Shown piece by piece: positions 1 to 39,332 of a DNA stretch of 39,332 bases. The notes beneath the pieces were generated by a model, which was not told the origin of the DNA, ran no database searches, and saw nothing but the letters and a program-made list of their open reading frames with translations. Source of the DNA: a virus (Duplodnaviria > Caudoviricetes); the IMG/VR virus record IMGVR_UViG_3300024518_002718, positions 1-39,332 of that record; one strand, given 5' to 3'. Position 1 is the stretch's first letter; every line of letters starts with the position of its first letter. The position numbers were made by a program, and so were the translations under genes.

Positions 1-43
1 TCGCCAGCTTGCCGTCTGCGGTGATGTAGATAATCGGGGGCAT
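1..43 (-). CDS. 5' fragment (MPPIIYITADGKLA...) of a variant allele of the small gene at 39087-39236, cut by the window edge
   Basis: 1-35 is identical to 39194-39228; ATG at 43-41 follows GGAGGATCACAC. Confidence 0.75.
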   Translation of the reverse strand, partial: MPPIIYITADGKLA

Positions 44-55
44 GTGTGATCCTCC
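41..55. repeat. 15-bp direct repeat CATGTGTGATCCTCC (minus strand GGAGGATCACACATG = Shine-Dalgarno + start codon); copies at 41-55, 680-694, 39234-39248
   Basis: Exact matches read directly. Confidence 0.95.
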
Positions 56-77
56 TGATGATGTTGGTTTTTAAAAT

Positions 78-359
78 TCAGCCGTAGCCGTAGCCGTAGC
101 CGTAGCCGTAGCCGTAGCCGTCGCCGTAGCCGTAGCCGTAGCCGTAGCCGTAGCCGTCGCCGAAGCCGTAGCCGTAGCCGTAGCCGTAGCCGTAGCCGTA
201 GCCGTAGCCGTAGCCGTCGCCGTCGCCGAAGCCGTAGCCGTAGCCGTAGCCGTCGCCGTCGCCGTCGCCGTAGCCGTAGCCGTAGCCGTCGCCGTCGCCG
301 TAGCCGTAGCCGTCGCCGTCGCCGTCGCCGTCGCCGTCTAGAGTTACCTGCCAGACCAT
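78..359 (-). CDS. Gly-Tyr/Gly-Asp dipeptide repeat protein (93 aa, MVWQVTLDGDGDG...GYGYG)
   Basis: Open frame overlapping the end of the upstream gene; almost entirely (GY/GD/GF)n. Confidence 0.65.
   Translation of the reverse strand: MVWQVTLDGDGDGDGDGYGYGDGDGYGYGYGDGDGDGYGYGYGFGDGDGYGYGYGYGYGYGYGYGFGDGYGYGYGYGYGDGYGYGYGYGYGYG
81..338. repeat. Hexamer tandem array (GCCGTA/GCCGTC/GCCGAA)n
   Basis: Directly visible; encodes the GY/GD repeats. Confidence 0.97.
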
Positions 360-682
360 GCCGACGCCTCGCATGGAATAATTGCGATGACGGCCCGCTT
401 GGCGACCTTCACAGTGGCGGGTTCATCCAGTTTGGTCTTGTCCGTGGGGCCGTGATTTGCGATCTGATTCAAGCCGCGCTCAGCCCCCCAAACGCGCACG
501 ATCTGCGCATCTTTGATGATGGTGTACTCGCCATCGTCGCAGGCATCCCCCACCCAGACGTGGCCGCGATCCGCGACGACAATAGCGAGGCCATGGTGGC
601 CGTCGTTTGGTGAGGTCTGCGTCTCTGACTGCCCCGTAAGGGCGCCGATGATTGCGGCGAGTTGACTTGTGGTGATGCTCAT
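344..682 (-). CDS. Conserved phage protein, DUF6948-like
   Basis: IVVADRGHVWVG...DAQIVRVWGAERGLNQIANHGP pattern; strong RBS GGAGGA; this family is typically next to Gly-rich repeat ORFs. Confidence 0.75.
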   Translation of the reverse strand: MSITTSQLAAIIGALTGQSETQTSPNDGHHGLAIVVADRGHVWVGDACDDGEYTIIKDAQIVRVWGAERGLNQIANHGPTDKTKLDEPATVKVAKRAVIAIIPCEASAWSGR

Positions 683-727
683 GTGTGATCCTCCATCCGT
701 TGGCCGCGTTGGTGCGGCGATGGGGAT

Positions 728-757
728 CTATCTAACAAAACCGCATACACCAGTCAA
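728..757 (-). promoter_or_regulatory. Leftward early promoter (PL-like) with operator-like 14-mer
   Basis: Minus strand TTGACT-N17-TAGATA; GTTTTGTTAGATAG shared with the rightward promoter. Confidence 0.7.
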
Positions 758-822
758 ACAAAAAGTGAGACCGGGCGACTGATTCTGTCACACGGCCTCG
801 CTCGATTTTGGCTTTTGATGGT

Positions 823-1050
823 TTAGGCGGCGTTGCTACCTGAATGCACGCCGGAAATCAGAACGTCCAAGGATGTGCCTGTGATTTTGGCAATCTTCTG
901 CAAATGCAGTAGGTCCGGTTCGGTCTCTGCCGCCTCCCATCGCCTATAACGGGCCTCCGCGATGCCGAGCGCCTCGGCGAACTGGCGGATGGTCGGGTAT
1001 CCTGCGGTGACCCTGGCTGCTTCCAGGCGTCGGGCGAATGCTTGTCGCAA
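823..1050 (-). CDS. XRE/Cro-C1 HTH repressor (CI-like, no S24 peptidase domain)
   Basis: RRLEAARVTAGY..IRQFAEALGIAEARYRRWE..ETEPDL.HLQKIAKITGTSLDVL; divergent from a cro-like gene; start (TTG) uncertain. Confidence 0.85.
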   Translation of the reverse strand: MRQAFARRLEAARVTAGYPTIRQFAEALGIAEARYRRWEAAETEPDLLHLQKIAKITGTSLDVLISGVHSGSNAA

Positions 1051-1157
1051 TGGTGAAGCGGGCTTTGGGGGCGTTTGGCTGGCATAGCCAAGGTATGCGT
1101 CACGACACGTATCATTTCACGTCACCTTTTTGGATGCAGGAATCTAACGTTTTGTTA

Positions 1158-1188
1158 TTGACTGCTCACGTGCCGTTTTGTTAGATAG
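1158..1188 (+). promoter_or_regulatory. Rightward early promoter (PR-like) with operator-like 14-mer
   Basis: TTGACT-N18-TAGATA; GTTTTGTTAGATAG at 1175-1188 is the inverted copy of 728-741. Confidence 0.7.
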
Positions 1189-1195
1189 GGTCATC

Positions 1196-1411
1196 ATGGT
1201 ATATCCCCAACCCCTCATCGACCGCTACGGAAGTGCCGCAGAGTTTGCGGCGGCGGCTTCTGCGCACCCAGACGCACCCAAGCCACTGACGAGACAGGCC
1301 GTCTATCAGTGGAAGCAGAGAAACAGTGTTCCGTTCATGTGGCGTCACATTGTTCGTCAGATTGCCTGCAATGCGCCAAGCGGTGCTGGAACAGATCGGG
1401 GCGCGGCATGA
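1196..1411 (+). CDS. Cro-like HTH regulator
   Basis: LIDRYGSAAEFAAA...LTRQAVYQWKQRNSVP; position opposite the repressor. Confidence 0.8.
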   Translation: MVYPQPLIDRYGSAAEFAAAASAHPDAPKPLTRQAVYQWKQRNSVPFMWRHIVRQIACNAPSGAGTDRGAA

Positions 1412-1567
1412 CTGCGCCCCTCACCCCATCATTGGAGCGACTTTCTGAGGCAAGCGGCTGCGCTGGTCTAAAACAAGCCTGCGATGCAGATCGGCGCTCC
1501 GATGCGCATGGACCGACAATCGCAGGAATGCAGGGCTTGGCGCACCAGACGCGCCCACAGTTTCCGA

Positions 1568-1643
1568 ACCCGCAGGGTGACTCCTCCCTAACTGCGGACA
1601 CTCCCCCCAGCGGCATCCTCCCAGAGCCGCTGGGGGCTTTTCT
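1568..1643 (+). ncRNA. Cuckoo/CcsR-like sRNA: two hairpins with anti-SD loops, the second also a terminator
   Basis: CCGCAG(1570-75)/CTGCGG(1592-97) with loop CTCCTCCC; CCCCCAGCGGC(1604-14)/GCCGCTGGGGG(1626-36) with loop ATCCTCCC, then CTTTTCT. Confidence 0.65.
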
Positions 1644-1662
1644 ATAAGGCTAGGGGCGGGAA

Positions 1663-1854
1663 ATGCGCTCCATTAGCCGCAGAGACGGGCACATCACAAT
1701 CACCCTGCCGGATGCGGATGCTCAGACACTCCAAGTCGCTCTCGCTCCGGTCATGCAGGGCCAGACTACCAGCAAATCAACAGACGACCTGCGGCAGAGC
1801 CTCATCAGAGGCATTGCGCGGGCTTTGGACAAGGGAACCAAGCGAAATGCTTAA
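1663..1854 (+). CDS. Hypothetical protein
   Basis: 63-aa ORF with purine-rich RBS, coupled to ssb. Confidence 0.65.
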   Translation: MRSISRRDGHITITLPDADAQTLQVALAPVMQGQTTSKSTDDLRQSLIRGIARALDKGTKRNA

Positions 1855-2302
1855 CAGATGCGAATTTATCGGCAACCTCGGGCGTGATCCGGAAGTGCGG
1901 ACCTTTCAGAACGGCGACAAGGTTTGCAACCTGCGTCTGGCCGTTTCCGAGAAATGGAAAGACCGCGACACAGGGGAGCGCAAAGAGCGCACGGAATGGG
2001 TGTCGGTTGCTATCTTCGGCCCCTTGGCGGGCATTGCTGAACAGTACCTTTCCAAGGGGTCCAAGGTCTATCTCGCGGGCAAACTGGTCACGCGCAAATG
2101 GCAGGACCAAAGCGGCCAGGACCGCTACAGCACCGAAGTCACGTTGCAGGGGCCACAGGCTCAAATGACCATGCTTGATGCCCCCCGAGAGGATCGGCAG
2201 GGCGGCGGCGGGTACGATCAAAGCCCCGAGGGCAATGGCGGCTACGGGTCTGGCGATAGCCCTTCCCAGCAGCGGGAAATGGACGATGAAATCCCCTTCT
2301 GA
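1847..2302 (+). CDS. ssb: Single-stranded DNA-binding protein
   Basis: LNRCEFIGNLGRDPEVR...ERTEW...KGSKVY..GKL.TRKW; acidic tail DDEIPF. Confidence 0.97.
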   Translation: MLNRCEFIGNLGRDPEVRTFQNGDKVCNLRLAVSEKWKDRDTGERKERTEWVSVAIFGPLAGIAEQYLSKGSKVYLAGKLVTRKWQDQSGQDRYSTEVTLQGPQAQMTMLDAPREDRQGGGGYDQSPEGNGGYGSGDSPSQQREMDDEIPF

Positions 2303-2346
2303 CCAGTCAACCTTAAGGCGTTTGAAAAAATTTCACGGAGACTGAC

Positions 2347-2592
2347 ATGGACGGAACCTACGGATTGGCCGCTGGCGAACTGACGCAGCTTATTGAGCGC
2401 GTGGAGAAATTGCGGGCCGAGCAAGCTGAACTCAAGGAACTTGAGCGTGAGGTTTTCGCGGAAGCCAAGGGCCGTGGGTACATGACCCGTCCGATGCGGT
2501 CCCTCATCAAGCTGCGTGCGCAAGACCCCGACCAGAGGGCGGAGGAAGCTGCCGTTCTCGAAATGTATAAGAGCGCGGTGGGCATGTCATGA
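2347..2592 (+). CDS. DUF2312/GapR-like DNA-binding protein
   Basis: ELTQLIERVEKL..E...EVFAEAKGRGY....R.LIKLR..D...R.EE.AVLEMYK.A.GM. Confidence 0.9.
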   Translation: MDGTYGLAAGELTQLIERVEKLRAEQAELKELEREVFAEAKGRGYMTRPMRSLIKLRAQDPDQRAEEAAVLEMYKSAVGMS

Positions 2593-2720
2593 GGCCGCGA
2601 CAGTCCCTTCGCCTGAGTAAGTGCCAGGAGGCTGCATATCTCCGGGTCCACAGCATCCTTGCCAAGCCCCCAAGGCAGTCACGCTTGCGCGCGCTGTGGG
2701 CCGCTCTGGGGTTGCGCTGA
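2589..2720 (+). CDS. Small basic hypothetical protein (43 aa)
   Basis: ATGA and TGATG overlaps with both neighbours; fills the gap exactly. Confidence 0.55.
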   Translation: MRPRQSLRLSKCQEAAYLRVHSILAKPPRQSRLRALWAALGLR

Positions 2721-3115
2721 TGGCTGTGGATAGGGAGGGGCCGATACAGGAGGCCATCGTCAGCTATTTGCGCCTGATTTTTCCAGAGCCGCAGATTGTT
2801 CACCATGCGCGAAACGAGGTCAACAAGCGCGGCAAGCACATTGCCATGGAACTGTCTAAGGCCAAGAGGCGGGGCGCGGTAAAGGGTTTCCCTGATATTG
2901 TTGTCCTGCCATTTTCGACGCTTGGAGCAATGTTTTTCGAGGTCAAGGCGGAAGGCAGATATGCCAACCCATCACAGCGCGACATTCACGACAGGCTGCG
3001 GGCGCTGGGCTATCGTATAGCTGTTGTGCGTTCGATTGACGACGTGCGCGAGGTTCTGACGGAGTGGGGCATCCCTAGTCATGATGTGTCACAGAAAAGC
3101 GCCCCGGACGATTAG
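2720..3115 (+). CDS. VRR-NUC (PD-(D/E)XK) nuclease, putative junction resolvase
   Basis: EGPIQEAI...GAVKGFPDI...FFEVKAEGR....Q...L..LG....VVRS. Confidence 0.88.
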   Translation: MAVDREGPIQEAIVSYLRLIFPEPQIVHHARNEVNKRGKHIAMELSKAKRRGAVKGFPDIVVLPFSTLGAMFFEVKAEGRYANPSQRDIHDRLRALGYRIAVVRSIDDVREVLTEWGIPSHDVSQKSAPDD

Positions 3116-3127
3116 CCCGAGGCGCTT
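3093..3127 (-). terminator. Intrinsic terminator on the minus strand
   Basis: AAGCGCCTCGGG-CTAATCG-TCCGGGGCGCTT followed by TTCT. Confidence 0.6.
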
Positions 3128-3154
3128 GAATTTGCCGTGAGTAGCGGCTAGAGT
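3126..3154 (+). promoter_or_regulatory. Putative promoter upstream of the replication initiator
   Basis: TTGAAT-N17-TAGAGT. Confidence 0.45.
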
Positions 3155-3232
3155 GTACGTGTCAACGCAGGTCACTTTTAGCATGGGGAGCCATGCAAAT
3201 GCAAGGGCCTGCCCAATAGAGAAACGGGCAAA

Positions 3233-3964
3233 ATGAGTCTACCTTACTTTCCCATGTATCCCTCAGACTTTGAGGCCAAAACCTCGCATTTAAGCATTGC
3301 GGAGGATGGCGCGTACAATCGGCTTTTGCGCATTTGCTGGATGACGCCAGGATGTACCTTGCCTAATGACGAGGCGTGGATAATGCGTCGAGTTCGGGCG
3401 CATAGCGATCAGGACAAAGAAGCGGTTCTGACTGTTTTGGCAGAGTTTTTCACAGTCAAAAATGGTCGCCTTAGCAATGCTAGGCTTTCTAGAGAATGGG
3501 TGTCTGCAAACGAAGCACATATCAAGCGCGTTTCGGCGGGATCAAGGGGCGGAAAAGCTAAGGCATTGAATAGAAACGATAACGGGTCTAGCAATGTTAA
3601 AGCAAAGCCCAAGCAACCAGAACCAGAACCAGAACCAGAACCAGTTAAAAGAGATACTAGCGTATCTCCAAAAAAGCGCGCTTGCGCCATCCCTGAAAAT
3701 TGGGTTCCATCAGACAAAAACGTAGATCAAGCCCTTTCTAAGGGACTTTCTGAACAGGAGATAAGCCATGAAGCAGATAGATTTAGAGATTACCACCTTG
3801 CAAAAGGCACGACATTCAAAGACTGGGATGCAGGGTGGCGAACGTGGTGCGGTAACGCAGTCAAGCACAGAGGTAGCCGCATGGCTGGCCAGCAAGGCCC
3901 CAGCGGATATGGACAGGGCAGCAGTATCGCGAGCATCGTCGCACGGCGTCACGCTGGGGGTTAA
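3233..3964 (+). CDS. DUF1376/YdaU-family replication initiator
   Basis: LPYFPMYPSDF...T.HLS..E.GAY.RLL...W; EPEPEPEP linker; C-terminal FRDYH..KG....DWDAGWRTW. Confidence 0.88.
   Translation: MSLPYFPMYPSDFEAKTSHLSIAEDGAYNRLLRICWMTPGCTLPNDEAWIMRRVRAHSDQDKEAVLTVLAEFFTVKNGRLSNARLSREWVSANEAHIKRVSAGSRGGKAKALNRNDNGSSNVKAKPKQPEPEPEPEPVKRDTSVSPKKRACAIPENWVPSDKNVDQALSKGLSEQEISHEADRFRDYHLAKGTTFKDWDAGWRTWCGNAVKHRGSRMAGQQGPSGYGQGSSIASIVARRHAGG
3615..3644 (+). repeat. (AACCAG)x5 inside the initiator linker
   Basis: Directly visible; encodes the EP repeat. Confidence 0.9.
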
Positions 3965-4517
3965 GTATGAAGGCCGATATCCGACCGGCCCAAACGGGGA
4001 GTGCCTCCCCTCTTATGAGGTAGCCGCGTCCTGCGAAATTCACGGGACCGATGCACAGAGACAGGCGGCAAAGCGTGACGTTGAAAAGTTTCTGACGCCT
4101 GCCCCGGTTCGCGCTATCGAAGCATGGCTTGCAGAGTTGTCCGTGATAACCGCAGGCCGGGGCCGTGAGGGATTCGACGCGGAATTGATGGTCACGGCCT
4201 ACGCTGCGCGCTTAGCACAATTCCCGGCTGATGTGGTCAGGGAAGCGTTGCTTGGCAGGGCTTGGAAGTGGTTCCCCACATGGGCTGAACTGGAGGTGAT
4301 CTGCAAGGCTAAGGCCAGCCCGCGCCGCCACATGCTTGCCGCACTTTCTCAGCCAGAGCCAGACCACGAGCCACAGCGCCGACAGCCGACAGCGGAGGAG
4401 CGCGAACGGATAGCGGCGCTGGTCGCGGAGCAGTTTCCGCACGCGCCGCGCAAATGGGGAAACCGGGCCGTTGCCGAGGTCACCAGCGGCGATTGCATGA
4501 AGGAGGCTGGCGCATGA
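3768..4517 (+). CDS. Putative replication accessory (helicase loader-like) protein; start uncertain
   Basis: Follows and overlaps the initiator; Y...L..FPADVV..AL.....WFPTWAEL pattern. Confidence 0.6.
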   Translation: MKQIDLEITTLQKARHSKTGMQGGERGAVTQSSTEVAAWLASKAPADMDRAAVSRASSHGVTLGVKYEGRYPTGPNGECLPSYEVAASCEIHGTDAQRQAAKRDVEKFLTPAPVRAIEAWLAELSVITAGRGREGFDAELMVTAYAARLAQFPADVVREALLGRAWKWFPTWAELEVICKAKASPRRHMLAALSQPEPDHEPQRRQPTAEERERIAALVAEQFPHAPRKWGNRAVAEVTSGDCMKEAGA

Positions 4518-4858
4518 TGGCTTTGGATTGCGTCAAGGCCGCGTCGATCGCATTCAACGTGCCGCTGGATGAGATCACAGGGAGCAAACGCAGCCACTGG
4601 ATTGTGCAGGCGCGATTCGCCAGTATCTATATCGCCACGGGCATTTTTAACCACAAGATTTCAGCTATCGGTCGGGCCATCAATCGGGACTGGACGAGCG
4701 TTTTAAATGGCCAGCGCCGTGCTGAATTGTGGATGCGGACCGATGCCCTTTTTGAAAGCCGCGTGAAGTCTGCGATGGCGCTTCTGGCACCAAGCGACGT
4801 TATCGGCAGGGATGGTGAATTTCACAGGCACGGTTCTTTGACGGAGCGCAAAACATGA
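4514..4858 (+). CDS. DnaA C-terminal-domain-like HTH protein
   Basis: FNVPLDEITGSKRSHWIVQARF...Y.......S.IGRAINRDWTSV resembles the DnaA domain IV RDHTTV signature. Confidence 0.8.
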   Translation: MMALDCVKAASIAFNVPLDEITGSKRSHWIVQARFASIYIATGIFNHKISAIGRAINRDWTSVLNGQRRAELWMRTDALFESRVKSAMALLAPSDVIGRDGEFHRHGSLTERKT

Positions 4859-5079
4859 ACGCAGAGCGCGCAAGAGACCATCGGGATTTGGCAATTCTGG
4901 ACGCCATCGAATGGACAAGCCCAGCCCAGGCGCGGCGGGAATTCGACCTGACGCCTGGGCAGGTGTCGGGGATGCGATGGCGCATGATGAACCCACGCAA
5001 TCTGCCGAAATGCCAATGCACGAAAGCCGCGAACAAAGACGGCGGGATGCCGCGTCTGTGGTGGAAGGAAAGCACATGA
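4855..5079 (+). CDS. Hypothetical small protein, possible HTH
   Basis: ATGA-coupled on both sides. Confidence 0.6.
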   Translation: MNAERARDHRDLAILDAIEWTSPAQARREFDLTPGQVSGMRWRMMNPRNLPKCQCTKAANKDGGMPRLWWKEST

Positions 5080-5444
5080 TCCGCATCGCACTCATCGCAG
5101 CACTAGCGACACCAGCCGCAGCGCAGGAAAACATTCACGTCTGGCCAGGAACCGCAGTGTCCGGGCACATCCCCAGCACCATCGAACTACATGACCCGCG
5201 TGCGCCAAACGCCGTCGCGTCCCTGACTTTTCACAACACGGAAGTCCACGCGCTGGATGAAGCCCTAACCCTCACCTGGCACGGCATCACGCTGCAAATC
5301 GGCGTTGAATTTCAGGGAGGCGATTACGGGGCAGAGGTTCTCACAATCATCGCCCCGCCGGGATATGTAGCCGTGCCCCCAGAATTGACCGTGCCCGAAA
5401 AGGAGACGCGCGTCTCACATATCTACAAATTCGAGGGGATGTGA
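5076..5444 (+). CDS. Hypothetical exported protein
   Basis: Signal-peptide-like MIRIALIAALATPAAA-QE; RBS GAAGGA; coupled to neighbours. Confidence 0.7.
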   Translation: MIRIALIAALATPAAAQENIHVWPGTAVSGHIPSTIELHDPRAPNAVASLTFHNTEVHALDEALTLTWHGITLQIGVEFQGGDYGAEVLTIIAPPGYVAVPPELTVPEKETRVSHIYKFEGM

Positions 5445-6805
5445 TGTGGTGCTACCTCCCCGAAACGGATTGTCTCTTTGCAGCGGAGCCGGTGGATTGG
5501 ATATGGGCCTCAGTCTCGCCCATCCAGGCTTTCACACACGATGCTTTGTCGAATGGGAAGAATACCCCCGGCAAAGCATCATCGCCGCACAGCGCGCAGG
5601 GTATTTCGCCCCAGCCCCGATATGGGACGACCTTACCACATTCGACGCAAAGCCCCTCAGAGGCGCACTCGATACCGTCCTTGCCGGGTATCCCTGCCAG
5701 CCATTTAGCCACGCGGGACAGCGCAAAGGCGCAGACGATCCCCGCCACCTCTGGCCACACGTCGCCCGCGTCATCATCGAACTGGACCCGCGATGGGTGT
5801 TCCTCGAAAACGTCGCAGGGCACGTCAGCCTTGGCGCTGAGGCCGTGTTGCGAGAATTATGGGGCATGGGCTACACGCCTGCGGCTGGCACATTCTCAGC
5901 GGCTGAAACTGGCGCAACGCACCAGCGCCTCCGATGGTTCTGCGTGGCCTACCGCGACAGTCTGCACCGGGAGTCAAACAGCAGAAAATCCGACGCCGGG
6001 GCAGACGGGCGGGACGAGCCTATCAGGGGCAGCGGAAATGTGGCCCACAGCGCAAGCGAGGGACTTCCGCTCCGGGGACAACCCGAACAGCCCGAGGCAG
6101 GCGCGAAAACTGGAACAGGGATGGTCGCAGAACCTCAACGACGTGGCGGAGGCAGCGCAATGGCCAACGCCGATGGCGGGGACACCAGCGCAGAACGGCA
6201 ACAGCGCAGCGGGGAACAACGACTTCACACGCAAAGCAGAGGAATTGGCGGCGGCAATGTGGGGAACCCCGCGGGCATCGGATGCGGAGAAAGGCGGCCC
6301 GAACATGAAATTCGGATCGGGCGGGACACCCCTGCCAGCACAGGCAGCGCAATGGCCAACGCCAGCAGCACAAAACCACAAGGGGAGCAGCCCGGACAGC
6401 GTGACCAGGGCGGACGGCAAGAGCCGAATGGATATTCTCCACTACGCTGCGGAGCAGGGCTTTTCCCACCCGGACCAAGCAACGCCGCAGCATGGGCCGA
6501 CGCTCTCGCAAATTCTCCGCATATGGCGCCATCTGCGAGCCTCAGTGATTGCTACGCACAAGCGCGCAACGTGGCGGCGTCTCATGCGGTCGAGGACCAA
6601 GCGCCGGCTGAATCCACTGTTCGTCGAATGGTTGATGGGTTGGCCACCCGGTCACGCGCTTTGCGATTGCTCGGAAACGGAGTTTGCCCAATTTCAGCAG
6701 CGTATGCGTGGCGCACTCTCAGCGCTGCCCACGGCCTCCGGCCCGTGGATCTGGAAGCCGCCAGCGCAAACAGCACCGGAACAAACACAAATGGAGATGT
6801 TCTGA
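5441..6805 (+). CDS. Overlapping alternative-frame partner of the C5 MTase, with WPTP repeats and motif IX
   Basis: 454 open codons overlapping the MTase; five W(P/G)T(P/A) modules; RRLNPLFVEWLMGWPPG; true start could be internal. Confidence 0.7.
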   Translation: MMWCYLPETDCLFAAEPVDWIWASVSPIQAFTHDALSNGKNTPGKASSPHSAQGISPQPRYGTTLPHSTQSPSEAHSIPSLPGIPASHLATRDSAKAQTIPATSGHTSPASSSNWTRDGCSSKTSQGTSALALRPCCENYGAWATRLRLAHSQRLKLAQRTSASDGSAWPTATVCTGSQTAENPTPGQTGGTSLSGAAEMWPTAQARDFRSGDNPNSPRQARKLEQGWSQNLNDVAEAAQWPTPMAGTPAQNGNSAAGNNDFTRKAEELAAAMWGTPRASDAEKGGPNMKFGSGGTPLPAQAAQWPTPAAQNHKGSSPDSVTRADGKSRMDILHYAAEQGFSHPDQATPQHGPTLSQILRIWRHLRASVIATHKRATWRRLMRSRTKRRLNPLFVEWLMGWPPGHALCDCSETEFAQFQQRMRGALSALPTASGPWIWKPPAQTAPEQTQMEMF

Positions 6806-6810
6806 CATGA
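5446..6810 (+). CDS. C5 cytosine DNA methyltransferase, catalytic (alpha) frame
   Basis: Motif I SLCSGAGG, IV AGYPCQPFS, VI LENV, VIII HQRLRWF, X LRLLGNGV. Confidence 0.93.
   Translation: MVLPPRNGLSLCSGAGGLDMGLSLAHPGFHTRCFVEWEEYPRQSIIAAQRAGYFAPAPIWDDLTTFDAKPLRGALDTVLAGYPCQPFSHAGQRKGADDPRHLWPHVARVIIELDPRWVFLENVAGHVSLGAEAVLRELWGMGYTPAAGTFSAAETGATHQRLRWFCVAYRDSLHRESNSRKSDAGADGRDEPIRGSGNVAHSASEGLPLRGQPEQPEAGAKTGTGMVAEPQRRGGGSAMANADGGDTSAERQQRSGEQRLHTQSRGIGGGNVGNPAGIGCGERRPEHEIRIGRDTPASTGSAMANASSTKPQGEQPGQRDQGGRQEPNGYSPLRCGAGLFPPGPSNAAAWADALANSPHMAPSASLSDCYAQARNVAASHAVEDQAPAESTVRRMVDGLATRSRALRLLGNGVCPISAAYAWRTLSAAHGLRPVDLEAASANSTGTNTNGDVLT
6150..6363 (+). repeat. 22-bp direct repeat AGGCAGCGCAATGGCCAACGCC at 6150-6171 and 6342-6363
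   Basis: Exact match; encodes AAQWPTP in the alternative frame. Confidence 0.9.
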
Positions 6811-7013
6811 CCAAACTCAGCCCCGAGGCGCAGGCAACGTTTAACGCACTGCCGCCCAATGGCACACAAATCAGCATCCGCGAAATCACCCGGCAAACCG
6901 GATACAGCGAAACCGACACCCGCACATACCTCGCACACCTCATCAATCGCGGCGAAGTCACGGGCTACCGCGTCCGCTGGGGCCGCGCACCAATCACAGG
7001 AACACCGACATGA
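6807..7013 (+). CDS. Small winged-helix-like protein
   Basis: ISIREITRQTGYSETDTRTYLAHLINRGEV; RBS GGAG; coupled. Confidence 0.65.
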   Translation: MTKLSPEAQATFNALPPNGTQISIREITRQTGYSETDTRTYLAHLINRGEVTGYRVRWGRAPITGTPT

Positions 7014-7270
7014 ACAGATCCGAAATTCTCGACACCGCAAAGCAGGCCGTAACCAAAGACCGCGCTGCAACGCACGGCGACCCAGAACGCAATTTCGCGC
7101 TGATCGGAAATATCTGGGGGGATCTGCTTGGGCGGGACGTCACCCCCGCCCAAGTCGCGCTTATGCTGGCATCGCTCAAAATTGCCCGCGCATGGGATAA
7201 CCCCGGACATGCCGACAACTGGGTGGATCTGGCGGGATATGCCGCGTGCGGTGGGGAGGTGGCCGAATGA
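7010..7270 (+). CDS. DUF6378-like phage protein
   Basis: DRAATHGDPERNF..I...W......QVALM...LKIAR......DNWVDLAGYAA. Confidence 0.88.
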   Translation: MNRSEILDTAKQAVTKDRAATHGDPERNFALIGNIWGDLLGRDVTPAQVALMLASLKIARAWDNPGHADNWVDLAGYAACGGEVAE

Positions 7271-7914
7271 TCAAAAAAGAAGAACGCATTGGTGACTGCC
7301 GATTGATCTTAGGCGATTGCCTTGAGGTCATGCCGACACTTGGCGCATTCGACGCAGTGGTGACCGACCCGCCTTATGGGATAGGCATTACCAAGTCAAA
7401 CCGCCTTGCGGTTTCCCGTGGGCTTGGCGGCAAGTCATGGGACGACGAAGCGCCAGACCTTTCCTGTCTGCCAAGTGTTCCAAGCATTGTTTGGGGTGGA
7501 AACTATTTTGACCTTCCACCAACTCGCTGCGTTTTGGTCTGGGATAAAAACAATGCTGGCCGTGATTTTGCGGATTTTGAAATGGCATGGACGAACTTAG
7601 ATCAAGTTGCGCGCCGGATGGTCTTGCGTCCGATGAACATGGATGGCGGCAAACAACACCCCACGCAAAAACCCGTCGCGCTGATGAAATGGTGCTTGGG
7701 CTTTCTTCCTGACGCTGAAACTATCCTCGACCCTTTCATGGGTAGCGGAACAACGCTCGTGGCCTGCGCCAAGCTGGGCCGCTGCGGGACCGGCATCGAA
7801 CTGGACCCGGACTACTTTGAAATAGCGTGCAGGCGCGTGGAAGAAGCATACCGCCAGCCGGATATGTTCGTGCAGCCGCCCAAAACGGCAACTCAGGGAG
7901 GGCTTGACCTATGA
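7267..7914 (+). CDS. N6-adenine/N4-cytosine DNA methyltransferase (beta class)
   Basis: TDPPYG, HPTQKP, LDPFMGSGTT. Confidence 0.95.
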   Translation: MIKKEERIGDCRLILGDCLEVMPTLGAFDAVVTDPPYGIGITKSNRLAVSRGLGGKSWDDEAPDLSCLPSVPSIVWGGNYFDLPPTRCVLVWDKNNAGRDFADFEMAWTNLDQVARRMVLRPMNMDGGKQHPTQKPVALMKWCLGFLPDAETILDPFMGSGTTLVACAKLGRCGTGIELDPDYFEIACRRVEEAYRQPDMFVQPPKTATQGGLDL

Positions 7915-8366
7915 TCTGCAATGGCAACGAACTGTTGATCGAACAGCCGCTGTCCCCCATGCTCAACACCAAGGAACGCGCGCATGGCGTATCCTATGGC
8001 ATGTCAGAGGCGGGCTACGATATTCGCATAGCGCAATCAGTGACGTTGCACCCGTTCCGGCGGTTTGCTCTGGCATCTGCAATCGAGCGGTTTCATATGC
8101 CCGAAAGCCTAGTAGGCATCGTGCATGATAAATCAACATGGGCAAGGCGGGGATTGAGCGTTTTCAACACGGTTATTGAGCCGGGATGGATAGGCTTCCT
8201 GACCCTCGAACTGATCTACCATGGATGGCGACCAATTCGCATCCCGGCAGGCGCGGGTATCGCCCAAGTCATTTTTCACGAGACATGCGAAAATGCGGCC
8301 TACGGCGGCAAATACCAAAACCAAGGCGCAGGACCGCAGAAAGCGATACTGGAGGTTGACTCATGA
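7911..8366 (+). CDS. dcd: dCTP deaminase/dUTPase-family protein
   Basis: SYGMSEAGYDIR, DKSTWARRGL, IEPGW.G.LTLE, GIAQVIF, YGGKYQNQ. Confidence 0.9.
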   Translation: MICNGNELLIEQPLSPMLNTKERAHGVSYGMSEAGYDIRIAQSVTLHPFRRFALASAIERFHMPESLVGIVHDKSTWARRGLSVFNTVIEPGWIGFLTLELIYHGWRPIRIPAGAGIAQVIFHETCENAAYGGKYQNQGAGPQKAILEVDS

Positions 8367-8695
8367 TCCGCAGACTATTTCGGAGGCTCAAAAAAGCGCC
8401 CCAAAAGGCCGATCTTGTTCCTGTAGTTTTTGCAAATGGAGTTGATGACGACAGCTATGGAATCGCTGAATACCTTTCAGGCGGTCGTGTGTTCTATTTG
8501 GATAGGATCTACTCTCGCAAAAACACCCTGCTGATCCGTGGCCGAAAGCTGCGTTTGAAACGGGGCGTTATCATAAAAACCTCACAGGGTCATATCGACT
8601 TGGCGTCTAGCGATGACCCCCTGCGCCCTGTCGTGGTTTCTGGCCCGAAGATGATTTTAGATCACTGTGAAATAGATGTGAGGGCTGCCCCGTGA
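8363..8695 (+). CDS. Hypothetical protein
   Basis: 110-aa ORF, RBS GGAGG, ATGA-coupled. Confidence 0.6.
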   Translation: MIRRLFRRLKKAPQKADLVPVVFANGVDDDSYGIAEYLSGGRVFYLDRIYSRKNTLLIRGRKLRLKRGVIIKTSQGHIDLASSDDPLRPVVVSGPKMILDHCEIDVRAAP

Positions 8696-8720
8696 ATGAA
8701 ACGCAGAAAGCGATACTGGA

Positions 8721-9239
8721 ATGATTGCCCCCCTCTACGCTTGCGCCGCTCAAACAGGCCGGGAGCGCTCCGTGCAGGCCGATCTTGCCGCCATTGGCAT
8801 ATGGGCATGGGTTCCCGAGATTGTGCGTCCTGTGCGACCAAAAGGCGGCGGCGTGGTGGCGTCGTCAAAACCGATCTGGCCCGGTTATGTGTTCGCGCGG
8901 CTAGATCCTGCCATGTTTTTCGAGGTGCGCAACGTCAGATACCTGCACCATACAAAGCTGACCCTATCAGCGCAGGCTGAGGGGCAGCTACTGCGGCAAC
9001 GCGACGAGATTGACGCGATGAATGAGCGCACGAAGCGCGAGATAGAGGCGGGGGAGCGTGTCACGGACTGGCAGGCAGGCACCCGCCTGGAGTTGATAGA
9101 CGGCCCACTGCGGGACAGGCTGGCGACATTCGCGCGCATCATTCACAAAAGCGGGCGGGTCGGATACCGCCTGCAAATCGAGGTGGACGGGATGGCTCTG
9201 CCGGTCGAGGTCAGCCCGGCGGATGTGAGGCAGGCCTAG
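8721..9239 (+). CDS. NusG-paralogue transcription antiterminator (NGN + KOW)
   Basis: PIWPGYVFARL and G.RLELIDGPL; last early gene, where lambda has Q. Confidence 0.85.
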   Translation: MIAPLYACAAQTGRERSVQADLAAIGIWAWVPEIVRPVRPKGGGVVASSKPIWPGYVFARLDPAMFFEVRNVRYLHHTKLTLSAQAEGQLLRQRDEIDAMNERTKREIEAGERVTDWQAGTRLELIDGPLRDRLATFARIIHKSGRVGYRLQIEVDGMALPVEVSPADVRQA

Positions 9240-9242
9240 ATA

Positions 9243-9271
9243 TTGCGTCAACCCGCCAGATATGGTACGGC
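9243..9271 (+). promoter_or_regulatory. Putative late promoter
   Basis: TTGCGT-N17-TACGGC with upstream TG, directly after the NusG-like gene. Confidence 0.45.
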
Positions 9272-9293
9272 TGAGGTGCGTCAATGCCTGAAT

Positions 9294-9408
9294 TAGCTTT
9301 CGGGGGCGCGCACACCACCGGCCCCGCGTTAGCGAACAGCGGAAAGGGCCGGTGCTACTGCATTCTCACAGCAAGAGGCGAACACCCCGAAAGGGACTCG
9401 ACTAGCTA
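9294..9408 (+). promoter_or_regulatory. Structured late-operon leader
   Basis: CTTTCGGGG(9297-9305)/CCCCGAAAG(9385-93) encloses CACCGGCCC(9316-24)/GGGCCGGTG(9346-54). Confidence 0.6.
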
Positions 9409-9704
9409 TGGTTAAAAAAACAAATCAAAACGTGATCGGCAAAGGCAAGCCCGGGCCTGGACGCCCAAAAGGCACGGTCAACAAGAGAACGGCACTGCTG
9501 AAGGATAGCATCCTGCAAGCCGCCGCAGAGGCGCACGAAGGCGGTATGGTCGGATACCTGACCGAGCAGGCCAAGGACAACCCCACGGCATTCCTGACGC
9601 TTCTTGGCAAAGTCCTGCCCATGGATGTGACAAGCGGCGGCGAGAAAATCGCAATGCCAACAACGATCCTCCTAGAAGCTGCGATTGACAGCCGCGCGGA
9701 TTAA
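9408..9704 (+). CDS. terS: Terminase small subunit
   Basis: GPGRPKGTVNKRT..LKDSIL.A......GGMVGYL..QA..NP.AF.TLLGKVLP; upstream of terL. Confidence 0.8.
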   Translation: MVKKTNQNVIGKGKPGPGRPKGTVNKRTALLKDSILQAAAEAHEGGMVGYLTEQAKDNPTAFLTLLGKVLPMDVTSGGEKIAMPTTILLEAAIDSRAD

Positions 9705-9732
9705 GCTGCGTTACCGTGTAGCTTTTGGATAG
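9685..9732 (+). pseudogene. Probable vestigial original TerL N-terminus (TTG-TAARIKL...)
   Basis: Overlaps the terS end as a coupled terL start would; aligns with TAHVEL of the replacement N-terminus; stops after 15 codons. Confidence 0.45.
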
Positions 9733-9758
9733 ACCAAAGCATAAAGGAATAGTAGAAT
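9730..9758 (+). promoter_or_regulatory. Putative promoter of the HNH gene
   Basis: TAGACC-N17-TAGAAT in an AT-rich patch. Confidence 0.5.
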
Positions 9759-9786
9759 CAACCTCATGCAATTGAGGGTGAAAACG

Positions 9787-10485
9787 ATGAAAACTATTCG
9801 GACGGAACAGCAGGACGGGCTAAAGCGGAACCGTCCAATCAAGGATTGGAGCGGAACTAGGTTCGGTCGTTTGACGGCGCTTTCTCTGGTTGAGAGGGAT
9901 GTGAAGTATCGGAACCACAAGTGGCTTTTCCGATGCGACTGCGGAATTGAGAAGGTGGTTCCGATCAGATTGGTGGTAACGGGACATGCAGCCTCTTGCG
10001 GCTGTCTGGCATCTGAGGCTCTGGCGGAGCGCAATAGAACGCACGGGCTGACCCGCTCGAACCCAAAGGAATATCGCTCATGGAAGGACATGCGCGGTCG
10101 CTGCAACAATCCGAATGACGCGAGCTACAAAGACTACGGCGGTCGCGGTATCAGGGTTTGCCGTGAGTGGGACGACTTCTCGGTGTTTCTGAGAGACATG
10201 GGGCTGAGACCAGACGGAAAGACGTTGGATCGCATAGATGTAAATGGCGATTACCAGCGTGAAAACTGCCGTTGGGCTGGCCACAAGGAACAAGCGCGCA
10301 ACAAAAGAAACAACGTCAATATCGAAATCGACGGCGTAACCAAGACGCTGGCCGAGTGGTGCGTGATCTACAAAACAGATTCCTCCAAAGTCAGGTATCG
10401 CCTCGACCACGGGTGGAGCGTCAAGGGTGCATTTACTGATGGCCGATACCAAAGAAGTAACCGCGCATGTGGAGCTACCGCGTAA
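9787..10485 (+). mobile_element. Free-standing HNH homing endonuclease between terS and terL
   Basis: GTRFGRLT, CDCG...SCGC, YGGRGIRVC..W, TLDRIDVNG.Y...NCRW...EQARN; 3' end overlaps the terL start. Confidence 0.88.
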
Positions 10486-11749
10486 ACTAGTCTCAGTGTT
10501 TTCTGGGAGGGCACGATACCGCGCCGCTTATGGAGGGCGCGGTTCGTAGCCGGGTAAAACCAGATCATTCGCCAAGATGACGGCGGTCAAAGGCTATCAG
10601 TGGGGCGCGGCGGGCCATGAGGGGCAGATCCTCTGCGCACGCGAATTCATGAACAGCCTGGACGAATCCAGCCTTGAGGAAATCAAGGCTGCCATCCGGT
10701 CAGAGCCTTGGCTGAATGCCTACTACGAGATTGGCGAAAAGTTCATTCGCAGTGTGGATGGCCGGATAAAATACACATTCAGCGGGCTGCGCCACAATCT
10801 CGACAGCATCAAATCGAAAGCGCGGATCTTGCTGTGCTGGGTTGATGAGGCCGAACCAGTGACGGAAGAGGCATGGCGCAAGCTGGTGCCGACGATCCGC
10901 GAGGAAGGCTCAGAAATCTGGGTGACATGGAACCCGGAGCGCAAGAACAGCCCGACGCACAAGCGGTTCCGAGAGACACCCCCAGACGGCGCAAAAATCG
11001 TGGAACTGAACTGGCGGGACAATCCTTGGTTTCCCGAGGTTCTTGACCTTGAGCGCAAAGGGGACATGAAAGCGCGCCCCGACCATTACCCCCATGTCTG
11101 GGAAGGCGATTTTGTTACAGTCGTGGATGGCGCCTATTTTGCAGAGGGGTTGACACAAGCCCGATCTGAGGGGCGTGTGGGCCGGGTGGCCGCAGATCCT
11201 CTCATGACGACGCGGGCGGTCTGGGATATTGGCGGGACGGGCGCAAAGGCCGACGCCTGCGCAATCTGGATTGTGCAATATGTGGGCCGCGAAATCCGCT
11301 TTCTGAATTATTACGAGGCTGTCGGGCAACCCCTTGCAACACACGTTCAATGGCTGCGCTCAAATGGGTACGACAAAGCGCTTTGCGTTCTGCCTCATGA
11401 CGGGGCGACGAACGACCGGGTGCATGACGTGTCATACGAAAGCGCACTGAGGGCGGCGGGGTTTGAGGTTCAGGTTGTTCCGAACCAGGGCAAGGGCGCG
11501 GCAATGGCGCGAGTCGAACAGGCGCGGCGGTTGTTCCCCAGCATGTGGTTCAACGAGGCGACAACGGCGGGCGGCTTGGATGCTGTCGGCTGGTATCACG
11601 AGAAACGAGACGATGAGCGCGGCATAGGCCTAGGCCCCAATCACGACTGGTCTAGTCACGGCGCAGACGCCTTCGGGCTGGTGGCTGTCGCCTATGAAGC
11701 GCCAAGCGAAGCGAAAATTCCCGATTTCAAGGCTAGGAGCGTCTTTTGA
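10439..11749 (+). CDS. terL: Terminase large subunit (PBSX/Terminase_3-like), Walker A interrupted by in-frame TAG CCG at 10547-10552
   Basis: MADTKEVTAHVELPRKLVSVFSGRARYRAAYGGRGS*PGKTRSFAKM is in frame with 10577-11749 (CAREF, Walker B WVDEAE, TWNP, nuclease WDIG...SHGADAF). Confidence 0.9.
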
Positions 11750-13881
11750 CCTCTATCAAAACCGTCGCGGCAATGATCCGGGACGCAGAACAGCACGCAG
11801 ATGATACGGCCAAGGATCGCACGCTTGCCGATGAGTATTATCGCGGCGTCATGTCGGACCTGCCAGCGGACCAGTACCGTTCCCAGGCGATGAGTCGGGA
11901 CGTGCGCGTGCATATCAAGCGCGCGCTGCCGTCTATCATGCGCACCATTTTTGGCAGCGACGAGGTGGTTGAATTCCTGCCCATGGGCGAAGGGGATGAG
12001 GAAGCGGCGGAACAGGCCAGCGATTTTATCAACTACGTTGTGTTCCCCGAGTCTGACGGGCGCAAGGCGGTCTATGACGCCATCCACGACGCGCTGCTGC
12101 ATCGCAATGGCATTCTGCGCTGGTGGCACGATGAGCGGCGCTGTGCGTCATTCTCAAGCCACACCGGGTTGTCTCAGCAGGAACTCGACGTTCTGGCGGG
12201 CGACGATGGCGCGGAGGTGGTCGAGGCGACCGAGCGCATGGAGGCGATTGACGCCCCGGATGGCTCTGGCCAGATCGAAATTCCGGTCTTTGATGTCAAA
12301 ATCAAGCGGATCATCACCAAGCGGGAATACAAGATCGCGGCAGTCCCGCGCGAGCGGTTCCTGATCCACTCTGAGGCCACAAGCATCGAGGACAGCCTGC
12401 TGACCGGGGAACGCACACCCATGCGCCGCTCTGACCTTGTGGCGATGGGCTATGACCGCGACATGGTGATGAGCCTGCAACTGTCTGGAGATGACGACGA
12501 CGAGCAGGACGCGCGGCGCGACAACGCACGGGATGCGCAGGAGTCTGACCCGGCAAACGATGAGATCGACTATTTCGAGGTGTTTGTTCGCGTCGATATG
12601 GATGGCGACGGCATCGCGGAACTGCGGCGCATGTGCTTTGCCGGGGCACTGACCGAGGACAACCTGCTGGTTGACGAAGAGTGCGATGAAATCCAATTCA
12701 CCGATCTGACTGCCATGCAGCAGCCCCACCAGTGGGAAGGCATTTCACTCTTCGATGATCTGAAAGACATTCAGCAGGTCAAGACCGCGCTGCGCCGCCA
12801 GACGCTGGATAACATCTACTGGCAAAACAACATGCAGCCGATTGTCCAGATGGGGCGCGTGCAAAACCCGGACGCGGTGATGAACCCGCAATTCGGTCAG
12901 CCCATTGTCCTGAAGGACGGGGCGAGCGCCAGGGAAGCAATCCAATGGAACCCGGTTCCTTTTGTCGGCGCGCAATCATTTGCCATGATGGAATACATCG
13001 ACCAAGAGGGGCAGGACCGCACAGGTATCTCCGACGCTTCGGCGGGTTTGGCCCCTGACGCGCTGCAAAACATGACTGCCAAAGCATCTGCCATGATTGA
13101 ACAGGCTGGAATCGGTCAGGTGGAAATGATGGTGCGGACAATCGCGGAGGGTCTGCGGCGGTTCTATCGCGGCCTGCTGCGTCTGGTCATCCGCCACCAG
13201 GACAAGCCCCGCACGGTGCGTTTGCGCAAAAAGTGGGTGCAATTTGACCCCCGTCATTGGAACGCGGAAATGGACGCGACCGTGAATGTCGGGCTTGGCG
13301 CTGGCACCCGTGAACGCGATATGCAGGTCATGCAATTCGTGATGAATTTGCAGGAAAAGCTGCTTGCGGCATTCGGGCCTGACAATCCCTATGTGAAGCC
13401 CGACCAGCTTTACAACGCACTAGCCAAGACGGTCGAAAGCGCAGGCCTCAAAACGCCATCGCTGTTTTTCACAGAACCGGACATGCAGGAAGTCGCGCAA
13501 AAGATACAGGCGGCGCAAAATCAGCCAAACCCGGAGGCCGAACGTCTCAAGGGTGAGATGCAGCTAAAGCAGGCTGACATGCAGATGAAAATGCAGCTTG
13601 AGCAAGCAAAAATGCAAGCATCGCAGGCCAAGGAAAAAGCCCAGATGGAGGCGGATCTGATGGTTCGCCAGAAGGAAATCGAGGCCAGCAGTATTGCTCA
13701 GCGTGAAAAGCTGCAAAGCGATGCCGCATTGCAGGAACAGCGGCTGGCGTTTGAGCGTGAAAAGCTGGCCACGGATGTGCAGTTGCAGCGCGAAAAGATG
13801 CAGCAGGAATTAGCCGACGCATTCGCCAAGGCGCAGGCCGACATGGCCAGAAACGGAGTGCAAAATGCCCGGACAGTTTAA
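11746..13881 (+). CDS. Portal protein (P22/SU10-like)
   Basis: 711 aa after terL; FLPMGEGDEEAAEQASDFINYV, DALLHRNG, C-terminal Q-rich coiled coil. Confidence 0.9.
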   Translation: MTSIKTVAAMIRDAEQHADDTAKDRTLADEYYRGVMSDLPADQYRSQAMSRDVRVHIKRALPSIMRTIFGSDEVVEFLPMGEGDEEAAEQASDFINYVVFPESDGRKAVYDAIHDALLHRNGILRWWHDERRCASFSSHTGLSQQELDVLAGDDGAEVVEATERMEAIDAPDGSGQIEIPVFDVKIKRIITKREYKIAAVPRERFLIHSEATSIEDSLLTGERTPMRRSDLVAMGYDRDMVMSLQLSGDDDDEQDARRDNARDAQESDPANDEIDYFEVFVRVDMDGDGIAELRRMCFAGALTEDNLLVDEECDEIQFTDLTAMQQPHQWEGISLFDDLKDIQQVKTALRRQTLDNIYWQNNMQPIVQMGRVQNPDAVMNPQFGQPIVLKDGASAREAIQWNPVPFVGAQSFAMMEYIDQEGQDRTGISDASAGLAPDALQNMTAKASAMIEQAGIGQVEMMVRTIAEGLRRFYRGLLRLVIRHQDKPRTVRLRKKWVQFDPRHWNAEMDATVNVGLGAGTRERDMQVMQFVMNLQEKLLAAFGPDNPYVKPDQLYNALAKTVESAGLKTPSLFFTEPDMQEVAQKIQAAQNQPNPEAERLKGEMQLKQADMQMKMQLEQAKMQASQAKEKAQMEADLMVRQKEIEASSIAQREKLQSDAALQEQRLAFEREKLATDVQLQREKMQQELADAFAKAQADMARNGVQNARTV

Positions 13882-14125
13882 CGATGTGCGCAATATCACA
13901 ATGTCTGCGGTGGGTGCCTACGCGGTCACCCCCAACGACAGTACCGATCTGACGCAGCCTTGCCGCAGCGTGACCCTGAATGCAGGCGGGACGCTTTCGT
14001 TCGTCTCATCCGTTGACGGTGCGACATATACCACCGGTGCGCTGCCTGCCGGATCTTATCCGGTGCTTGCATCTCGCATCCGCTCAACGGGCACCACTGC
14101 CACGGGGATTACCGCGTGGATCTGA
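13865..14125 (+). CDS. Head spike base protein (RcGTA Rcc01079-like)
   Basis: AVTPNDSTDL....R.......G.L.....DG...........PV...RIRSTGTTATGI. Confidence 0.75.
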   Translation: MPGQFNDVRNITMSAVGAYAVTPNDSTDLTQPCRSVTLNAGGTLSFVSSVDGATYTTGALPAGSYPVLASRIRSTGTTATGITAWI

Positions 14126-16287
14126 ACTGGTTTTCACTGCCTCAGTCTGCCACGGGCAAGGAATTCCCGATCGGCTATGATGAGGCGGGAAATCCGGTGC
14201 GCCGCTCTCGCTTGGGCGCTACCTACACGGCAAAGCCGCAGGCATCGCCCGAGGCGGAAAGCAAGCGCGCCCTGATTGATCAGATGATCAAGGGGCAGGC
14301 TCAAAGCCCCCTCTACAGCCTTGAGCAAGCCCGTATCGACGCACAGCGCGCCGCGGCACCTACGGGGCGCGAAATGGCATCCTCGCTTGTGCAGGGTGCG
14401 TTACAGGGCCTGCAAGCGCCGGGACGCGCTGCGGCTGGTGAGCCGGTGACCTACGGAGACGCATGGGCAACGGCGCTGGACTATGGGGCACTAGGCGCGC
14501 CGATGAAAGCGCCAGAAGGTGCGCTTGGAATCTTCGCTGGTCGTCGTGCCAAAACTGCGGATCTGGATGCCCTTGCGCGGGCTGAGGCTATGGCCAAAAG
14601 CGGCGCGGATCGGTCAAGCATATGGTCTGATACCGGATGGTTTCGGGGGGCTGACGGCCAGTGGCGCTTTGAGATTGACGATAGGGGAACTAAAATAAAG
14701 CCGTATATGTCGCGGGCGGAGGGCGGGGATGTACCCCTAAGCGATACTATTGCGCACCCTGATTTGAATCGTGCCTATCCCGGCATGTTTGATGGTGACG
14801 GCGTATTGGTCGGCTATGACCGGGCCGATACAGCGCGCGGGCAGTATAGGTACGATTCCGATAGCATCCGAGTTAGCGCGCCGCAGGAGTCCGACATGGG
14901 GCAGGCTCGCTCTGTCTTGCTTCATGAGTTACAACACGCAATTCAGAACCGGGAAGGGTTTGCGCCTGGGGGGCGTGCGAGTGACTTCACATCGGGGCCA
15001 ATGTTCGATCCAAAGGCTCGCAGTTTAGGGCGGGAATTGAGCGAGGCCATTTATGGGTCGTCCACTATGCCAGTATCCGACATTGTGAGTGACGTTCGCT
15101 ATGCTGACGTTGAAATTTTGGAGGAAATCAGCCGCGCTTACGGTTTCGAGACTGTTGATGATGCGATGTCATACCTCAAGGCGCAAGACTACAAGCGGAC
15201 GCCATATGCGCAGTACCAGCGGGTGGCGGGGGAGGCCGAGGCGCGCAACGTGCAAACGCGGCGTGATTTTTCCCCAGCGCAAAGAACAAATATACCGCCA
15301 TGGGAGACGCTCGATGTCCCCGAAAAGGCTTTGATAAAGCTGGATGCGCCTGAACCGACAGTCGCCGCGTCTCAGCCTGCGGGCGCGCTGGGGGCGGGGG
15401 GTATCCGCGCTTATCACGGCACACCGCACGACTTCGACCGCTTCGACATGAGCAAGATCGGCACGGGCGAGGGTGCGCAGGCTTACGGTCATGGGCTTTA
15501 CTTCGCGGAAAATGAAGGTGTGGCGCGCGGGTATAGGGATGCGCTTGCGGGCCGGATTGAAGTCCAGCCAGTTCAGATTGACGGTGTGAGGTACAACCCG
15601 CCAAGCGAACAGCACCAGCGTGTCGCCGCTATTATCGCAAAAGATGGTCGCCGAAATGCAATGGCGACTTTGCGCAGCTTGCGCGACCAAGACTTGCTTG
15701 AGCCAGATCAAGAAGCAATTTGGAAAAAATTGCTTACGGACACAAAGGGTAAAGACGTTCAGCCGCTTCAAGGCGGCCACATGTACGAAGTCAACATAAA
15801 CGCGGACCCGGCTGACTTTCTGGATTGGGACGCGCCGCTGAGTGAGCAGCCTAGAATTTTGGACAGGTTTGGATACGCCGAAGCAAAATATCCGGAGGAT
15901 TGGATACCTGACGTTAACATGACTGGCGCGCAGCTTTATAGGAAAATGGGCGGGCAGGCTGAAATTGGGGCGACGACTTCGGCGGGCGCGTTGGCGTCAA
16001 AGGCCTCACGCCCAATTCGTGCGAAAGATGGCACTATAATTGACAAGCCTTTGGGCATTCCCGGCATCAAGTACCGTGACGCAGGCTCTCGCGGCATGGA
16101 TGGCGCAGACGGCACCCGCAACTTCGTCGTGTTCGATGAAAACCTGATCGAGATTGTGCGCAAATACGGCATCGCGGGTGCCGCGGCGCTCACAGGCATG
16201 ACAGTCGCAGAGATAGAGGCGGGCATGGGGCAGGCCCAAGCGGGACCGTCAGCGGCAACGATCGAATCCTACTTGGCTGGCCTATGA
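14116..16287 (+). CDS. Polyvalent protein: LPD23-like + zincin metallopeptidase (HExxH) + ADP-ribosyltransferase-like domain
   Basis: IWSDTGWFRGADGQWRFEIDD; LLHELQHAIQNREGF...Y.R.AGEAEARNVQ.R; AYHGTPHDFDRF...IGTGEGAQAYGHGLYFAE...GIKYRD...NFVVFD. Confidence 0.78.
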   Translation: MDLNWFSLPQSATGKEFPIGYDEAGNPVRRSRLGATYTAKPQASPEAESKRALIDQMIKGQAQSPLYSLEQARIDAQRAAAPTGREMASSLVQGALQGLQAPGRAAAGEPVTYGDAWATALDYGALGAPMKAPEGALGIFAGRRAKTADLDALARAEAMAKSGADRSSIWSDTGWFRGADGQWRFEIDDRGTKIKPYMSRAEGGDVPLSDTIAHPDLNRAYPGMFDGDGVLVGYDRADTARGQYRYDSDSIRVSAPQESDMGQARSVLLHELQHAIQNREGFAPGGRASDFTSGPMFDPKARSLGRELSEAIYGSSTMPVSDIVSDVRYADVEILEEISRAYGFETVDDAMSYLKAQDYKRTPYAQYQRVAGEAEARNVQTRRDFSPAQRTNIPPWETLDVPEKALIKLDAPEPTVAASQPAGALGAGGIRAYHGTPHDFDRFDMSKIGTGEGAQAYGHGLYFAENEGVARGYRDALAGRIEVQPVQIDGVRYNPPSEQHQRVAAIIAKDGRRNAMATLRSLRDQDLLEPDQEAIWKKLLTDTKGKDVQPLQGGHMYEVNINADPADFLDWDAPLSEQPRILDRFGYAEAKYPEDWIPDVNMTGAQLYRKMGGQAEIGATTSAGALASKASRPIRAKDGTIIDKPLGIPGIKYRDAGSRGMDGADGTRNFVVFDENLIEIVRKYGIAGAAALTGMTVAEIEAGMGQAQAGPSAATIESYLAGL

Positions 16288-16511
16288 CCGATCAGGAACG
16301 CCGCTCACTGGCCCAGCAGATCGCCACAAACCCGCTCTATGATGACCTGATGGCGGCGATTGAAGCCGCATACACTGAACAACTGATTTACGCAGACACA
16401 GAGCAGGCCCGACTTGACGCACAGTCCAGAGTACGGGCCGCACGATCTTTCCGCGAGGATCTTGGGGCATTGCTCCAAGACACCCCCGCCGTGAAAGGCG
16501 GTTTCGCTTAA
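16284..16511 (+). CDS. Small conserved head-module protein
   Basis: ATGA-coupled helical 75-aa ORF before the scaffold. Confidence 0.7.
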   Translation: MTDQERRSLAQQIATNPLYDDLMAAIEAAYTEQLIYADTEQARLDAQSRVRAARSFREDLGALLQDTPAVKGGFA

Positions 16512-16545
16512 GCGAGCCGTCCACTAGCCGTGAGGCACCCACTAC

Positions 16546-17493
16546 ATGACAAACGAGAGCGACACCCTGGCTGATGCCGGGACCGAAACCGTTGAAACCT
16601 TCGAAGGCGACAGCCCGTCCGAGTTCGACTTTTACGACCCTGACGAAGATCAGGACACCGTTGAAGCCGATACAGAGGAGGGGACCGACGATGAGGAAGG
16701 CGAACCCGAGGGAGAACCCGACGAGGAACCCGACGCAGAGCCACAAGAAGAGCCAGAGGAAACGCCAAAAGAAGCCGCGAAAGATGCGGTGGTCAAACTT
16801 CCTGACGGGACGGAAACGACCGTTGATGAGTTGACCAAGGGCTATTTCCGACAGGCCGACTACACCCGCAAATCGCAGGACCTGGCACAGCGCAGGGAAG
16901 CGGTGACGCAGGAAGCGACACGAGTTGAGCAGATCACCGAAAGGCTGGTGGATCATCTCACAGCATTCATTCCAGACGCCCCGGACCCGTCCTTGGCCTA
17001 TTCTGATCCCGGTCGGTACACCGCGCTAAAAGCACAGCACGATACCGCCGTTCAGCAGATGCAGGCCATCCTCTCAATGCAAGAGGACGCAAAGACGGTC
17101 AATCAGGGCATGACTGACCGCGAGCGTCACGAAAAGGTCGCCGCAGAGGGTCAAAAGCTGTTTTCCATGTTCCCCGAGGCGGGAACAGCGGAGGGCCGCC
17201 AAGCATTTTTCAACAGCGTGGGAGAGGCGGCGCAAGCTGTCGGTTTCAGCCGTGAGGAAGTGCAAGGCGCAATGGATCACCGCATCTACGCGCTGGCCCA
17301 TTGGGCGCAAAAAGGAATGGAAGCCGACAAGGCCAAGGCGTCTGCCAAGGCCAAGCTGGCGAAGGCTGCACCGACACCCCAGAAAAAACCGGGGCAAGGC
17401 GCAAAGCCGAAAAACTCGAATCGTGACGCAATGAAGCGACTCAACCAGACAGGCAGCATCAAAGATGCGCTGGCGGTTGATTTCGATTTTTAA
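16546..17493 (+). CDS. Capsid scaffolding protein
   Basis: Very acidic N-terminus, TVDELTKGY.RQADYTRKSQ.LA, upstream of capsid. Confidence 0.85.
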   Translation: MTNESDTLADAGTETVETFEGDSPSEFDFYDPDEDQDTVEADTEEGTDDEEGEPEGEPDEEPDAEPQEEPEETPKEAAKDAVVKLPDGTETTVDELTKGYFRQADYTRKSQDLAQRREAVTQEATRVEQITERLVDHLTAFIPDAPDPSLAYSDPGRYTALKAQHDTAVQQMQAILSMQEDAKTVNQGMTDRERHEKVAAEGQKLFSMFPEAGTAEGRQAFFNSVGEAAQAVGFSREEVQGAMDHRIYALAHWAQKGMEADKAKASAKAKLAKAAPTPQKKPGQGAKPKNSNRDAMKRLNQTGSIKDALAVDFDF

Positions 17494-17514
17494 CCCTCAC
17501 TCAAGGACGAAAAA

Positions 17515-18510
17515 ATGGCACAGGTAGCCGGTACTTTCGTGTCCACATCTTCGAACACCAATCGCGAAGAACTCTCAAATGTTGTGGACCGCATCACCCC
17601 CGAAGATACACCGATTTATTCGCTGATCTCGAAATCCACATTCAAGACGACGCATCCCGAATGGTCCACCGACGAACTGGAAGCGCCGGAAGACAACGCC
17701 CAGCTTGAAGGCGACGACTACAACTTTTCGGCCACCACGCCGCCCGAGCGCCTGGGGAACTATACCCAGATCATGCGCCGGACTGGCATCCTGTCAGAGA
17801 CACAGGAAGCCATGGACGAGGCCGGAAACGTCCTCAAGGTCAAAGAGCAGATCGTCAAAAAGGGCATCGTGGCCCGCAAGGACGTTGAATATTCGATCCT
17901 TTCGGCCAACGCTTCTGTCGGCGGCGCAACGCGCAAATCCGGTTCCCTGTCCTCTTGGATCGAAACCAACGTTTCGCGCGGTGGCGGCGGTGCCAACGGC
18001 GGATTTGACAGCGCAACGGGCCTGACCGTCGCACCGACCAACGGGACGCAGCGGGCATTCACGAAGGCGTTGACGGATACCGTCATGCAGCAGGGCTACC
18101 AGAGCGGCGCAAACTTCCGTCATCTGGTCGTCTCGCCTTACGTCAAGTCCGTGTTCGTCACGTTCATGTCGGACAGCAACGTGGCCAGCTTCCGGTACGC
18201 GGCATCCAGCGGCACGAACAACAGCATCGTTGCCAATGCTGACGTTTACGAGGGGCCATTTGGCAAGGTGATGATTCACCCGAACCGGGTCATGTCGGAA
18301 ATGGGCGCAAGCGCGGCGCGCAATGCCTTTCTGATCGACACCGAATACTTGGAATTCGGCTGGTTCCGCAAACTGAAGCGGGACAAGGACGTGGCCAAAA
18401 CCGGGGATGCCAAAAAATTCGTTGTGATCGGTGAAGGCGCGCTCAAGGTCAAGAACGAAAAGGGCCTTGGCGTGATTGCCGACCTCTACGGCCTGACGGC
18501 TGCAAGCTAA
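17515..18510 (+). CDS. Major capsid protein (DUF5309/SU10-like)
   Basis: NREELS..V..ITPEDTP....,HPEW.TD.L, RLGNYTQI, LAKTGD-like VAKTGDA. Confidence 0.92.
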   Translation: MAQVAGTFVSTSSNTNREELSNVVDRITPEDTPIYSLISKSTFKTTHPEWSTDELEAPEDNAQLEGDDYNFSATTPPERLGNYTQIMRRTGILSETQEAMDEAGNVLKVKEQIVKKGIVARKDVEYSILSANASVGGATRKSGSLSSWIETNVSRGGGGANGGFDSATGLTVAPTNGTQRAFTKALTDTVMQQGYQSGANFRHLVVSPYVKSVFVTFMSDSNVASFRYAASSGTNNSIVANADVYEGPFGKVMIHPNRVMSEMGASAARNAFLIDTEYLEFGWFRKLKRDKDVAKTGDAKKFVVIGEGALKVKNEKGLGVIADLYGLTAAS

Positions 18511-18516
18511 GGAGCA

Positions 18517-18942
18517 ATGGCAATGTATGCACCCAAAACCCTCACAGCGTCCAAGACGCTCACGCCGTCTGACGCAGGAACCGCGCTTGTCGTGAATGCG
18601 GCGGCCGGCCTGACCTTGACGCTGCCCCCCGCGACGGGCAGCGGCTACGCCTATAAGATCGTGATTGGCACCACGGTCACATCAAACTCGGTGGTGATCC
18701 AAGTCGTTGGCGATGACACCATGACCGGGCTTGCCATTTCGGCGGCTGATGGCGGCAACAGCGTCAACGGATGGGAAACTGCCGGGACAAGCGACACCAT
18801 CACCTTTGACGGCAGCACCACTGGCGGTCTCAAGGGCGACGTTGTGGAGTTGATCGACTGCGCGGCTGACACATGGTCTGTGCAGATCCGCTCTGCATCC
18901 ACAGCCACAGAGGCAACACCGTTCAGCGCGGCTGTCTCCTAA
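18517..18942 (+). CDS. Putative capsid decoration/minor structural protein
   Basis: Thr/Ala/Gly-rich, TLTLPPATGSG; immediately after capsid and before a terminator. Confidence 0.65.
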   Translation: MAMYAPKTLTASKTLTPSDAGTALVVNAAAGLTLTLPPATGSGYAYKIVIGTTVTSNSVVIQVVGDDTMTGLAISAADGGNSVNGWETAGTSDTITFDGSTTGGLKGDVVELIDCAADTWSVQIRSASTATEATPFSAAVS

Positions 18943-18949
18943 GCAATCG

Positions 18950-18972
18950 GCGGGGCTGTCATGGCCCCGCTT
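18950..18972 (+). terminator. Hairpin after the capsid/decoration genes
   Basis: GCGGGGC-TGTCATG-GCCCCGC-TT; short U-tract. Confidence 0.55.
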
Positions 18973-18990
18973 CCCCTATGAGGTGAGAAC

Positions 18991-19236
18991 ATGACCGAAG
19001 ATGATATCAAGGCAAAGCTGGACGAATTGGGCATCGAATACGATGGCCGATGGGGCACCGAACGCCTCAAGTCGCTTTTGCCGAAGGCCCCTGAAATGGT
19101 GCTTTGCGAAGTGCAGCGCGATTACTGGCCCACCGACGATGAAATGTCCCGTGTTCGCAAGGGGGAAATCATCGAAACCACACCCTTGGACGCGCTTGAC
19201 GGTATCGAAAGCGGCGCGCTTAAGCGGGTGCGGTGA
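18991..19236 (+). CDS. Hypothetical protein
   Basis: RBS GAGGTG; DIKAKLDELGIEYD short helical motif. Confidence 0.75.
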   Translation: MTEDDIKAKLDELGIEYDGRWGTERLKSLLPKAPEMVLCEVQRDYWPTDDEMSRVRKGEIIETTPLDALDGIESGALKRVR

Positions 19237-19560
19237 ATGATTGTCCGGGATGGCGATTGGACGCTCTTTGATAGCGACATCAAGCTGGGCCGCTATGTCT
19301 GGGTGCGTCACAATGACGATGGGTCAGAGACCTACCGAACCGACTACGCGGTGCAGCCGACGATCGACCACAACACGGCATTTCGGAACATGCTTGATCC
19401 GGGCTGGAAGGGCGACTGGCACAAGGTTGCGTCTGTCCCACTGAATATATTTCACGACCAACTTGCCGAAGCATCCCGGCAAGAAGATGACGCCTATTTG
19501 TCCAAGTGGCTCAATGACAGAGACAACCGGGCATGGCGAACTAAGGGGGGGCGTGTCTGA
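19237..19560 (+). CDS. Conserved hypothetical phage protein
   Basis: W.KVASVPL...KWLND.DN...RT..G pattern of post-capsid genes. Confidence 0.75.
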   Translation: MIVRDGDWTLFDSDIKLGRYVWVRHNDDGSETYRTDYAVQPTIDHNTAFRNMLDPGWKGDWHKVASVPLNIFHDQLAEASRQEDDAYLSKWLNDRDNRAWRTKGGRV

Positions 19561-20138
19561 TGGCATTTACCGACTATATCGACCTGCGGACGGCTGTGAT
19601 CGAGGAAGTCGGCGCCCCTGAGATTGCCGACAGATTTGACCGCCTAACGAAACTGGCGGAGGCCGCGTTAAACCGCACGCTTCGCACCCGTTACCAGATC
19701 ACCACATCGGCCCTGACGATTGCCAGCGGCGCGGCGTCACTCCCCAGCAACTTTGCGGAGGTGATTGGCCTTTTCGACGCTCAAGGCCGTGAACTGCTGG
19801 CACGTCCACACCAACTCACAGCCCAGACGTACCAGAGGGGCCAATACAGCGTCACTGGTACGCAGATCCGGGGCGCGGATGGTGACTATAGCCTGCAATA
19901 TTACGCCAAGCTGCCAACGCTCACAGCGTCTCTGACAACAAGTAACTGGCTTTTGGAAAACTTCCCGTCCGTCTATCTCTACGCAGTTTCGGTGGAGGCG
20001 CTAAAGCACCTTCGGCGGATTGATGAGGTTTCGGCGGTTGCTTCAGTCCTAGCGGGCGAAATGGCGTCCGTCGCCACAGATGACTTTGCGGCGCGATATG
20101 CGCGCGGCGGGGTCCGGGTTCAAGGATGCACGCCATGA
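19560..20138 (+). CDS. Head-tail adaptor-like protein
   Basis: Y.DL...V, LAEA.LNR.LR, NWLL...P..YLY. Confidence 0.75.
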   Translation: MAFTDYIDLRTAVIEEVGAPEIADRFDRLTKLAEAALNRTLRTRYQITTSALTIASGAASLPSNFAEVIGLFDAQGRELLARPHQLTAQTYQRGQYSVTGTQIRGADGDYSLQYYAKLPTLTASLTTSNWLLENFPSVYLYAVSVEALKHLRRIDEVSAVASVLAGEMASVATDDFAARYARGGVRVQGCTP

Positions 20139-20776
20139 CGACCGCTGTCTTTAGCGCCTTCACGTATCCCAGCCTGACGCTTCTTGAGGCGGTTCAGGCA
20201 ATGGCGCGGAATGTCGGCATCCCGGTTCCCGATCGGGTTATCGGTGACACTGACAGAACCATGGTCGAGGCGCTGGACTATGCGAACCGTCTTGGCGAGG
20301 AATTGGCGCGGCGCGTTGACTGGGGCGGCTTGGTCATGACCGCGACGTTCTCAGGAACGGGCGCAGATGCCGCATTTTCTCTGCCGACTGACTTTGCCCG
20401 ATTGGTGCAAGGGGTCACTGCGCAATATGGCGGCTCTCCGGTTCGCCCCCTGACGCGGGCTGAGTGGGGGTCACTGACAGCCGTTCAAGGCTCCCCCCGC
20501 TACTTCCTGCTTGAGGCGAAATCCCTGCGTTTCTGGCCCTATCCTGCGCTTGGTGAGGCGGTCTCTGTCACGTACCTTAGTCGGTCATGGGGCACGCAAG
20601 GCGAAGAGTTCCTTGCAGACTCGGATTCCACAGTGTTCCCGTCTGAATTGCTTGTCATGGGGCTGATAGCCCGCTGGCGGCGTCAGAAGGGCATGGACTA
20701 TGCCGACTTCGAAGCGGAGTATGAGGCAGCGCTTGCGCAATATGCGGACTTTGACGACAGGAGCCGCATTGCATGA
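20135..20776 (+). CDS. Second adaptor/tail tubular protein A-like
   Basis: TLL..VQ, LP.DF.R, FLADSD...FP.ELL.MG...RW...KG.DY. Confidence 0.65.
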   Translation: MTTAVFSAFTYPSLTLLEAVQAMARNVGIPVPDRVIGDTDRTMVEALDYANRLGEELARRVDWGGLVMTATFSGTGADAAFSLPTDFARLVQGVTAQYGGSPVRPLTRAEWGSLTAVQGSPRYFLLEAKSLRFWPYPALGEAVSVTYLSRSWGTQGEEFLADSDSTVFPSELLVMGLIARWRRQKGMDYADFEAEYEAALAQYADFDDRSRIA

Positions 20777-22353
20777 GGGCGCGCGTAAACAAGGCGGCAT
20801 CGCGCCACAAGGGGAGCGAACAAACCCCGAGGGTTCCAGCTTTGAACCACACATTCCCGGCACCCGTCCGAGGATGGTCAGTTGATGAGCCGTTGCCCGC
20901 TTCACAACCCGGCCTTGCGCGCATTCTCGACAATTGGGTTTGCACAACGCGGGGCATTCGCGTTCGAGGCGGCAGAACGGAGGTCGATGACATAGGCGCC
21001 CCGGTTCTATCTCTCATCACGTACCGGGCGGCTGTTGAAAAGCTGATCGCGGCGACGGCAAGCGGCCTTTATGAAGTTGGAGGAAGCGCGATTGCATCGG
21101 GGCTTTCCTCTGGGGATTATTCGTCAGTTCAGTTCGGCACGACCGGCGGCGATTTCGTCTATATGGTCAACGGGGTTGATGCACCGCAGCTTTACAATGG
21201 ATCGACCGTTACCGCCATCACCGGGGCATCCTCTCCGGTCATCACGGGGGTTACGACAACCGATCTTTCTCAGGTCTGGTCTTTTGCAAGTCGCCTCTGG
21301 TTTGTTGAGGATGGCACGCTTTCAGCCTGGTATCTACCCACCGACAGTATCGGCGGCGCGGCCACTGAGTTCTCCCTTGCGGGGGTCTTCGCAGATGGCG
21401 GAAAATTGTTGTTCGGCGCGAAGTGGTCACTGGATGCGGGCGACGGGCTAGACGACAAATGCGTTTTCGTCTCCGATGGGGGCGAGGTGGCAATCTACGA
21501 GGGGACGAACCCATCCAGCGCTTCGACATGGCGCCGGGTTGGCCTCTACCGGATGCCGCGTCCATTGGGCAAGCGTGCATTCACACAGGCAGGCGGGGAT
21601 CTTCTGATCGCCACGGTTGCAGGTCTCATTCCCGTTTCTGCGGCTCTAAAGACAGATGCGGGCGCAATCGAACGCAAAGCGGTCTCCCTGCCGATCGGCA
21701 CTTACTGGAGAACGAAGGCATCGCAACTGACGGCCCGCACGTGGGACGTTGTGAAGGCGCATGACATGGGCGTTATCCTTGTTTCCCAGCCGGATACGTC
21801 AGCCACGTCTCCCAGCGTCCTGATGGTCAACATGGTGACAGGTGGGTGGTCTCGTGCCACGGGCTGGGATGCTCAGTGCATCGCCTACTATGGCGGTTCG
21901 ACGTACATCGGGAGCTTAGACGGCAAGGTTTACCTTGTGGATCAGGGCGGCAACGATGATGGCGCGCTTTACACCGCTTCATATCTCGGGGCCTTCGAAT
22001 CCTTGGGGATTGGCGGCGCGCTCAAGACATGCCGTCAGGTCAGGCCCCTGCTTGAAATCGGCACTCCTGTAATTGTCCAATCGGGCGTCAATGCAGACTA
22101 CAACGAAACATTGCCATCACCCCCATCTGCGGCGGCTGATGGAAGTTTGGACGTGTGGGATTCCGCGATTTGGGATACCGCGCGATGGGATGCGGGCGCG
22201 GATCTGCGCACGGCGTCAAGCTGGATAGCCGCGGCGGCGACAGGAACGGCCATCGCCCCCTATCTGCAAATGAGTTTTTTAGGCGCAGCAAAACCAGACG
22301 TTGTTTTGGCGTCGATTGATTTGCAGTACCACACCGGGGCCGTCGTCGCGTGA
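20773..22353 (+). CDS. Tail nozzle/DNA stabilization protein
   Basis: 526-aa beta-rich protein, FPAPVRGW start, after the adaptors. Confidence 0.7.
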   Translation: MRARVNKAASRHKGSEQTPRVPALNHTFPAPVRGWSVDEPLPASQPGLARILDNWVCTTRGIRVRGGRTEVDDIGAPVLSLITYRAAVEKLIAATASGLYEVGGSAIASGLSSGDYSSVQFGTTGGDFVYMVNGVDAPQLYNGSTVTAITGASSPVITGVTTTDLSQVWSFASRLWFVEDGTLSAWYLPTDSIGGAATEFSLAGVFADGGKLLFGAKWSLDAGDGLDDKCVFVSDGGEVAIYEGTNPSSASTWRRVGLYRMPRPLGKRAFTQAGGDLLIATVAGLIPVSAALKTDAGAIERKAVSLPIGTYWRTKASQLTARTWDVVKAHDMGVILVSQPDTSATSPSVLMVNMVTGGWSRATGWDAQCIAYYGGSTYIGSLDGKVYLVDQGGNDDGALYTASYLGAFESLGIGGALKTCRQVRPLLEIGTPVIVQSGVNADYNETLPSPPSAAADGSLDVWDSAIWDTARWDAGADLRTASSWIAAAATGTAIAPYLQMSFLGAAKPDVVLASIDLQYHTGAVVA

Positions 22354-22772
22354 CCCCGGTATGGGATGCCGCCGCGGCTGAATGGGTGGCGGGCCAGCTT
22401 GGCTATGATCGACCATTCACTTCCTGCCGTTCAATGGCTGTCATTCACTCGGGGCGCATCGTTGCCGGCGTTGTGTTTCACGATTGGAACCCGGAGGCGG
22501 GCGTGATCGAGTTGAGCGCGGCTGCAACAGACCCCCGATGGATGACCCGCAAGGTTATCAATGAGGTGTTTGGCTATGCCTTCGGGTTGCTGGGCTGTCA
22601 AATGGCGGTGGCGCGGACTGAGGCCAGCAATAGTACGGTGCGCAAACTGTGGCGCGGTCTGGGCGCGCAGGAAACAATCATTCCCCGGCTTTTCGGTCGC
22701 GCAAAAAACGGCGCAATTCTCACACTGACTGACGACAAATTCCGCACGTCGAAGTTTTACCAGGAGACATAA
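22350..22772 (+). CDS. GNAT-fold acetyltransferase-like virion assembly protein
   Basis: GRIVAGVVFH.W, RW.TR..I...F.Y.F..LGC, N......LG; typical podovirus position. Confidence 0.75.
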   Translation: MTPVWDAAAAEWVAGQLGYDRPFTSCRSMAVIHSGRIVAGVVFHDWNPEAGVIELSAAATDPRWMTRKVINEVFGYAFGLLGCQMAVARTEASNSTVRKLWRGLGAQETIIPRLFGRAKNGAILTLTDDKFRTSKFYQET

Positions 22773-23573
22773 ATGGGCAAGGCATCCCCCCCACAGCCGA
22801 CAGACCCGAAAGACACTTCGGCGGCAACAACAGGCACCAACGTTTCGACCGCGATTGCCAACGCATACCTGCAAAACATGGATGAAACCGGGCCGGATGG
22901 GTCGCGGACATTCTCGCAAACGGGGTCTCAGTCTATCTTTGACCCCTATACCAAGAAAACATACGACATTCCGCGCTTTTCGGTCGAAACCACTCTTTCC
23001 CCGGAACAGCAGGCAATCAAGACGCAAAACGACGCTACCAGCCTGAACCTGGGCACGCTTGCGAATGACCAATCGGCCTTTCTGAACGATTACATGTCTC
23101 AGCCGTTTTCCTACAATCCGGGGGAGCATGAAAACTGGGCGCTTGGCCTGTATGAGCAACTGAACGGCGGGAAGATTGACCGGTCGCGCGAGGATCTGCG
23201 GTCCCAGCTTGCAAATCAGGGAATCACGATGGGGTCCGAGGCCTATGATAGGGCCATCACAAATTTTGACACATCGAACATGGATAGCCGGAACCGCTTC
23301 CTGCTGGACAGCTACAATACCGGAATGCAGACCGACCTGACCGAGCGAAACCAGCCTATAAACGAGATTATCGGCCTCATGTCCGGTTCTCAGGTGCAAA
23401 TGCCGCAATTTCAGACCGGGGCGGGTATTGGCGGCATCACGGGCACGGACAACGGCGCGATTATTGCCAACAGCGATGCCGCACGGATGCAGGCATGGCA
23501 GCAGCAGCAAGCGGCCACGGGCAGCATGTTCAGCGGCTTGGGCGGCCTGTTTTCTGGCCTTGGCAGCTTGTAG
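22773..23573 (+). CDS. Internal virion/DNA ejection protein
   Basis: MGK start, Q/N-rich, LANQGI..GSEAY, Gly-rich hydrophobic C-terminus. Confidence 0.7.
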   Translation: MGKASPPQPTDPKDTSAATTGTNVSTAIANAYLQNMDETGPDGSRTFSQTGSQSIFDPYTKKTYDIPRFSVETTLSPEQQAIKTQNDATSLNLGTLANDQSAFLNDYMSQPFSYNPGEHENWALGLYEQLNGGKIDRSREDLRSQLANQGITMGSEAYDRAITNFDTSNMDSRNRFLLDSYNTGMQTDLTERNQPINEIIGLMSGSQVQMPQFQTGAGIGGITGTDNGAIIANSDAARMQAWQQQQAATGSMFSGLGGLFSGLGSL

Positions 23574-23582
23574 GAGGCGAAT

Positions 23583-25298
23583 ATGTTTAAGCAGGGCGAT
23601 TTTCAGGTAGCGCAAGGCACGACGCCAGAGCAACTGGCGCGCAAGCGTCAAGCAATTCGAGATATGGTGTCCAAGTACGGAACGGCCCGATACACGGGGC
23701 AGGGATTAGCCCATATGCTCACAGGGGCACTGAACGGGTTCAAGGAACACAAATACGGCAAATACGAGGGCGAACAGCAATCGGCTGCGAATGAGGGTTT
23801 CGACGCTGCGACCGGAACAGAGGGCTATGAGGCCGCGCTTGCGAACCCATGGACTACGCCCGAGCAAAAGAGCGTCATTGCCATGCGGATGCAGCGGGAC
23901 GCACAGGAGGCCGCTTTGGCGCGTCAGCAGGCGGCGCAGGCCCGATCGGCGGGCGCAGCTTCGGCGGCAGACGCGAAGGCAGCCGCAGAGCGTCAGGCGT
24001 CCATGGATCTTGTGTCGCAGTTTTTCACGCAAGGAATGGGCGGTCAGGGTGGCGGTCAGGGTGGCCCCGCACCCATGGCGCCACCAACACGTCAGGCGGC
24101 GGCCATGCAGGCCTACGGTGGTCCGACCATGGGCGCTGCGCAGGCGCTTGCAGGCGGTCAGGGCATGGACACGATCAACGGCAACTCCGGGGCGGATGTG
24201 CTTGGCGTTGGTGGCGATACGCTGGGCGGCGGGATGTCTGACGATGTGTCTAGCCCCGCGCAACAGCTATCGGCTTTCGATGCCTATAATGGCTACAAGT
24301 CAAGCGAACCCGCACCGATGCCGCAACCCGCACCACTTCCCGAAGTGATGGCCCCCAAACCCGCACCGATGGCAGCGCCGCGGTTCGACCCGCAGATGGC
24401 GGCTCAGATCATCATGAACCCGAGCATCCCGAAGGAAATCAAAGAGCAGGTCATGGCGATGGCCTTTCCGCAGGAGGGGCCGCAGTTCCGCGTTGCCACT
24501 CCCCAAGAGGCGCAGGCGTATGGCGCTAAGTCGGGCCAGTTTGACACAGAGACGGGGCGGTTTTATCCGGGGAAAGACGCGCCATCCAGTGAGGCGCAAA
24601 TTCAGCGGATCATGTCAACTGGTGTTGACCGCGAGACGGCCATTGGAATTGCAGATGGCGTGATTGTTGCCGATAGAGATCCTCTGACCAGAGAGGTCAG
24701 TCTACTTAACAAGGCGACTGGCGAACGGTATTCAGCCCCGGCACAGGCCGCCGCAGCGCCGCAGAGCGCGCCTGAACCTGACGCGCTGTCGTTCGGCATG
24801 GAAATACCATCGGGCGGTGATGCTGCGTTCGGCCTTAAAGGTTTGGGCGCCAATATCGCCAACACGCTGACTGATGCGGTCGGCTTTGGTGAAGTCATGC
24901 CGGAAGCCGCAGAACACACAAGGTTCTTCAAGAACATCGAAGAGGATTTGCTGGTAGGCTTGTCTCAGGCATACGGGCGTCAACCTGCACAGGCGCTTAT
25001 GGAGCGCATCCGCAGCCTTATCCCCCAAGCTGGAACCCTTGAGGGCGCAGACCGCGCCAGAGGCGAATTGGAGCAGCTTGAGCGGCGCTTTGCGCGCGAC
25101 CTTGCCTTGACTGAGCGTCAAATGGAGCGGCGCATGGCACCCGATTCAAGGGCAGAGGCAGAGCAACGTCTAGCCGGGATCAACTCAACTCTTAGTATTA
25201 TCAGCGAAGCGCGACAGCGCCTTGGAGATCCAGCCACTTCTGCGGCACCCGGCAGCAACGTGACTTCGACAGGCCTGAAGTGGAAGATTGTTGAATGA
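23583..25298 (+). CDS. Internal virion/DNA ejection protein
   Basis: 571 aa, Ala/Gln/Gly-rich; RBS AGGAGG; position. Confidence 0.65.
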   Translation: MFKQGDFQVAQGTTPEQLARKRQAIRDMVSKYGTARYTGQGLAHMLTGALNGFKEHKYGKYEGEQQSAANEGFDAATGTEGYEAALANPWTTPEQKSVIAMRMQRDAQEAALARQQAAQARSAGAASAADAKAAAERQASMDLVSQFFTQGMGGQGGGQGGPAPMAPPTRQAAAMQAYGGPTMGAAQALAGGQGMDTINGNSGADVLGVGGDTLGGGMSDDVSSPAQQLSAFDAYNGYKSSEPAPMPQPAPLPEVMAPKPAPMAAPRFDPQMAAQIIMNPSIPKEIKEQVMAMAFPQEGPQFRVATPQEAQAYGAKSGQFDTETGRFYPGKDAPSSEAQIQRIMSTGVDRETAIGIADGVIVADRDPLTREVSLLNKATGERYSAPAQAAAAPQSAPEPDALSFGMEIPSGGDAAFGLKGLGANIANTLTDAVGFGEVMPEAAEHTRFFKNIEEDLLVGLSQAYGRQPAQALMERIRSLIPQAGTLEGADRARGELEQLERRFARDLALTERQMERRMAPDSRAEAEQRLAGINSTLSIISEARQRLGDPATSAAPGSNVTSTGLKWKIVE

Positions 25299-27946
25299 CC
25301 ATTATCGAAATTGAGGGCAAGCGCATTGAGGTTGGAGACGGCTTCAAATCCATGTCGCCCGAAGAGCAGGAGCGCACTGTAAACGATATTGCATCGCAAC
25401 TTCGGATCGGCGCTGCCCCGGCACCACAATCGTTCATGTCCAATGTGAACCGGGGCATTGCCGACAGCGTGGGCGGCGTTGTGGATTTTATCAACCCATT
25501 CGACAAGCCTCACTCGTTGAACCCGTTCCCCGATGGGACTGGTAGCGCTAAGGCGGGGTTGCAAAGCACAATGGCGGCTGGCGGCATTGACGTGGCGCAG
25601 GGCGAGCCTGACAGCCTGATGAACTCTTTTGCGCGAGGCAGTGGGGAAGCGGCAGGCGCGTTGCCTGCGGTCGCTCTGGGCGGCGCAGCGGCGGCGCGGG
25701 TGCCAGGCATGGTCGGCAATATGGCTGGAGACGTTATGACCAGCTTGGCATCAAAGCGCGGTCTTGTTGCTGAAATGTTGGCTGGTGGCATGTCAGGTTT
25801 TGCGCATGACGCGGCCAAAGATGCTGGCGCGCCTGAGTGGGTGCAGAACACAGCGGCGATTGCCGCGCCAATGAGCATTCCGGCGGCAGGGGCGGCAATC
25901 AAAGGCGTAGCGAAACGAACACCTGTGGGCGGATTTGCGCGAAGCGCTGCTAAGTCCGTCAAGGCCGCTGCGATGCCATACACAAAGTCAGGTGCGGAGG
26001 TGGTTGCTTCGCAGCGACTTGTTAATCTGGCTGGCGGTCCCAAGCGTGCCGAAGAACTGCGCAACATGATCAAGGGGGACAACCCCCTAGGGCTGACGCC
26101 TGCGCAGCAAACCGATGACCCAATGATGCTTTCCATTGAGCAGCTTGCAGCCCGAAACGATCAGGCTCTGAGGGCAAGGCTTGAGGCGCGCGAAAAGGCA
26201 GGCCGCGCCGCAGCGGTCGATGAGGTTTCCGTTCCCGGTGACATTGACGACACCCGCGCATTCTTCGAAGAAAACCGCCGCAAATTCGCTACGGAACTGC
26301 GCAAAAAGGCATCCGACGCGATCAAGCGCGCGCAGGCTGGCGTAGACGCGGTGGGGCAGCCATTGCGCACAGAAGAGGAAAATGCACTCGCGGTTTCCGA
26401 GCAAATCCGATTTGCTCTGGATGATGCCAAGATGCAGGAAGCGGAATTGTGGGCAGCCATTCCAAAAGGCGAAACGGTCGGAACCGGAGTTTCGCGCGCT
26501 TTCGTTGCCGACATTGTGGCGAAAACGCCGCGCGCGCAGCAGAACGACATTCCTAACATTCTTCGCACCCTCCTTTTTGATGAGGGCGGCTTTCAGGATG
26601 TGGAGACGGTCTCCGAGATGCACGGCCTATACTCGGAACTGCGCCGGATTGCGCGATCTGCCGTGGCCGGGAATGACAAGAACAACAACCTCGCCCGCAT
26701 CGCCAATGGTGCTGCCGATGCCATCCTTGAGGATCTTGGCGCGGTAGACGGGCTAACGACTGTTGGCCGTCAGATCAATAAAGCACGCGCGTTTTCTGCT
26801 GAAATGCACGCAACGTTTGATCAGGGTGAAGTTGGGCGGCTGTTGAAAAAAACGCTTGATGGTGACTTGTCGGTGGCCCCGGAATTGTCCCTGCAACGCA
26901 CAGTGGCGCGGCCAGGGGTTGCAGGATCGACGGCAGCGCGCGATATAGAGAAGGCAGCACCGGGGTCGGAGCGGTATATTGGCGACTTCCTTAAGCAGCA
27001 GTTTAGAGACGCGGTGTCGTCGCCTTCCGGTGAATTCACAAGCAAAAACGCGCAAGCGTTTCTTCGCCGAAATCAGCCGCTTCTTGACCGATACCCTTTG
27101 CTTAAGGGGGACATTGCCGATGCAGTCAAAGAGCGCGACGACGCAGCAGCGTTTGCCGCGCGCATCGAGGCTCGACTTGGCAGCCTCCAAAAGGCCCGCC
27201 TATCGGCTGGCGCAGCCCTCCTAGATGGCCCCCCGTCGCAGGCAATCAAGGCATTCACGAGCGCGCAAAACCCCGTCAGGGCGGCACGTCTACTCGCAAG
27301 CGAAGCGGCCAAAGACAAAACTGGCGCTGCTCTTTCTGGTCTTAAAAGCCTTCTTTCTGCTGAGTTGATCAAGAAGCCAACTGGTGAGGGAATAGAGGCT
27401 GCACTGAGTGACCCAAAGCTGAAAGCGGCTTTCCGGGTCATCTTCTCTCCTGAAGAAATTTCAAGAATGCGGACCATCGGGAGAGAGCTTGCCAAGCTGG
27501 ATCAATCTGCGGTGGCGGCACCCTCTATCGGGTCGAGCCTATCGGGTGCCTCAGCGAATAAGGTTTTGGAATATGCCGCGCGCATCGTCGCGGCAAGGCA
27601 CGGCGCAGACCTTGGCGGCAACGGTGCGGCAAGCCTCCAAACCGCACAGATGGCATCCAGCCGCATGAAGGAAATCATGGGGCGTCTAACCGCTGATAGA
27701 GCGTCTCAAATGCTTGCCGATGCTGTTGAAGATCCAGAATTGTTCCGTAGCCTTTTGTCTGACATTCGGAAGCCGAAAGACGAGGCGCGCATCGTAAGCA
27801 GCGCTTTGCCGTATCTTGTCGGGTCTATCTCTGCGGCGGATCTTAATTCTGAATCCGCAACCCAGCGCCTCGATGCCCTGATGGCCGGGGCAGGCGAACC
27901 CGATAATACAAAATCCATGCTGCGGTCGCTCATCAAGGGTGACTGA
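25295..27946 (+). CDS. Large internal virion/DNA ejection protein
   Basis: 883-aa Ala-rich helical ORF, ATGA-coupled. Confidence 0.65.
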   Translation: MTIIEIEGKRIEVGDGFKSMSPEEQERTVNDIASQLRIGAAPAPQSFMSNVNRGIADSVGGVVDFINPFDKPHSLNPFPDGTGSAKAGLQSTMAAGGIDVAQGEPDSLMNSFARGSGEAAGALPAVALGGAAAARVPGMVGNMAGDVMTSLASKRGLVAEMLAGGMSGFAHDAAKDAGAPEWVQNTAAIAAPMSIPAAGAAIKGVAKRTPVGGFARSAAKSVKAAAMPYTKSGAEVVASQRLVNLAGGPKRAEELRNMIKGDNPLGLTPAQQTDDPMMLSIEQLAARNDQALRARLEAREKAGRAAAVDEVSVPGDIDDTRAFFEENRRKFATELRKKASDAIKRAQAGVDAVGQPLRTEEENALAVSEQIRFALDDAKMQEAELWAAIPKGETVGTGVSRAFVADIVAKTPRAQQNDIPNILRTLLFDEGGFQDVETVSEMHGLYSELRRIARSAVAGNDKNNNLARIANGAADAILEDLGAVDGLTTVGRQINKARAFSAEMHATFDQGEVGRLLKKTLDGDLSVAPELSLQRTVARPGVAGSTAARDIEKAAPGSERYIGDFLKQQFRDAVSSPSGEFTSKNAQAFLRRNQPLLDRYPLLKGDIADAVKERDDAAAFAARIEARLGSLQKARLSAGAALLDGPPSQAIKAFTSAQNPVRAARLLASEAAKDKTGAALSGLKSLLSAELIKKPTGEGIEAALSDPKLKAAFRVIFSPEEISRMRTIGRELAKLDQSAVAAPSIGSSLSGASANKVLEYAARIVAARHGADLGGNGAASLQTAQMASSRMKEIMGRLTADRASQMLADAVEDPELFRSLLSDIRKPKDEARIVSSALPYLVGSISAADLNSESATQRLDALMAGAGEPDNTKSMLRSLIKGD

Positions 27947-27999
27947 CTGCCCGCCGATAAAGTCGGTACCCCCACACAAAATGTCAAGGAGCGCGGCCA

Positions 28000-28800
28000 A
28001 TGCCTCGTAGTGCGTCAGGCGTATTTTCCAAACCTGCTGGAACAACGGCGGTTTCTGGAACAACTATCGAAAGCGTGGACTTCAACAGCGTGATTGACGA
28101 TCTGGTGACAGACGCCAACGCCGCGCGGCCTATCTCAGCGGGCGGTACAGGCACCACCACAGCGGCGGGGGCGCGGACAGCGCTTGGCATCGCTAACGCC
28201 AATGGTGCGGCCATCATCACCGGAAACTGGCAGTTTCTGGGGACGATCGACATGACGGCAGCACCGGTCAGCCTGCGCCCAGGTGAAATCCAGAACGATG
28301 ACATTTCAGCGGAAACTATCAGCAACGGGAAATTTGCAGACGCTGGGCTGCGGTCTTTCGCCCAGGGCACGGCAACCGCCGCAAACAAGATCCCGTATTC
28401 AACGGCGGTGGACACATGGGGTGAGCTAGGTTTTCTTGATGAGGACGATCTGGCCAGCGACAGCGCAACAAGCATCCCCTCGCAGCAGTCTGTCAAGGCC
28501 TATGTGGACGCTGCCGCGGTGCTGACCATCGGTGTCAATCAATCATGGCAAGATATGTCGGGAAGCCGATCCGGCAGCAGTACCAGCTATCAAAATACCA
28601 CGTCACGCCCGATCATGGTCTGTATTCAAATGTCAAATACTGGATCACATGAGGTGCAGGTGTCTAGCGACAACACAACATGGATCACGCTAGGCGATGG
28701 AGACAGTGACGCAGGTTTGCCTCTGTCATTCATCGTGCCGTCGAATCATTACTACCGATACACAGGCGGCACTTATGCCCGCTGGACCGAACTAAGATAA
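28000..28800 (+). CDS. Tail fibre/tail adaptor protein
   Basis: MPR...G....P.GT..V.GTTI.S..FN....D; GGTG.TTA..AR.ALG; C-terminal IGVNQSWQD...YQNTT.RPI. Confidence 0.8.
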   Translation: MPRSASGVFSKPAGTTAVSGTTIESVDFNSVIDDLVTDANAARPISAGGTGTTTAAGARTALGIANANGAAIITGNWQFLGTIDMTAAPVSLRPGEIQNDDISAETISNGKFADAGLRSFAQGTATAANKIPYSTAVDTWGELGFLDEDDLASDSATSIPSQQSVKAYVDAAAVLTIGVNQSWQDMSGSRSGSSTSYQNTTSRPIMVCIQMSNTGSHEVQVSSDNTTWITLGDGDSDAGLPLSFIVPSNHYYRYTGGTYARWTELR

Positions 28801-28872
28801 TCCCCCCCGCCACTTTGATCTATCAAAACCGCGCCTTGCGCGGCCTGACCCGTTTGGACGGAGCCAAGACCA

Positions 28873-31167
28873 ATGGAATTCAAGACCTTCACGGCGCAAG
28901 ACACAACGGGCCGAGTGCTTCCGGCAGCGACAGCGAATGTCTACACGGCGGGCACGACCTCCCCTGCCACTGTGTATGATGAAAACGGCGTTGCGTTTTC
29001 TCAGCCCCTTACGGCTTCGGGATCTGGAGGCTTTGGCTTTGAGGCGGTCAATGGCGTTTACGATGTGGCCATTACTTCTGGCGTCGAAACCCAGACAATT
29101 CAAAACGTCCTGTTCTACGACCCGAACAACATCCAGAACAGCCGGTTTGTTGATCGGGCGTCTCTTGTTGCCGGATGGGCTGAGGATTCCGTTGCGGATG
29201 GTGTTTTGGTCTCAGACGGCACGGTATTTTATATTGCCGAAAGCGGATTGACCGTTATCTCCGATCTGCCGGGGCTGAGGCCTTTTGTTCCTGGCGGCTG
29301 GTGCTATTGCCAGCCCGAGCACTTTGGCGAAAACACATCCCCCGCCAGCACAAATATGACGGCAGCAATTCAGGCGGCGATCGACTATTGCGAGGCCAAC
29401 GGGACGGGAACGTTTGGGCAGGGCGCCGCTGTCGGGTTCAGCGCCACGCGCTACCTTGTGAGCGACACGGATGCTGACGGCTACGCGCTGACGATCACAA
29501 GCAGCGTCACCCTGCGCGGGCAGGGCAGCAATTCGTCGGCAATTTTCATAAACACTCCAACGGTCGTGACTGTCTACATCGGCAAGGGTGACACCGCCAT
29601 TCTGGCAGACACAACAAACGTCCAGCAGGTCCGGGGCGTCAAAATTGAAAACTTGCAGTTTTACCAAACCAGCGCCACCACGTCGCCAACGGCTGGGTGT
29701 CATATTCGCGTTGATCGCTCAATTGCGCATATTGAAAGCTGCGAACTGGTGAACCACCACAAAGGCATCGAGTTTCTGGGGAACCCGGAAAGCTGCCGGG
29801 TTACAAACTGCGACATCACGCAATCCAGCACCAGAGCGGTTCTGAATTTTGACGCACAAAGCGCGGGTTTCACCGCTGGTGAGACAGTGACGGGCGGAAC
29901 CTCCGGGGCGTCTGGTACGATCTATTCCGTAACAAGCGACGGCACCACGGGGCATCTTGAGTTGTCCAGCATGTCGGCTGCGCTTTTTGAGGACAACGAA
30001 ACAATCACTTCTGCGGGCGGTAGCGCCACGGCAAACGGCGTTTTGACAGGGAAAACAGGTTCTTGCGGGATTTTTATCGAGAGGCGTCAGGTCAATGAAA
30101 ACCTGCCGGGTGATGTCTACGAGGACAGCACGGATAGCCTGTTCTATGTCGAGCCGAACAGTGTCTTTATTGACAACTGCAACCTCCGAATGGGCGCGTC
30201 AGATCACCAATATGGTGGAGCGTATGCAGTCCGCGTGGGCGCGTGTGACGGCCTATATATCACAAATAGCCATCTTGCATGGGGGTACATCGCTGCCGTT
30301 GGGCTAATCCCCTCTCAGGCCAACATGAGTTTCACAGACGTTCGCATCGTTGGCGGCTTGATCGACCCCAAGCCAAATAAATCTTTGTATGGTGTGCTTC
30401 TTGAGGACGTTGGCGCTGTCGGAACTCTTACGATAGGGTCTATCAGCATATCTGATTGCTCTATTGCCGGAACGGTTCTGGATGGTGTTCGAGTAACTGC
30501 GGATGCGCGGCGCTTCCGGCTGGACAATGTGGATATTAAAGGGTGCGGGCGCTATGGTCTTATCGTGAATGATGCCAACATCAAAAACTTCAGCATGACG
30601 GACTGCGGTCTGTTCAATACGAATACCGCAGGCGGCACGGCGGCCATGGCCTACGTTGGAGGCTGTGACCGTGTGACCATTGCTGATTGCAGCTTTGATA
30701 CCGGGTATCGCGGCATCCAGCTTACTACGTCTTGCGACAGGGTTTCCATCACGGGTAATGTTTTTGACGGCATGACGAATAGCATCTCAATTTTTGTTCC
30801 ATCGGGGCTGACGGGTGAGGTGACAATTGCGAACAATGACATTGAGGAAAGCGCAACGCTTACCTCTGCGTCACGGTTGCACGTCCCGGCGGGCCTTGAG
30901 CGTATCCACATCACTGGAACAACGAACATCAACGAGATCCGGCAAGACCTGGGCGGCGCCGGCTATTCTGGTCAACGTGTCCTGGCGACATTCGCAGGCG
31001 CGTTGGACTTGGTAGATGATGCGACAGCCCCCGGCGGCGCTGTTGTGCCAAATCTGAGGATAGGCGCAGACTTTACGACTGCAACCGGGACCGTTGTTGA
31101 ACTGGTCTACGCGCCGGATGTCGAGGCTGGAAAGTACATCGTCGCAAGCACGCGAGCGAACGCATAA
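28873..31167 (+). CDS. Tailspike/receptor-binding protein with right-handed beta-helix (pectate-lyase-like)
   Basis: HFG......MTAAIQAAID, VTLRGQG, repeated I.NC/I.DC/I.GN rungs. Confidence 0.82.
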   Translation: MEFKTFTAQDTTGRVLPAATANVYTAGTTSPATVYDENGVAFSQPLTASGSGGFGFEAVNGVYDVAITSGVETQTIQNVLFYDPNNIQNSRFVDRASLVAGWAEDSVADGVLVSDGTVFYIAESGLTVISDLPGLRPFVPGGWCYCQPEHFGENTSPASTNMTAAIQAAIDYCEANGTGTFGQGAAVGFSATRYLVSDTDADGYALTITSSVTLRGQGSNSSAIFINTPTVVTVYIGKGDTAILADTTNVQQVRGVKIENLQFYQTSATTSPTAGCHIRVDRSIAHIESCELVNHHKGIEFLGNPESCRVTNCDITQSSTRAVLNFDAQSAGFTAGETVTGGTSGASGTIYSVTSDGTTGHLELSSMSAALFEDNETITSAGGSATANGVLTGKTGSCGIFIERRQVNENLPGDVYEDSTDSLFYVEPNSVFIDNCNLRMGASDHQYGGAYAVRVGACDGLYITNSHLAWGYIAAVGLIPSQANMSFTDVRIVGGLIDPKPNKSLYGVLLEDVGAVGTLTIGSISISDCSIAGTVLDGVRVTADARRFRLDNVDIKGCGRYGLIVNDANIKNFSMTDCGLFNTNTAGGTAAMAYVGGCDRVTIADCSFDTGYRGIQLTTSCDRVSITGNVFDGMTNSISIFVPSGLTGEVTIANNDIEESATLTSASRLHVPAGLERIHITGTTNINEIRQDLGGAGYSGQRVLATFAGALDLVDDATAPGGAVVPNLRIGADFTTATGTVVELVYAPDVEAGKYIVASTRANA

Positions 31168-31169
31168 CC

Positions 31170-31413
31170 GTAGCGCCTCGGGGCAGGGCTGGCACCCAAA
31201 TCCCCGAGGCTACCACCACGCTCAAAGGATAAAGCGCAATGGGTCATCAAAACATCGGGACGAGAGTGCGATTCCGCAAGCCTTGCAATTCGGGGAAGCC
31301 TGACAGGGTGCGGGGAACCTAGCCCCGGCACATCGGCAAAATTCCTTCGGGCTGAGCCTCAACCGTGTCGGGCGGTCGCATAACAACAACAACCCCGGCG
31401 GCAACTTTAGCCC
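31170..31413 (+). ncRNA. Candidate structured RNA between tailspike and lysis genes
   Basis: Stems 31175-83/31202-10, 31308-15/31323-31, 31349-56/31406-13, 31367-72/31394-99; ATAACAACAACAA loop. Confidence 0.4.
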
Positions 31414-31432
31414 ACTGTTACGGATACCCTAA

Positions 31433-31621
31433 ATGACAAATAAACCGCTCACTGACGATGAGGTGGAAAAGTTGCGCAAGATCCTAGATCAAGATGCCAA
31501 AATGCAATGGCTATGGTCTAGTCTGCGCCGCATTTCTGCTGGGGTTTTCGCATTAGCGGCGGTCCTTGTGGCGTTCAGAAATGACGTGTCTATCTTGATT
31601 CAATGGATTGTTGGGAAGTGA
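31433..31621 (+). CDS. Small membrane protein, holin/antiholin candidate
   Basis: One hydrophobic segment (ISAGVFALAAVLVAF); upstream of endolysin. Confidence 0.6.
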   Translation: MTNKPLTDDEVEKLRKILDQDAKMQWLWSSLRRISAGVFALAAVLVAFRNDVSILIQWIVGK

Positions 31622-32058
31622 TGAGCCAGAAACGCAAAGAATATCTTTTTCTGTGGGTTGCATTTGCGGCGCTATTAGGCGCTGCGGCGCAGTTCATTTT
31701 GAGTGATTGGATCAAAAATCCGGTTCCATATCGAAACGTGCAAGTTCAGTCCATCAGCTTCGCCGATAGCAGAATTTCCTTAGTGGCCAACTTTGAAAAA
31801 ACAGCCTGCATATTTGAGCGGCTAAACGCGATCGCAGGCGTTGCCGGGGAAACTCAGTTCCTCTATTGGGAAAACATAGACGCGACAGACACCGGGGATA
31901 GATCGGTCGGAACCCAAACCCTGCGCATAGCCATATCGGTTCTGGGCATTGATTACGACTGGATCGAAATACGCACGCGGCACGACTGCGATGGGACAAA
32001 GGCGGACAAGGTTTTTTACCGAATTTTGCCAGATGAAGTGAAGGATGGGACAGAATGA
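31621..32058 (+). CDS. Membrane-anchored protein with periplasmic domain, lysis cassette
   Basis: MSQKRKEY-LFLWVAFAALLGAAAQFIL then soluble domain with two Cys; TGATG-coupled. Confidence 0.65.
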   Translation: MSQKRKEYLFLWVAFAALLGAAAQFILSDWIKNPVPYRNVQVQSISFADSRISLVANFEKTACIFERLNAIAGVAGETQFLYWENIDATDTGDRSVGTQTLRIAISVLGIDYDWIEIRTRHDCDGTKADKVFYRILPDEVKDGTE

Positions 32059-32747
32059 AACTGACACAGCGGGCCATTGATCTGGTCAAAGAGTTCGAGG
32101 GAATGCGGCTGAAAGCCTACCTTGATCCGGTCGGAATTGTTACCATCGGATACGGCTATACCAACCGCGCGGGGTTCGGTCCCGGCGTCAAAATGGGCGA
32201 CGTGTGGACCGAGGAAAAGGCCGATGTGATGCTGGTGCAAGGGCTGAATTTGTTTGGCGACAAAATCAAGCCACACATCAAAGCGCCAATCACTGCCAAC
32301 CAATTCGGTGCTTTTGTTTCGCTGGCCTACAACATTGGCTGGCAATCGTTCATCAAATCCACCGCCCTGAAGCGGTTCAACGCTGGCGACACAAACGGCG
32401 CAGCTGAGGCGATGATGTGGTGGAACAAGGCTGGCGGCGAAGTGCTGCGGGGCCTGACTCGTCGCAGGCAGGCAGAGGTTGACCTATTTCTGTCAGAGCC
32501 ACGTGCGGCACATTCTGCCGGGGCATCGGTCAAGCCCGATCCAGAGCGCACCAGCCCAGCCAAGTCAACCACGCTGCAAGCGGCGGCTGGAGCGGCTGTG
32601 AGCGGCGCAGGTAGCGCGGCCTACGCTGTGGGGCAACTGGACAGCACAGCACAGACTGTCGTTGCTGTGGGGGCCGTTATAGCGGGGCTGTGCCTTGCGT
32701 GGATCATGCGCGAGCGGCTGCGCAAGTGGGCCGGAGGTGATCGGTGA
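32055..32747 (+). CDS. Endolysin, GH24 lysozyme with hydrophobic C-terminal extension
   Basis: FEG.RLKAYLDPVGIVTIGYG (E-8x-D-5x-T), NQFGAFVSLAYNIG, GLTRRR..E. Confidence 0.93.
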   Translation: MKLTQRAIDLVKEFEGMRLKAYLDPVGIVTIGYGYTNRAGFGPGVKMGDVWTEEKADVMLVQGLNLFGDKIKPHIKAPITANQFGAFVSLAYNIGWQSFIKSTALKRFNAGDTNGAAEAMMWWNKAGGEVLRGLTRRRQAEVDLFLSEPRAAHSAGASVKPDPERTSPAKSTTLQAAAGAAVSGAGSAAYAVGQLDSTAQTVVAVGAVIAGLCLAWIMRERLRKWAGGDR

Positions 32748-32962
32748 TGATTGATCTGCTTATCAGTATTGGCACAGTCGGTGCTGTCGGGCTTGCAGTC
32801 GGCTGGTGGGGCGGCCAGATGCGAGGCAAAGCCAACGAAAGGGCGAAACGAGATGCTGAAACATTGGAAGGGCTGGAGCGCGGGCGCGAGGCGATCGGCC
32901 ATGGTCGCGCTTCCGGCGCTACTCCTGATGAGCGGCTGCGCCTCAATGACAGTCAGTGGTGA
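32744..32962 (+). CDS. Inner-membrane spanin (Rz-like)
   Basis: N-terminal TM plus charged helix, after endolysin. Confidence 0.7.
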   Translation: MMIDLLISIGTVGAVGLAVGWWGGQMRGKANERAKRDAETLEGLERGREAIGHGRASGATPDERLRLNDSQW

Positions 32963-33086
32963 CGCGGGCTGCGTCAGCTATGCAGAGGCGCGCCTGACGA
33001 TGCCGCGTGAGGTGGCCGTAGGCTCTGGGCCGTGGGTGCAATGGGTCGCGGATACTGACGACAGAATGACAGGGGCGTGCAGATGA
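32853..33086 (+). CDS. Outer-membrane lipoprotein spanin (Rz1-like)
   Basis: Lipobox LLMSG-C; overlaps the i-spanin 3' end; start 32853 or 32901. Confidence 0.72.
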   Translation: MLKHWKGWSAGARRSAMVALPALLLMSGCASMTVSGDAGCVSYAEARLTMPREVAVGSGPWVQWVADTDDRMTGACR

Positions 33087-33826
33087 TCGGGATTGGATTA
33101 GGTCTAACGACACTACGGGGCGGATCTGTTTTCAACCCCGCTGATTTGTTCGGGGTGGGCGACAATGGCGCTATGTTCACTGTGTCCCCTGAAACCTGCT
33201 TTACAGACACTGCTCGCACAACTGCGGCAGGTGTTGGAGATCCGGTCGCGGGTCTGACCGATCTATCAGGTGGCGGCAATCACGGGTCGCAAGGCACGCT
33301 GGCAAACAGGCCAATCCTGCGTCAATCCGGCGCGCTGTACTATCTAGAATTCGATGGTGCGGGGGATTGGGTGGCAGTTACGACCGGAGGGCTGCTTGGT
33401 GAAACATGGGCGCATGTGGGCGGGTGGAACAGTACCGCAGGGCTACGCTTTTTTGCCACAAGCCAGTCATTTCAGGGGGCGCCGCGACAAGGGGCGGCAA
33501 TCACGGAATGGTACAACAGTTCCGGCTCGTTCGTTTCGATTGCGACAGTCAGCGCCGGGACGGACCATGTTCTGACAATCGAGCAGGCGTCAACTGTATC
33601 ATTGAGCGGGCGAGCCAATGGCGTGACGGGGTCAACCATCACCCCCGCAGACGACAGCGCAGCGGGGAACCAGGGGCTTGCATTAGGCTCGCAAAGCACC
33701 TCCGCCGGAACCAACGGTCTTTCCGGAAAATTCTGGGGCGGTGTTTGGATTGACCGGGCATTGACCGGTGCGGAGCGCGCCGCAACTGAGGCATACTTTG
33801 CGGATCTGGCGGGTGTGACGCTATGA
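33083..33826 (+). CDS. Putative head fibre/carbohydrate-binding protein
   Basis: N-terminal MIGIGLGL; GDPV....DLSG.GNH..Q.T...RP.L, LEFDG..D beta-sandwich pattern. Confidence 0.65.
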   Translation: MIGIGLGLTTLRGGSVFNPADLFGVGDNGAMFTVSPETCFTDTARTTAAGVGDPVAGLTDLSGGGNHGSQGTLANRPILRQSGALYYLEFDGAGDWVAVTTGGLLGETWAHVGGWNSTAGLRFFATSQSFQGAPRQGAAITEWYNSSGSFVSIATVSAGTDHVLTIEQASTVSLSGRANGVTGSTITPADDSAAGNQGLALGSQSTSAGTNGLSGKFWGGVWIDRALTGAERAATEAYFADLAGVTL

Positions 33827-34227
33827 GCAGCTATGTAATGCGCGTGACCATTGCCTGCCCCATTGCGATGGTTGATGATGCTAACAACTTGGCAATGGTT
33901 CTCGGGGAAGGACCGGCTGATGGATCGACGTTTGGAACCTTCATGTGCGAAGATGGTGACGGTGCGCAATACGCAGTCACATCTACTGTCGCGCGGGCCA
34001 TATTTCCGATCGCAGCTACATCCACGCTGTCACGTCCTGTGTGGGACACGTCCCCCTACGCAATCAGCATGGCCGGTGCAGAGCGCGCTCAAGCCGCGCT
34101 GTCGGTCTATGACCCGTCCGACCCTGTTAGCCCAGCACCTAGTCGGATTTTGGCCGTGATCGGAAATGATGCGGGCGCAGCTTTGTCTGTCATGGGTTTG
34201 ACTGCGTTGGTGCCAGAAGGCGATTGA
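33823..34227 (+). CDS. Hypothetical protein, likely fibre-associated
   Basis: ATGA-coupled 134-aa ORF. Confidence 0.7.
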   Translation: MSSYVMRVTIACPIAMVDDANNLAMVLGEGPADGSTFGTFMCEDGDGAQYAVTSTVARAIFPIAATSTLSRPVWDTSPYAISMAGAERAQAALSVYDPSDPVSPAPSRILAVIGNDAGAALSVMGLTALVPEGD

Positions 34228-34265
34228 AAACCCCTGCCCGCCGGGATGCGCTAAGGAACGCTTTG

Positions 34266-34442
34266 TCATTCGCTCATATCCACAAGATCCGCGGGGTTGG
34301 TCACAACAGGTTGCGCTTTTGGGCACACATCGTAAAGCAGAGAGCCATCGGCCCCGCGCTCAACGCGGACCGTGACGCCTTCTTCGCGGGCAATCCGGGC
34401 GACCTCGCGCAGGGCAGCTAGAGGTAAGGGGCGCGCAGTCAT
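34266..34442 (-). CDS. Small protein (58 aa, MTARPLPLAALREVARIAREEGVTVRVE...), excisionase-like by position
   Basis: ATGA-coupled to the upstream HNH gene; below the ORF-track length cutoff; function inferred. Confidence 0.55.
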   Translation of the reverse strand: MTARPLPLAALREVARIAREEGVTVRVERGADGSLLYDVCPKAQPVVTNPADLVDMSE

Positions 34443-34885
34443 TGGGGGGTGCCCCCAAACAAGCCAGCCGCAAACCTGCGCTTCTCTCTCCCCCTGCGCC
34501 GTGCTGGCGCGTCATAGCGATTGTGGCACCTCTGGCACAGCGCGCGCAGGTTCTCGCGTGCGCAGTTCTCCGGCTGGTGGTCGAGGTGGGCGACGGTCAG
34601 AATGACCTTTACTTCGCGTTGCGTATCAAACGTGTACGCGCAAGTGCCAGCTATGTATGTCCCGGTGTCGGCGCAGATCGAGGCCTCGTATGCTGTCAGG
34701 TCCATTGTCCGGTAGGCGGGGACAGACTGATCACTCGCGCGCGCGCGATCGGTGCCTCGCTGGATGGTCTCGTTATTCGGCGCATTGCACCATTCGCAGC
34801 GGTTGCCTGCATCGTTTCGGACTCTCTGGCTGATTTGTTTCCAGTCGTCTGGATAGCGGGCGCGATTTTCTGGGCGGATCGGCAT
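34439..34885 (-). CDS. HNH-family endonuclease
   Basis: MPIRPENRARYP.DW, CEWC, LTVAHLDH.PENC...NLRALCQRCHNRYD. Confidence 0.85.
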   Translation of the reverse strand: MPIRPENRARYPDDWKQISQRVRNDAGNRCEWCNAPNNETIQRGTDRARASDQSVPAYRTMDLTAYEASICADTGTYIAGTCAYTFDTQREVKVILTVAHLDHQPENCARENLRALCQRCHNRYDAPARRRGREKRRFAAGLFGGTPQ

Positions 34886-34957
34886 CGTATTTCCCCTGTC
34901 TATCAGTGCTTCGTTCGGCTCATTCCAAGTGCGCGCCCTTACTCCATGGCTTTGCGG

Positions 34958-35221
34958 TCATTGGTCCGGGGTCCTATCGGTAGGCCATGGCACGGCGATC
35001 GGCATCCAGTGTGATGCGTCACTCTGATATATTTCAGAGCCAACTGATCTACCTTCATCAATCACCCGCCAGCATCCCTCATTGTCCGGTCCTCCCTCAG
35101 CAAACTGCGCTGGCCATGGGAGTTTGTCTGCAATGCACCAGACCAATATCACTGGCCCAAAGAATTTGCCTTCTGGATTCCGTGGTGCTGTTTCAATAGG
35201 CAGCCAATCGTTGCTTCTCAT
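34958..35221 (-). CDS. DUF551-like phage protein
   Basis: WLPIETAP...SHWMP. Confidence 0.75.
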   Translation of the reverse strand: MRSNDWLPIETAPRNPEGKFFGPVILVWCIADKLPWPAQFAEGGPDNEGCWRVIDEGRSVGSEIYQSDASHWMPIAVPWPTDRTPDQ

Positions 35222-35487
35222 GACTCGTTCTCCAAGGCGTCGGCCATTGTCAGAAGCGCAATCGCCAACTGTCGCGCGGCGTTGGGCCTTAGCCATATTT
35301 CGTCCATGGGGTTATCGGGTGCGTTGTGGTCGCTCTGGCGAATAAACATTTCAGCGCCATCGTGCGATACAGTCACATAAATAGACTCTTTGCAGGATAT
35401 TTCTATCCCTGTCAGTGCGTCGTTAAAATCCCGGCGGCAACCGCACCTCTGTCCATGTGCGGCACTCATGCAGCAAGGCGCGGTCAT
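35218..35487 (-). CDS. Hypothetical protein
   Basis: ATGA-coupled both sides; ARQLAIALL..AD helix. Confidence 0.6.
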   Translation of the reverse strand: MTAPCCMSAAHGQRCGCRRDFNDALTGIEISCKESIYVTVSHDGAEMFIRQSDHNAPDNPMDEIWLRPNAARQLAIALLTMADALENES

Positions 35488-35840
35488 TGGGCGTTCTCCA
35501 AAACATGCGCCAGCGCGTCTTGCGTCCCTGCAACCCAGTCCGTATCTGGGCCGTGCAGCCGCCTCCACTTCGACGGCTGTTGATGCAGGGCGACCTTGGA
35601 CGTGTCGCGCAATCCTTGGTGATGTCCCTCGCACAGGGGGATAGCCGTCACATCTGGCGACTTCCGCGCGCTGTATCGTCCGTGGATGGGGTGATGTGCT
35701 TGTGTGTGGCTGTCCTGCTGGTGGCCAAATGCAACGCATATGCAGCACGGCAGGCCACGCACAGCGGCAAGGTAGTCAGGCCGGGGCATTGCGCGCGCCA
35801 CCTTCTGGCCTAGCGGGGGGAGTCCTGCAAGATTACTCAT
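35484..35840 (-). CDS. DUF968/Ref-like HNH-fold protein
   Basis: YLAAVRGLPCCIC...AHH...D..AIPLC..HH....H. Confidence 0.8.
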   Translation of the reverse strand: MSNLAGLPPLGQKVARAMPRPDYLAAVRGLPCCICVAFGHQQDSHTQAHHPIHGRYSARKSPDVTAIPLCEGHHQGLRDTSKVALHQQPSKWRRLHGPDTDWVAGTQDALAHVLENAQ

Positions 35841-36079
35841 GACTTCTCACGCCGCTTGATTCCGCGATGAGTTTGGTCAAGAAGATGCTCAACAGGAACG
35901 CCAAAGCGGCGGCAAGCCATCACGTAATTGTTCCGCGACATTCCCGCCAGTGAAGCAGCTTTACCCGCGTCAGACACGTGTTTTCCGCAATCAATCAGCA
36001 TATCGACACGCATCTGGGCATTTATCCTGGCTATGTCTTCCCATGTCTTGGGGCCTTGGTATGTCCTGCGTCGTATCAT
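35837..36079 (-). CDS. Hypothetical HTH-like protein
   Basis: KAASLAGMSRNN....CRRFG; coupled. Confidence 0.65.
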   Translation of the reverse strand: MIRRRTYQGPKTWEDIARINAQMRVDMLIDCGKHVSDAGKAASLAGMSRNNYVMACRRFGVPVEHLLDQTHRGIKRREKS

Positions 36080-36471
36080 GCCATTACCCCAGATCTTTCC
36101 GCTTCACGCCATTCGACGCCATGCCGCGCGCCGTATTCGTAGATCACCTCAATCAAATCGCGCATTTGTTGCACGCTGAGATTTGACGACCTGAACCCGA
36201 CCGGAAACGGGCCGCTACCGTCCAGACCATCGGCAAATTGGCACTGATGCCCGAGGGACTGCATAAACGCGGCTTTCCATGTGTCAGAGGTCCAGTTGCG
36301 ACCCTCTGGGGATGCGCGCGCAACGTCTTGCAGCATTGCCCACATCTTCGCATTTTGCGGCGTGGTGCGCTTTTCTGCGGTGATTGACACCACGGCGCGA
36401 TCGGGGGCGCCAGCCAGGGCTTCGGCTGCGTAGGCGCGCTGGCTCTTGCCGACAAGGTATATCTTGGGCAT
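36076..36471 (-). CDS. ninB: NinB/Orf-family recombination protein
   Basis: KRT..QNAKMWAML.DVA, WK..F, SS.L....M.DLIE.I..YGA..GV.W. Confidence 0.88.
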   Translation of the reverse strand: MPKIYLVGKSQRAYAAEALAGAPDRAVVSITAEKRTTPQNAKMWAMLQDVARASPEGRNWTSDTWKAAFMQSLGHQCQFADGLDGSGPFPVGFRSSNLSVQQMRDLIEVIYEYGARHGVEWREAERSGVMA

Positions 36472-37172
36472 CAAAACGCCTCCTTTTCTTCCCACACACG
36501 CACACCGGCAATCGGGCGGGTCTTGTGGTTTTTGGCCACGTAGGCGTCGATAAAAGCCACCATCGCTTCCCGGTCATGCCGCACAATGTCGTTCAGCGCG
36601 TCTTTGTGGCTGGTGACTTCGTACCGAGTGACCTTGCGCAGCCCTTTGACACTAGCAGCGTCCCGCTTAGCCGCTTGTGCGGCCTTCTCTGCTTCGATGG
36701 CAGATTGGCGGGCTTCCTCAGTGGCGCGCTGTTCTTCGATATTAGCGGCATTGGCTGCGGCGGCTTTGGCTTCGGCCTCGCGTCGGGCGGCGTTGGCGGC
36801 TTCCCATGCGGCCTTCTCAGCAGCGCGCTTTTCATCCGCCAGCTTGCGCTTGAACCCATCCACCAGAGCGGTCAAACCTTTCGAAATGCGGTCCAGGTCG
36901 TCAATCGTCGGCTTATACCGGGCAAGCGCGGCTTTCCATGCGTCGTGAAGCGGGGCGGCTTCGGACTTTTGAGCATTGGTCACGTCCTTTTTTGCAGCCT
37001 TGATCTGCTTGTTAAGCGCGTCAACGGCTTTCATTGCACCTTCGTCTGTGACGGCTTCACCATCCAGCCAGCTTTCGGCTTCTGCGATATGGTCGCCAAA
37101 AGGCGCTAGGGCTTCATCAAGGGCGTCTGGCGGGTTGTTGTGATTGCGGGGGGCGGGGGTCATGTCGTTCAT
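36471..37172 (-). CDS. Coiled-coil phage protein of the recombination module
   Basis: HNNPP start, Ala/Glu/Lys-rich helix, I.GVRV.EE end. Confidence 0.75.
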   Translation of the reverse strand: MNDMTPAPRNHNNPPDALDEALAPFGDHIAEAESWLDGEAVTDEGAMKAVDALNKQIKAAKKDVTNAQKSEAAPLHDAWKAALARYKPTIDDLDRISKGLTALVDGFKRKLADEKRAAEKAAWEAANAARREAEAKAAAANAANIEEQRATEEARQSAIEAEKAAQAAKRDAASVKGLRKVTRYEVTSHKDALNDIVRHDREAMVAFIDAYVAKNHKTRPIAGVRVWEEKEAF

Positions 37173-37181
37173 GTCGTGTCC

Positions 37182-37931
37182 TCAGAATGGAATGCTGTCG
37201 TCGCCTAGGTCAGTGTTGGCAGGCTGAGAAAGAGCGGCTTTGCGTGCGTCTTTTGCGGTGTTCGCATCGTCGAAGGCCGCCTGGTCTGCGGCTCGTATGT
37301 CCCTGAGAGTGTCGGCTTCGGACTTCCACAGCGCGCCAAGGTCATCGAGGCTTTGCGCCTTGTTTACTTGCGTCACGATCCGGTCAGACGCAGCGCGGGC
37401 GTTGAACTTGGGCGGCTCCGGGTCTTGCCCTCCGTCAGGCTCATCGCCATGCAAATCACCCTTGTGCCAAAGGTCTAGCGCTGCACCAAATCGCATGGCC
37501 GCGTTTCGCAGGGCATCCCCGATCAGTTCTTTTACAGCATCGCCGCCGCGCTTGCCGTCTGGGTGCCCATATCCAAGCCGGGTCACGTTGCAGACGGTCA
37601 AGAAAATCCACATGCCGCCATTCTCATCTATGAGCGGCGTGCCATGCTCGGTGCGTGCGACAGGCTCCCAATTCCAAGAAGGGTCACAATCAAGCAGTCT
37701 GTCAGTCAGTGCAGCGTGACCGACATAATCCAAGTGGACAACATCCCTGTGATGCCATTGGCCGCACAACTTGCAGCGAATGCCTTTCTTGAAATCAGCC
37801 TTTACCTCATCGGTCTGGCGTTTCGTGGGTTTCGGCAATTTCGAAATCTGATTTGACTTGAACGGAGCGCGCAGCAGTTCAAGACCAGTCTGCCGCGCCC
37901 CGTCTGTCTTGATCGGTGTTTGATTGGTCAT
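37182..37931 (-). CDS. Rad52/Sak-like single-strand annealing protein
   Basis: HLDYVGHA..T.RL...DP.W.W, KE.IGDALRNAAMRFG.ALDLW; SSB-like acidic tail DDSIPF. Confidence 0.8.
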   Translation of the reverse strand: MTNQTPIKTDGARQTGLELLRAPFKSNQISKLPKPTKRQTDEVKADFKKGIRCKLCGQWHHRDVVHLDYVGHAALTDRLLDCDPSWNWEPVARTEHGTPLIDENGGMWIFLTVCNVTRLGYGHPDGKRGGDAVKELIGDALRNAAMRFGAALDLWHKGDLHGDEPDGGQDPEPPKFNARAASDRIVTQVNKAQSLDDLGALWKSEADTLRDIRAADQAAFDDANTAKDARKAALSQPANTDLGDDSIPF

Positions 37932-38098
37932 TGCGCCCACCAGAAAATAGCGGCACCGATCGAACACCAGAAAAGCACGGTTGCGAATATGGCCGGGCCG
38001 ACCCACCACGCGGGTGGCATTGCGTCGGGCGGGTCATGATCCTCTGGCAGGTTGTCGATAATCCATTGCTCTCGGGGGTTGGAAGTCGGGCGGGTCAT
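37928..38098 (-). CDS. Small membrane protein
   Basis: C-terminal hydrophobic helix; RBS GGAGGGG. Confidence 0.65.
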   Translation of the reverse strand: MTRPTSNPREQWIIDNLPEDHDPPDAMPPAWWVGPAIFATVLFWCSIGAAIFWWAQ

Positions 38099-38099
38099 G

Positions 38100-38480
38100 T
38101 CACACCCCCTCCGGTCGCTGGATGATGGCCTGCTGCCATGGGTTGCCGTCAAAGGAAATGTCGATCACACGGTCAATCCTGCAAGAGACGGCTGCGTCCC
38201 ACCAGCGGACTTGCCTTTCTGGTTTGGTATTGAATGCATTAATCACCCCATCCTCATTCATCGCAATCCACCGCCACCCACCGTGCAGACCTGCGGGCCA
38301 ATTGGGGAGTTTTCCGGGTGCGGCGCGGTAGGTTGCTTCGGGAATAAGCGATGGGCCAAATGCGCGCATCCACTCCCCATCCAAGAACACCTGAAACTCA
38401 CCTTTGTGCGCCCTGAGCGCGTCCTGCGTTTCCTTGTCGAGCTGCCCGAATGGCTTTTTGATTTTGGTCAAGTCCGTCAT
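38100..38480 (-). CDS. Hypothetical protein
   Basis: 126-aa ORF with RBS; W.WIA.N.DG....F..KP pattern. Confidence 0.75.
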   Translation of the reverse strand: MTDLTKIKKPFGQLDKETQDALRAHKGEFQVFLDGEWMRAFGPSLIPEATYRAAPGKLPNWPAGLHGGWRWIAMNEDGVINAFNTKPERQVRWWDAAVSCRIDRVIDISFDGNPWQQAIIQRPEGV

Positions 38481-38492
38481 ATCTCTACCCCT

Positions 38493-38609
38493 TCAGCACA
38501 TGCCGCAGGGCGCAACGGCCCGCAGCGTTTCAACTGTGATGTGAATTGCCCATGCGCCCAGAATAGCGAGGCAGGCAATCTGAATGCAGGTCAGGAAATT
38601 GGCGCTCAT
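38493..38609 (-). CDS. Small hydrophobic protein (38 aa)
   Basis: ATGA-coupled, fills the gap; one TM-like segment. Confidence 0.5.
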   Translation of the reverse strand: MSANFLTCIQIACLAILGAWAIHITVETLRAVAPCGMC

Positions 38610-38782
38610 TTCAGAGCCTCCTGGCGGGTATCTTCCGCATCGGTTTTCGCGTCCTCAAGAGCGCGCCATATCTCCGCGATGGTTGTTTTTGGGTAAGTCC
38701 TGACCATTGCGTAAATCGTGGCGTTCAATTCGTCGCTCAGAACCGCCTGACGGCTGCGGGCGGGGATTGTGTGAACGCTCAT
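38606..38782 (-). CDS. Hypothetical protein (58 aa)
   Basis: RBS GGAGG; ATGA-coupled. Confidence 0.6.
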   Translation of the reverse strand: MSVHTIPARSRQAVLSDELNATIYAMVRTYPKTTIAEIWRALEDAKTDAEDTRQEALK

Positions 38783-39087
38783 GCCATTGCCTCCTGCAAA
38801 GTGTCGAACCGCGCATCGCACTGACTTCCGTTTCCAGTATCGAGTTCGCGGGCGTGCGCCTCAGCAGCGCGCTCCTCGAATGCCTCCACAGCAGTTTCAC
38901 CCATGGCTGTCACAAGGTCGCGGCGGGGCAGCTTGAGCGCACCCACAGACCACGACACAACCCATGCTGTGACCTCGTGATAACCCTTGAAGATGCCGAC
39001 ATCTGGCTGGCGGTGAACCCTCTCAACCCTGTAGCTCAAAACGGCTTCGGGCAGCGCGAACTCGTCTAGTTCGATGTGATCGGCCAT
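38779..39087 (-). CDS. Hypothetical acidic protein
   Basis: TGATG-coupled; 102 aa. Confidence 0.65.
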   Translation of the reverse strand: MADHIELDEFALPEAVLSYRVERVHRQPDVGIFKGYHEVTAWVVSWSVGALKLPRRDLVTAMGETAVEAFEERAAEAHARELDTGNGSQCDARFDTLQEAMA

Positions 39088-39236
39088 CACACGCACCCCA
39101 GCTTGACTGGCGGCTTGGTCCGGTATGTCGGTGCTGGGAGAGTGACCAGCAGGCCGCGCATCTGAACGTGAGCGGCGGCGGCGCGGCGGTTGGTCGCCAG
39201 CTTGCCGTCTGCGGTGATGTAGATAATCCGGTGCAT
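39087..39236 (-). CDS. First leftward early gene (49 aa, MHRIIYITADGKLATN...)
   Basis: GGAGGATCACAC-ATG; ends TGATG into the next gene. Confidence 0.7.
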   Translation of the reverse strand: MHRIIYITADGKLATNRRAAAAHVQMRGLLVTLPAPTYRTKPPVKLGCV

Positions 39237-39332
39237 GTGTGATCCTCCATCCGTTGGCCGCGTTGGTGCGGCGATGGGGATCTATCTAACAAAACCGCAT
39301 ACACCAGTCAAACAAAAAGTGAGACCGGGCGA
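39234..39332. repeat. 99-nt terminal copy of 680-778 (circular closure)
   Basis: Exact identity by inspection; length typical of an assembler k-mer overlap. Confidence 0.92.

Follow-up and report, generated by a model that had tools for sequence, protein, structure and literature searches.

A six-nucleotide gap in the terminase Walker A motif of a seawater phage contig, carried on a cassette with an HNH-type gene, as a candidate short ribosomal bypass

Results

Six nucleotides split the Walker A motif of terL

The window, i.e. the whole stretch of 39,332 nucleotides analysed here, is a 39-kb podovirus-like phage contig that encodes portal, scaffold, capsid and tail proteins and was found in seawater runs. 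On its plus strand, a likely gene for the small terminase (terS; 9408..9704), assigned from its position, matching phrog_11043 (unknown function) and ~92% identical in a relative without an HNH gene, is followed by a gene for an HNH-type endonuclease of 232 aa (9787..10485; phrog_374, E 1e-66), likely a homing nuclease, and by the gene for the large terminase (terL). The terL frame opened by ATG 10439 reads ...YGGRGS*PGKTRSFAKM, with TCG at 10544-46, TAG at 10547-49, CCG at 10550-52 and GGT at 10553-55. Thus, as the original prediction stated, the Walker A motif is interrupted as GGRGS-UAG-CCG-GKT by a 6-nt coding gap (10547..10552), which consists of a UAG stop and the putative landing triplet CCG and follows directly on the putative take-off codon UCG (Ser; 10544..10546).

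Upstream of the gap lies a terL 5' segment of 36 codons ending in GGRGS (10439..10546), recognized by its reading frame and a weak Shine-Dalgarno sequence (SD; -4.3 kcal/mol); downstream, the 398 codons from GKT onwards (10553..11749) are intact and conserved and encode a Terminase_3 domain. Dropping the six nucleotides indeed restores GGRGSGKT and a TerL of 434 aa (36 + 398 codons), the only TerL match in the whole contig and 73% identical to that of Sulfitobacter phage pCB2047 (closest cultured relatives by TerL among the matches listed). The next start, ATG 10577, has no SD and gives a protein of 390 aa that, as had been noted, lacks the P-loop and its lysine; it is this protein that the annotation of the window calls as TerL. 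Plain readthrough would place two extra residues in the loop, in line with the alignment to the closest solved relative, Sf6 gp2, in which the Walker A motif reads GGRGS--GKS with a gap of two residues. The claim that the rest of terL and the virion genes are intact also held: the Terminase_3 domain is present, changes are mostly synonymous and the virion genes could be identified.

Logan contigs from runs X1 (depth 46), X2 (depth 16) and X3 (depth 5) span the junction with an identical gap; they show 0 differences, and in none of them are the 6 nt deleted. The window itself may come from X1 and X2, and rare variants are dropped from contigs. An assembly slip is unlikely. TAG occurs in 0 of 8549 codons in 24 genes of the window, in which no tRNA gene was found, and we therefore rejected the idea of an amber-recoded phage in which TAG is read as sense. 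A group I or group II intron or an intein in terL was rejected as well because there was no Rfam match there at E up to 1 and the insert is of 6 nt only; the lone Rfam match in the window at this threshold is a chance match to DicF in the portal gene. Among close TerL relatives, two proteins of ~720 aa (P0046, P0097) combine PF14890, an intein domain, with a Walker A motif that is intact.

At its ends (1-56 and 39194-39250), the window has an exact repeat of 35 nt together with an SD and start common to two minus-strand ORFs; this repeat is where the contig begins, and the contig is not closed. Among the window ORFs scanned, neither an integrase nor a repressor was found.

The gap is part of a cassette that replaced the 5' end of terL

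The original prediction missed that the gap is part of a mobile cassette together with the HNH gene. A relative in run X4, which is ~92-93% identical to the window in terS and terL, joins 9709 to 10568 through 83 different nucleotides, and this joint delimits a cassette of 858 nt (9710..10567) in place of 83 nt of terL that include the whole Walker A motif. Before the position corresponding to 10568, an intact GGRGSGKTRG is encoded in X4, X9, X21 and X24 (contig loose ends). The cassette contains the HNH-type gene, a new terL start of 36 codons, the gap, which sits near the 3' end, and 15 more nucleotides. A vestige of the original terL start, a TTG opening the peptide MTAARIKL, is left as a dead end upstream of the cassette (9685..9709; TTG-TAARIKL at 9685-9708), and the parent proteins P0004-P0006 start with L/MTAARIKLP. 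Because these 25 nt and the 83 replaced nt make up exactly 36 codons to Phe 10568, the 858 nt replaced codons 9-36 of the old gene. In total, these sequences establish the cassette, its borders and the intact parent allele.

The parent protein (P0004-P0006; 429 aa) is encoded on 24 contigs and differs from that of the window in 2 of 390 residues; the cassette allele is present on 3 contigs only. Between 10568 and 11149, the window and the HNH-less relative differ in 32 synonymous and 2 non-synonymous codons (36 of the 38 differences listed), giving a dN/dS against the parent of ~0.03, a value that is not assignable to the time after the insertion. The 98 nt adjoining the cassette (10568-10665) contain 1 listed difference from this relative and the next 484 nt contain 35; the difference-poor stretch may be a crossover tract.

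The HNH protein of the window had no Pfam match, and its HNH assignment comes from PHROG only; its predicted structure (pLDDT 90) gave no significant solved match in a fold search, with I-HmuI at rank 2 (E 0.67). The cassette gene is likely a homing nuclease. Further HNH-like ORFs lie in the recombination region at 34442-34885 and 35487-35840 (minus strand).

Gaps recur in the same motif in five other lineages, each beside an HNH gene

A comparison of related terL genes, proposed along with the original prediction and made here by gap-pattern scans and a search with the window's HNH gene, uncovered five other lineages with gaps of 1, 1, 5, 6 and 7 nt in the same Walker A motif, placed either after the same Ser codon as in the window or after the Arg codon two codons earlier. 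After Ser, L081/84/85 has a gap of 7 nt, TCC[TGACTCC]GCC, in which matched codons (UCC...UCC) surround a stop, and L083 has a gap of 5 nt, TCC[ATACC]GCA, with a first-position mismatch (UCC to ACC) as in the window. After Arg, L149 has a gap of 6 nt, CGA[TAACGA]GGG, in which CGA-UAA-CGA is perfectly matched, and L148 (CGA[T]GGC) and L154 (CGA[A]GGC) have gaps of 1 nt with an HNH gene upstream. The codon directly after the take-off codon is a stop or a hungry codon, namely UAG in the window, UGA in L081, UAA in L149 and AUA in L083.

L149 is a complete genome of 35.6 kb (G005) with terminal repeats, in which TAA is a common stop; its only TerL match carries the TAA, and at L149:3262-3300 the in-frame CGA TAA CGA, together with a duplicated terL start before the HNH gene, makes it the cleanest case of a putative stop-hop geometry. 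The vestigial terL start, which also precedes the HNH gene in L154 and L152, breaks in L149 just before the Walker A glycines. In the distinct lineages L148 (2150-2185) and L154 (3065-3100), one extra base follows GGG GGG CGA in the Walker A motif beside an HNH gene. This is a candidate for a +1 event that has an SD-like run at close spacing; if the G run slipped, Asp or Glu would take the place of Arg.

In a tree of 37 TerL ATPase parts, the gap lineages were polyphyletic, with 6 changes of which at least 4 are forced by the starred branches. An HNH gene lies just upstream of terL in all six gap lineages. In L081/84/85 and L083 it is an HNH_3 gene unrelated to that of the window, and the after-Arg gaps (L149, L148, L154) adjoin close relatives of the window's own HNH gene. 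A search with the latter returned 81 loci, 8 of which (6 lineages) precede a TerL of the window's family and 2 a different, intact TerL; no TerL was seen at the rest. Relatives of this HNH gene before a TerL of the window's family were accompanied by a gap in 3 of 6 lineages; among the readable loci that the TerL search had given, 0 of 77 had one (p 2e-4). Those 77 loci, the best 80 of 600 matched and ~3800 estimated less 3 unreadable ones (2 cut by contig ends, and L072, which lost its 5' end by rearrangement), are all HNH-less and intact; three HNH queries found no HNH gene between terS and terL in any of the 77, some of which have short upstream flanks, and in L008 an HNH gene lies upstream of terS instead. 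The gap is not required by the nuclease gene, since HNH genes precede an intact terL in L152/153, L155/156 and L159, and an HNH gene of the L083 type does so in two cultured Vibrio phages.

No insertion occurs among 122 homologous TerL proteins; the loop is ungapped in 116 of them, and the other 6 begin downstream of it. These six (P0013, P0073, P0074, P0086, P0104, P0117; 381-391 aa), three of which cluster with full-length members, are candidates for further gap carriers or mis-called starts.

Scans of DNA with gap patterns found no in-frame sense insert in the Walker A motif of any terL. The scans that gave L081/84/85 and L083 returned 9 matches, 5 of which are not terL, and another returned 44 loci with terL in only the 4 already known contigs. 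A relaxed pattern matched 26 loci in metagenome contigs, i.e. one identical to the window (L095, uncounted), one intact terL in a false register and 24 outside terL, and 28 loci in GTDB genomes, none of them terL. The single match of one further scan was rejected as an intact terL in a false register. No gap was found in cultured phages among the matches listed (3 regions opened), and the split terL annotation of MW202691 was rejected as a gap case, being a mis-called start on an intact gene. The literature searched, mostly outside subscription journals, contained no report of a Walker A bypass in this TerL family. An ORF at 78-374 (minus strand) of the window consists almost wholly of GY/GD repeats, and its plus-strand repeat unit equals the gap hexamer, with 27 copies matching the junction 8-mer; as the hexamer also occurs ~20 times elsewhere, this coincidence is probably due to chance.

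A predicted stem and an SD-like sequence precede the take-off codon

A stem near the stop had been proposed, and folding predicts a stem-loop at 10510..10551 with a core helix of 8 bp (10518-10525 with 10536-10543) that ends right before the take-off codon. At -28.1 kcal/mol it stands out against shuffled sequence (z -3.45; 0 of 200 shuffles as stable) but is borderline against synonymous recodings of the same peptide (p 0.055; 0.007 for L081 and 0.027 for L083). The core is fully paired in all three after-Ser gaps (window, L081, L083), compared with 0 among 73 distinct intact genes (7 of its 8 positions pair in 11 of these), in a register picked after the three cases had been seen; among the three, the types of pair differ at three positions while pairing is kept. 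The after-Arg lineages lack this stem. Extension of the stem into the gap ranked in the top 8% of all inserts for the window, 1% for L081, 34% for L083 and 91% for L149, and is therefore not general. The original prediction likened the locus to T4, in which the stop is inside a stem, and this found no support. The stem conserved here is located 5' of the take-off codon, a position that fits the 5' stem-loop as proposed for T4 and Hau3. The second proposed structure, the small hairpin CGGTT-CGT-AGCCG, folds with the take-off codon at its top, does so no better than expected by chance (z -0.72; within the top 7% among all inserts of 6 nt) and is absent in L081 and L149.

The SD-like GGAGG that had been described 7 nt before the Ser codon was found at 10532..10536 (-9.8 kcal/mol against the anti-SD). 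A purine-ending first Gly codon, which creates such a run, is present in 6 of 6 gap lineages versus 14 of 70 intact genes; a strong SD-like site is also present in 2 of 4 HNH-bearing intact lineages.

Discussion

A probable ribosomal hop over the gap

Together, these comparisons suggest, with a probability of about 0.65, that ribosomes cross the gap by a short bypass and that this allows a homing cassette to spoil the very site it targets, in the manner of T4 gene 60 and MobA. Judged from sequence, a hop of Ser-tRNA from UCG over UAG to CCG that resumes at GGU would be the best-supported reading. In an enumeration of hops, this was the only one with at least two of three codon positions matched that restores the 8-residue loop; the match is of two positions only, as UCG and CCG differ at position 1. 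Translation would start at 10439, and the ribosome would pause with Ser-tRNA on UCG and the UAG in the A site. The tRNA would then release and re-pair 6 nt further on at CCG, matching at positions 2 and 3, and coding would resume at GGU, so that 9 nt would yield one amino acid and the full TerL of 434 residues would be made. The 5' stem would zip up on mRNA exiting the ribosome and thereby exert a forward push, as in the driving force that has been proposed for T4 (bioRxiv 2024.12.09.627546), and the pause would be reinforced by the internal SD. Hop efficiency would probably be low to moderate, with most ribosomes stopping at a peptide of 36 residues; that the level is possibly regulated, as once suggested, found no support, and the link that emerged is to the HNH cassette.

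In phages that lack the cassette, the nuclease would cut within the conserved Walker A DNA; in the carrier, the gap and recoded wobble bases would spoil this site with the protein unchanged, by analogy with T4 MobA, for which the insert and not the flanking polymorphisms blocked nicking (bioRxiv 2022.08.31.505936). The matched codons in L081 and L149 would be the mark of tRNA re-pairing. We see roughly even odds for the broader reading that free-standing homing nucleases attacking the terminase Walker A motif repeatedly solve self-cleavage with ribosome-hopped gaps of 1-7 nt, that the window and L149 are natural, essential in-frame stop hops and that the window, with its mismatched landing codon, is driven by the conserved 5' stem.

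Alternative explanations

The most serious alternative, which we still consider unlikely, is that the gene is dead, i.e. that a recent capture of the cassette broke terL in what is now a defective prophage or a phage packaged by a helper terminase. The cassette allele on 3 contigs comes from three seawater runs of 2018, maybe of one campaign, the contig ends are not joined, and the closest cultured TerL relatives among the matches listed, the Sulfitobacter phages pCB2047, are phages that we take to be temperate. However, random breakage would not fall on the same two codons in all six lineages and each time next to an HNH gene, and neither matched codons nor a conserved stem would be expected from it. 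Moreover, G005 is complete with terminal repeats, the remainder of terL and the virion genes of the window are undamaged, and no stop was present in the Walker A motif of the TerL matches of three samples of 401 bacterial genomes.

Readthrough of stop codons is common, and the gap is in frame in both the window and L149; leaky readthrough of the UAG would yield GGRGS-X-P-GKT in a motor that tolerates two extra residues. This is less probable again, given that no insertion occurred among the 116 full loops, that no terL in the pattern scans carried a sense insert in frame and that the window has neither TAG elsewhere in its genes nor a tRNA gene. The gaps of 1, 5 and 7 nt would be left unexplained, which excludes readthrough as the general answer, and the Walker A arginine and the loop geometry are functionally central in TerL of the Sf6 type (PMC6379665).

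More doubtful still is removal of the six bases before translation, either from RNA by micro-splicing or polymerase skipping or, in some genomes, from DNA by precise excision between short repeats. Direct repeats of 2-3 nt flank the gaps (CG in the window, TCC in L081, CGA in L149), the stem might serve as a guide for a nuclease or ligase, and the run of 8 G in L148 and L154 could slip. Against this, there was no Rfam intron match and no joined form in the run contigs, though contigs drop rare variants, and the SD-like and stop or rare-codon features point to the ribosome; we know of no bacterial machinery that splices 5-7 nt. Finally, a protein split into the 36-residue peptide and a restart at 10577, for which the topoisomerase split by MobA and working as two chains (bioRxiv 2022.08.31.505936) is a precedent, or a hop between the perfectly matched GGU 10541 and GGU 10553 giving GGRGKT, is highly improbable, because the Walker A lysine would be in neither piece and ATG 10577 has no SD, and because the GGU hop would start with a sense codon in the A site and lose two loop residues, a form absent among the 116 full loops.

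Relation to known bypass systems

The known cases of programmed bypassing are T4 gene 60 and its homologues, the byps of yeast mitochondria and, as a strong candidate, the terminase of phage Hau3 (bioRxiv 2024.12.09.627546; bioRxiv 2022.08.31.505936). In T4 gene 60, a bypass of 50 nt is associated with MobA, a homing-endonuclease element (Manning and Atkins, bioRxiv 2022.08.31.505936; Bonocora 2011 as cited there). As in that system, an HNH gene and a coding gap enter an essential gene as one element, the element brings a replacement coding segment, a stop directly follows the take-off codon, a 5' stem-loop is predicted and the gap would spoil the nuclease site. In contrast to it, the host gene is terL and not a topoisomerase gene and is not split into two chains; the gap is of 6 nt, in frame and GC-rich, compared with about 50 nt with a mini-SD and an AU-rich 3' part in T4; no take-off stem holds the codon in its 5' arm; and the landing codon is mismatched at position 1 (matched in L081 and L149), whereas in the gene 60 homologues covered by the excerpted account the codons for take-off and landing always match or wobble-match (bioRxiv 2022.08.31.505936). 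Because it fails several of its defining features, the window is not a member of this system, though it would work alike.

In the terminase of the Streptomyces phage Hau3 and of two prophages, a gap of 7-10 nt lies in a highly conserved junction of the large terminase, and for Hau3 mass spectrometry showed the bypass junction in E. coli when UAA replaced UUA (PMC10732093). The window shares with Hau3 a short non-coding block in an invariant TerL junction and a 5' stem-loop with an internal SD, predicted here and proposed there; the Hau3 junction, KGWG|KD, looks like a Walker A motif, a name not given to it in the part of PMC10732093 consulted. The Hau3 gaps differ in that they open with the rare codon UUA, cause a frameshift and have a proposed regulatory role, with the word 'homing' absent from the same part of that paper, whereas the gap in the window is led by a stop, in frame, in a TerL of the Sf6/PBSX type and tied to an HNH cassette.

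The geometry of codon, stop and codon is that of synthetic 'stop hops' in E. coli, in which 9 nt were decoded as one amino acid at a low level with no stimulatory signals, and as of 2016 no natural in-frame stop hopping was known according to the excerpted review (Atkins et al. 2016, PMC5009743). L149 (CGA UAA CGA) has this geometry exactly, and the window is a near match (2/3).

Bypass is a way of reading genes that is known from very few natural cases. If the proposed hop is true, the window and L149 would be natural cases of a class for which only synthetic constructs have been described to date. Since frameshift screens do not see a hop that stays in frame, and since such a hop mimics readthrough or a pseudogene, others have probably been missed. 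With gaps of 1, 5, 6 and 7 nt that share one site and have landing codons with or without a match, this series would be the smallest test system for what a hop needs, and it would show where such gaps come from, i.e. as the baggage of homing nucleases.
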